Notes: generated from the letters alone by a model not told the origin. Positions 1 to 64,000 are shown, counted from the stretch's first letter. The stretch: 64,000 bases of DNA from Octopus sinensis (GCF_006345805.1 NW_021831731.1:299162-363161), one strand, 5' to 3'. Program-made: numbers and translations.

Positions 1-1802
1 TCAACCGTGAAATTGATTCTCATTATCTGGTAACGTAAATATAAATTTATCACCTATATAAATCAAAATTATTCTATTGCTCATAAACAATTTCGTACAA
101 AAATCAGTAATCCTTTCACTTATTAGCTGACTTCATATGACCTTTCTCGTAAAACAATATCGGAGAAATTAGGTTTGTTTTTTCGAAAGAGAATAATAAT
201 TTTGGTTTTAAGTTAATAAACACTTTATAAAGTACGAGCAAACAATAGCATGTCGTACAGTTTCTATATTAACAATATTGAGAAGTGGAAAAGGGTGAAG
301 TGAGGGACAGAAACGATAGAGTACTGGCATCTAGTTATTTTTCCTTTATGTTCTAAATTCGAATACAACTAGAATTTATCTTTTATATCTCGAAGGTTGA
401 TGAAACCAAGTTGCAGTTACATACTTTGATAGATTCATTCGTCTACAGTTTTAACTATAAATGTTTGATTTTCCATCAAAGCTAGAAATCTATATTAGTA
501 ATAGCGTACGTTGCCACTCTCTGACCGGATGGTTCGATTCCATTTCAAATATGCTATCTGAGAGATAAGCAAATCCACAATAAGAATTTTCATTTTGTTA
601 TTCGTCTCAGGGCCATCGTACTGTTAAATAAAATAGTATCTACTCATTTGAACTAATTCTGCTTTGAAATGTATACATTTCTTCCTTCATCCAAACAATA
701 ATAAGTATAGATATCCCTAACTCACGCACCTAACATTTTCTCTGTTCTTTTATTGATAAAATTATATCTCTCCAGCAACTGCCTTTCTGTTAACATTATT
801 ATTCCAAGATGTTTAGCTTAACATAATTTGGATTAACATTACTTACACTAACTCTACCTCCACTCAAATTTCAATGCGTTTTTACAGGAACGTTGGAGTT
901 TGCCCTTCACTTAACTGACTAATGAAGACCAAGCTTTTCTAAAAATATGAATTTCAGTATAACTTGGAACACAATCATTAACTTCATAATGAAGTTACAT
1001 CATATTTAAATAAATAAATAATTATGTAAATTTGAATTATATGGCCGGAGACATAAATCTTTACAAACAATGGAAACTTTGGAAGAATAAAGACGAGGAA
1101 ATCTAAAAGCTATATATCTTTGTCACCGTCAGGTAACTAATAACTGTAACAGAGTGGAATATACATCTTAGAGTTGTTAATTTTTCTCCTCTATGTCTTT
1201 CCCTCTAAATTAAAATTTATTCCGCATGTTTATATAATTCCAATTATTTATACTCTGGGGATGTGCAAACGAGAAGAGAGACCGCTAGCGTCGGCTTGAT
1301 ATTCTACTTAAAAAATTGCAATTCTCTAGACAAATGCATTAATCAAATCACTGAGACTTTTCTAAAATTCATCATTAACAATGTCTTTTTGTTTTGGTAT
1401 GTCTGTGTGAAGTCTATCAAACATACATACTTATCTGCTTATTTTTTCTATTACTTTTTTTTTTCGTGACAGGGACACCGACAAACGGACAGATATTTGG
1501 AAACAAAGAAAGTATTTAGAGAATGCTAGCGTATCTGTAAAGAAAACCGACATTTGTTGATTCTAAAATATAGATAAGTCTTAATATTATCAGGAATCTG
1601 ATTTTGTTATGGGTAATAATTACACTTTACGTTACTGGATATTAAATCTATTTATATACTATCGAAAACGTGAACGTATAGAACACCAACAAGGTATTGA
1701 ATGTCAGGTTCAAAATTATTGACTTTCATAATATCAAGGGAAAACGAGTAATTGCTTAGTTGAATATTAGAGTCCCAAAATGATTTATTAAAACACAAAT
1801 TT

Positions 1803-3030
<1,228 letters not shown>

Positions 3031-3033
<3 letters not shown>

Positions 3034-3720
3034 ACGAAAGCAAGAGTTAAAAAATGTCGACAACTGAACTGTGGAACATGTCCCAACGTAATGGAAGACT
3101 CAGAATTCCATTTTAAGCAAGGACAAAATTTAAAATTAAAACTGACTTCACTTGCGCCTCTGAAAATCTCATCTACGTCATAGCATGTTCCGGCTGCAGC
3201 AGGAACTATATAGGTTTAACAGGGATGTCCCTCAGACGTAACAAATCTCCACCCCAATACCGTCAAATACCACTCAGTGGTTACATAGACAGATGTGCTA
3301 AGGAACGCCAACCATAATTCACAATATTCCCACTATATCAATGCACGGCAAGGACCTCCACTCAAAAACGACTAAATAAAGAGGCCACATTTATTGAAAA
3401 CCAGAACTTAAAATAGATATAAAATGGAATTCACAAATAAAAAAAACAACTAAAACAAAAGAAAAAAAGAAAAACCGCCCATTAGCTAAGAGATACTATA
3501 TCCACTGATTATCCCTTTAGCTAAAAAAACATTATATTCACTGATTATCCCCTTGAGCTATAATCTCCTGTATAAATGCAAAACTGTTTCATGACTGCTT
3601 CTACGCGAGATTAAATCAAAAACTTATTATGATTTCATAACATTGAGTCATGATTAACGAAGTGAAACCAGTCGACTCTGTACGTATTGTAATGGCTTAA
3701 TTAAATAATTTTTATCTACA
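3031..3720 (+). mobile_element. Penelope-like element 3' fragment with decayed GIY-YIG endonuclease
   Basis: [38 protein letters not shown] across a frameshift. Homologous to 52850-53290. Confidence 0.82.
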
Positions 3721-3742
3721 TTATCTGCTTTTTCACCTTAAA

Positions 3743-3778
<36 letters not shown>

Positions 3779-5090
3779 GTATATACGTATTTTGAATATC
3801 CGTCTCACAATCCCAATTCAAATATTAACCAATTATTATGTACATTACTTATACCTAAACACAAAGATTTCGTGTAACAGAAATAAAATTAGAACACACA
3901 TTGTTCATACTTTACCGTCGCTCTGGGCAGGCTGGTAGATTTGCAGAAACGATTGAGTGGCAGGTAAAACTTATTACAATATTTTCTTGATTTCCATTAC
4001 GTTCTGAGTTCAAATCCAACCGAAGACAACGTTGATGGTTGATCGATAAAATAAGAAACAGTCTAGAACAGGAATTGATATAAACGACTATACACGCACC
4101 GAAGTTTCAGACCTTGTACATATGTTGAAGATTGTTAATTGTAGCATAAAGTAAGTGGAATGATCTGAACCGGAAATCAAACTACATTGCGCACTCCATC
4201 CACATGAGAGTTTTATATTTTGGTCTTTGATGCTCATCAAATTGTTTAAAATAGTATCTAATAGATTGATATCATAAACGGCAACATTTCGAAAAACAAA
4301 GCCTTGCGATCTAAGCTTCACTCCTGTCCACAGTTATTCCCCTTATTTTGTTAATGCATGTATGAAAGGTTTGAACGTCACAACTCATATTCTGATTCCA
4401 TTTGAAATCAATGGGAGCTGATTACCAGTTGTAATGGTTATTTCTGATCACGAAAGGTCAGACAATCCACTCTATTTATTACGATAATACATGAGATAAA
4501 TAAATATTTATTCATATTATATTGACTAAAGAATTTCTCTGTAGTTTTCTTTTTAGTGAATAAGTAAGTCTTTTTTCTGAATATTCGATTAGACACATTG
4601 TGTTTTCTTTGCTTGCTGCTAGTCATATTTAACGTAAAAAATATCCCCAAAACATTTTGTATATCCTTATATATTTGAGCAAATAACGGCGTGTACATGT
4701 ATGTTCCTGTGACTATGTGTGTGATCTTTGTGCGTACTTCACTGATATTTTCTTTTAAATGTATGTATATTTTGTATGTCTGCATCTGTTTGCTTACATG
4801 CGTGTGCATATATATGTATATATGCGAATGATTATATATTTTCATTGTTATATATGTGTGTATATTGTATTTATGTATACATCATCGTGATTCGCTTTTA
4901 AATGGGTGTATGTTTTGTGTGACTGCAACCACATTTGCTTGTACGTGTAAAAGTATATGTGTATAAGTGTTGATGTATATATATACACATATGTGTGCGT
5001 GTGTGAATAAAGTATATAAGCCGAGGCTTCAGAATACATGCTTGTACACGTATAGATGTGTATATTTTTGCGTTCACATGTGTTAGAGAT

Positions 5091-5177
<87 letters not shown>

Positions 5178-7327
5178 GTTTGTGTTTGTGTGCGTGTATG
5201 TATGTGTGTTTTTGAGTATATGTATATGCATATATAAGCTGTATCTTCTATATGAATGTGTCACTTTCTCTCTCTAGCTGTTTTATATCCTATCCATAAC
5301 TGTCATTCGTTTACATTGAATTGTTCATTTATATTGGATTCAAGTCCCTTGACAGAAAATGTGAGCAAAAATGAGATTGGGAGAGAGAGAGAGAGAGAGG
5401 TGAGAAAGAGAGAGAGATTAAGAGAGAGATGTAAAATGATCGAGGGGTAAGTGAGGTGAGATAGAGACCATAAGACTGAGAATGCCAAAAATAAAATAAA
5501 AACAAAGAGATTATGAAGGTATATAAAGAGGTAGATAGATGGGTAGGGTGTGTACGTATATGGGTGTTTGCCAGAAAATAAGATAGAGAAAGGAATAACA
5601 AAAGGAGAGAGGGGCTTACAGAACAAAGCGAAGAAAAGCCAAAACAAAGTAGTAATAGTAATGAAGCAGTAAGAACAGAGAGAACAAGGGTCCTATATAG
5701 ATTCGTGAAGTGTGTGCACGTAAGAATATGAAGAGAGAGAGAGAGAAGGGAAAAGAGAGAGAGGGGGAAAGAGAGAGAGAGAGAGAGAGGTGGGAGGGGG
5801 AGTTAAAAGGGAAAAGGATAAAAAGAAAGAGAAAAAGAGAGAAAACGAAATTGGGAAAGAAAATAGAATGATGCAGACATCTAAAGAGACACTATTTCTA
5901 CGATAATGGAATTATTCTCTAGACGGAGGAACGGAACGATAAGTAGCTAAAATTTAATTTCACCGCATATATGTGACGAATGATAAAAGAAAGCCTAGCA
6001 GACGATTTCAACTAAGAAAAATGGCGGTGGAATGTAAGAAATAATAAAAGGAACTAGTGGAAGAAATAGAGATGGATAAAAGAAGAAAAAAAGACGAAAG
6101 TGATAGAGAGAGAGAGAGAGAGAGAAGAAATAAAACAGACAAAAATATAAAACATACTAAACTTTTAAAGGTTACCCAAAATTATCCTTAAAATAGGTTA
6201 AATCGAATAGAATTATAGGAGAAAGCAAATGCTCTGTGAGGGGATAGATAAAGAAATAAAGAAATAAAGAAAACACGCACGGTAGCGAACTTAAAAATTA
6301 TATTAATAAAATGCTAAGGAAAATTTTAGAAACAGCGATTGAGAGAAAGAAAATGAAATTATTATAAGAGAAAATAAAGAAAACAGGTGGTTTCACAAGA
6401 ATCACACAACTAGATGAGGACAATGTTTCCAATAACAATGACGATAATGCTAATTTGTACGACTGCCGGAAGAAAAATGAAAAGAAAAATGTCGACTTCA
6501 GCTGCTACAACAGTTAAAATGTTACTTTTTGATAACGCAACTGATCTAGCAACATTATACGATTAGTTAAAGAAACTAAAATTCAAAACAAACTATTTAA
6601 CTGCAAATAAAATGAAAACAAACAAGAAAAACGTTACATAACAAAATTAAACATACGGACATAGATTATAAAAAAAAAAATACGCAGACGTAATATCACC
6701 TTCTGGTTTAAATTAACTTACGAAGGAGAAATAAAAAAATGTAAACAACAACGAGAAAGATGGTGATGATGATGATGATTATGGTGACGACGATGACGAC
6801 GACTGTGACGACAACAACAACAACAACAATGATGGCAACCGCGACGAAGATAATTACACTGAAGGTGATAAAAATAAACCAGTCTTCATTAGCCACAGCT
6901 CTAAGAATGTGTATACCTGAAAAATGTTTCGGATTTACAATTTAGAAAAGTGTCAAAATTTGCTTCTTCGTTTTACTAGTTTGAACTCTTCCAATTATTT
7001 CTTGGTGCTAGTTAGCAACAATCACAGTATTACACATCAGATTTATGGAATTCACTGTCAATAACTATTAGGAAACCTCATATTATTTAAAAAATAAATA
7101 AATTGAAAACATTTCGTTTAAAAGATACAGAATAAAGCTACTCTTAATACGCTCTGCATTCTCAGTATCTTATATAATCATTATAACAGCATCACCATTG
7201 GCTGTTCGTCGGTAGTCGACGGTGACTGCTTATACTTAAACGAAGACATTATTTATCTTACTGGCATCTGATTAAAAAAAAAAAAGAGAAGCTGCATTAG
7301 TTGTGTAGGATTTAAAAAAAAAATGTT

Positions 7328-7463
7328 TCACCATCGTCATCACCACCACCACCACTACAACTACTACCACCACAACCACCATAACCATAACCTCTACCCC
7401 TTGTTGGTGATGCTTCTAATGACGATGACAACAACGGCACTACTACTACTTCTACTACTACTA

Positions 7464-7497
<34 letters not shown>

Positions 7498-7498
7498 G

Positions 7499-7562
<64 letters not shown>
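7328..7562. repeat. Compound trinucleotide repeats (CAC/CAT, CTA, CTG)
   Basis: Direct inspection; source of the poly-H, poly-L and poly-S ORFs. Confidence 0.95.
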
Positions 7563-9508
7563 ACAATGCTATTAATTATAATGATGAAGATGTAAAGGAT
7601 GACGGCGATGACGATGTCGATGGGGTGGTAATAGTCAGGCCGAACCAAAATCATCGTCATCATAATCGCTGTCATCTGGCTACTTGTAATTCAAAGATTT
7701 TTGGTTATTAATATGTGACAGTAGCTTGAAGCGTTTTATTTTATGGCTTCTTTGTCTCCTTACAAAGTACGAGTGACGTAATCTATTGGATCATTTGATA
7801 ACCACTGAAAAGTCCGTCATTATGAGTTGTAGCTAGCGGCAAGTCACACTGGTGCAATAGTTCTATGGTATGGTATCAAGTAAATATTGAAAAATATTGC
7901 AACTATCACCAATGATAGAATGATAATAACTATGGCTTATATCCATAAACTCTTCTCCCAAAATTTCTTTGGAAACAGTACAAGAAATTCATATATTGGC
8001 AGGAATACAGTGCATTAGCATTGATTGGATATGAACTCTGTATTCCGCCACGCTGAATGCAGCTGAGGCAAACAATTTAGATATTTTGAAATAAGTCGTG
8101 ATTTAATAGACAGAAAACTAAGGCAATGATGCTCATAGCAAATGAATTTTGGTCCAGAATCGTACAAAGCAGATTTCGAGAAGATACGGCGAATCCACTT
8201 ATCTCAAGAGCTCTATAATACATCACAACCAGCAGAAGTAATATTGTAAGGACAGAAAACTAAAGGGCTTGCCGTAACGAGATCACGTAATCCTTTCAGG
8301 AAGATACCTGTATAAAAAAAATCTCATTCTGTGATTGACTATTGCTTTACGCTTCAGAAAGTGGAGTTGAATTCCTAATCCTTTGGTTTATTGTGAGTTA
8401 AAAAGAATGCTATTTTCCCGAATATCAGAAAAATCAACTATCTGTTTTGATTAAAAAAGATTCGTACGTGAAGTAACACAAATGTTTAGCTGCAGTTGTA
8501 ATGAGAAATAATCATATTGGATGATAATGGTTGAAATACAAACTTCAAGACATAATGATGACATCCTATTGCTAAAAATATTCCTTGCTGCTCTAGGCAC
8601 AAAGGGGAGGGGATCAGTCGATTAGATCGACCCCAGTACGCAACTAGTACTTAATTTATCGACCTAAAGGATGAAAGGCAAAGTCTACCTATGTTTTCAC
8701 CACTTTCACTGTGTGAAATTAAGAGATAGAGCTCTAGTCACACTGGATAGGACACTAGTCTATAACAGTCAAATTCACCACGTGTTCTGACACGTATCCT
8801 GGTTTGCGATGTAAGTAATGACCAGAGATAGTTTTGAAAATGACCAAAGATACTTTACGAGAATGAAGGTCAAAAGTTGGTTTCGATTGTCCTTTAGAGC
8901 AATTCCTTATGTTGCAAATGTACTTTAGAAGACAAAAAATGAGAATTCCCATCGCCCTTTTCCTGAAACTCTCAGTCTTAATCACATTTAAAAACATTTT
9001 ATTTTCGTGTCCTTACATTTAATTACTATCATACATACCACAGCTTTTGTATTATTTTCAGTTTTCAACAGACTTGTCTCCAAATTTACGACAACATTTG
9101 GAACTAACAGCAGAATGTATCGTTACAACGAGAGATTGCTTCAATTACCAGCTAAAATACAGAAGTGAATCATACACAATGCTTTGTTTGTATTGCTACT
9201 AAATTGATTAAAAGCTATGTGTAAAGTACAATATCTTCCCAACTCTAAGTAATTCTCAATGCTATTCGTAGTGACAATAACACCTCCATATACTGACACA
9301 TACGCTGGTGTGTGTGTGTGTGCGCGCGCGCGCGTGTGTGTGTGTGCATGTGCGTGTGTGCACATACACGCATGTGTGTATGTATATATATACATACACA
9401 CACACATATACGTTTCGGCATCTATAAGCATATTCATGTATATTTTTTGTATATATATGTTTGCATACATTATATAGATATATACATGTGTATATATATA
9501 TATACATG

Positions 9509-9600
<92 letters not shown>

Positions 9601-9739
9601 TCAGGTTGCGATGGGTAAATCGTCACCATTCTATATATTTAATTTAGCATATGTGCATTGCTTGTTTTTGATTTTGTCCACTGCACAGTATAGAAGGGTT
9701 TGTTGGGTACCGTCTGTTAGAAAAACAGCACAATAACGC

Positions 9740-10468
9740 AATTCACTTTGCCAGAAATTTGGAAACGACAAGTTGTACTACTTGTCATTCGCGCCGGGGC
9801 TCCGATACGAACATTTTAGGGTGTTTGGGTGTCAATGTTAGGACAGTGCAATCTGACGACATCTACCGAAAGTGATAAAAATCAAACATCCAGTCAACAT
9901 CATGGTGTTTGTAGTGATCACTAGTGATGGCGACGTTATGCCTCCATTCATCCTCCTACTCGGCTTCAGACTCAACATAGACGCCTACATCAAGTGCCTA
10001 GAGGTGTTAGTACTGCCCTTGGTCAAGAGGGTGGCTGCTGGAAAATCCTATGTCTGGCAATAGGACTCTGTACCATGCTACACAAGCAGGAAAACCTAAT
10101 CATGGCTGTTTCTGCGACGACATTACCACTAAAATCTGACCACTTAACTCCCCAGAGTTAGGTGGCCACTTGATTATTATGTGTGGGGCGTAGTTGAGTG
10201 AGAGACCAACAAAACTCCTTGTAACACCAAAGATGAACTGAAGGCAAGGATTAAGGAAGCAATGAAACCGCCCAGAAGAGTTGCAGGAGAATCCGAAGTC
10301 GTCTGGAGGCCATGGTTGAAGCCTATGGCGATTTTATTGAATAGATTTACTCTTTAGTATTTCAAGATATTTTTTATGCAATTTTAATAAATATGTCCGT
10401 TAAAATGAGATGTTAGTGCTATTTTCATTTTTGCGTAATTTAGACGACAGTTTATTCACTGCACCGTA
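9740..10468 (+). mobile_element. IS630-Tc1-mariner transposase relic (3' half)
   Basis: VMVFVVITSDG..PPFI, YVWQ*DS and NSP..PLDYYVWGVVE..TNK..NTKDELKARI. Confidence 0.8.
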
Positions 10469-10699
10469 TGTGTGTGTATATATATATATATTTTATTTTC
10501 TCTCCCTGTTCATTTCTGTGTTCCTTTCTGTCGAAGAGCGTAGACTCGAAACGTAAAATACTTTTTCACTTCCCGAGCGTTAAACTAATACATCTGTTTG
10601 TTGTTTACACACCCGTCTTCGTCTTTTGTTTTTTTTTGGTAAATTTCCACTATATATATGTATACTTTTACGTACTATTTTTGGTGAAGTGGTGAGTTG

Positions 10700-12480
10700 G
10701 ACAGAAAACCTCTCCTTTGTGACTGGGTTAATCTGGTATCTGAGATAAAAAATTGTACAAACGCTCTTTGAAGACCACTGCATCTACACCTCAGGAGAGC
10801 CTGAGTTTATTTTCGATCACTAAAAGTACCTCCTTTGAGGAAGGAATTCTCGCTGTCATGGAGCTGTTTATTTAAGCGATTGGAGATCTTTATTCTCTGT
10901 CTCATAACGACTCACCTATCGAGGAATGATGTTTTTGTATGCAGTCGCTCTCTCTCTCTCTCTCTCTGGGACAAATCTAATGCATGACTCGTATTACTGA
11001 CGTGAATTCTTTAAGTTTCATATCAATGTCTTGCATAGAGAGACTTTTAAGTCAATTTTACTGGAGTATCTGTTTTTCAGATACTCAAGCAAAAGGATGG
11101 CATCAAAACCCTGTCCAGCCTAAACTTCTAGTTAACCTTGTGGATGTTCAGATTGGATAGCATTTGGGAGTCATCTGGTTAACACACAATTAATTAGTTT
11201 GGGACCATACATCATCAGTTCTATCATATTGTGATCTGAAATGATTGTCGGCGATATATTCATATTGTGGATAAGTTCCACATTGTTGATGAAGCAGAGG
11301 TCCAATACGTTATTGTTTCTGATTGGGAAGAGTATGGTTTACTACATGAACAGCATTTACTTTTGCCCATATGCTGTTGGAGAAGTTGAATTCACCCACC
11401 AGAAGTACATTGACACATAGTTTTGTTAGTATTTCATCATTGTAAGGCTTTTAACAAATTTACCATCGTAATTTGAGGCATTGGTTTGGTGATATGATGT
11501 ACATATTACCACACCATGTTACTTTAAATGAACTATGGGTATGTGTCACAGATTGAGTTTCAAGGTGACAATAGGGTTAGTGGTGTGACATTTTCACAAA
11601 TGTACAACAATTCCATCGTGACTTCTTTTCCTTCTGTCTGAAGGGAATACAGTACGCATTGGTATGAGTACCTCTGCATCGTTTATGTCGGCAGAAAGAT
11701 GCGTCTCCGTAAATACAATGCATATTATTTGATTGCATGCGGAATGATCCTTCAAGTACACAATTTTGTACTTGCAGTTGCTTTGTAAGAGGCCTCCGAT
11801 GTTTATCAGAAGAATTGGTGTGACCGCTAGCTTTTCAGCAATGGTAGTCACACTGGGTCTGTTTTTCTTTTTAGTGGCGGTCTTGTGTGTAGATGTGCAT
11901 GGTTTAGTTTTGCCTGCAACCATGCCAGCTGCTACAATATCTTTTGTGCCAGTCACATTTGAAAACATTCTATTGTTCCAAGGTTGCAGCCCGCACTGCA
12001 TTTGTATACAGCTTTCAAATACAGTAGTCTTCACTGCAGGTCTGTACTGGGATGCGAGTCTTTCTGTATGTGATTTTGTCCTTCCTTGTTGATTAAGTGG
12101 AGAGTCGTTTTTGCCATGGGTTCCGTTCTGCTTGAGATTTTGATGTGCAAAGCATCAATTCGTCCCCATCTCTTTATGTCAGCAGATATCTTTCAGATGA
12201 AATTTCGCTGTTTCTTTCTGTGGTTTTCCTATTGAGTCTGAACACTGTTTCATCAGGCTTTCGATTGGTTCCTTTACCTTTTCCACTATTTCGGGAGGTG
12301 GTGTTAGGGCTGCTTTTCTTAAAAGCTTTCATTTTCCTTCTTTTTTCAATTTCTTCATACTCGTGAACTTCAATCTCCTTGTTTGATGGCTACCTTGTTA
12401 CCTTCCTTATTGGGCCTTCCACATGGAGTTTCAAAGTTGTAACTGTTCTCTATGCCAGGTGCTCCACTTGAGGAGCATCA
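10700..12480 (-). mobile_element. Old, internally deleted CR1/L2-group LINE related to the 31-35 kb element
   Basis: LINIGGL..FTETHL..SDR..RSHDG, VLLVGEFNF and NNVLDLCFINN..ISDHNMIEL, then a jump to the C-terminal VFKERLYNFLSQIPD. RT core absent. Confidence 0.75.
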
Positions 12481-12759
12481 TTTAAAAAAAATAGTATCTA
12501 GTGTGTTCAAGTATGGCCTGATGAGTGCATAGCAACGGATAAATTCACCTTTTACGTCATATTTATGCTACAGATCTGGTAAATCCGTTGTTTTTCGGGG
12601 ATGCTGCGATAAGGTTGGTGGGCGAATCCTTTTCGCCTATCACCTAAGCTCCGAGGAACACGTCTATACACATATATCGGTAACCTTCCAGTTTCTTGAG
12701 AACATGTTTTACTTTCTTCTTTGTGTTGTTTGGTTATATGTGTGATTTGTTCGTTCATG

Positions 12760-12766
12760 CAGAGGA

Positions 12767-12802
<36 letters not shown>

Positions 12803-12947
12803 GGGAGAGAGAGAGCGAGGGAGCAAGAAACCGAAGGTATGATGGAGATATGAGAGGAAGGATGAGTAAGCTGAGAGAGGAAGAGGAGCAGGTAGAGAGA
12901 GAAAGAGGTGAGCAAGTGGAGGGAGAGACAAGAGAGTTCGCGGGTGC

Positions 12948-12986
<39 letters not shown>

Positions 12987-13450
12987 ATGAAGAAAATATG
13001 TGAATATCAGAGAAGGGAGAGGGAAAAGTAATTTAAAACAGAGAGGAATGGAAGAGAGTGAGAGGAGATCAAGTGGAAGGTGAGAGAGGAGAGAAATGGA
13101 AGAGCAAGAGAGGCGAGCAAGTGGAGGGTGAAAAAGGTGAGTCAGTGGAGGGTTGTGAAATAAGAGCAAGTGGAAAATAAGAAAGGTAGGAAATGAATAT
13201 GTGAGGGGAAGGTGTGTATGTGGGTAGGAAAGAAGATTGAAACAGAGAGAAGTGCAAGTGGAGGGGAGAGGAGGCTTAGAAAAAAGATCAGATGAAAGAT
13301 AAGAGGGGAGAACAACAGAAGGGGGAAGAAGAGAGAGGAAGGTGAATGTCAAGATTTAGGGAATATATAAGGGAAGAGTGAAAGGAAAGAGGGAAGAGGG
13401 AAGACAAGTGGATTGAAAGAGAGAGAGAGAAGAGGGAGAGAGAGAAGAGG
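12760..13450. repeat. GA-rich polypurine low-complexity tract
   Basis: About 700 bp of almost pure purine on +. Similar tracts at 5380-5860, 28590-28970 and, as pyrimidine, 62750-62930. Confidence 0.9.
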
Positions 13451-13515
13451 GAGTGAGGTTAAGAGATACACGAAGTACAAAGCAATCGTATTAGAATAGA
13501 GATGGAAGATATATA

Positions 13516-13558
<43 letters not shown>

Positions 13559-14039
13559 AGATAGATATTTTCAGTGTGATGGAAAGAAAGATAAAAAAGA
13601 AAAATCTGTATATAATTGTTGTGCCTGAAAATATAATGCGTTGCTTATTTGTTTACAACAAAAGATCTCAAATTAAGTTATTGTTATATTTTACTTGATA
13701 CACAATAATGCCATCACACGAAAACAGAACAAAAACGAGCTTACCTTAAGATTTCGCCTTTTGATAATTTTCAATAATTAATTAAACAAAAATTGCAAAC
13801 ATGTTTGTTCCAGTTGATAGTCTATGAAAGTAAATATTATCAAGTAATTAGAAACTTAAAAATTTTTTGCTTGGAAAGTTTTTCGAAGTTACCGTAAACA
13901 CAAAATAATGTCGAAAAATTTAAATATAATTCTTAAATAACCCTATTTATGACGAAGATTTCACTTATATTAATTTTATAATTTATATTTCACTCAGAGT
14001 CGGTTCAATTTTTGATCATTTCGATCTCTCTTTCTCTCG

Positions 14040-14077
<38 letters not shown>

Positions 14078-14247
14078 TGTATATATATTGTTGTGTCAGG
14101 GGAGAGTCATTCTCTTTTAGTGCTTTATTATGTAACACAGTCACTAGTAAAGTTTCCACTCATATATTTTCCCAAAATTTTCGTTGCGTCTTGCAACCTT
14201 TTCAATAGTCGTTGACTGTCTTTCTTTTTTTCTTTCTTTCTTTCTCT

Positions 14248-14358
<111 letters not shown>

Positions 14359-14639
14359 ATATATATGTATAAATATATTTTTGTACATATATATTTGTGT
14401 ATATATGTAATTGTATATATATATTTTTGCATATATATATTTGTGCATATATATCTTTTATCTTTTTATATTTTATCGGTTTTAGCTCAAAGCTGCGGCT
14501 ATGCTGGGACACCACCGGCGTGCTACACTGTTATTATTGAGAACCTCCTCTGATATGTAACATTTGGTGAATAAGGGAGTGAGATGTCACTGCCCTCATT
14601 TGCGCCTCTTTGCCGTTCATTTAGTCGTTCTGGAAGATC

Positions 14640-14825
14640 TGAAACAATATGACGACAAAAACAGTCCTCCATACTCTATCAACATGCCAAAGACCAGCAT
14701 GGAGGCAACCTGGGTCAACTTGACATCCGCATCTTATCCAAGCACCCAAAAGACTCAACACTCAGACAAATACTGGAGTACGTCCTTATAAATGAAACTT
14801 CCCCAATACTAAACAGGAAATATAC
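14640..14825 (+). mobile_element. Probable Penelope GIY-YIG C-terminal remnant of a different family
   Basis: Manual translation SILYQHAKDQHGG..IRILSKHPKDSTLRQILEYVLINETSPILNRK resembles the end of the PLE endonuclease. Confidence 0.5.
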
Positions 14826-15199
14826 ATAGTAGATATCATACACCCATACCCACAGTTTACACAGGTAGAGTAGAATGGTTAGTGGGCTGTTATGTAGATA
14901 GATGTATGTATATATGTGTATATGCACATGTATGTAAGCATATGGATATGAAAAGAAACAGATCAACATACAGACGGATAGGTACATAGGTTATATGAAC
15001 AGACAAGCACACATACGCAAATGAAGACTGTAACCCATGACTATATATACACATACACACTTTACTTCACACAATGACACATATGGAGATACGTGTCCAT
15101 ATATATGGAGATGCACATCATATATACAAACACGGTACATAGTTGCAACACATACACATACACTCAGACATGTACACGCATATTCGTTTCAAAGAAACA

Positions 15200-16075
15200 G
15201 GAAGCCTCATCTCCGTCCCCGCAGTGGAAGAAGAAGGCCTGCAACTGTTTCTAAAACATCTGCACGGGTATGCAGACGTGTGGAAGGAAGCTCGCGAAAG
15301 TCATTAAGTAAAGTTTCACAAGAAACGGGTGTATCTAGGCGTTCCATTGGCCGCAGCTTGTCTCGCAATCATTTTCATCCATATAAAGTGAAATTAGTAC
15401 ATGAGTTGCATGGTGATGACATAGATCGTTGCGTTGAGTATTGTCAGTGGTTTGAAGAACAAATACAGATGGAAAAGCATGTTTTATTCAGTGACGAAGC
15501 AATATTTTACTTAAACGGTTAACGGACATAATTCACGGTATTGGTCGGCAGAAAATCCTCGGTGAATAGAGGGTGTGTACGTCCAATAGTGTCCAAGGAT
15601 TATAGTGTGGGTGGCTATATGGGGACGTACGATAATTGGTCCTTATTTCTTCCCAATCACGTTAACGGGGGAGTCCTTCCTTCATTTATTAAAAACATTC
15701 AATGTGCCTTGCCCAGATGACATACCATTAGCAATTTGAAGAGATATGAAGAGATATGTGGTTTCAACAGGATAGGGCTCGGCCACATTATACGTGCGCA
15801 GTTTTTTTGGGCAATACATTTCAAAGAAAATGGATTAGACGTCGAGGACCGGTTGAATGGTCACCAAGATCTCCGGATCTGAGTTTTTTTAACTTTTTTT
15901 CTTATGGGGACATCTTAAATCAGTGGTTTATGCTAACAAACATTACAAGCACTAAAAAATAACATCACACAAGAAATTGAAACCATAAAGGGGAATAACT
16001 CTATGCTCAGAAATGTGCAAAGATCATGTGACTCCCGAGTAATAAAGTGTTTGGAAGAAGGTGGAAATCAAGTTA
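15200..16075 (+). mobile_element. IS630-Tc1-mariner transposase relic (rosa/DD41D-like motifs)
   Basis: RSGR, HPYKVKLVHEL..D, LFSDEAIFYLNG, WFQQD and WIRRRGPVEWSPRSPDL. Confidence 0.8.
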
Positions 16076-16376
16076 TCGCCAAGTCTTCATACTTTTAGTC
16101 TTGACGCAATGCCTATTTTTTTACATTATGAATGTGCCTACTATTCTGCTTTTATGGTGTTACTTACACTCCTATAACGTTGCTACAAATTTTGATGGCA
16201 ATTGTTTTTCTACTGAATCAAATCTTAATTTTCCTACGCTAAAATGTAGCTAGGGACCAGTCCTCTTCAAAAATGTTTCAATTTGGTTAAGAACTGCATT
16301 AGCGGCGAGAAGCTCTCAAAGATGAGTGTGAGTAAACTGCGTCCTAAAGAATCATTCAACTACTACCGTAGGTGGA

Positions 16377-16461
<85 letters not shown>

Positions 16462-17149
16462 GTACATATATATATATATGTATACACATATGTATCTACA
16501 CATACATATATACATATATATACATATACATATACACACGCACACACATATATACATATGTGCTTGTTCGTGTATATGTGAATAGGTATTTATGCGTGTG
16601 TATTTGCTGGTGCCAAAGGAAGCTTATTGATATATATATAAATATATATATATATATTGCATTGCTATCGTAAAATACGTAACTGTAAACAACAATGAAC
16701 GTACCATTGAGAAAGTCATTAAGATTTGCAACGCAGGACTCATCGTAATATATAAATCTTCTCCTAAAGACGACAGTTTCTTAAAAAATTATTTCTAATA
16801 TATCATTGAATAAAGCAAAAGTGATTTATCTGTCTGGTTGGTTATATGAGAAGACTGTGCTTTCGAAGTGCTAACCATAAAGATATTGCTGCAGAGTGTA
16901 TGACTCAATGGCCACTTCTTAGACGTTAAGTGCTTTCAGATACTTTTGCCAATGTCTTTATTTTATTTTGTCCTTAATCGATTATTTAACTGTTGTCAAC
17001 TTTTGGTTTCAGATCTCGATTTTATAAGTAGCAGACCCATCTGTTTTTATTGAACATAAAATCAGTTTCTTTTTACATAAATATACTAGATCCTTTATAC
17101 TGAATGAACCTTACGGGTATCTAAGTGGATATTAGTGACGACTATATTA

Positions 17150-17590
17150 TTTGTTATTTATTTATTGCTGATACTTATTTCTGTGTTGCCACCAACGTAA
17201 TGCAACATCACCAGGCATTCATGCTTAACCACAACTATCTTACTTTCAGATATAATTATCCCCGCAGGTGTACACTGGTTACTTGCCATTAATGTTATAA
17301 AATTTAACCTTTCAATAACAATGACAAGAACAGTATTACTGGCATCGATGTAACTTTCAGCATCATCAATAAAAGTGACATCAATAGATTTTTGCCTTTC
17401 TTTAATTTTGCTCTGAATAAAAGGTGTGGTAATAGACTCACAAGACAATAACAATTCACTAGGAACACTTTTTCCAGTGCAGAACACAATTCAGTTTTAT
17501 GGTTTTTATAGTAACTGGAAGCTCTTGTCTCTTATTAGATACGACAGTCTTTCTTCCATGCAATAGTATTCACTCCTTAAAGCAGTTGGC
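17150..17590 (-). pseudogene. Possible RPA70-like OB-fold ORF downstream of the Helitron helicase
   Basis: By-eye similarity of KNHKTELC, IDVTFIDDAE and IVVVK..GG..SI to RPA1 OB-fold segments, and position on the same strand just 3' of RepHel. Weak. Confidence 0.35.
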
Positions 17591-17599
17591 GCATTTTTC

Positions 17600-18545
17600 A
17601 GAACCTCTCTAAAGTTTGGTGCATTAACTACTTTTGTTTCACTTATTTAGTTCTTAGTAACCGTGCTCACGTTATTTCACAAATTACGTAGACGTATACA
17701 TAAATTATTGCATGTGTAAGAAAGTACAGTTCACTAACAGAAAAAGAAGTCTGTAAAAACAGTCCAACTCGTTCAATAATCGTCCATTGTTGACGGCAAA
17801 AGGCATATTTTAAGATTTATATTGTTTGTCCATTTACAATGCTACCTCTAATACAAAAATATATATATTCAGTTTAAATACAAAGGATCTTTGAATGAAA
17901 TCGGTATCATGCAGATTGAAAGGTAGTTCGAGTACCACGTCCTCAGCATCAATTTCGTTAAGTTTACTAACGGTCAGCAAATAGTCAGTAACGTTGTAGA
18001 CCACGGGTCGAGTACCATTGCAGTGGGATATTCTGTCAAATAATGGAGTAATCACATTTCCAGGATGTTTATTCATAATTTCATCGTTTAGTTGATTAAC
18101 ATTGTCTAACAACGAACTGACAGGGTTAATCAACTAAAGAATCCATTGTCCATTTTCATAATCCTTTGCTAGCTGGGTATAAACAAATTGAACTAAATTT
18201 TCTTTGAAATTCGTTGTTTACGAAGGGTAGAATCGCCATGGCATCTCGGGAATGTTTGTCGGTATTAATAATATTTGGCTGTGCCCAGTATCAGCAACAA
18301 GATTGCATAGTGATATAACTGATTGAATGCAGCAAAATAAATACTGTTCAATTAATTGGGAGAGAGATTTGTCTGGAAATGCAGACTCTAAATTGGTGAC
18401 ATTTTCCTGCATGCATCAATTACTGAAAACTGTTGCACTCTATAGAAAGTATCGTTGAAAATTACTGCTGAGGACTAATAGTTTTTCTTCGAGAAGTTGC
18501 TCATTGTTCATTACATCTTGAAGTGTGCCATTCAAACCTTCTAGG
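17600..18545 (-). mobile_element. Helitron PIF1-like helicase region (pseudogene)
   Basis: EGLNGTLQDVMNNEQLLEEKLLVLSSNFQR (compare LDRTLRD..GGK..VLGGDFRQ), NVNQLNDEIMNKHPG, CNGTRPVV and ERVGLFL..SVSELY (compare KVGL..FSHGQLY). Confidence 0.8.
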
Positions 18546-18694
18546 AGATTATTTACATTATATACATTTGACGGATATTTGTTCTCATCTTGTTTGTTGT
18601 TAATACAACGTTTCAGCTGATATACCCACCAGCCTTCATCAGGTGTCTTGGGGAAATTTCGAACCTGGGTTCTCATTTATAAGGTATTTTTCGA

Positions 18695-18696
<2 letters not shown>

Positions 18697-18771
<75 letters not shown>

Positions 18772-20582
18772 TATTCAGTAGTTTTATTTTTATAGCGTGC
18801 TTTCACTTCACTACCGAGCGCAGCTCTGTGTGCCTTGGGTATGTGCTGTGATTTGTTGTGATGCTCTGATGGTTATTGTATGGAAAGTGTTCTGCGTAGG
18901 ATGTGTGCAGTGCCTAGTAGTGCAATTTTCTGTATGTTGTATGTGTTTGTAAGTCCTGGTGTTTTTGTTATGTATTTGTCTGAATATTTTTTATCATGCC
19001 TAATGCACCTACTATGATAGGAATTGTTCCTGTTTTCAGATTCCACATTCTAGTTACCTCTTTTTCCAGGTCTTTGTATTTTGAGAGTTTCTCCATTTCT
19101 TTTAGAGACACGTTGTCATCAGCCGGTATTGATACATCAATTAGAAAGCATTTTTTTCTTCATGATCTCTGACAACTATATCTGGTCTGTTGGCCTTAAT
19201 TTCTTATCTGTGTGTATCGGCATATCCCAGAGTATGGTTGCTTTCTCGTTTTCTGTGACCTTTTCTGGTGTGTGCCTATACCATCTTTTTTCTGTTGTTA
19301 TTCCATAATGTTGGCATAGCTTCCAATGTATGTAGGTTCCAACTCTGTCATGTCTGTGAATATATTCTTCTTAGCCAGGACTGGGCTGCTAGACATAATA
19401 TGATTTATTGTTTCTTGTCCATCTCCACATATTTTGCAGTTACTTGTAATATTTCTTTTCATTACATGTTTTTGGTAATTTCTGGTGGGGAGGCTTTGGT
19501 CTTGTGCTGCAATTAAAAATCCCTCTGTCTCTGCTTTGAGTCCTGAGCTTCTCAACCATTGCTGGGATTTTTCCTTGTCTAGTTCTTTTGCGTTTAGTTT
19601 AGTCCAGTATTTACCATGAAGGGGCTTTTCTTGCCATCGTTTTATCATGGTTACTTGCTGTTCTATTTTTAGTTTGGATTTCATTTGTTTCATAGCTTTT
19701 GTTGTTTCTTTATCTTCTTCTTCTTCTTCTTCTTCTTCTTCTTCTTCTTCTTCTTCTTCTTCTTCTTCTTCTTCTTCTTCTTCTTCTTCTTCTTCTTCTT
19801 CTTCATGTTTATTAGGTGGTATGATTTCTTGTTTGTATTTGTCAGCTTCCTTAAATACTGAGAACAGTTTTTTGTTTTGCTCGTGTTTTGCCGCTATCTG
19901 GATCAGTTTTCCATCCTTCTGAAGTAGATATTTTTCCAGTCCTATGGTGGTTATTTTATAGTAGTTTTCCAGCTGTATAAGGCCTCTACCACCTTCTATA
20001 CGTTGTATATATAGTCTTTCTATGTCATATTTTGGGTGATGCATCCTAGATCCTGTCATTATTCTTCTTGTTTTCCTATCTATTTTGGTCAGTTCATTTC
20101 GTGTCCAGTTAAGGATATTGTAGCTGTAACTTATAACTGGGACAGCTAAAGTGTTGATGCCTATTATCTTGTTTTTAGCATTGAGCTCTGTGTTTAGTAT
20201 TGATCTAACTCGTCTAGAATATTCTTTTTTTATTTTCTCTTTCATTTGTGTGTGTTGTGTCTTATCTAGTTCATGGATTCCTAAGTATTTGTAAGTTTGG
20301 CTTTGGTCTAATTCTTTTATTTCATTGGTTTTATCTAGTGTGATGTTGTTACTCTTAAGTAGTTTTCCTCTTTTCATGGTTACTTTGGCGCATTTTTCTA
20401 ATCCAAATTTCATATCTTTTTCTTTGGTAAATCCATGAACTGTCTTTAATAGTGTTTCCAGCTGTTTGTCATTTGCAGCGTATAGTTTTAGGTCATCCAT
20501 ATATAAAAGGTGGCTGATCGTTTTGCCGTAACATTTATATCCGTATCCAGTTCTATTTAGCATATCAGATAGAGCATATCAG

Positions 20583-20585
<3 letters not shown>
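18697..20585 (-). mobile_element. 5'-truncated Dong/R4-clade LINE (RT C-terminal half, CCHC, restriction-like endonuclease) flanked by (TAA)n
   Basis: HLLYMDDLKLYA, GLEKCAK, YKYLG, HPK..ERLY..R.EGGRGL, CKIC..ETINHI and RPDIVV..IDVS..EKLSKYKDL (frameshifted). (TAA)n tail at 18697-18775. Confidence 0.9.
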
Positions 20586-20621
<36 letters not shown>

Positions 20622-20769
20622 TAATAATAATAATTATTATTATTATTATTCAGGTCACTGATGTTTAACAGAGAAAATTTGTGGATTTTTCTTGCTATGC
20701 GTTGACGTTGTTTCCTATTATAAAAAAAAAACAACAAAAAACACACACACGAAAATCAGAAACCAAGTC

Positions 20770-22500
20770 AAAAATATAATGAGGTAAATCTCTTTTCTAG
20801 AACGACAGACTGGAAATTTTGTAGAGGCTGCTGCCACTTCAGTTTGAAAATTCATACAGTTATATTAGAATACTCTACGGTGGTTTGATCTATATTAAGT
20901 TCTCATATAATTTCTTCCGATTTGGGTTTGAAGGTAAATGTCACAAATAATGTTGAATTTCCAAATTTCCGCACGATAGCCATCGCATCAAAGTTGTTCT
21001 TTCCTATTTATGTCAAACGGCCTGTAAATGTGTTTTGGAAGTACATATCATCTTCAGTCTGATCAGCATCGCCCGTAATGATTGCAGCTGGCAGACAAGT
21101 TTCTAGGTCTGCTTGTAGGGCCTGTTGATTGATTCGAATATCTCTGAAGCGAGCTGACTGGACTTCGGCACATTGATCTACACAAAACTGTAGGTGTTCT
21201 TGATGCAATATATTACCCGATTCATCTTTCTTCATTATCCGAAAAGGCTAAAGTTGTCGACGTGTCGTTTTTCTATTGCTTCTATGATTTTGTCAAAGCC
21301 ATTCAGCAAAACCATCCGGTAAAACGAAACAAAACAAAAACAAAATGAAAAGTCATAGATATATCATGATGTCATAGGCTCAATGTGAGTCCCTAATTAT
21401 TTGAAATGCTGCTAATTGTTGCTAACCAGCATTCTGCCAGTTTAATGTTTCCTCGTTCTTAATAGACAGCAATACAGAAACCTTGTCACATGCAGGTAAG
21501 TTGTTCCCTCTGGAGTGTTTGCTATGAAGCCTTTTATTGTCAGCGTATATCAAATAAAAACATTTCTTGGTGTTGTGCCAGCATCAATTTGTTCTTAAAC
21601 AGACATGAATGATTGCAAATAAGTGTTGTGAGCTGAATCGATCGTAGAATGAAGCATATGGAAAATAACTGCATCATTATTTTTTCTTCCATTATCTGTA
21701 GCTATCCCTGTATACCCTGCTGTCGAAGTTGTTCTTCAGAATTGTATCGATAAGCTCGCAGACAGGATGGCGTATCAGTATCACATATTCTTGGTGATCC
21801 AAAGTATCTCTAAAATTCTTCACGAAATATATAAGTAGAAAGGTTTCGAGCAACTGTAGCTCCGTTTGCGTTCATGTTACTCATAACCGTAACATTATTG
21901 CACCTTCGTGTGTTTTTTTTCTGAAATGTTTTGCATCTGGTGACTCGAGTATGAATGACTGATGACGCTCGTCAGGTAAATCTGGCAAAGTAGATTTACA
22001 ACTATTATCAAAATCAGGATTGGTCAATCAGTGCATCCTCTTTTGAATATTAGTGCTTTATAATGGCAGCGATTCAGATCCATTAACCAACACCTTAAAT
22101 ATGATGGGTCCTATTGAAAGATTCTACTATTGAGTCTATGTTACTCTGTTTTGCAACATTAATATCCTTGCTTCTCTATTTTGAAAATTCTCTTTTGAGC
22201 TACAAAATGGCTATCTATCTTCATGCAAACGTCGACGGTCTGCTTGACGATGCTGCTCAGTATCTTGTTCTAAAATCGGTTTACGTTGATCTTAAGAAAG
22301 TTCCTCTCTTACCTGTCTATGATGCATCATATTTTGAGCCAAACTGCATCCACGATACCCCTGAGAAATCTTTCCTCTGTTTGTCTTCGTCGAGCTGCAT
22401 GTATTTATATTTTGTCTTCTCTTTCTGTTCTCGTTCCTATCTTCTTGCTTGTTGCTGTATTTTTGTGGCTTGTCTGTGAGACATTGTGCATTGCTCGTTC
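20770..22500 (-). mobile_element. Helitron RepHel N-terminal/Rep region (pseudogene)
   Basis: LQFCVDQCAEVQSARFRDIRINQQAL..FTG, DAMAIVRKFGNSTLFVTFTFKPKSEEI (Rep motif 1) and a KR(G)LPH remnant (motif 2) near 20785. Many stops. Confidence 0.85.
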
Positions 22501-23051
22501 ATATTCAGCCGTTGTATAAAACATATTCGATCAAATTGCAATTGAGAGAAATAAAAACAAAAAGTTATTAAATCTAATTATACATCTTGCTCTGCGTGTA
22601 CTGGTTACACATAACATGATACATTTTTTTATTTTTATTTCAGAAATTGTAAAATGTTGCTTAAAAAAATTATAATTTTTCTATAAACATTTAATTTAGC
22701 AAATGAATATTGATGATTTTCTTATTACGTTTGAAATATTTTTAACTATAATTAATAAAATTTTAATAATAAAGATTTCTTTTTGTGTGAAATACATGAC
22801 AAAAATGACTTTCCCTGTTATTGTATTGCACTGTTCTTATAAATATATACATTTTTAATCTGAAATACTCATTGTACTGTTTACAGTAGCGCTTTGTATA
22901 ATCAAGGTTTCGTTTTCATGAATAAGATGTGTCATTGTGTCGGATTTAAAGGAGATTTTACTGCTATTTCTAGCAGACCAAGTAACCATATTAAAACTCT
23001 CATACTTCTAAATATGTCCGTATATGTTAGTAATATTTGTCTGACAGGGCA

Positions 23052-23245
23052 GCGAGCTGGCAGAAACGTTAGCGCGCCGTTCTGAGTTCAAATTCCACCG
23101 AGGCCGACTTTGCCTTTCATCCTTTCGGGTTCGATAAATTAAGTACCAGTTACGCACTGGAGTCGATGTAATCTACTTAATCCGTTTGTCTGTACTTGTT
23201 TGTCCTCTCTGTGTTTAGCCCCTTGTGGGCAATAAAGAAATAAGT
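23052..23245 (+). mobile_element. tRNA-derived SINE (internally deleted copy)
   Basis: GCGAGCTGGCAGAAACGTTAG..GTTCTGAGTTCAAATTCC..CTTTGCCTTTCATCCTTTCGG; same family as 58409 and 61170. Confidence 0.85.
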
Positions 23246-23259
23246 ATTTCGTCGGTATT

Positions 23260-23563
23260 TCATTCCGAAAGGATGAAAGGCATAGTCGACCTCGGCGGAA
23301 TTTGAACTCAGAACGTAAAGACAGACGAAATACCTATTTCTGTACTACCCACAAGGGGCTACACACAGAGGGGACAAACAAGGACAGACAAACGGATTAA
23401 GTCGATTACATCAACCCCAATGCGTAACTGGTACATAATTTATCGACCCCGAAAGGATGAAAGGCAAAGTCGACCTCGGCGGAATTTGAACCCAGAACGT
23501 AGAGACAGACGAAATACCGCTAAGCATTTCGCCCCGGCGTTCAAACGTTTCTATCTGCTCGCC
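23260..23563 (-). mobile_element. Same SINE family, antisense: one partial and one full copy
   Basis: Reverse complement of the 23052 and 58409 copies. Confidence 0.85.
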
Positions 23564-26338
23564 ACCTTCTTTTGACAGAATTCCAGGCAGTATTTGTAAT
23601 GAGTAAAATTCCGGTTGTTAAATTATTGCCTTTCATCCAATCTGTCCTGTTGAGTTCAAATGCTTACGGGCAACTTGGTCGATAAACTTATTCCTTCGCC
23701 CGTTCTAACGCTTCTCTGAGTATCAGGAGGTGGAGTGATGAAAATGATAATAAAAATTAATTACATGAAAACCGTCATGATCTGCGCGTATGACGAGCGG
23801 AGGATAACACGGCTCTTATGATAGAGGACATAGAAAACCTATGATATATATACTGATGTACAGTCATGTACTTTGTGATAAAAAAACATAATCTAAACTT
23901 CTATTGTTGCTTAGTCCCACAGTATCTCCGATCTAGGAATCTTACAGCCAAAAGCGTTCCGGCTGCGGCAAATTTCTGGAGTATTTAGCTGCTACTTCCA
24001 TCAAGTGCTATATAGAGTCTCCTCCGTCAGTTCATTTACCTAGTGGGTTATTGTTAAAATAAAATGCTTATAAATAGTTGCTAACCGTCTGGACGCTTTT
24101 CACCGAAATTAGAAAGTGTACGTGACGCAATTGAAGATATTCTTAGTTTATGCATTATTAATATGGTTATTATTACTGTTAATATTCTGTCAAATGATTA
24201 AGAAAAAATGGTTTTAAAAATGTTATTACATAAATACTCACCTAACGGAATTATTAGTATAGTCGAATATGCCCATAATATTTGTTATTGGTTCATAAAT
24301 GTCTGTAAGAGTGTTGGTTATGGAAATATGATTTTGGAAGCTGATATTCTAAAACTATTAACTTTTAAGCCAATTCTTTTAACTGATAACATCAGCACCT
24401 TTTTCTATTAAACTTCATTTTATCATCATTGTAGACATGGTGTCTTGTACTACTGTCTTTTAAATTCTTTCTTTTATTCATTTTAATTATTTTTTAATGG
24501 TTTTCTTTCTTCTTTCTCACTGTCTTTCACTTGATGTCCTCTCTCTATCATTCTGTACTCACCCTACTTATTTTCTCATCAAATTTTTCTCACTCTCTTC
24601 TGTATTCGCACAAATCAACATGCGTGTGTGCACACACATGATAATTTAGTTTTCACTAAATAACTTTTTATTTTATTTTATTAATGATTCTACCAAAGTC
24701 TCTGGACAGAATTTGTAATGGCGATGTTTGTCATTAAAGTAACTGTCTGTTTATGTATATTTCTCTGAGAATGTATTGTTTGCTGTTTGTTGTCGACTTT
24801 TTCTGCAATGAAGATTCTAATAATTTCTATTGGGATATTTAGAAGTTGCCTCATAATACCGACCCTGAGAGAATATTTGTGTTAGGAGCTTTTGAATGAA
24901 GTTATTTATACCGCATCACATATTGAATAAAACTATTTATGGTTTTGTGACAAATGGAATAAAAACCATTTATTCTTGGAAGCTCTCTCTACTTCTCTAT
25001 TTCCTTGCTTGTCTCTCTATCTGTGTGACTCTCTGTTCAACTGTTTGTCGCTCACTACATTGAAATCTTTTTTTTTTATGAAGTATTTTACAAATACACA
25101 ATGGACTATCCCAAAGGAGAAAAATCCGAAGATAAGATGCAATAATATGTTATTTAAAGCGTATTAGAAGGAAGGGTAAAATCTACAGACAAACAGGCAT
25201 GTTAGATTCATTCTTATTTCAATTATTCAGCTATTCAGAGTGATGGGTCGTGTGTGATTGCCCAAAGTAAATAAATAAATAAAAGACTATACATTTGGGA
25301 ATATGCACACATATATGCTCACACACATTTATAGATACATATATAATTAAAAATATATAAAAAATACATTAAAGAGCACGCATATTCATTCTTTTAATGA
25401 TATTTTACTATATAATTACGCACGCACGTATAGATAAGTAAACATATACTTAATGATAAACAGACATTTATATAATATCTTATAAAAATTTATACATGCT
25501 ATTTTCTCTATCAAGAACATATAAACACACACTGACTTGCTTCTATAAGCACAATACCCCATGGATGATTTTTGTTAGGGAGGAGAAATAAAATGCTGAA
25601 GAATATTATTGGCATAAATATAAATAACTGGAAAATAATCGAGAAAAAACATTGACACGTTTCATGAAAAAATCACTGACGCTGTGCTGTGTCTAGACGC
25701 ACCTAATTATTTTTATATATGTTGTGTTTTAATACAACCATGACTAATCCAGAAAATTCTAGTATACGGGTGTCAGTTTATTTTTACTGTGTGAATGAAA
25801 CAGAAAATAGTGTCCAAAATGGCAACGTTTCGAGCACTCAACATTTATACCCATGAGCAGATTTGTTTTAATCTTCCTGTCTTAAATAGGTATCAACTGT
25901 CTCTCCTACCTAGCCTTGCCTGAGTACAATTCTCTAATGCTACAAATATATAAGTTAATGATCAACTGACACAAAATGGCATACCTCAATGTATCACTGC
26001 GATAAAGCGTGTATGAACGTGTTCTGTTCGTCGATTGCTCAGCTTATGGAGAACGGGATTTATATTTTGAATCAAAATAGTCTTTGATGAATGCCTCTAA
26101 CATTAATGAGAGTCTTAATATAGTTTTCGGTGATTTATTCTTGAATTTGGAGGAATATTTTCGAAAAAACCCCGAAAAATTCAATAGTGCTGCACTTCGA
26201 AGTATTTAACGTCAGACATCGATAAGTCTCTTCACTGCCTGTTTGAATTGAAGCAAGAATGTTGAAAGTCGACCAGTCCTGAGAAAAGATGTTGAAGTTT
26301 AAATATATACATATGTATATATATATAAATATAAATAA

Positions 26339-26399
<61 letters not shown>

Positions 26400-26619
26400 G
26401 GAAATAATGGAGCTGAACGAAGATTTAACAAAGTTCCTTTATTTTATTTTCGACATATGTTTCGAAGTCTGCAAAATCCCTAATTCCGAATGAATAAGGA
26501 GTCCATAATGCAGCTTTCTCTTCAGGAAAATCCAGGAACTTAATTCTCCAACAAAATGTACAACAAGTTTTTCGATGACTGCTCACGAGGAGCCCATAGA
26601 GATAATGAAAAATAATGTC

Positions 26620-26650
26620 TATTTATAGGGGGTGACGCCAGATTGGTTGA
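26620..26650 (-). promoter_or_regulatory. Candidate Pol II core promoter: CCAAT, CRE-like, TATA
   Basis: Minus strand reads CAACCAATC TGGCGTCA CCCC CTATAAATAG in unique sequence. No downstream CDS identified. Confidence 0.35.
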
Positions 26651-28592
26651 AAGTAGGAGAAAATGTCAGTTAAAATAGTTCAAGGGTTCAATCAAGGTTG
26701 GAGAAGGAAGGTAAAGGAAAATTAAAGTGAGGGAATGTATTCCGTATGACTGGTGTTTATATTTGATTTATTTTATGAATGAGTGCTCGTATGTATGAGT
26801 GTGTAAAATTGCCTTAATGTGTGTGTGTGTGTGTCTGTGAATGCGTGAATGTGTGTGTAGAAGGCAGAGAGAAAGAATTAACGGTCAGGAGGTGAAAAGA
26901 CTGTGTCTGTGTGTTCGAATGTGTCAACTTAAGAGGGAGAGGGCTGTAAGAGCCCACAATAGTTTGTGGAAGGGGCCTTGTCGATTACAACGACCCGGTG
27001 TTTTACTGGTACTTAATTTATCGACAGCGATAGGATGAAAGGCAAGGTTTATAACGGTGGAATTTGAAATGACAAAACGCTGCGAAGAATTTTGCCAGCT
27101 TGTCGAATAATAAGGCAGTCTGACCCACCCGGAGGCAGTGTCTGATTCAAAGTAGTAGTGACATTCAAAAAGATTATTTCAGAAATTAAAAAAAAATCCA
27201 TCCAAAATAAACAAGACTACAAGGTAATCAATTTCATGTTGCAAGAAAGAAATATGAGAGTTCAACGTTCTTTCAAGGGAGATAACAGCAAAATATCTGG
27301 TTTTTTTTGTGTATATTTGTTTTATTGAGAACGTATTTACGTGTGTGTGCGCGTGCATGTGTATGTCTGCATGTGTGTGTTTGTAGGTATGTACGTAAAT
27401 ATGTCTCAAATTACGTGTGCTTACTTGTGTTAGGTTCGTGTGTGTGCGTGTGTGTGTGTGTATGTGTGTGTGTGTGTGTGTTTATGTGTTGGTAAATATC
27501 TACTACTGTGTAGTTGTAATGAATGGAACATAATGCCATGGGAGTGTGTGCGAATTTAATGGGTGGATGGACAGTAGGGAAGATAAGTTATTTGTACGTG
27601 TACGTTTATTCGTGGTAAGAAACAAAGATAAGAAATGCATAGGGAAACACTTATTAGTCTTTGAGAAGGCAGTGTTAACAAAGGAAAGCGAGGCAGTTTG
27701 TTCATTCAGATTGAGTCCACGTTATTCGTAGCACCAACTGAAAGCGGTCTAAAATGACACTAAAGATAGAGAAATTTAAGCAATTTTGTCCTTTAGAACT
27801 GAAATGGTAAGCTACAGGTCGAAACTATTCGGTGCTGCATAGTCTGATGTTTTAAAAATGCTCTCAAAAGATGTCTGCCAATTTTCGACTGTTTTTCCAA
27901 CACACCACTTAACTTAACAGTTCTGCTATTGAGCTCAAATTGTTGCGTAAACGATGCAGACTGTACCTGGTAGGATTATCATTGGGATTGTATATAACGA
28001 TGTGAGCCCCGTTATAGTTTTTATGGCTTTGTTCATATTATTAATCATACCGTGAGCTCAGTTGATGTTTATAGTATTTTCACCTTCATGGCCAACATCT
28101 TTGATATTTAAACTTCAAGAGCCTTGTACTTTCACAATTTCCAATGGCTTTCGACAAAGTTTGGTAAGAAGAAATCCAGATGTGTATCAGAGTATGTACA
28201 TTAATTACATCCTGACAGTTTACTTGGCTCATTTTGTCACTCTGTACTGGTACGTCTCATTGGAGTTTGTAGAAGATGATCAGAGTGAAAGGCGATCCTA
28301 GTTGTTGTGTACCCCGATTCTCTCGAGGTTGTGGTTTGAATGCTTATTTTACTAAACATTGAACCTGATTAAAATTATTGTTTAACGTTATATTTTTGCC
28401 CTTGACGTTCTGAGTTCAAAGCTAACTACAGAGATGATCTAATGGACTCCGTTCTCCACTCCATAATTTGCTACCTCGTGTTTATTTTGTAAATCATTAT
28501 TATTTCTGTATTGTCACATTCATAATGGAGCAACCTGTCAACCTTGTTTTACGAAAAAGCCTTAAGAAAGATGTGTACTTGTGACAGAGACG

Positions 28593-28632
<40 letters not shown>

Positions 28633-28847
28633 TAGAGAGAGAGAGAGAAAGAGAGAGAGAGAGGGAGAGAGAGCGGGAGAGAGAGGGAGGGAAAGAGAGA
28701 GAGAAAGAGATGAGAAGATAGAGAAGGAGAGACAGACTGATGAGTGAGAGATGCAGATAACTAAAAAAATTGTGAATCAGAAGAGTAGAGAGAGAGAGAG
28801 AGAGTACAAGTGAGTGAGTGAAAGAGACAGAGAGTACAAGTGAGTGA

Positions 28848-28895
<48 letters not shown>

Positions 28896-29235
28896 TGGAA
28901 AGAAAAAGACAGTGACAGTGGCAGTGAGTGAAAAAGAGAGAGAAGGAGATAGAGAGAGTGAAAGAGAGGAGATCTGAGCAATGTCGTCATCATAATAATC
29001 CCCTTTAAGAATTAAAGTGGATACCACACAAGGCTAAAAATAAATTTCTATTGCAGAAACGGCTTTAAAAGGTTTAAGAAGGTGATGGGACATGACCTCC
29101 CTATTGTTGATAAAAAGTTACCAGTGCACCTTTCAATACTTAATTAACAGTTATACACGAATTATTTACTGACAAGACAGTTGATTGATATACCAGGTAA
29201 TAAAGGTTTTACGAAATTGGTGCACGCTAAAGAGC

Positions 29236-29372
29236 TATAACCACCAGCATTGATTTTGGGTAGAGAATGTATAGTGAAAGATGCCCAACAAAATAATAAT
29301 TATCGCTGTACAGTCATATCCAAGTAATCTGGTTACTATATACATATATACATACAAACATACATACATACA

Positions 29373-29427
<55 letters not shown>

Positions 29428-29507
29428 TATATATATGAATGTATGTATGTATGTTTTTATGTATATATATGTGTATATATATATATATGAATGTATGTCG
29501 GTATGTT

Positions 29508-29557
<50 letters not shown>

Positions 29558-29689
29558 TGTATGTCTGTATGTTTGTATGTACATATGTATATAGTAACCA
29601 GATTACTTGGATATGACTGTAAAGCGATAATTATTATTTTGTTGGGCATCTTTCACTATACATTCTCTACCCAAAATCAATGTTGGTGG

Positions 29690-29694
<5 letters not shown>
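29236..29694. repeat. Inverted repeat, ~105-bp unique arms (2 mismatches) extending into mirrored microsatellite
   Basis: 29236-29340 is the reverse complement of 29590-29694. Confidence 0.9.
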
Positions 29695-29732
<38 letters not shown>

Positions 29733-30069
29733 ATATATGTATATATACACACAAATTAGGGAAAAATACCGTTTATCAATTCAATAATTTAAAATTAAAT
29801 TATACCATCTAGAAAATTACATATTATAGAAAGATTAAAACATATAACGATGATTAAGTAATGTGCAAAATAATAAATAAAACGTATATATTTGGTAGGA
29901 TAACGACACGTGTTTCGTGGCTATATTTAAGAAATGATAATAGTAAAAATAATAGTAGTAGTAGTAAAATCACTTTAATATAAATATAGCCACTCTTCAG
30001 GTTAAAGATAACAACAATAATAAAATAATTAATTAGATGAATTAATAAATGTACGTAAATAATCTTGTA

Positions 30070-30151
<82 letters not shown>

Positions 30152-30411
30152 AATATGGAAAGAAGAATTTTTCTCAAAGAGTTAAGTTTGAGTAAAAAAC
30201 CTCTGTAGAAAGTCGAAAGGCACTAACTGTTGGGAAGAGATTTCACAAAATGTGTGTAGGCTTTGTTTTTATAGAATTGCAAGTGCTTTCAGATCTTAAC
30301 ATTTTTAAGCACGTGTTATTGTATATAGTGGAAGTTGTTTTCAGTAAAAATTTATTATTGACTATTTCCGGTTTAGTTTCTTACTCAGAAATCTTATGAA
30401 ATATTCTTCTT

Positions 30412-31142
30412 TTGCCTTCTACGCATGAGGAAAAAGAAACTTTGGAATCTTTACAAAAAGATCACTCAATAATTATTAAAGAAGCGGACAAAGAAGGGGT
30501 AATTGTCATAATGGACAAACTCCATTATAGAGGAATGGTCCTTGAACACCTAAATGACCAACACTTCTGCAAAAAATTAGAAAATAATCTAGATAGGTAT
30601 ACAATAAATAAGATTAGTAAATTTACAAACACATATAAAAATGAACTTACAAAAAAAAGAGGTAGATTACCTTACTAAGTTTGAAGTAAAAACCAGTAAC
30701 TTCTATGGTCTTCAGAGAACCAAGAAATCTAAAGAAATCTAATTATGTTTGAAGGACATCCAGACTTCCCAGATAAAGGTTCTCAGACCATCTGATCTTA
30801 AATTAAGACCAATTGTAGTAAGACTATCATCAAGCACACAAAGACTAAGCATCTTGCTTGACACAATTCTAAAACCCTTATGTAAATTGGTCCCTAGTTT
30901 TATTAGGGATTATATGGATTTCCTAAACCACATTCCAAAAAGAGTGAACAAAGAAACCATATTAGTCAGCTTTGTTGTAGTCTGCCTCTACACCAATATC
31001 CCCCATAACTTAGGACGAGAAGCAATAGAGTTCTGGATGCACAAACATCCACAAGGAATCCAAGAAAGATTCTCTAAGGAGTTCATACGTGAAGGGCTAC
31101 AGCTAGTACTAGAAAATAACTACTTCTTCTTTGACAACCAAT
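30412..31142 (+). mobile_element. Penelope-like element RT, 5' part (decayed)
   Basis: IIIKEADK, LRPIV, SFIRDYMDFL, LYTNIP and LVLENNYFFFDNQ motifs, with stops and frameshifts. Confidence 0.88.
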
Positions 31143-31180
31143 TTCATTTCATTTCATTTCATTTGGGTTTGAGTCCATGC

Positions 31181-34170
31181 TCAGGCCAAGTCGAAGACTC
31201 CACCCTCAGAGTCTGGTGTGGTTGCCAGGTTGTATTCTCTGCTTAATTTTGACATGTGTAGGAGCGAGTTTGAGTCAGTTTGTGCTCGTTGTGTATATCC
31301 TGGGAGATTGGGTTCATCTCTAATGGTGCTTAAGTATCTATCCAGTTGCAATTTGAATGATTCCACACTGCATCCTGATAGATTTCTGACATGTACCGGA
31401 ATGGAGTTGAACAGTTGGGCTCCTCGAACCAACAGACTTGATTCTCGCAGGGTTTTTGCTGCCTGGCCAGCCTTTTTGTTGATTGGTGGCAGCTGGCAGC
31501 GTCTTCCGTGGCGCAGTGAGTGGTAGGTTTGATACCAAAGTTTGGCACCTTCTGCTCTATCATTTTCCAAATGTATATAATTCGGTATCGCTCAAATCTT
31601 CTTTCTATTGAGTACATCCTCAAGGTTTTGAGTCTTTGCCAATAGTCCAGGTCCCTCGTTTCTGAGAAGTATGAGGTAAAATTTCTTTGGAGCGATTCTA
31701 TCTTAGATAGTTGGCCCTTTGTTGTTGGTGACCACAACTGAGAACAGTAGTCAATCCTCGGAAGTATCATACTGTTCCAGAGGGTTTTCATTGTTGAGGT
31801 ATCTCTTGATTTGAAGGTGGGCAAGATCCACCCGCTGTACTTTCTTGCAGTAAGACAGACTGATTCAAGGTGTTCTCTGAATTTTAGGTTGGTTCCCATG
31901 TGGATGCCTAAATCTTTCACATACTGTTTTTCCATTATTTGTTGTCCTGATGGGTTTCTGTAGTTTGTTGTATTTTTCAGATCTTGATCTGTTCCGTAGC
32001 GAATTAGTTCAAACTTCTTATCATTGAACAACATGTTGTTTGTTTCCTGCCATTTATATATGGTGATCAGGTCCTTTTGTAAGGCCTCTGTATCCACCTC
32101 GTCTTTGATTTGTCTCATGACCCTGGTGTCATCAGCAAAGGATGAGACGTTGCTGGTTGTATCTTCATCTATGTCAGAGATGAGGATGAGAAACAGGATT
32201 GGGCCAAGTACTGTACCCTGAGGAACACTGCTGGTCACAGGTGATGGTGTTGAATGGGTTCCATTCACAGTGACTGTTTGAGTTCTATTTGTAAGGAACT
32301 CATGTATCCATGTACCAACTTTTCCTCCTACTCCTAGCTTTCGAAGTTTGTGACCCAGGATGCCATGATCTACCTTGTCAAATGCCTTGGCAAAGTCGAG
32401 GTAGATAACATCTGTGTTGTATCCATTCTCTAGATTTTCTAGGATTTGGTCATGGTGTGCCAGTAGTTGGGAAAGGCATGATCTACCTAACCTGAATCCA
32501 TGCTGGTTGCAATTCATCAGATTGTTGGATTCCAGGAACTCAACCAGTTTTCCACGAACTATTCTTTCGAAGACCTTGATAATGTGTGATGTCAGTGAGA
32601 TTGGTCGGTAGTTCTTTGGTTTTGATTTGCTGTCCCCTTTATGTATTGGAGTTATGTGTGCTTCTTTATATGTATTTGGTATTTTGCCATTCTCCATAGA
32701 TTCCCTCCATATCATGTAAAGGGGTTTCGACAATTGTACCTTGCAGTTTTTAAGTATCATGGCATTGAAACCGTCAGGCCCCGCAGCCGAGTGCATGGAG
32801 AGCTTGTCTATGGCTCTTGCTATGTCTTCTGGGTTGAAATCAATGTCGGATAGGGTAGGTTTAGTATGGTCGATATCCTTGAAGAATTTTCCTGGGTCAT
32901 GGATCTTCATGGTTTTAGATGGCTCACTGAAGACACTTTCATACTGTTGACCCAACATTTCTGCCATTTCAATAGGGTTATTCACTACATCCCCATTTTG
33001 TCTCTGGAGAGGTCCTATTGTTGACTTGGTGTTCGAGTATTTCTTTGCAAAACTGTAGAAACATTTTGGATTTTTCTTGATGTTTTCTATGGCTCTCTTT
33101 TCTGCATTGTTACGTTCTCCATCATAGTGTTGTTTTAGATTGTCTTCTAATCTGTATATTTGGTCAAGGACTTTCTGTAATTCATGTTTTGATGTCAGCT
33201 TAGATGTTTTGTTTCTTAGTCTTGACCTTTTGCGCATCAGTAGCTTTTGCTTCCGTGGTACAGGTTTTTTTGTGGACTTGGTTTTCTTTAGAGGAACATT
33301 TTTTTCACATATTTCTTCGATCTTGTTTAAGAATTTCTTGTGTTTATCTGGCCCAGTAAGGTAGAGATCCCAGTCAATGATTTGTAACTGGTTGTTAATA
33401 GTTTCCCAATTTGCCTGGTGATAATCATACCTGCATAGCTTTGGCATGTCCTTTTGTTTAAGAGTTGTGGCATTGGGCTCATTACCAATGTGTAAATGCA
33501 TTTCAATAATATTGTGGTCTGAAAGGATTGTTGGGGTTGAGTGAAGGTCAAATAGCGTGACCTCGTTGTTAGTGAAAACCAAGTCGATCGTATTATTATT
33601 TCTTGTTGCTTCTGTCATCATTTGTTTGAGGTATAATTTCTCTGTGCCTTCCAACAGTTTGGCTGCCTGTATTTGTTCAGCTTTTGTCCCCAGTTTTAGT
33701 ATGTGTCCATGTGGCCAGATGATGTTAGGGAAGTTGAAGTCACCAAGGAGGATAATGTCTGGCATTGGACTTGCCATGTTTCCCAGAATTTGTTGGAGCT
33801 TCGTCAGTGGCTCAGTGAAGGATAATGTTGGGCTGTTTGGCGGTCTGTACATTATTGTTACAACTGTATTAAGTTGGATGATTTTTATGCACAGCAGGTT
33901 GCAGTAAGCATTTGATTCATTGACAAGTTCTATGCATGCATAGGTATCATGGATATACATGATAACGCCCCCATGGGATCTGCCTTGTCTATCACATCTG
34001 AAGATGTTGAATCTATTGATTGTGATTTCGCTGTTGCGGATGTTTTCGTTGAGATGACTTTCAGTAATTCCAATTATTTTGGAGTTGTTTTCTCTTGCTA
34101 ATTCTTCCAAGAAAGGACTTTACACTGTTTTGTTTTCGGATAAAGACCCTGGATATTTGCTGTTATTATG
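31181..34170 (-). pseudogene. LINE ORF2: apurinic-type endonuclease + reverse transcriptase, with two 1-bp frameshifts (~34115, ~31529)
   Basis: EN motifs TANIQGL, GITESHL, YRPP, LGDFN, IDLVF, SDH. RT motifs YRPISLTS, YLDFAKAFDKVDH, VPQGTVLGPILF, FADD, DLG, YCSQLWSP. The C-terminus continues in the 31181-31570 frame, and the N-terminal TANIQGL lies in a different frame from the 926-aa ORF, whose listed start is TTG. Confidence 0.92.
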
Positions 34171-35302
34171 CTTGTTGTACCGGATACATCTGCCCTATTG
34201 TTGGCAAGACTGTTGTAGTTGCTGGGACTGTGCTGACTGGATATTCGGTCTGCTGGGTTGTCTGTATTTGTTGTATGTGCCCTGTAAGTCCAGGTGTCAG
34301 CCTTTGTATCAATGTTGCCTGGTTTTGCTGAGTCGTCTGTATGGAGTACAGCTGTTGTTGTAGTTGGTAGATTATGCCTAAAAAATTGCTTTCATTCATT
34401 ACTATATCGAATTTCTGCGAGTTTGGGTTTGTTACAGCTGATGTATGCAATTGAGTAGCATGATTTTCATTCACTGTTGAGCCATGACCTGGGTTCCGCA
34501 TTTTTGGGAAATAGTTTTCATACCCTGTTGAGCTTGGTCCTGGTGGTGTGGGTTCAGTAGTTTTTAAGCGAATTGTACCCTTCCGGTGCATAAATTTGCA
34601 ATTCTCACCAAAACATTCTTTTTTTCTCAGCGAATTGCGGCACATCTTTGGGTGAAGGAGTTCACATTCTCGGCCATTTTGGCATCCTTTTTTTCGATCA
34701 GTACCGAAGTTGATATATGGTCTGCATGGTTTGGGGTGACTGTACATGTACCCTGTACCTGAAAGACCATGTTTGCACTTGTTGCGCCTGTAATGGATAC
34801 ATACTGGCCTTTCTTCATTTGAGCGTTTGCTCTGGATCTGTTTCTTTTCGTGGGAAGTTTGGTCTTTTTCTGCAGGATCTCCTGTTTCTTGTTTTGTAGG
34901 TGTTTGCATGTCATTGTCTTCATTCTTGTCATTTACAAGAGGCACTTGGATGGCCTGTGTGTGGCAGGATTTATTTGCCATGTCAGTTTCGCCAATCAAT
35001 GTCTGTTTAGAACGGCTTGTCTGTGGTAGGGTCCTAGGTTCATTCGTTATTGTGGCCCTTGGTGAACAATAACTGCATAGCCAGTGTAGGCCTAGAATAT
35101 CTGGAATGGTGTGGTTATTTATCTTTTTTAAGTAGCACGCTTCGTGTATTCCTTGTCCACAGATGAAGCATGCCAAAGCTGGTTTTTGGCCAAATGTAAT
35201 GCAGTACTGTTTGTCACACATTTTGCAAGTCTCCGGGAGGAAGTTTTCAATCCTTGTTATAATCCAGTTGGTGAGGTTTGGTTTTGTGAGCTCAACTTGG
35301 AC
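34166..35302 (-). CDS. LINE ORF1 (5'-truncated): PHD finger, three CCCH zinc fingers, Q/T-rich tail
   Basis: C4HC3 pattern CKMC..CFIC..H..C..WLCSYC at 35066-35227 and CCCH units at 34586-34801. The first 17 codons of the track ORF (GTG start at 35353) are antisense Penelope sequence outside the TSD. Confidence 0.8.
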   Translation of the reverse strand, partial: VQVELTKPNLTNWIITRIENFLPETCKMCDKQYCITFGQKPALACFICGQGIHEACYLKKINNHTIPDILGLHWLCSYCSPRATITNEPRTLPQTSRSKQTLIGETDMANKSCHTQAIQVPLVNDKNEDNDMQTPTKQETGDPAEKDQTSHEKKQIQSKRSNEERPVCIHYRRNKCKHGLSGTGYMYSHPKPCRPYINFGTDRKKGCQNGRECELLHPKMCRNSLRKKECFGENCKFMHRKGTIRLKTTEPTPPGPSSTGYENYFPKMRNPGHGSTVNENHATQLHTSAVTNPNSQKFDIVMNESNFLGIIYQLQQQLYSIQTTQQNQATLIQRLTPGLTGHIQQIQTTQQTEYPVSTVPATTTVLPTIGQMYPVQQA

Positions 35303-35910
35303 ACCAATACTACCTACAAATACGTGGCACTGCGATGGGTACCAGAGTAGCACCTAGACTTGCCACACTAGTAATGGATTTTTTGGAAGAAAAAAATCTA
35401 CTGCTTGTCTCAAATTTCTTTTGGCCAAAACTTCCACTCATACCTAGTGGAAAACTAAATGGACACACACCAATATTTAGACTTTAGATCTTGCCATCCT
35501 CCCCATACAAAAAGGAACATACCCTTTAATATGGCAAGACAAATATGTACAGTAGTTTCAGAGACAAATAGAAGAAAAAGACAACTTGCAGAACTTAACT
35601 TGTGCCTCAAAAAACAAAAATACCCCACCAAACTAATAGACCAAGCGATAACTGAAGCTAAAAATCTCTACACTAAGAAGAAAAAAAAACACTCACACTG
35701 AGGATAAACGAAAAAATGAACATAAAAATATCCCATTTGTTATTACTCACAATCCTAAGAACCACGATATTCTACAAACAGCCAAACGCCTTCTACCAAT
35801 TCTACACCAGTCCTCATGTCTCCGACAAATAATCAAAGATCAACATATAACCAACAGCCGAAGGCAACCACCAAATCTTAAGAAACTTCTAACCAATGCA
35901 AGATTTGGAT
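35303..35910 (+). mobile_element. Penelope-like element RT, 3' part (continuation after the LINE insertion, internally deleted)
   Basis: YYLQIRGTAMGTRVAPRLATLVMDFLEE, then YLDFRSCHPPHTKRNIPFNMARQIC, IPFVITHNP and RRQPPNLKKLLTNARF. Confidence 0.88.
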
Positions 35911-35929
35911 GAGAGGAAGGAATGATGCA

Positions 35930-36533
35930 AGTTGACTATGACAGAGAACGTTGAGCAAAGAATCTGCATCAACTGATACCAAAAGCTTGGCGATATTTGC
36001 TCAGAGGCCTACGCAAAGTTGTCAAAAGTTTTCAGCGTTCTCGACGCAATCAAGGAGATCTTGACAAACTGAAAACCCGAGTGTGTTTTGAGCTGCGGAA
36101 AGCAGTTTTGGCACAAACTTGGCAGACACACGTCTCATACCTAAATCTTCAGTGATAAAGAACTGAGCTGGACAGTAAATAATCTGCACATTCTCTAATA
36201 ACTCACAGATGGTGATTCAGCAACTCTCCCTCGCAGCTGCTCGCACATCTATAAGGATTTTTTTCTCAGTTCTGCAGGTTGCGGGTCTCCCAGAACGTTC
36301 GTCGCCATCAACATTTTATTGGCCATCTCAATTTTGCGGTCAATGCGACGACCACATGCTACACATCTTCCTTCCAAGCATTGTTGTAAATAGCAGAAGT
36401 GAGCTACAACGTTAAAACTTAGTGCGCATGCTCAACAGAGTCCAAGGTTAATCTGTGTCAAGGAGCTTTACTCAGCGTTCTTTAGCTCTGTTACTATAGT
36501 AATAGTTCGGATACTTTCTGATCAGACCTCATG
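35930..36533 (-). mobile_element. mariner 5' fragment with TIR
   Basis: TA|CATGAGGTCTGATCAGAAAGTATCCGAACT TIR; DERSGRP and DLGMRRVSAKFVPKLL. Confidence 0.75.
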
Positions 36534-36760
36534 TATATATATATATATATATATGTACATGAGTGTGTGTAATATATATACACTCACATATACATTATCC
36601 TCTTGGATGTACACGCAGGAGAAAGAGATCTTAAATATGTACTGGCCTTAATTGTTCGGCGTTAATGATACTCCCCATGATGCAAAAATTTTCTTGCTAT
36701 AAGCGGATCTCCAGACGACAAAAGTTTGGACATGATCATGGAAAAAGCCTAATATTACTA

Positions 36761-37036
<276 letters not shown>

Positions 37037-37189
37037 ATACATATATAAAAATCGCCACTTTTCAAAAGAAAGCCATTACTTCAATTTTGCAAAGAGTATT
37101 CGTGAGTATGCGTGTGAATCTTCAGGCCTGCTTGATTTTGCAAGTCTTCTTTCATATATTACATACCAAAAACCTGTTGACATTATCTT

Positions 37190-37600
37190 AGTCTTTGTGC
37201 TCTTTCAGATCCGCTCAGCTTTGTCACAGAATTGACATGAAATGAAGACTGTTGCACAATCATCATGTTGAAATGCGTCTAAGACTGAGATCACTTCCTG
37301 TTGGCGATGGAGTTTGATCTTTCAAGATGGATTATTCGTTTCTCCGTGTTTCGATTGCTTAACAAGCATCATAGATCAATCCTTTAGAAACCAATAGATT
37401 TTTCGACAATTGCTCTCAGTTTTAAACACTCCCTCTAAGAGCAATAAAGAGTATTTGATGAAATCCCTAAAACGATTTTAGGCTGTATCACGTTGCAACT
37501 CCTCATAAATCAACTGCTTCGATAAACTGTTATCTTCCATCTTAGTAATGGTGCCCACTGGATCTGATTGCGTATGTGAAATATCTCCGTACTGAATGAC
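37190..37600 (-). mobile_element. Decayed RTE/BovB 3' fragment
   Basis: KMEDNSLSKQLIYEEL (compare RMEDxRLPKQLLYGEL), followed by RFRDFIK. Confidence 0.6.
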
Positions 37601-40600
37601 TTGGCTCGCTGTAGAACCCCACTCACACGTACTCACACACACACGTACACATATGTATGAATGTTTGTGTATGTGTACATATGTATATATATGTATACCC
37701 TTTTGTGGTGGACTTGGCATAGCATGCACAAAAACATACATAAAGACACCATTGTCAAGTGCAATGATTAGAATCATACTCAACGAAAAGAAGCAGTAAA
37801 ATGCAGAATAGTTCAAGGTGCAAAGGAAATCTAAAAAGATATGAACGAAGCAAAATAATATTAGCAAAATTTTCACAGATCTTTGTAATCTTTTGGTTGT
37901 AAGCAAACCTTTTCACCGATGTGCCAACCGTTAGGTACATCTAATATCCATTATTTCACTAGAATTGTAAGTCGATGTAGATTTTCCAATAATTCACGTC
38001 ACTATGAGAGACAGTGTATTACGTGTGAATATATGGGTACATCTGCAAACGAAGAAATATAATCTTTTACTTGTAAAGAAAGGAGACAATTCTGTTGACC
38101 TCTAATTTCATTCATTTAATGTTGTCTCTACCAACAACAATGAAAATTAATTCTCAAATGAAGTTTGATATTGTTAATTTAAAACCGAGTTTGATCATTG
38201 GAATCTGAATCGAATAATAGAGGTCTGTTTGGGAGAAAGGATATTTCATTAAATACAAAATAAAGTCAGAAATTTCAACACTGATACTATACCAAATTCT
38301 CACGTTTTGATTAAAAAAATATAAAACTCTGTTTTGTATTTATTGGATTATTGTCTGCAATGCTTGACATTAGTCTTCTTTCCAAATGTTTAGAACAAGA
38401 GAATATATTTTGTTTTCTTCAGTAAATATTTATTTTACTATTGTATATGTATACGCGTTTTATTTGTCTACTTCTGCGTGTATGTGTATTTGTTCATGTA
38501 AGATATATGTGTTGTGTAAATGGATTGACTGTGTTTGTAAAAGAGACAGAACGTATCATTGAATAACTGCAATCATCTTATGGGGAACTTTACTCATGAT
38601 GAGTACAAAATACTTCGCGACTAGTGTACTTTATTATTACAAAATGTAAATACAACCGTGTTCAAGTTTTACTAGAAATATTGACACATTAGCGATTTAT
38701 AATTCATTTAAAATGTATCCAACATCTGCAGATGTCACCGAATTAAATACTTCCATTTCAGACAGAACGTAATTTTCAATCTATCAAAAATTGGCTGAGA
38801 GGCATACAGTCTAACGCCACTGACACCTTAATTACACATTCTTGTCCCCTACTTAAAGAAACAGTATTTTGCCAGTAAATTATTAACTCTTTTTTTGTAT
38901 TGTTAAACCTGTCTTTAAAGTACAGTTACTAGTGGAATGTAGCTCCTTTCTTTGCCGTTCCATAGTGATTTGGTAAGAAATAGAATGAGATAGAAGCACA
39001 TATACATCCGTCTTGCATTTATTATAATCAATATTATGGTGTTGTTCTTGTTGCTGTCCATGACGATGATGATGTGATGATGACGATGATGACGGTGACG
39101 ACAGAGATGAAAGTTATTTTTATTTTTATAGCAATACGATACCACTACTTCTACTGTCGTTCATTTCATTCTTATAGTTAATGTATTTGAAATTATCCAT
39201 TTTCATTGATGCCATTTACCACCAACGCCATCTACGCATCCGTCGCGACACTTTTCATACCACTATTATTGTCTTTCCTTCTTTGTTCACCCTTCCCATA
39301 ACCAGTTACTCATCCCATACTCCTCCATGTGATATTTCTACTACACCTTCTTTTTCATGGCCGCTGTAATGTTAGTATCGAAGTCGTCACTTGAGTTTCT
39401 CGATTTAAAAGGCACTACCTTATACTCTCTTCCTTCTTTCCACCTTCAGCAATATTGTTGATGCCATTGTTGTGGCTTATGAAACAAGAAATATATGGTT
39501 AAGACGGCGAAGTAATAGTGTCTATTTTCGTAATGTAGTAGGCAGTAGAACTATAATTTATTATGTATTTAGTGCAGGAGTATATAATAGTATAGCAAGA
39601 GTATATAATAGCGTAAGACAGAAGTGTCAAACGCGGTTGGCTTCGTAGGCCAGGCTGAAGGAATAAAGTAGATTTCGCGAACCGTATAGGAACAATTATT
39701 CCTAAAAACTCTATTCATAGTGTAGGCCAAAAGTAAATGGATAAAGTGGTCAATATACATTAAAACAAATTACTAACAATAAAGAAAGAGAAGAATATGA
39801 AATGATGCAAAATTGGTTTTCAGAGATGTGTGAGAAAATCTTGCATGTTATATATAATCCTATTAAAAGTACTTAGAATGAGAGAGATATCCTGATTTTA
39901 CTGATCAAAACCAGTTCTAATCACAAATCTGGCTGGGTTCCGGCTCTGAACGTAAGCTAGCGATATAAATATTTTAAAGATTTTTAAAGTTAAACATTTT
40001 TTTTAATAAATAAAATTGAGATGGGGGCTAGACAAAATACTGCTGCAGGTAGGAGATACCTCAAGGGAAGTATGTTTGACACTCCTGGGGTAAGAGTGAG
40101 GAGTGGAAAAGTTTACTTTAGTGACGTATAAATGAAAAGGTACGGAATTGTAGAATATTGTAGTGTGCAATTAAGTGTTTGAATAATTTCATGGCGGTGT
40201 ATGCATCAAAGCAGGAGGTTGTTACAATATTGCAATATTAACAGTTTGAATTACGTCTTTACTGGTGATTTGTATTTTCCTTTGTTACAAAGTAGATGAA
40301 ATGGGAATATTGCAAAACTCGTAATACTTTAAGAAAATTTTAGTTCCTATGCTGCAAAAAATTACATATTGGTAATTGATCACTTCTCTATTATTGCAAC
40401 CTTAGCTATAGTCATGATTTCTGCTGTTACCTAAAAGAATTCCCGTTCTTTCAGTAGCTGTCATTCCCAGCTGCGTTAGACAATAAGGCAACATTACGAG
40501 TATGAGTGTGATTCATTTTCTTGTGGCTAATAGATCTGATGTTCTGAAGGAACTTGTTGCAAAATTAATCTAGAACATTCCGGTGTTTCTATGTATTGTT

Positions 40601-42540
40601 TCGTGTAGATTAAACATGGCACAGTTTCCAGATTGTTAAAATCATGATAATAATCTGGAACATCAGAAATAGAAGCTATTATTCAAAGACTTTTCTAAAA
40701 GTGGCAAAATCATTTTTTAGCCTAATGGATATAACAATTTCGTTACCCGTAGTTTAGAGGTAAAGGTTTTTAATTAAAATCAAGTCCAGTGCTATGAGTA
40801 ACTCCAGAAAAAATAATATACCAGATGATGATCTCAAAGAGGAGATTAATTGTTCGAAGAATAATACTTTTCTAATTCCTTAAGAAGTATGATATTTGAA
40901 GTTGTGTCACATATTTTTTTTAATTTTCTACTCCTAGTGTGGAATAAATGTGGTAGTTTGCCATTTGATCAAGGAAAACCTACCAAATTTTCTAATCAAT
41001 ATTGTTTTCCGAGATTATCAAGCTCATTCTTCAATTTCTAGCTCTTAATTTAATTGATTTTGAATTAAAATTTGCTATATATCGAAAAGAGGTGAGTATT
41101 ATGATAAGAATTTACCCTCTACCTTTAGTATGGGGTTAAAAATATAAATTTCTGTTAATGTCTCATGTAGAGAACATAAACAGATTATAGATTTGTATAT
41201 CTTTTCGGATCATTAATCTTTTTCTACACGCTTTTTTGATGTTCGCTCGTCATCTGGTGTCTTATTTGTAGAGGTGTAGCTAGTACTAAGCTGGATTTTG
41301 AACAAATCCCTTATTTCTAAATTAAGGGTAACAATTCTGTTATTTTTATTTAACTTTCATTCATTTTTTTTATCAGTCTGTATACGCTTTCTTCATTTCT
41401 TCCTCTCTTTCTCATTCAATTTCTCTCTTTCTCTCTTTTACCCACCCTCAGATAACGTCTAGAGGGCATCGTTCTCAGTAACCTGCCATCATTAGAATAT
41501 AGTGTTTGTAAGCAAGAGGTCTGTCTCAATTACGCTTGTGCTGGAATTAACGTCTTGTATATCATGCACTTATTTGTATTATCATGAATTATCATACTCT
41601 TATTTGTGCAAAGCAAAGCTACATAACGAGAGCACTGCATAAATAATGAGTATTTAATAAGCATGAAATTCTGATTATAATTTCTTTATGGCTCTCCTAT
41701 AAGTTCTACGGATTAATTGTTACTGATGCGGACTCTAGTTAGAAACTTCGGATCCCGAATTATTATAATCTGAGAAATTCGTCTCTCATTATTCCACAAA
41801 TGAAAGGCGGTGAATTAGTAGAAGGTTAAAGTCTCAGACAAAATGCCTAGCTATATTTGTTTCATCTCTTTAAGTTCGGAATTGAAATCCACTTTATTTT
41901 TCATCTCTGTGTTCGATAAAAATGATGTAAAATTCAAGTACCGCGATCGATATAACCAATTGCTTCTCTACCCACAAAATCGCTCGCCTTTTGTTTAATT
42001 TAGAAACAACTGAATCTGAGATGAAGGATGCTTGATTGGCAGTATATGAGAGCGTCGGATGTCCTATTGTATATAATTACGACCCTTTAGGTACTGAGTT
42101 CAAAACTATCGAAATGAACTTCGCATTTTATTCTTCTGGGCCAATAATATAAAATACCAGCCAAGTAGTGGGGTTGATATAATCAACTGGACACTCTCCA
42201 TAATATTCCTGTCATTGTGGCTAAATTTGAAACAAATATATCTCAGATGAAGAGTCAGAACCCGAAATGTTAGATTCATCGTGCTTCATCGTTGAACTTT
42301 TTCTTCTAGACATTCTCCTATGACTATTGCTTAAACACATATGGATTGGGTTTTCTCTTTTAGAAACATTAGATAAATACCAAATCGTCAAATGTAAATC
42401 CTCCACAATCTTATATGCAACACGACCAACAACGACAGCAAGATTATTTAAAGAATATCATTAGTTTAAACAATGGTTAAGCTCAGTGCTCAAAAGCCGA
42501 TTTCAAGAACTGCTCATATATATGTGTGTGTATATATGTG

Positions 42541-42600
<60 letters not shown>

Positions 42601-42622
42601 GCGTAAACGTCCACACCAATGA

Positions 42623-42670
<48 letters not shown>

Positions 42671-42725
42671 ATTATATATATATATATAGTATATATATAT
42701 ATATACATACATATATATACATATA

Positions 42726-42782
<57 letters not shown>

Positions 42783-43131
42783 TATGTATATATATATGTA
42801 TGTGTGTATGTGTGTTTGGTGTGTGCGTGTGTGTGTATACATACGCACACATATGATGGGCTCTTTCGCCGAAGACGACGTATGAGCGTTCAGCTTTTAC
42901 TGAACGACCTGCACAAATGGTTTGTTTATAGTGATTAAACGTTCGTGCTGCACATTAGTTCACTCTCTCCATCAAATCAACGTTGTCTGAACAGGTGCAC
43001 TATGTACCATGCGTCAGGTGTCTAAGTGACCGCAGAACAATGTGAGATGAAGTATTTAGCTCAAAAACACAACGGACCACCTGGTCTAGGAATTGAAGTC
43101 ACGATCGCTAGTTCGTGAGTGCAACACCCTA

Positions 43132-43224
<93 letters not shown>

Positions 43225-43340
43225 TGTGTGTGTGTGTGTATGTATATTAATAAATTCCTGGGTAGCAAAAAAACTTATAAAAGTGGTCTAGCGAGAAGAA
43301 AAAACTAGTCAATAGATTATATATTATTCATATAAAAATA

Positions 43341-43524
43341 CAGTGTGCATTTAAACACATAAGAGATGGCCATAACAAGACATCTGACCCGTTAGAAGGA
43401 GTAGTTAAACTTCAAATCACTATTAGGGATAATTTCGAAAGGGAATGAATAATAAAAAAATTTACCCTCTAAATGGGTCAGATGTCCTGTTAATTCCATC
43501 CCTTATGTGATTAAATGTACACTG
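43341..43524. mobile_element. Tc1/mariner-type MITE, ~57-bp TIRs
   Basis: CAGTGTGCATTTAAACACATAAGAGATGG..GACATCTGACCC is matched by its reverse complement ending ..AATGTACACTG. TA on the left, CA on the right. Confidence 0.75.
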
Positions 43525-46500
43525 CATTTTTATGTATGTATGTATGTATGTATTTATGTACTAAATTATATGGTAATACTAGCTCATTATTCCAATTTGA
43601 AGATCACCTAAAAGCCACAGACCACTCAGTGACGTAGTAATGTTTCTATATCAAGGCTGCTGGGACAAGATTTGCGTGTTTTTCTGTTGGTTTCCGTAAT
43701 ACAGTTTAAAACTGGTCAATCAAAAATCATTTCCACTACTTGAAATTGTTGATAACCTTCGAAGTAGCATTTTGTTAACCCACCCGCCCACCCACCAAAC
43801 AAACAAACAAAAGAAGATATAAACAACAAAACAAACCAAACCCTTGTGCCTAAGGGGAAAATACTCAGTAATTTCAGTTAATGAAATAACTTATTTTCAT
43901 TGGAAGCTGATAATCATATGGTTAGTAGTGTATTTTGAAATTTAATTTATAGTTGAGCGTCCAGATAATTGTATAATACTGTCATGTAAACACTCTAGAT
44001 TCTGTTAGCGTTTATCAATTTATTTAAATTTAATTGCCGTTATCTCCATTGCATTATTTAATCACTGCCTGCGCTTCGTGTATTACTATTGCCTCTGTTA
44101 TTCTGCTATCGCTTCAATTGTTAATTTTATAAGAGATTGCCTTATAGCTTTCTAAGGCCTTTCATATAAATTGAAAATCAAAATGCTTGACACCTACCAA
44201 CTTATACACACAACTAGTCAAACATACTGTCGCTTGTGAAAATGTTATAAGTCATTCACTGCCTCACACATATATACCCCAGTGTCTCTTTTCTTCTTCC
44301 TTCCTTTCTTTGCTTTTACTTTCTGTGTACACACACGCATAACACCCCCAGACATTTACTTATCGAGAGAGCATGAAAGTCTGTTAAAAAGTTCGCCTAG
44401 CAATCGTGTGGTTTCGGATTCTATCTCAATGCACGACACCTTTGTCGAGTGTGCTGTTATAGCTTCCCGTTAAGCATAACATTGTGAATGGAATTTGGTC
44501 GGCAGAGGCTGTACAAGGTCCCATCCCAATATCACAATATACATTCCATATCCATCCATCCATCCATCCATCCATCAATATCCGTTGTGCAGTTTATTCG
44601 GCAAAAGTTGAACGCTCATACGTCGCTCTCATGATATTCCACTCAAAATCTTCAATTAAGTGTGAATTGAAACAACAGTAGGCAATGTTAATTAATTAAC
44701 AAATTAATTTTATCCATTAAATCTCCAAATTTTCTTGCTTAATAATACATACACACACGTGCGCACGTGTGTGTATGCATTATTAAGCAAGGTGTGTCAA
44801 CAATTGATAAGAGTGACATTCTTCTGTGATGGTTCATATAACTGTTTGTCGCTTTTGTTTTTGCGTTGAGGAATGACTTTACCATTATGAAATAATTGAT
44901 GAGATGGACTCTGATAACCACATGAAGGAAGTAACTAAGTTTTTCAATAACTGTCACCTCAATAGGCGTATATGTCAGCAGTTAGTGATTCTACAGCTGA
45001 TGCTATATCAAAGAACAATGGCTATATAAGCATCACTATTTCAAAAATGGAAGGAACCTCATCAGATGCTCTGTCAATGGGAATCTACGATAGGTTCTTA
45101 AATTTTGATGAGTGGTTTGACCAGAATAATCTGAAAGTGTTCCATTGATCCTTTACATATGACCTCTTGGCTGATAATTCGTATATTTCATTCACTGGGA
45201 GAAGGAGTGAAATATTATGTGTGTTGCTGTTAACGTATAACCCAGTAGTAAATGTTGGTCGGTTTGTCAGCGACAAAGCAAACTGGAAAATTCGCCACAC
45301 TTGCTTAGTGAGGAGGGTGATTTTGGACATCATGCGGGATAAAAAAACAAAACCTGTTAGAAGTATGAATGAATTCAGGAGAAGTTTTATTCATCGAACA
45401 ATGTGCATGTATGCACGTGCATTCAAAATGTGTATATGGGTTAGTGAAAAGCACCCATTTCATTGAAGAAGAAATAAGTAAAATGTATCTCCACAGCTTC
45501 TAAGCTGAAGCAGTCGGCCAATGAACGCAAGTGCAAGCATACCACCATGCTGTACCAGAAGCTCAGATTTAGGGCAAATATCTGGTATGGTGTTTTATGA
45601 TATAGTATTTAATGCAAGTTCGACGATACTGCGAGGTCTTGAGATCCCGTCAGCCATTTTCACAATCTTATGTATGCTTAGGGAAGCTCAGTTTCACCGA
45701 ATTTATTGCACTACAAGGGATTTTGTGTAAGAACGAAGAAGTGGGTTTAGATGTGAGCACATCTCTCTTACAATATAAATCAAGCACTAGCGCATTATTC
45801 TTCTTTCAATTTGTCTCTTTGTCTCTTCTCTCCATTCTTGACAAATTCTCACGAGAATAAAAGAATGTGGTGGAAACAGGGTTACATAAACTAGGAGCTG
45901 TTAATACAATTTGTACGGAAAATGAGCCTGGGCTTTGATATATCCCCTGCCTGGATGGCGTAGTAACTGAATTATCTCTATAAAATAGCACTGCTCGCTT
46001 CATGCAGGGAAGGTATAAGTAAAAGTGCTCTAAACAATGCCAACTATGTTTAATTCTGACTGGCTTATTGCGACAAGAACGGATACTACCTACGCGGACA
46101 AAAAGGGAAGATAAATTGTTGAGAATTGGATCATGAAGCATACGTATCCTCCAAAATAATGACATCAAATGTGAAAAAAGAGCGATACTAATTGCTCTGG
46201 ACCTGCAAGAACTCAACTCTTTGATTCGAAATCAGAGGCCATCCCAACTCAAACGCATCATCTTTCAAAAGCATCTACAAGATCATTAACAAAGAGAAGG
46301 CAGTTACCAGTAAAGCAATAATGTCGGTAACTTGCGGATAAAAGGAGCTATATTGATCATGAAACACAAGCAAACAATTAACATCCGGATTGATTTGAAC
46401 GAATGCCAATAGATACTATGAATACTATAATTCACAATACTTGAACCCATACTATAGACTATAGAACGAAATCTAAATCTCGAAATTTTCACACCTACAC

Positions 46501-46604
46501 ACGCGTGGTTATTCGAATATCAAACACGCCAGCATAATGGACACATTATACACACACGCACTCACGCTCTCTCTCTCACGCACGCACACACACACAGACA
46601 CACA

Positions 46605-46646
<42 letters not shown>

Positions 46647-47255
46647 TATCTGTGTATCTTGTTCTTTAAAGCCTTTGTATTGTAGTTTTTAAATCGAAAT
46701 GTCAGGACTAATTAAATATTAGTTAAGGTAACAATTCAGTATCTTTGTTATTGATAGTTTTGATATTTTATGTTGTATCTGCATTGTTATCGCCTTCCAT
46801 AACACCATAACTCACTGATTTTCTCTATATCCTGCAATGCTTCAACAAACTACAATGCTTTTACATATACACACGCGTATTCAAATACATAGATATGCGT
46901 CTGTATTTTGTGTATGTATGTGTGTGTACGTGTGGTGTGTTGGTGGATGTGTGACAAAAAAAATACTTGTTTATCTATTGAAAAGCTATTTGTACAGATG
47001 TGAATGAAAGCAAGCAAACATACACATATCCATACATGCTACAAACTTTCGTGTATCGGGATCAAATTATAAGAAGCCACACACCAAAAACCACACAAAC
47101 ACATACATGCAAGGGATGCGATCAAAGGATATCTGTATCTATGTGTGTATACATGCATGCATATATAAATACATACATGTTTATAAACATATATATATAT
47201 TTATATGTTACTATGGGTATATATATATATATATTTATACTTATATGTTACTATG

Positions 47256-47326
<71 letters not shown>

Positions 47327-47648
47327 GTATGTATATATGTTGCTCTGTGTGTTCGTGTGTGTTCGTGAGAGTGTGAGACGAAAATATAATCGTTTATGTG
47401 CTGAAAAGCTATTTACATGGATGTGAATCAAAGCAGGCAAACGTATATATATTCTTATGTTTAGGTCATTTTCGTATATAGGGATTAGATCATAACGAGT
47501 CACACATCGAAAACCATGGAAGCACATACACACACAAGACGCGATCAAAAGGCAATATGTGTAATATGTATATACTTATCTACCTACCTACACATACACA
47601 CACATATATATACACAAAAACGCACATATCATAGTATATATATATATG

Positions 47649-47688
<40 letters not shown>

Positions 47689-47715
47689 TATATATATACT
47701 ATATAGCTTGCAATG

Positions 47716-47825
<110 letters not shown>

Positions 47826-48308
47826 GTATATATACATACACATAAGCATGCCCATATGCAGAAATTATTTTAAACATGCAACCATGCAAGTGTTTCTATC
47901 AACAAAATTCAATTTGGTTGACAATTGTCATTGTGTACAAATACAAAGAAAGTGGATATTCGATCAAATACAAATATCATTAAACTCATTTATATATCAA
48001 CACAATCAAATAACTTTGTAAAGAGAGGAATTGTTTAGATCGTGTAAGAGGAACTGCGGGAATGAATTTAGGGCTGTTTCTCGTTATCTTTAAATCTGAT
48101 CCGTTGCAATAACCTCATTGATATTGTATAGAACTATGATGGATTCCATTTAGAAAATGTTTATCATTAACAGGGAAGCAATATAACTACTTCACATTCA
48201 ATTTCCTGTACACACACAGGTATATACACAAGCGTAAATGCACATTTATATAACCACGCTTTCCCGAATCTGCTCATACAATACGTGTGTAAATACAAGC
48301 TCTATCCT

Positions 48309-48405
<97 letters not shown>

Positions 48406-48978
48406 ATATCTGTCTATCTGTCTACCTGTCTATCTGTCTGTCTGTTGGTCTGTCTGTCTGATGTCTGTCTGTTTGCCTGCCTGTCTGTTTGTCCTTCTGT
48501 ATGTCTGTCTCTCTGACTATTTATCTATCTGTTTGTCTGTCTGTCAGCTCATCTATTTTTACTGTGAATCAACCAATTAATCAATCAATCAATCAATCAT
48601 TCAATGAATCAATGAATATATACAAAAAAAAACCTATCGGGACAGACAAACTATAGAAATATTTTTAAAAAACATTGTATTTAATTTTTCCACAATTTAA
48701 TTGTTTTTCATGCTTTACTTTAAGTTGAAAAAGTCGAAAAGACTAACCATTACTAAAATGTACTTCATGGTAAAATTATTTTAACATTTTCTACCTTCAG
48801 TCCTATATTTAAGAGATGAGGAATTATGTACATTATTTACATTATCTACTTTTGACGGATGTTTGTCCCCACTTTGCTTGTTGGTCGCACAACGTTTCGG
48901 CTGATACACCCTTCAGCCTTGATCAGGTGTCTTGGGAAAATTTCGAACCTGGGTTCTCATTCCTAACGTATTTTTCGA

Positions 48979-48981
<3 letters not shown>

Positions 48982-49044
<63 letters not shown>

Positions 49045-49509
49045 TATTATTATTATTCAGTAGTTTTATTTTTATAGCGTGCTTTCACTTCACTACCGAG
49101 CGCAGCTCTGTGTGCCTTGGGTATGTGCTGTGATTTGTTGTGATGCTCTGATGGTTATTGTATGTAAAGTGTTCTGCGTAGGATGTGTGCAGTGCCTAGT
49201 AGTGCAATTTTCTGTATGTTATATGTGTTTGTAAGTCCTGGTGTTTTTGTTATGTATTTGTCTGAATATTTTTTTATCATGCCTAATGCACCTACTATGA
49301 TAGGAATTGTTTCTGTTTTCAGATTCCACATTCTAGTTACCTCTATTTCCAGGTCTTTGTATTTTGAGAGTTTCTCCATTTCTTTTAGAGACACGTTGTC
49401 ATCAGCCGGTATTGATACATCAATTAGAAAGCATTTTTTTTCTTCATAATCTCTGACAACTATATCTGGTCTGTTGGCCTTAATTTCTCTATCTGTGTGT
49501 ATCGGCATA
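48982..49509 (-). mobile_element. Dong/R4 3' end (RLE domain, 3'UTR, (TAA)n), left arm of palindrome
   Basis: RPDIVVRDYEEKKCFLIDVSIPADDN..EKLSKYKDL. Nearly identical to 18776-19230. Confidence 0.9.
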
Positions 49510-49517
49510 TCCCAGAG

Positions 49518-49988
49518 TATGCCAATACACACAGATAGAGAAATTAAGGCCAACAGACCAGATATAGTTGTCAGAGATCATGAAGAAAAAAAATGTTTTC
49601 TAATTGATGTATCAGTACCAGCGGATGACAACGTGTCTCTAAAAGAAATGGAGAAACTTTCAAAGTACAAAGACCTGAAAATAGAGGTAACCAGAACGTG
49701 GAATCTAAAAGCAGAAACAATTCTTATCATAATAGGTGCATTAGGCATGATAAAAACATATTCAGACAAATACATAACAAAAACACCAGGACTTACAAAC
49801 ATATATAACATACAGAAAATTGCACTACTAGTCACTGCACACATCCTACGCAGAACACTTTCCATACAATAACCATCAGAGCATTACAACAAATCACAGC
49901 ACATACCCAAGGCACACAGAGTTGCGCTCGTTAGTGAAGTGAAAGCACGATATAAAAAATATACTACAGAATAATAATAATAATAATA
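49518..49988 (+). mobile_element. Dong/R4 3' end, right arm of palindrome
   Basis: Reverse complement of the left arm at ~95% identity, with its own (AAT)n tail at ~49970-49988. Confidence 0.9.
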
Positions 49989-49994
49989 ACATGC

Positions 49995-50700
49995 TCTAAT
50001 ACAGACAGAAATTATTGGTCTTTGGTTTAGTTATTTTTGGGGAGGAGGTAAGTAATACCATTTGCCATCAAATGGGGAGTTTTTTCCGGGTCTTCCATAA
50101 TACTTTTAAATAGTATTACTAAGATTTTGTATGCGGACGAGAGTGATGAGAGCCAGAAATTTGGTACTCTATCAATACCAGGGAATTTCCATTTATGAGC
50201 CTTCATTGTGCCCTCCTGAGGTCGGCGATTGAGATATCTTCCCATACCTGTTCTTGTAGATTTTTGTAGGTATCTTGGGTACGTTTGACCCTGTCTTCAT
50301 TTTCATTGTATGGTTTCTCATCACTGCAGATCCCTTTACAAAAGTTTTCAGCTTCTTCCTTTAGGGGTGTATTTTCAATGGTTATTATTCCTTTCCCTAT
50401 TTCCCTGTAAAATGATTTGGCATTGGATTTGGACATCTTATTTTGCTTGTAGTATTTGATTCTTTTCTCAAATCTGCGTATTCTCTGAGCTTTTGCTTGA
50501 ACTTTTTGTTTAAGTGTATCTTTCGCTGACATTAGTTCTTCTCTTGTTGAGAGTCTATATTTTCTCACAATCTTCCTGCCTTTTCCTGATCTTACACCAT
50601 TTCCAGAGATTAGGTCGGTTAATATTAATATCTCCCTTCGCAATGATTCAATCGCAGTTTCAATTCTACTCCTCCAGTTTGATTTTCTCTTCGAATTTGG
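49995..50700 (-). mobile_element. Dong/R4 ORF N-terminal/pre-RT fragment
   Basis: NWRSRIETAIESLR..LKQKVQAKAQRIRRF..KQNK..KSFYRE and KFPGIDRVPNFWL..GITYLLPK. Confidence 0.78.
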
Positions 50701-51156
50701 TAAGAGATGTAGTAGCAGCAGCAGTAGTAGTAGTGGCAGCAGCACCGGTGGTAGCAGCAGCAGTGGTTGCAGCCCACTGACGCCCACCTATTTTTATTGC
50801 ATCTACCTCACTCCTAAGCTTATTGATGAAAATATGATCAGCATCACTGCTTAGCATATTCGCAGAAACAAGTTAATGGGACATGGATTTTAGGTATGGG
50901 TGTGAGTGAGGTGTAGGTATTGAGTATATGGGTATGGATGTGTAGATATATGTCGGGTAGGGAGTTTGGGAAGGGGTATCGGATAATTAATACCAGGAGA
51001 TACATATACAATGAATGTGACCGAGTCCATTATATTACACAAGGGTAGATTCCCCAAAAGCGGCCCGATAGTGGGGCCAAAGGTCCCAAAATTGCCCTCC
51101 ACAAGAGCTTGCCTGAATGCCTCCCGAAAGGAGCCTTCAAGGCTAGTAGATAAATA

Positions 51157-52247
51157 TTGGGTTGGTAAGAAAGTAATTTCGTTTTTCGCAAATAGATAGA
51201 GTTACGATTTTTTAAATGAATTTTGCCAATGTTATGATTTTCTCATTTTGACATATGATAGTCGTTGCTTTTAGCTAACCTTAGAAGCACATTGTGCATA
51301 ATTTTGTTTACAGTTGTTAGTTCAGTGTCAATTTTAACATGGAGTGCAAAACAAACATTTTCGACATATTTTGCTTTTTTTATTTTTATTTTTATTTGCG
51401 GAGGCTCACAAAAAGATATCTGAAGTTTATAGTGTTGGTTGCTTAACAGAACTCACAAAATTCCGTTCTGGAGATTTTTCATTCAGAGATGGCCAACGTT
51501 CTGGAGTTGAGATGACAACTACTGAAGTTGATGACCGATTCAAAGCCATAATTCAAGTTGATTGCCATATAACTGTGCGAGAGATTGCGCACAACATTTA
51601 AAAATCACTTAAAATGTCTTGGACTCGTTAAGAAGCTCGATATTTGGGTCCCACAGAAATTGAAAGAAATTCACTTAACACAATGAAACAATATTTGCGA
51701 TATGTATCTCAAACGGAATGAAATCGATCCTTTTTTAAAACGAATCATCACTGATGAGGAAAAAGTTTGATTGTCTACAAAAACATCAATCGAAAACGAT
51801 CACAGTCCAAGCGTAATGAACCAACACAAACCATATCGAAAGCTGAATTACATCAAAAAAGGTAATGCTGTCGATTTGGTGGGGTTACAAAGGTGTTGTG
51901 TATTTTGAGCTGCTTCCAAGGAACCAAGCGATCAATTCAGATGTTTACTGTCAACGAGGAATGAAACTGGAAGAAGCAGTCAAAGAAACACCGCCAAGAT
52001 TGGCAAATCATAAAGAAATCGTGTTCCACAATGACAACACTAGATCACACACGTTTTGTTAACTCGTGAAAAATTATTGGAGATTGGTTGGGAAGTGACG
52101 TCACATTTACCATATAGCCCTGACCTTGCACTATCAGATTACAATTTATTTCGAAGTTTGCAAAATTCTTTGAATAGTAAATCTTTCAATAATGATGAAG
52201 ACTTGAAATCGTACTTGCTTCAGTTTTTGGCTAAGGACCAGAAGTGA
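51157..52247 (+). mobile_element. mariner (DD34D-type) transposon relic with 5' TIR
   Basis: TA|TTGGGTTGGTAAGAAAGTAATTTCGTTTTT TIR; KHFRHILLF, FRSGDFS, MLSIWW..GVVYFELL, HNDN and HLPYSPDLALSDYNLF. The 3' end is lost at the RTE junction. Confidence 0.88.
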
Positions 52248-52810
52248 CTTTCTATTGTATGGTGAGCTGGAAGATGGAAGGAGACCAGCACATAAGCCTA
52301 AACCAAGGTTTAAGATTGCCTTAAAATTGCTGTAATAGCTGGTAATTGGGAGAGAGAGGCACAAGACCGTGATGGATAGAAGAAGATAGTGCATGCTGGT
52401 TGTTCAAGGTTTGAGTGAGAGAGAGAGTGAAGTATGAGAGAATTAGGAAGGAGCTTAGAAGAGGGAACCCGTGGAAAGTGAGTGTTGCTTTTTATGTGTG
52501 TGGTTTGTGGGCGGAGGTGTTTGAGTCCTGAAGGCCTGGTGAGCCATCAAAATTCTCATAGAAATCGACCCATGAGAAACAATGATGTGGCTATTAAAAT
52601 TCCCAACAGAACGTGTGTAAAATGTGGAATGGTGTGCCTCTCAGTTGGAGGTCTAAAAAAACATGTTAAGAGAGTGCATATGGTGGCACCTGTTTCTCCT
52701 GCCAGCCAGTACAGTTGTCTAGTATGTAATAAAATGTGTAAAAGCTTAGCCAGACTTAAAAGTCATATAAGGGCATCACATGGCAACAATCATGAATCAT
52801 TTCAGTAAGT
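52248..52810 (+). mobile_element. RTE/BovB-type LINE 3' end with three C2H2-like fingers
   Basis: LLYGELEDGRRPAHKPKPRFK, WEREAQDR, then CVVCGRRCLSPEGLVSH, CVKCGMVCLSVGGLKKH and CLVCNKMCKSLARLKSH. Confidence 0.75.
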
Positions 52811-52814
52811 CTTC

Positions 52815-53520
52815 TTGGCAATTGCTTTTCTCGTGTAACGAGAATGCAGCTGTGAGATTACGGATGCAAAAGTAAAAAAATGTGGTAGACCAAACTGCGC
52901 AACATGCCCAAACCTTCTAGAAGGATCAGAATTCCTCTTCAAAGAGGGACAAAAATTCAAGATCAAATCTAATTTTACTTTTGCTTCTGAAAACATAATT
53001 TATGTCATAAGATGCTCGGGCTGCCACCAAAACTACGTGGGGTCCACGGGACTATCACTCAGACGTAGATGCACACTGCATCGACAACAGATTGCATTCC
53101 CAGAATACAGAATGATACCCTTTAGTGAGTATATTGAGAAATGCGCAAAGCAACTACTACCACAATTTTTAATCTTTCCATTTTATCAATGTGCTATTGG
53201 AACACCAACACAAATTAGACTAAACAAGGAAACATTCTTCATTGAAAAATATAAGCCCAAACTTAACCACTCTAACATTCTTATACAGAGAAACTCATCC
53301 CATTAAGTAAAAGTGGCAAGAAATATAAAGCGATTATCTCCCTTACACCGGAAGAAATCACTTATTACCTCCCCTTACCTGGAACTCTTCTTTACACTTC
53401 ATAACGAAGTCATAACACGATGTTTTGAGAAATTTGAAAAGTTAACACGAAACCGGTAATTTCTTAAAAAACTATGTCACTGTATGAAAAAATTTTATAA
53501 CATTCTTCTGACATAATGAC
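52815..53520 (+). mobile_element. Penelope-like element 3' fragment with open GIY-YIG endonuclease domain
   Basis: AKVKKCGRPNCATC..SENIIYVIRCSGCHQNYVGSTGLSLRRRCTLH..NKETFFIEKYKPKLN at ~52865-53290. Confidence 0.88.
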
Positions 53521-53577
53521 TCAAATATATTTTTTAACCTTTTAAAACAAGCCTTCTGTAGTTTTTTCACATTTTAC

Positions 53578-53652
<75 letters not shown>

Positions 53653-54548
53653 GTATATATATGTATGTATGTATGCATGTATATATATACATAATACAGA
53701 ACCCCCAATAAACAGGTGATAGACTGCATTAGTGGAAGATTATTCATAAAACCTTATAAGCGACTAAGAATTACAGTAACCTGACTTGCAGTAAGGAATG
53801 AAAATTTCCGAAAGCATGATTTTTTGTGATAATACCTACTTTAGACAACCCTTTTCTGTGCATTGCAGCTGGTTGTCTGTGAGTACTAGAGAAAACGTTT
53901 GCACAACGGAGGTTCACCTCTATTTCGTACAGAATTCTAAACCAGTGAATGATGCGATATATCTCTAACACAACCGCCAAATTCATACAAATGAACACCA
54001 CTTCTAATGCGTAGAAGTCAGCCATCTTCTCCAACTAAAGTACTTAATTGCTATTGCAAGTTTTAAAATGTGACTTTCATCAAGTCCAGTGATGGTCTGC
54101 CCTTGGGCAGGTCTTGAGCATGTGAACCTTCTCCAGCACTCTCTATACAACTTGGAGGCCCTGTACCCTCCTCTGCCGCTGTTTAGTAAATTACTGGAAC
54201 TTTGGCCACCCTGAATAGACTTAGGATGAATACTGAAGTGTTTTACTATTGCCTTCTACAGGTAGGTGAGGTTTTGAACTCAGAATATAGTAAGCCGGAA
54301 GATATATTGTAATGCATTACTGCCGACGCGACAATGTTTCTACCACACTCTCATCCGCAGGGCAACATGAAATGAAGTGTTTTGCTCAAGAACACAACAC
54401 ACCGCCCGTTCCGGGAATCGAGCCCACAATCTAGTGATCATGTGTGACACTCTAAACTCTAGGCCGTAAATATATTTATGGTTTGAACTATAATTGTTCC
54501 ACGTCCTCGCGTTGTGTTTTCTCTTTGTGTTTTCATGTTTGGATTAAC

Positions 54549-54580
<32 letters not shown>

Positions 54581-55745
54581 CATACATACATACATACATA
54601 CATACATACATACATACATGCATGCATGCATGCATACATACACACACATTTTTCTCATCACTTTTCGAGGAGAATAGTGATGAGTAGAAGTTACCGTGTT
54701 ATCACCCCTGCGAATTCCTCCCTCAATTCAGAATTATAAATTAATTTGATGAACCCCAATAATCCACTCCACTATGGACTTTCTACATGGAAGTTCACCA
54801 TTCTAGAAATAGCACTCAAATCTCCTTCAAATCAGAGCTATCATCTTAAAATAATATGGGTACACTAGATAGCTGCGTATTACCTGAAGCATAGAAAAAA
54901 GCATGTGATGACCAGGAAATAAATAAGAGCAACTCTAATAGTTGGTAGTTTTGACTCATCAATTTAAGCTCACCACCACAAGCTAATGACACATCCTAAA
55001 TATTCATCAATCACATTGTTTCCACAAAGGAAATGCGCTTTAACATTCCAATATATTTATTATAAACACTAGATAGCTTTCGTCCTCGAAAAGTGCGTTT
55101 ATCAAAGTCAAAGCGCAGGCTGACAGGCATTACCAATATCCACTTGGCCAACGACTGCCCCCGTAACAATTCTGAATGAGAACAAATTTATATTTGTCTC
55201 AAAATAAGTCTTTGTAATATAATAGTAACTACTTTTGGCAGAAAAGATTCGACTATAATTTAGAGAGAATAATTTCCAACTTAGTTTCCGTGGGAATTTA
55301 ATTCTGTTCATTGCAACCAGAGTAATTCTGTTAGTAAATTGGTGCAGTGACTGAAGTTTTGGCAAAACGTCAATGTCATTTCAGATACACACAAGAATGT
55401 AAGTGAAATTAACGTCTCATCAAAGAGCAGATACAGACAAATGCATATTTGATGTGAAACATTCTTTCAGTCTCAAGATTTAAGCTACAAAGTAGATTAC
55501 CTAACAACACACAGTAAACTATAGGCATATACAATAAGAATACATACATTAAGAGTAAAATATACTGTCACATATATTAAATTATACTTTCAGTAGAATG
55601 GGAAACTGTGTTGCCACAAACATTACACTGAGCTAACATAGAAAACATTACTGTTTATAGAATAATGGATTCTATCACATGCACTATACTGATGTGCTAT
55701 ATATATACATACATCCACATATCTATCTATCTTTAAATATATATG

Positions 55746-55803
<58 letters not shown>

Positions 55804-55891
55804 CTGTTATACATATGCGTATATATATCATCATATATTTTGTAGGTAGTTATACATAAATTTATATATATATATATATATATAATATATA

Positions 55892-55935
<44 letters not shown>

Positions 55936-56146
55936 TATATAAGCATACGCACACATGTCTGTATATACGTAACTACATATATCTGTAGATGCAAACATAT
56001 GTACATGGGTACAGTGCACTGCGTACGTTAGAATAGATTATTATATAACGAGTAATGTCTCTTTGACGTTAGCACAATGTACTGTGTGGCAATATGGTAT
56101 ATAACAGGATACATGCGCACAGGTATATGTATGCATATATATATAT

Positions 56147-56213
<67 letters not shown>

Positions 56214-56280
56214 GCACACATACATATACATATATGTACTGTTATATAGATATAGATATAGATATATATGCATATACATA

Positions 56281-56640
56281 TAGGCGTGACTGCGTGGTAA
56301 GAAGCTTCCTTCCCGATCACATGGCTTCGATTCAATCCCACTACGTGGCGCCTTTACCAAGCCTTGTGGGTAGATATGGTAGATGGAAACTGAAAGAAGC
56401 CTGTCGTATCTATATATATGCATATATTCATGTGTGTGTGTGTGTGTGTCTTTGTATTTGTCTGCCCACCATCGCTTGACAATTGATGCGGGTGTGCCTT
56501 CGTCCTCGCAAATTTGTGGTTTGGCAAAAGACCGATAAAATATGTACTAAGCTTACAAAGAATTAGTCCTGGGATCGATTTCTTGGACTAACACCATTTG
56601 AAGCTTTGCTCAAGTATGGCCAAAGTCAAATGACAGAAAA
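56281..56640 (+). mobile_element. Second SINE family with internal microsatellite
   Basis: tRNA-like head GGCGTGACTGCGTGGTAAGAAG..GATTCAATCCC; homologous to the antisense copy at 57415-57830. Confidence 0.7.
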
Positions 56641-57014
56641 AAGAATAAAAGAATATATATAATTACATACCTATATATTTATAATATTTGTAGTTATATA
56701 AATATATTTCGGTAAAGTATGTATATATATATGCACAAATACATACATAAAACACAAACATATACATAAATATTGGCACGCGCGCACACACATACACACA
56801 CACGCACACATACATGTATATTTTCTTTATATTTCTTCGAATTATGTATTTCCTTTTCACTTTGATTGTAAGCATAGCAGTTGAGTAACTATGTTTTTGC
56901 AAGTTATGTTTCCACGTAACTCGGGATGGGGAGACATTTATTTCACCCAGGAAAAACATTTATTCCACGTTCGCTACACATACACACGTGTGCGCGCGCG
57001 CACACGCACACACA

Positions 57015-57245
57015 TACGCGGGACGCTGAAAAGTTCCTGGCTTTGGGTGAAAGAAAGTACAGGAGAGTCAGTTAATAATGGTTTCATTCAAAATATTCCC
57101 CTCTCAGATCTACACACTTATAGTAGCGATCCTTTAGTTTTTTTTTTAATCCCTATAAAAGAACTCAGAAGTCTGGGCCTGCAACCAGGTCTTTCGCGAC
57201 ACCCTTAAAGCCATGAACTTTTCAGCTCCCCTCGTATTTCAGGTT
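57015..57245 (-). mobile_element. mariner 3' end fragment
   Basis: WLQAQTSEFFY..KLKDRYYKCVDLRGEYFE*, followed by a TIR-like GGGACGCTGAAAAGTTCC on +. Confidence 0.65.
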
Positions 57246-57414
57246 CAATTCGAAACTATTGATAACATGCAACATGTAGCTCAGTACAACATGTACTCAC
57301 GTTCAGGTCGTTGTCGACTTAACCCATTCACTCTGTTTCAGTAGGTTGAAACACAGTAGGAGAAATACAAGACGTCAAAACGTAGAAGAAACCTCTACAG
57401 AGTCAACGAATATC

Positions 57415-57830
57415 TCTCTTACTCTTTTACTCTTTTATTTGCTTCAGTCATGTTACTGTGGCCATGCAGGAGCACCGCCTTTGGTCGAGCAAATCGACCC
57501 CAGAACTTACTCTTTGCAAGCCTAGTACTTATTCTATCGGTCCTTTTGACGAACCGCTAAGTTACGGGGACGTAAACACGCCAGCATCGGTTGTCAAGTG
57601 ATGTTGGGTGGACAAACACAGCCACAAAAACTTATACACATACATACATATATATATATACATATATACGACGGGCTTTCAGTTTCCGTCTACCAAATCC
57701 ACTCACAAGGCATTGGTCAGGCCGAGGCTATAGTAGAAGACACTAGCCCAAGGTGCCACGCAGTGGGACTGAATCCGGAACCATGTTGTTCGTAAGCAAG
57801 CTACTTACCACACACCCACTCCTACGCCTA
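57415..57830 (-). mobile_element. Second SINE family, antisense copy
   Basis: Shares GTAGAxxGAAACTGAAAG and the head and tail with 56281-56640. Confidence 0.7.
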
Positions 57831-58244
57831 TAATCTAGTAATAAAACACAAGGACATAGAAACACACAGTATGATGAACGAGCGAGTTTTGGAGTAACAT
57901 CCATATAGAAAATAGTAATTTTAAAACATTTTCTGCATTGTTTGCTGGCTTAGTTGACGGAAACTAAGAGAAGGAATCTCTAATATAAAGCCGCCATTTT
58001 CTGCGTTGTTAGTCAGCTTGGTATTTTCTTGTCATTGGAACATAGCAACTGATATATAGAGAGTGATATTTGTTTGTACAAGCACATTTCACTACAAGCT
58101 CTATGAAGTACAGTATATTGATGCCTAATTCTATCCAACATCGTAGTATGAGAAATAATCTTTTGTCGAGGGGTGAGTGGTGACGAGGTAGAAGCATACG
58201 ACTATAAACCTGAACATTAGGCGAGGAGGTATTTATTTTATACA

Positions 58245-58369
<125 letters not shown>

Positions 58370-58408
58370 GACTATCTATCTGACTATCTATCTATTTACC
58401 TATCTATC

Positions 58409-58635
58409 GGCGAGCTGGCAGAAACGTTAGCTCGCCGGACGAAATGCCTAGCGGTATTTCGTCTGTCGTTACGTTCTGAGTTCAAATTCTGCCGAGGTCG
58501 CCTTTGCCTTTCATCCTTTCGGGGTCGATAAATAAAGTACCAGTTTCGCTCTGGGGTCGATGTAATCGACTTAATCCGTTTGACTGTCCTTGTTTGTCCC
58601 CCCTATGTTTAGCCCCTTCTGGGCAGTAAAGAAAT
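58409..58635 (+). mobile_element. tRNA-derived SINE, full copy, next to an (ATCT)n tract
   Basis: A-box-like GCTGGCAGAAACG and B-box-like GAGTTCAAATTC, with the shared body. Confidence 0.85.
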
Positions 58636-59658
58636 ATATCTATATATCTATCTGTCTGTCTGTCTGTCTGTCTGATTCTTATAACGCGAAATGCTAAATG
58701 ATGCATAAGAAGTGCATAAGGGTTATTGTAATTGTGGTGTCGAATCAAATTATTTCTTAATACTTAGATTTCTCATGTAGTAGGCATTAGATAGCCGTCG
58801 TATTCATCAATAAGTCTGAAGTGAACTTCATGCATGCTCTATTACTCAGTAAAATGATGATGATGATAAAAAAATAGTGTAAATATCTAAATGGATATTT
58901 AAACATCATGAAACATCATGGAGGATTAAATCATGTAAAGATATGTTATAGTAGCTTGAAATATAGGATACATCACATACAGAACAGCAATAATATGCAA
59001 CACCTAAGCAACTAATAGAAACTCATCGCTGAATGTTATACGTTTAGACACCCGGAAGGACGTTTCACTCTTTCACTATCCAACCATGTATTTAAACTTT
59101 GAAGGATAATAATATTTACAATGATAAAATCTATTGGTTCATTATATAAAATGCAATCCCCTTCATTAATGGTTCTTGAAAGTGTGATCTTTGACTTTCA
59201 GAAAATATAAACACACTATTAAAATCTTCTGCAAGTTTGAACAAAAGATCGATATTTATAAATTCTTGCGGATAATTTTAGCGATTTCTATTGAAGCGAT
59301 TTCTATTGGCGACTACCAACTAGTTAAAATAGTATACACGATGCAACTTCTACACCTAGAAGAATGCCATATATATTTAAATTGTTTTTATTTGTACTAA
59401 GGCTTCAATAACAATAGCTGACTTTCATGCTTACGTCTGTTTTATATATTTGAAACTGAAGAATAACAACTCCATGCACTTCCATATGTGAATGAATGAA
59501 TATATCACTGTGCCAACATATAATAATTAAATAAGTAAATGCATGACTTGTTTTCTATCGTTATTTCTTTTTACAGCAACAACAGCAAAAATCCAATTTC
59601 TTTATGTACTCTTGATTAATTATATTTCAATGTATTCGTGAACACTTTTAGTATGAAT

Positions 59659-59681
59659 TACACACACACACACACACACAC

Positions 59682-59731
<50 letters not shown>

Positions 59732-59742
59732 CACACACACAC

Positions 59743-59796
<54 letters not shown>
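59659..59796. repeat. (CA)n microsatellite
   Basis: Direct inspection. Confidence 0.95.
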
Positions 59797-59797
<1 letters not shown>

Positions 59798-60304
59798 GAA
59801 ATCGTAATAGTAAAGTACAACTCTATGTTTAAAATTATGTGAAGTGTTTCTCTGAATTGGAACTCCGGAAATACATTACAACTTTTTGGTATTATTGAAT
59901 GCGTATCGAACTATCTGCGTAATTTTGAATCCTGTGAAGTCGTCGACAGAGTTCTTTTGACTTTGTCGCCGCGTTGCCAAGTAACAAAGCTCATAACCAT
60001 AAAAAGAATGCATCTTAATTCACACCTGATGAACTAAATTGTGATGTTTATAGATTTGGAATATATATTTATACTTCGACGTACAAGAATTTTCCATTTT
60101 CTTTCTGTGATGTTGTATTATTAATTCTGTAACGGTTGTCAAACTCACATTAATATGCAAGTTAGCAAGCCCATGTGAATTAATACTCATTTCCCCTATA
60201 GCTGTGAGCGGCTTTCCTCTGCATCACGTTTGACAGTGTTAAATTAGTTCAATAAAGTTGCCGTGTAAAGAAGAGAATTATGATGTTTCGTCAGAGTAGT
60301 GAAG

Positions 60305-60355
<51 letters not shown>

Positions 60356-61169
60356 TATTCGATGACTGTAAATAGGGTTTAGGAGTGTCATGAAAGGTGT
60401 AGTGGAAGATAACTAAAAGAGAAAGGATTCTATTAGAAGTCAACAAAATCGAGCAACAGAAAGGAAGTGAGGATGAAGGGAGAGCATGTTATGCATAAGA
60501 GTAAAGAATTAAATTATATACACGCATACCTATACATTTATATAGAGATATATGCACAATTACGCACTCTCCCCAACACATACACACACGCTCTCATATA
60601 TATCCTGCTGTATGAATATATAGTGAAATTTATACGCATAAACATTAAAAATAAGCTAGGAAAATTTGAAAGAGGAAAAAAGTCGAAGGAGAGAAATTAC
60701 TGAGAAAGAAAAAAAATTAAGAGGAAAGAGTCATGGGGTTGAACTGATGAAAAAAAATATCTGTTTATTCCAAGGAAGACGAAATTCAGACACATGACCG
60801 TGCATACACCTGCACGTACCAAGGTTCCTATAAATAACAAAGAAAAGAAGGAGAAAAGGATGATAAAAGCAGGGACAAAAAGAAAGGAGAAGCTTTCATA
60901 CCAGTAGGTGACGGTGTTTCAAGAGTAAAGTTGATAGGCATTTCTTTATATTTCCCAGAAAGTGAGGTTATACAACAAATCAAGAAATGGTCCGTGATAG
61001 AGCCAGATGTCTTCAAATATCAGGCTACGGATTTGAATTATCTTTGAATCTTTCTGCTGACATTAAGGATTTGCTATTTTTCTTAAACACAGGTCAAAAC
61101 TGATGGAGCGTGAACAGACTTATGGTCAATAAAACTCCATTCTCTATTCTTCTTTTTATAGGGCCACTA

Positions 61170-61405
61170 AAGGCGGCGAGCTGGCAGAATCGTTAGCACG
61201 CATGGCGAAATGCTTAGCAGTATTTGGTCTGCCGCTACGTTCTGAGTTCAAATTCCGCCGAGGTCGACTTTGCCTTTCATCCTTTCGGGGTCGATTAAAT
61301 AAGTACCAATTAGGCACTGGGGTCGATATAATCGACTTAATCCGTTTGTCTGTCCTTGTTTGTCCTCTCTATGTTTAACCCCTTGTGGGTAGTAAAGAAA
61401 TAGGT
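61170..61405 (+). mobile_element. tRNA-derived SINE, full copy
   Basis: High identity to the 58409 copy and the antisense copy at 23335-23563. Confidence 0.85.
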
Positions 61406-62147
61406 CTATAGGACTATATTATCTAAATTTCCTTACTGAAGATGACGGGATGCAATCTGAAGGAAACAGGTCGATTGACCATATAGCTCCGTCTCCTCAT
61501 TTACTCGGCAAGAGAGACAGTTGATGAAACTGATACAGGAGCACTTTATGTGACCTATAACAGTGATTGATAAAGAATAGGACAAGTATGACATTAGAGA
61601 AGAAAAGTTTTATGAATCTGGAGTATATCTGCTCCATTTCGTTTCACAACGAGACAATATATTTCAAATACACAATCACTCCCACACACATAAGCATGTG
61701 CACAAAGGCGCATGAACTCGCATACACGCGCATGTACGCGCATCCACGCACAAGCGCGTATACATATATATTTCGTCATACGTTATGTGATACCAAGCGT
61801 AATTCAATTTCGTTTGTATCTTCCACATAATGGCCTCAAACCGTTTATTTAAAAATATTTAATTGATAGGAAATTTCCTATAGCTTTTATTTCCCAATCA
61901 TCTGACACAAATCATTTATTTAGCAGTTCCTTGGGATATATGCGAATATTGGCGGTTAATCAAAATAGTAAATTGAGAAATTAATTTCTAATATTATCCA
62001 TTATTAATAAATAGGTTAACAGTTTAGCCTGAAGCTTGTTTTGTTTAATAATTTCCATTTTTACAGTATAATTGATTTTCATGTTCGTTACTCAAGCAAC
62101 CAGGGTATATTTGTTGTGTTGACAAACTTATACTGATCGCAAATGAG

Positions 62148-62215
<68 letters not shown>

Positions 62216-64000
62216 AAACAAAAACAATTCGTTAAGTTCATCTATTTTCTTTTATTTTGGAAACTAACAAACATAACAAACCATTGAACAAAATTCTAGA
62301 AATACCAGCTAAATCACCTTCATCTGAAAAAAAAACCGTTGCCTTAAATATTGGTATTGACAATGTAGATTTAGATCAAACTACGAGGTGGTCACGTTTG
62401 GAATACCTTAAACCATACATCAGCGTGATGAGTGATGTCATGAGAATGGATAGTCAACATCATCGGTAACGAATAAATAAAATTTGGAAAAAAAAATGTA
62501 CTTCTCAAGAAGCTCGATGTTATGACAATAGAACAAACGTGGCTAGTTGCTGTTTCTGATCGTGATTATTGTTTCTGAGGCTAATATTCCAAACTGTTCC
62601 TTTCTGTCTATTCGAATCATTTGACAAATTTTTCCATTATTGTATATTTAAAAATTCTCACTTGTTAATTCGTCACTGATAGTCGAACGACTTCCATTTC
62701 CATAATCGTAATCTGCTTTATTGATTTCCTGAAGAAGACATTCAAATAATATTTCTCTCCCTTTTCTTCTCATAGTCATCACTGTATCTCTCTTTCTGTT
62801 TGCCTCTCTCTCTTTCTTTCTGCTTTTCTCTTTATTTCTGCCTCTCTCTCTTTCTTCTGCCTCTCTCACTTTCACTGCTTCTTTCTCTCCCCCCCTCCTT
62901 CCATCTTTCTCTCTGTCTCTCTCTTTAGGCACTGAAATATTGAAACTTTATGAGAATATCTAAGTGACTTGATCAGGGTCACTGATAAGATTTAGTGTCT
63001 GAGCGTGGACATTTGCCGAGTAACTGACATTTTATAAATTCGTTTGTTGTGACTTAAACAATCAAAATAACTTTGCTTAGGTTTTAGATAAATAATTACA
63101 CTCTATACTTCGCAGTCACACGAGAATCATGTGTAACTTTGACAGTTTTAGATTGCATATAACATGAATTCGATTAGGAAATGCTAAAATGCTTTTGGAA
63201 TTCAAAATGTAAATAAAGTGAAAACGATAATAACGAACAAAAATTGTAAGAATTAATTATTATCTTGAAATTTGTCATTTTTAGAGAAAATAAAATATGT
63301 TTCTTTCAAAACTGCATTTTAATTAGCAATTAGAATGTAATTTACCTTTCTGTTGTTGGAATCATTTTTCATGTAGTGAAGTAGTTTCTTCCATTTTCTC
63401 TGCATATTTCCAAGAAATGATAATTCTGTTTCATAGAAACGCCATATTGGAAAGACAATTTAACGGATGTAGTAACGCAAGAGGCTAAACGGATTAATTA
63501 TTGCAGAAGTCCACTACCATCACAACAAAACTTTCACCTTCATAGCCGTCTTCACTATCTCAACTACTAGTTTTCTCCTGTTCTTCCTCCTCGCTTTTCT
63601 TCGTCTTTGTCTTCTTATTCCCGCTCATCTCCTTCCTTAGAATTTCGAAATGCACCTTGGTGATACACGTTTTTATGTCTGATTTCCCTCGTTGATGTAG
63701 CTTGGATGATATAGGAATGCAGCAATATAAAACCAAATGCGAGAACAACTGACTAATTTAATGCGTAAAGCAATTTGGTTATTGAATTCAATTATTGTTC
63801 TATGGCATTAACCGGAAGACAAATTATAACAGTAAAACAAATATATTTAAGCCTTGAATAATGGCAAGTAACATTCGCATTCATGTGAGAATTTAAGAAT
63901 CCATTAGTTATGATTAGCATGATTAAAATAGGTTTAACAGCCATATTCTCGAAGTTACAGTTGTACGGCTGTTTCTTGTCTTTTATATATTACTCTCTCG

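What the first reader, a model, noticed from the sequence alone, without database searches (positions are those of the whole stretch)
34110..34400. Candidate -1 programmed ribosomal frameshift joining ORF1 and ORF2 in a non-LTR retrotransposon
Seen: in the ORF1 frame the minus strand reads AAT TTT TTA GGC (N-F-L-G), giving U_UUU_UUA at 34385-34379 in canonical X_XXY_YYZ phase. The -1 frame has a TGA a few codons upstream, then stays open for ~88 codons (RHNLPTTTT..SIITANIQGLYPKTKQCKV) into the endonuclease motif I of ORF2. There is no AUG in that frame, so ORF2 overlaps ORF1 by ~210 nt with no conventional start. Established: U_UUU_UUA is the HIV-1 gag-pol slippery site, whereas well-studied LINEs such as L1 and SART1 translate ORF2 by termination-reinitiation-type mechanisms. 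Inference: this family makes a Gag-Pol-like ORF1-ORF2 fusion. Caveat: I see no strong hairpin at the usual 5-9 nt spacing, only a weak CTGTA/TACAG stem ~25 nt downstream.
Basis: partly seen in the sequence, partly recalled or inferred. Interest (0 to 1): 0.82.

Follow-up and report, generated by a model that had tools for sequence, protein, structure and literature searches.

The report
Conserved frameshift site in octopus LINE
A dead copy of an octopus jumping gene (a LINE) carries a slippery TTTTTTA site that is kept, letter for letter and in the same reading phase, in at least nine distantly related LINE families, which strongly suggests these elements make their copying enzyme as a fusion protein by a programmed -1 ribosomal frameshift, as retroviruses do.

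Summary
On the minus strand, TTTTTTA (34385-34379) lies in X_XXY_YYZ phase in ORF1. The -1 frame has a TGA two codons upstream, then stays open without an AUG into endonuclease motif I.

It spans 31141-35306, is 5'-truncated, and has two 1-nt deletions. One (34116/34117) puts the rest of ORF2 into a third frame. A 97.5%-identical Octopus vulgaris copy reads through that point, giving a 1014-codon -1 frame from the heptamer.

Nine ORF1-homologous families (ORF1 identity 18-42%) all have N-T|TTT|TT(A/G)|G at the same site. The flanking amino acids vary, but the T before and the G after do not. Inside ORF1, the -1 frame has 255 stops in 2986 codons upstream of the heptamer. It has none in the 668 codons from the heptamer to the ORF1 stop (57 expected).

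One family adds a strong hairpin 2-7 nt downstream. A tenth, related family has A_AAA_AAC instead.

Caveats: the octopus family has no stimulatory structure, two families also have an AUG at the endonuclease start, and nothing has been tested experimentally.

Verdict: -1 frameshifting is well supported by comparison. It is a new variant of a known mechanism.

The parts
31141..35306 (-). One 5'-truncated, decayed copy of a two-ORF non-LTR (LINE) retrotransposon
   Evidence: It is 97.5% identical over 4.2 kb to O. vulgaris locus L001 6033-10240, with 4 indels. It has Exo_endo_phos and RVT_1 domains. It is the only copy in the window.
34169..35306 (-). ORF1 remnant, with its start missing. It contains a PHD-like finger (35066-35227), three CCCH-type fingers (34586-34801) and a C-terminal helix (34298-34384). 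The stop is TAA at 34166-34168.
   Evidence: Its closest relative is 93% identical to O. vulgaris protein P0001, a 'C3H1-type domain-containing' protein. The PHD hit is below the Pfam cut-off (16.4 bits against 24). The helix is H336-364 of P0001, and it is the only segment of a poor model with pLDDT 50-67.
34378..34385 (-). Slippery heptamer T_TTT_TTA (34385-34379) plus the invariant following G (34378)
   Evidence: Its phase in ORF1 is shown. The same T|TTT|TTR|G is in phase in nine families, although the preceding residue varies (S/N/D/P) and the following residue varies (G/E/D).
34392..34394 (-). TGA that closes the -1 frame two codons 5' of the heptamer
   Evidence: The nearest upstream -1 stop lies 0, 2, 2 and 3 codons from the heptamer in families L073, L001, L013 and L006.
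34166..34385 (-). Dual-coding overlap. The zero frame encodes the ORF1 helix and tail. The -1 frame encodes an AUG-less, stop-free linker rich in S, T, N and P.
   Evidence: The -1 frame has 0 stops here, against 5 in the +1 frame. Pooled over nine families, the -1 frame has 0 stops in 668 codons where 57 are expected.
34143..34160 (-). Endonuclease motif I (ANIQGL), read in the -1 frame. It starts 11 nt after the first base of the ORF1 stop.
   Evidence: The Pfam Exo_endo_phos match to the third-frame ORF2 begins only at profile position 25, so the N-terminal part of the domain lies in the -1 frame.
34116..34117 (-). Site of a 1-nt deletion that separates motif I from the rest of ORF2. It makes the -1 frame end at TAG 34098-34100.
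   Evidence: Pairwise alignment with L001, which is continuous here.
31333..34119 (-). Body of ORF2 in the third frame. The endonuclease spans 33514-34101 and the reverse transcriptase spans 31978-32640.
31184..31591 (-). C-terminal part of ORF2, displaced into another frame by a second 1-nt deletion at 31530/31531
   Evidence: This frame carries the conserved C-terminal motif (...FKLQLDRYLSTIRDEP...) seen in relatives.
31141..31164 (-). 3' microsatellite tail, (AAATG)n
   Evidence: The same tail ends the L001 copy.
34337..34351 (-).
   Evidence: It is present in the minimum-free-energy fold, but the region is no more structured than shuffles (z = -0.68). It is not conserved in other families.

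Best explanation
The window holds a dead, 5'-truncated copy of an octopus LINE whose active relatives most likely express ORF2 (endonuclease and reverse transcriptase) only as a transframe fusion.

Proposed mechanism (inferred):
- Ribosomes that started at the ORF1 AUG reach U_UUU_UUA, with tRNA-Phe in the P site and tRNA-Leu in the A site.
- A minority slip back one base and continue in the -1 frame: ...N-F-L then R-H-N-L-P-T-T-T-T...
- They cross a roughly 70-codon unconserved linker and run straight into the endonuclease domain.

The heptamer sits exactly where the ORF1 C-terminal helix begins. Unshifted ribosomes would therefore make ORF1p with that helix. Shifted ribosomes would make a protein with the ORF1 N-terminal, PHD-like and CCCH-finger parts joined to EN-RT, without the helix.

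Shown:
- the heptamer, its phase, and its nucleotide-level conservation;
- the switch from a closed to an open -1 frame at the heptamer;
- continuity of ORF2 in an O. vulgaris copy;
- the decay of the window copy.

Inferred:
- that slippage actually occurs;
- its efficiency. This is probably low, because the octopus family has no downstream stimulator;
- that the fusion protein is the functional form.
For: 1. In O. vulgaris copy L001, ORF1 (5812-7221) overlaps a -1 frame that is open for 1014 codons from 6999. Its first Met is at codon 144, past the endonuclease catalytic motifs.
2. Nine families with ORF1 identity of 18-42% and ORF2 identity of 38-50% all carry N-T|TTT|TTA|G at the homologous ORF1 site; one has TTG. 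TTT is the only codon identical in all five families compared (L001, L002, L004, L009, L006) in a 36-codon stretch. The preceding residue is S, N, D or P but always ends in T. The next residue is G, E or D and always starts with G. From pooled codon usage, P(T TTT TTR | x-F-L) is 0.039 per family, or about 5e-12 for eight further families if they are independent.
3. -1-frame stops number 255 in 2986 codons inside ORF1 upstream of the heptamer. They number 0 in 668 codons between the heptamer and the ORF1 stop (57 expected; Poisson 1.7e-25). The last upstream stop is 0-3 codons before the heptamer in four families.
4. Synonymous resampling that keeps the ORF1 protein gives a joint P of 5.8e-5 that the -1 frame is open in five families.
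5. Family L006 (U_UUU_UUG) has a hairpin of about 14 bp starting 2-7 nt downstream: -27.4 kcal/mol, z = -4.56, 0 of 200 shuffles.
6. Related LINEs found in contaminated MAG bins show the same logic with other parts. L016 has a CCCH ORF1 and a 217-nt -1 overlap, with an in-phase A_AAA_AAC followed by G seven codons after the -1 frame opens. L019 has a GDSL-esterase ORF1, U_UUU_UUA, an 8-nt spacer and a 12-bp hairpin (z = -2.45).
7. Some relatives are single proteins that carry a PHD domain together with EN and RT (P0084, P0102, P0106), so such a fusion is viable.
Against: - There is no significant RNA structure downstream of the heptamer in the octopus family or in six other families (z from -2.2 to +0.55). 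There is no Rfam match.
- L013 and L015 have an in-frame AUG directly before the endonuclease motif. In L015 it lies 2 nt after the ORF1 stop, which is a classic reinitiation layout. L004 has an AUG 12 codons before the motif.
- Many more distant ORF2 relatives start with Met at the motif.
- The ORF1 stop sits 11 nt before the motif's Asn codon in four families. That could also suit termination-coupled initiation.
- F-L is an invariant ORF1 residue pair, so part of the nucleotide conservation reflects protein-level constraint.
- The host species of the metagenomic contigs are unknown, so the independence of the families is inferred from divergence only.
- There are no protein, ribosome-profiling or reporter data.
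Confidence: 0.75

Rival explanations
1. ORF2 is translated separately, by termination-reinitiation or other unconventional (possibly non-AUG) initiation at the ORF1 stop / endonuclease start, as proposed for L1 and SART1. On this view the TTTTTTA is conserved for another reason.
For: The ORF1 stop is 11 nt before the endonuclease Asn codon in L001, L004, L009 and L015. L015 has TAA-TC-ATG, and L013 and L015 have Met directly before ANIQG. Many distant relatives begin with M(x)N[IV][QR]G. Human L1 ORF2 translation is described as independent of the AUG (PMC5009743).
Against: Octopus, L002, L009 and L073 have no AUG anywhere between the heptamer and the endonuclease motif. This model does not explain a stop-free -1 frame of 39-106 codons upstream of the ORF1 stop in 9 of 9 families. 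It does not explain conservation of wobble and flanking bases at the heptamer, or the hairpins after the heptamers of L006 and L019. The fixed position of the stop can be explained without it: the TAA is embedded in conserved endonuclease codons (I/L-I) of the other frame.
Confidence: 0.12
2. The T6 run is a site of transcriptional (Pol II) or reverse-transcriptase slippage. A fraction of RNAs gain one U, which puts ORF2 in frame with ORF1.
For: A conserved T6 tract is what this model also needs, and inserting one base has the same effect as a -1 shift. The phase of the tract is fixed by the F-L residues in any case.
Against: Six bases is short for efficient slippage (established knowledge, not tested here). 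L016 uses A_AAA_AAC, and L006 and L019 follow the site with hairpins at frameshift-type spacing. All four octopus copies examined have T6, none T7.
Confidence: 0.06
3. The heptamer and the open frame have no function. They are chance features of a decayed pseudogene copy.
For: The window copy is dead, with a 5' truncation and two frameshifting deletions. Other in-phase XXXYYYZ heptamers also occur in ORF1.
Against: Those other heptamers are not conserved and lie where the -1 frame is closed. The junction signal recurs in nine divergent families, most with an open ORF1 and a long open ORF2 frame.
Confidence: 0.02

Closest known systems
Retroviral and LTR-retrotransposon gag-pol -1 programmed frameshifting (HIV-1 type, U_UUU_UUA)
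   Same: It uses the same heptamer in the same phase. The downstream enzyme ORF lies in the -1 frame with no start codon of its own. The expected outcome is much structural protein and a little fusion protein. Of 51 animal LTR elements surveyed, 28 have pol in the -1 frame, many with classical heptamers (PMC5009743).
   Different: The host element is an APE-type non-LTR retrotransposon with no protease to release the enzyme. The overlap is long (about 180-310 nt) and encodes a conserved ORF1 helix. Most families show no stem-loop or pseudoknot at 5-9 nt.
Dictyostelium TRE5-A and TRE3-A non-LTR retrotransposons
   Same: [quoted passage not shown]
   Different: They are amoebozoan, tRNA-gene-targeting elements of another lineage. 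I could not check their shift site or its conservation here. The present case rests on deep comparative conservation in metazoan elements.
L1 and SART1 ORF2 translation (termination-reinitiation, AUG-independent or UAAUG coupling)
   Same: They are bicistronic LINE RNAs. Here, too, the ORF1 stop lies very close to the functional start of ORF2 (11 nt before the endonuclease motif in four families).
   Different: Here ORF2's frame stays open for 39-106 codons upstream of the ORF1 stop, back to a canonical slippery site. Several families have no AUG.
Jockey-superfamily (CR1/L2-like) LINEs with PHD-type (Type III) or esterase-type (Type IV) ORF1
   Same: The element has APE endonuclease and RT domains, a PHD-like finger in ORF1 and a 3' microsatellite tail. 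The ORF1 types are as classified in PMC4120745. L019 has the GDSL-esterase type.
   Different: ORF1 here adds three CCCH fingers and a C-terminal helix. That paper does not mention frameshifting or ORF overlap (0 occurrences). I did not determine the exact RT clade.

Membership tests
Canonical -1 programmed ribosomal frameshift site | Slippery heptamer X_XXY_YYZ in the zero-frame phase | tested here: met
   T_TTT_TTA at 34385-34379 lies in the ORF1 phase. The phase is the same in nine families.
Canonical -1 programmed ribosomal frameshift site | The downstream ORF is in the -1 frame, overlaps the upstream ORF and lacks its own start codon | tested here: met
   In L001 the -1 frame is open for 1014 codons from two codons before the heptamer, and the first Met is at codon 144. 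There is no Met before the endonuclease motif in the octopus copies, L002, L009 or L073. In the window copy the frame is broken further on by a deletion.
Canonical -1 programmed ribosomal frameshift site | Shift site conserved among relatives beyond what the protein requires | tested here: met
   The wobble T of a variable preceding residue, TTT, TTR and the first G of a variable following residue are invariant in 9 of 9 families.
Canonical -1 programmed ribosomal frameshift site | Stimulatory RNA structure (stem-loop or pseudoknot) 5-9 nt downstream | tested here: not met
   The octopus family gives z = -0.68, and six other families are also unremarkable. The feature is met only in L006 (z = -4.56) and in the more distant L019 (z = -2.45). 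I did not search for pseudoknots or trans-acting stimulators.
Canonical -1 programmed ribosomal frameshift site | A transframe protein is produced, and production depends on the heptamer | not testable with these tools
   This needs a reporter assay, mass spectrometry or ribosome profiling.
Termination-reinitiation ORF2 translation (L1 / SART1 type) | The ORF2 start codon overlaps or closely follows the ORF1 stop | tested here: not met
   The octopus copies read TAA-TAA-CAG-CAA-AAT... with no AUG. The feature is met in L015 only (TAA-TC-ATG).
Termination-reinitiation ORF2 translation (L1 / SART1 type) | No constraint on the ORF2 frame upstream of the ORF1 stop | tested here: not met
   There are 0 stops in 668 -1-frame codons between the heptamer and the ORF1 stop, where 57 are expected.
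APE-type non-LTR retrotransposon, Jockey superfamily (CR1/L2-like) | ORF2 has an N-terminal AP-endonuclease domain and a reverse-transcriptase domain | tested here: met
   Exo_endo_phos_2 scores 8.5e-13 and RVT_1 scores 7e-30, both above the Pfam cut-offs.
APE-type non-LTR retrotransposon, Jockey superfamily (CR1/L2-like) | ORF1 of a described type (PHD = Type III) | tested here: inconclusive
   The PHD hits fall below Pfam's cut-off in all members (16-22 bits against 24-30). The CCCH hits are also sub-threshold. The cysteine and histidine spacing is conserved.
APE-type non-LTR retrotransposon, Jockey superfamily (CR1/L2-like) | Placement of the RT domain in a named clade by phylogeny | not tested

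The most novel reading that the evidence does not exclude
A whole, deeply diverged group of marine-invertebrate CR1/L2-like LINEs makes EN-RT solely as an ORF1(minus helix)-ORF2 fusion, by -1 frameshifting at U_UUU_UUA_G that needs no cis RNA structure. The shift might instead be set by a trans-acting factor. One candidate is the element's own CCCH-finger ORF1 protein binding the A/C-rich tract downstream, which would make ORF2 dosage self-regulating. That would be the first Gag-Pol-like expression strategy in APE-type LINEs, and a cellular-element counterpart of the protein-stimulated frameshifting known from a few RNA viruses.
Probability: 0.12. Interest if true: 0.85.

Novelty: new variant of a known kind. 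Interest (0 to 1): 0.62.

Why it matters
How LINEs translate ORF2 from a bicistronic RNA is a long-standing question. It has been answered only partly, and only for L1 and SART1, and the prevailing picture is of separate ORF1 and ORF2 proteins.

A canonical slippery site is conserved here across at least nine LINE families. That points to a retrovirus-like fusion strategy in a large group of animal LINEs. It also gives a compact cassette of about 300 nt that can be tested directly.

The finding has practical consequences as well:
- Annotation pipelines will mis-call ORF2 starts in these elements. The gene callers used for the contigs here placed ORF2 at the first downstream ATG.
- The 100 nt downstream of the octopus heptamer are only 18% G and show no significant local structure. 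This offers a natural system for asking what sets frameshift efficiency when no RNA structure is present.

Tried and rejected
- **Self-comparison of the window.** There is no second copy of the element.
- **ORF1-profile scans of other collections.** Scans of bacterial/archaeal genome contigs and viral contigs found no relatives. The wider ORF1 alignment A2 was too diverged for pattern searching. An ORF2-profile scan of viral contigs found nothing.
- **L062.** It is an ORF1-positive locus in a MAG, but too decayed to read. L003, L011 and L012 are also decayed.
- **Local RNA folding of 50-130 nt after the heptamer.** The result was negative for the octopus family, L002, L004, L013, L014, L015 and L073. 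L009 has only a distant long-range hairpin (z = -2.2) that starts about 25 nt downstream.
- **Rfam.** No known frameshift element or other family matched at the junction, or in L006 or L019.
- **AlphaFold model of ORF1 from six sequences.** It was poor (mean pLDDT 33). I used it only for the single helix 336-364.
- **Literature.** I found no paper in the held library that describes a slippery-heptamer frameshift joining ORF1 and ORF2 of a metazoan LINE. The octopus LINE paper covers only RTE and Dong elements.
- **ORF2 simply lying in the +1 frame of ORF1, as the raw ORF list suggests.** I considered and rejected this. It is an artefact of the 1-nt deletion.
Full report
**What is in the window**

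All features below are on the minus strand.

- A 395-codon open frame (34169-35353) ends ...PVQQA-TAA.
- A 929-codon open frame (31333-34119) carries Exo_endo_phos and RVT_1 domains.

This is a two-ORF non-LTR retrotransposon. Its closest relatives are Octopus vulgaris proteins; ORF1 is 93% identical to P0001. The copy aligns with O. vulgaris locus L001 (6033-10240) from 35306 to 31141 at 97.5% identity. It ends in an (AAATG)n tail.

The copy lacks the 5' end of the element. Relative to L001 it has 1-nt deletions at 34116/34117 and 31530/31531.

L001 is not perfect either. It has a 51-nt tandem duplication in ORF1 and an 11-nt deletion near the end of ORF2.

The element sits inside the reverse-transcriptase ORF of an older, decayed Penelope-like element on the plus strand. 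Joining the two flanks restores ...ENNYFFFDNQ|YYLQIRGTAMGTRVAP....

**Checking the observation**

- AAT TTT TTA GGC lies in the ORF1 frame, so T_TTT_TTA occupies 34385-34379 in X_XXY_YYZ phase.
- The -1 frame has a TGA at 34394-34392.
- The -1 frame is then open for 97 codons without a Met, through SIITANIQGL (endonuclease motif I, 34160-34143).
- ORF1 stops at 34168-34166, giving an overlap of about 217 nt.
- There is a weak CTGTA/TACAG stem 27 nt downstream.

The stem is not significant. The 120 nt after the heptamer fold no better than shuffles (z = -0.68).

One point was missed. In this copy the -1 frame stops at TAG 34100-34098, and the rest of ORF2 is in a third frame. The Pfam endonuclease match to that third frame starts only at profile position 25, so the N-terminal part of the domain lies in the -1 frame.

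L001 settles the matter. It has one more base at 34116/34117, and its -1 frame runs without a break for 1014 codons: KQFFRHNLPTTTT...IITANIQGLYPKTKQCKVPFLEELATENN... The first Met is at codon 144, well inside the endonuclease.

**Relatives**

I found relatives in four ways:

- ORF1 searches;
- one metagenome scan;
- an ORF2 search;
- twelve contig look-ups (among them).

Together they gave nine ORF1-homologous families with readable junctions: the octopus family (W, L001, L007, L008), L002/L005, L003/L004, L009/L010, L006, L013, L014, L015 and L073. They are far apart. ORF1 identity to the octopus protein is 18-42%, and ORF2 identity is 38-50%.

All nine share three features:

- ORF2 is in the -1 frame.
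- The overlap runs from the same ORF1 site.
- That site reads N-T|TTT|TTA|G. L006 has TTG instead of TTA.

In a codon alignment of 36 positions around the site, TTT is the only codon identical in all five families compared (L001, L002, L004, L009, L006). Other conserved Q, L and I residues vary synonymously.

The flanking bases argue for selection on the RNA itself:

- The residue before the site is S (AGT or TCT), N (AAT), D (GAT) or P (CCT), and always ends in T.
- The residue after it is G, E or D, and always starts with G.

With the pooled codon usage of these ORF1s, T-TTT-TTR given x-F-L has probability 0.039 per family. That is about 5e-12 for eight further families if they are independent.

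**The reading-frame signal**

Inside ORF1, upstream of the heptamer, the -1 frame has 255 stops in 2986 codons. Between the heptamer and the ORF1 stop it has none in 668 codons. At the upstream density, 57 would be expected (Poisson 1.7e-25).

The nearest upstream stop lies 0, 2, 2, 3, 19, 21, 35, 37 and 48 codons before the heptamer. An unconstrained frame would give about this spread.

In L073 a TAG directly abuts the heptamer, and the frame is then open for 1109 codons.

Two further controls agree:

- The +1 frame has 3-7 stops in the same stretch.
- Resampling synonymous codons while keeping the ORF1 protein gives a joint probability of 5.8e-5 for five families. This test is conservative, because the protein itself may have adapted to the overlap.

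So the -1 frame becomes a protected coding frame exactly at the slippery site.

**RNA structure**

There is no significant local structure and no Rfam match. The 100 nt downstream of the octopus heptamer are A/C-rich and G-poor (18 G in 100 nt).

There are two exceptions:

- L006, the family with U_UUU_UUG, has a hairpin of about 14 bp starting 2-7 nt after the heptamer (-27.4 kcal/mol, z = -4.56, 0 of 200 shuffles).
- L019, a more distant LINE with a GDSL-esterase ORF1, has U_UUU_UUA in phase inside a 34-nt -1 overlap, followed after 8 nt by a 12-bp hairpin (z = -2.45).

L016 has an ORF1 with homologous CCCH fingers and a 217-nt -1 overlap. It carries a different canonical heptamer, A_AAA_AAC followed by G, in phase, seven codons after its -1 frame opens.

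Different slip sites and stimulators at the same kind of junction are what a frameshift mechanism predicts.

**Where the site sits in ORF1**

ORF1 has four parts:

- an N-terminal region;
- a PHD-like finger;
- three CCCH fingers;
- a conserved C-terminal segment, SFLGILQQIQ..L..IE..QQ.Q..LIQ.

The PHD and CCCH Pfam hits are all below the curated cut-offs.

The only part of an otherwise poor model with some confidence is one helix, residues 336-364 of P0001 (pLDDT 50-67). It begins at the F-L encoded by the heptamer.

A shifted ribosome would therefore replace this helix with a linker and EN-RT.

Some relatives carry PHD, endonuclease and RT in one protein, so such a fusion is plausible.

**Evidence that cuts the other way**

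- The ORF1 stop lies 11 nt before the endonuclease Asn codon in four families.
- L013 and L015 have a Met directly before ANIQG.
- In L015 that ATG is 2 nt after the ORF1 stop.
- Many distant ORF2 relatives begin with Met at the motif.

This is the layout expected for termination-reinitiation, the mechanism proposed for SART1 and L1.

Reinitiation does not explain three things:

- the stop-free -1 frame reaching back to the heptamer in all nine families;
- the invariant wobble and flanking bases;
- families with no AUG at all (octopus, L002, L009, L073).

The fixed position of the stop also has a simpler cause. The TAA is embedded in conserved endonuclease codons of the other frame (A-TA-AT-A, C-TA-AT-A, T-TA-AT-C). 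ORF1 therefore cannot extend past it.

Some families may use both routes.

Transcriptional slippage on T6 cannot be excluded from sequence alone. The A_AAA_AAC and hairpin cases make it unlikely.

**Other junction types in the wider group**

Among LINE contigs mis-binned into bacterial and archaeal MAGs, I saw the following:

- ORF1 and ORF2 in one frame, separated by a single stop (L022, L036);
- +1 overlaps (L023, L032);
- -1 overlaps without a canonical heptamer (L021, L025).

Junction design is evidently labile in these elements.

**Comparison with what is known**

The mechanism proposed is the retroviral and LTR-retrotransposon gag-pol strategy, with the same heptamer as HIV-1.

For non-LTR elements, the comprehensive recoding review lists only three things: HeT-A gag frameshifting, an unresolved TART junction, and AUG-independent initiation for L1 (PMC5009743).

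A review of Pol III-targeting elements states that Dictyostelium TRE5-A and TRE3-A require a -1 frameshift for ORF2 (PMC5911963). The idea is therefore not new in kind.

The survey of Jockey-superfamily ORF1s does not mention frameshifting or overlap (PMC4120745). The octopus LINE study covers other clades (PMC9115989).

What is new here:

- a canonical slip site deeply conserved across many metazoan LINE families;
- its placement at an ORF1 domain boundary;
- the apparent lack of a cis stimulator in most of them.

**Verdict**

The window copy itself is a fossil.

I rate this a new variant of a known kind, with interest 0.62. A junction reporter and a search for the ...FLR junction peptide would decide it.

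Noticed in passing
window 30412-31140 (+) and 35307-35701 (+): The LINE copy is inserted into the reverse-transcriptase ORF of an older, decayed element that looks Penelope-like. I assigned that type by eye and did not test it. Joining the flanks restores ...ENNYFFFDNQ|YYLQIRGTAMGTRVAP... There is no clear target-site duplication, only CCA microhomology at the truncated 5' junction.
   Followed up: partly
L019:459-535 (contig binned in a Bathyarchaeota MAG): A LINE with a GDSL-esterase ORF1 (Pfam 41.4 bits against a cut-off of 32.9) has U_UUU_UUA in phase. The ORF1 stop follows 3 nt later, and a 12-bp hairpin follows after an 8-nt spacer (z = -2.45). It looks like a textbook -1 frameshift cassette in a different ORF1 type.
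   Followed up: partly
L016:1339-1555 (contig binned in a Bacteroidota MAG): A relative with a CCCH-finger ORF1 and a 217-nt -1 overlap carries an in-phase A_AAA_AAC followed by G, instead of TTTTTTA. The heptamer lies between the zinc fingers and the C-terminal helix.
   Followed up: partly
L022:1229-1233 and L036:459-463: In these more distant relatives, ORF1 and ORF2 are in the same frame and are separated by a single stop codon. That suggests readthrough or reinitiation. L023 and L032 have +1 overlaps. The ORF1/ORF2 junction type is very labile in this group.
   Followed up: no
L016-L072: 57 contigs deposited as parts of bacterial or archaeal MAGs (for example Sedimenticola, Thiodiazotropha, Bacteroidota, Nitrososphaeraceae) encode animal-type LINE EN-RT proteins. 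This is almost certainly host or eukaryote contamination of the bins.
   Followed up: no
L001:7222, L004:899, L009:1350, L015:1390: The ORF1 stop (TAA) lies exactly 11 nt before the Asn codon of endonuclease motif I in four families. It is embedded in the conserved I/L-I codons of the other frame. L002 has an earlier stop but keeps TAA TAA at the old position.
   Followed up: partly
L001:6806-6856 and around L001:10003: The O. vulgaris reference copy has a 51-nt tandem duplication in ORF1 (17 codons, in frame). It also has an 11-nt deletion that truncates the ORF2 C-terminus, so neither copy compared here is fully intact.
   Followed up: yes
proteins P0013 and P0070: O. vulgaris gene models named 'fission process 1' and 'PARP14-like' contain stretches 99% and 91% identical to this LINE's ORF2. 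They are likely annotation chimeras with transposon fragments.
   Followed up: no
window 28562-30177 and 36665-37191: Long microsatellite and low-complexity tracts (TC/TCTC, TATA/TACA, and CATT-type repeats) flank the nested transposons. They generate spurious long ORFs in the mechanical ORF list.
   Followed up: no
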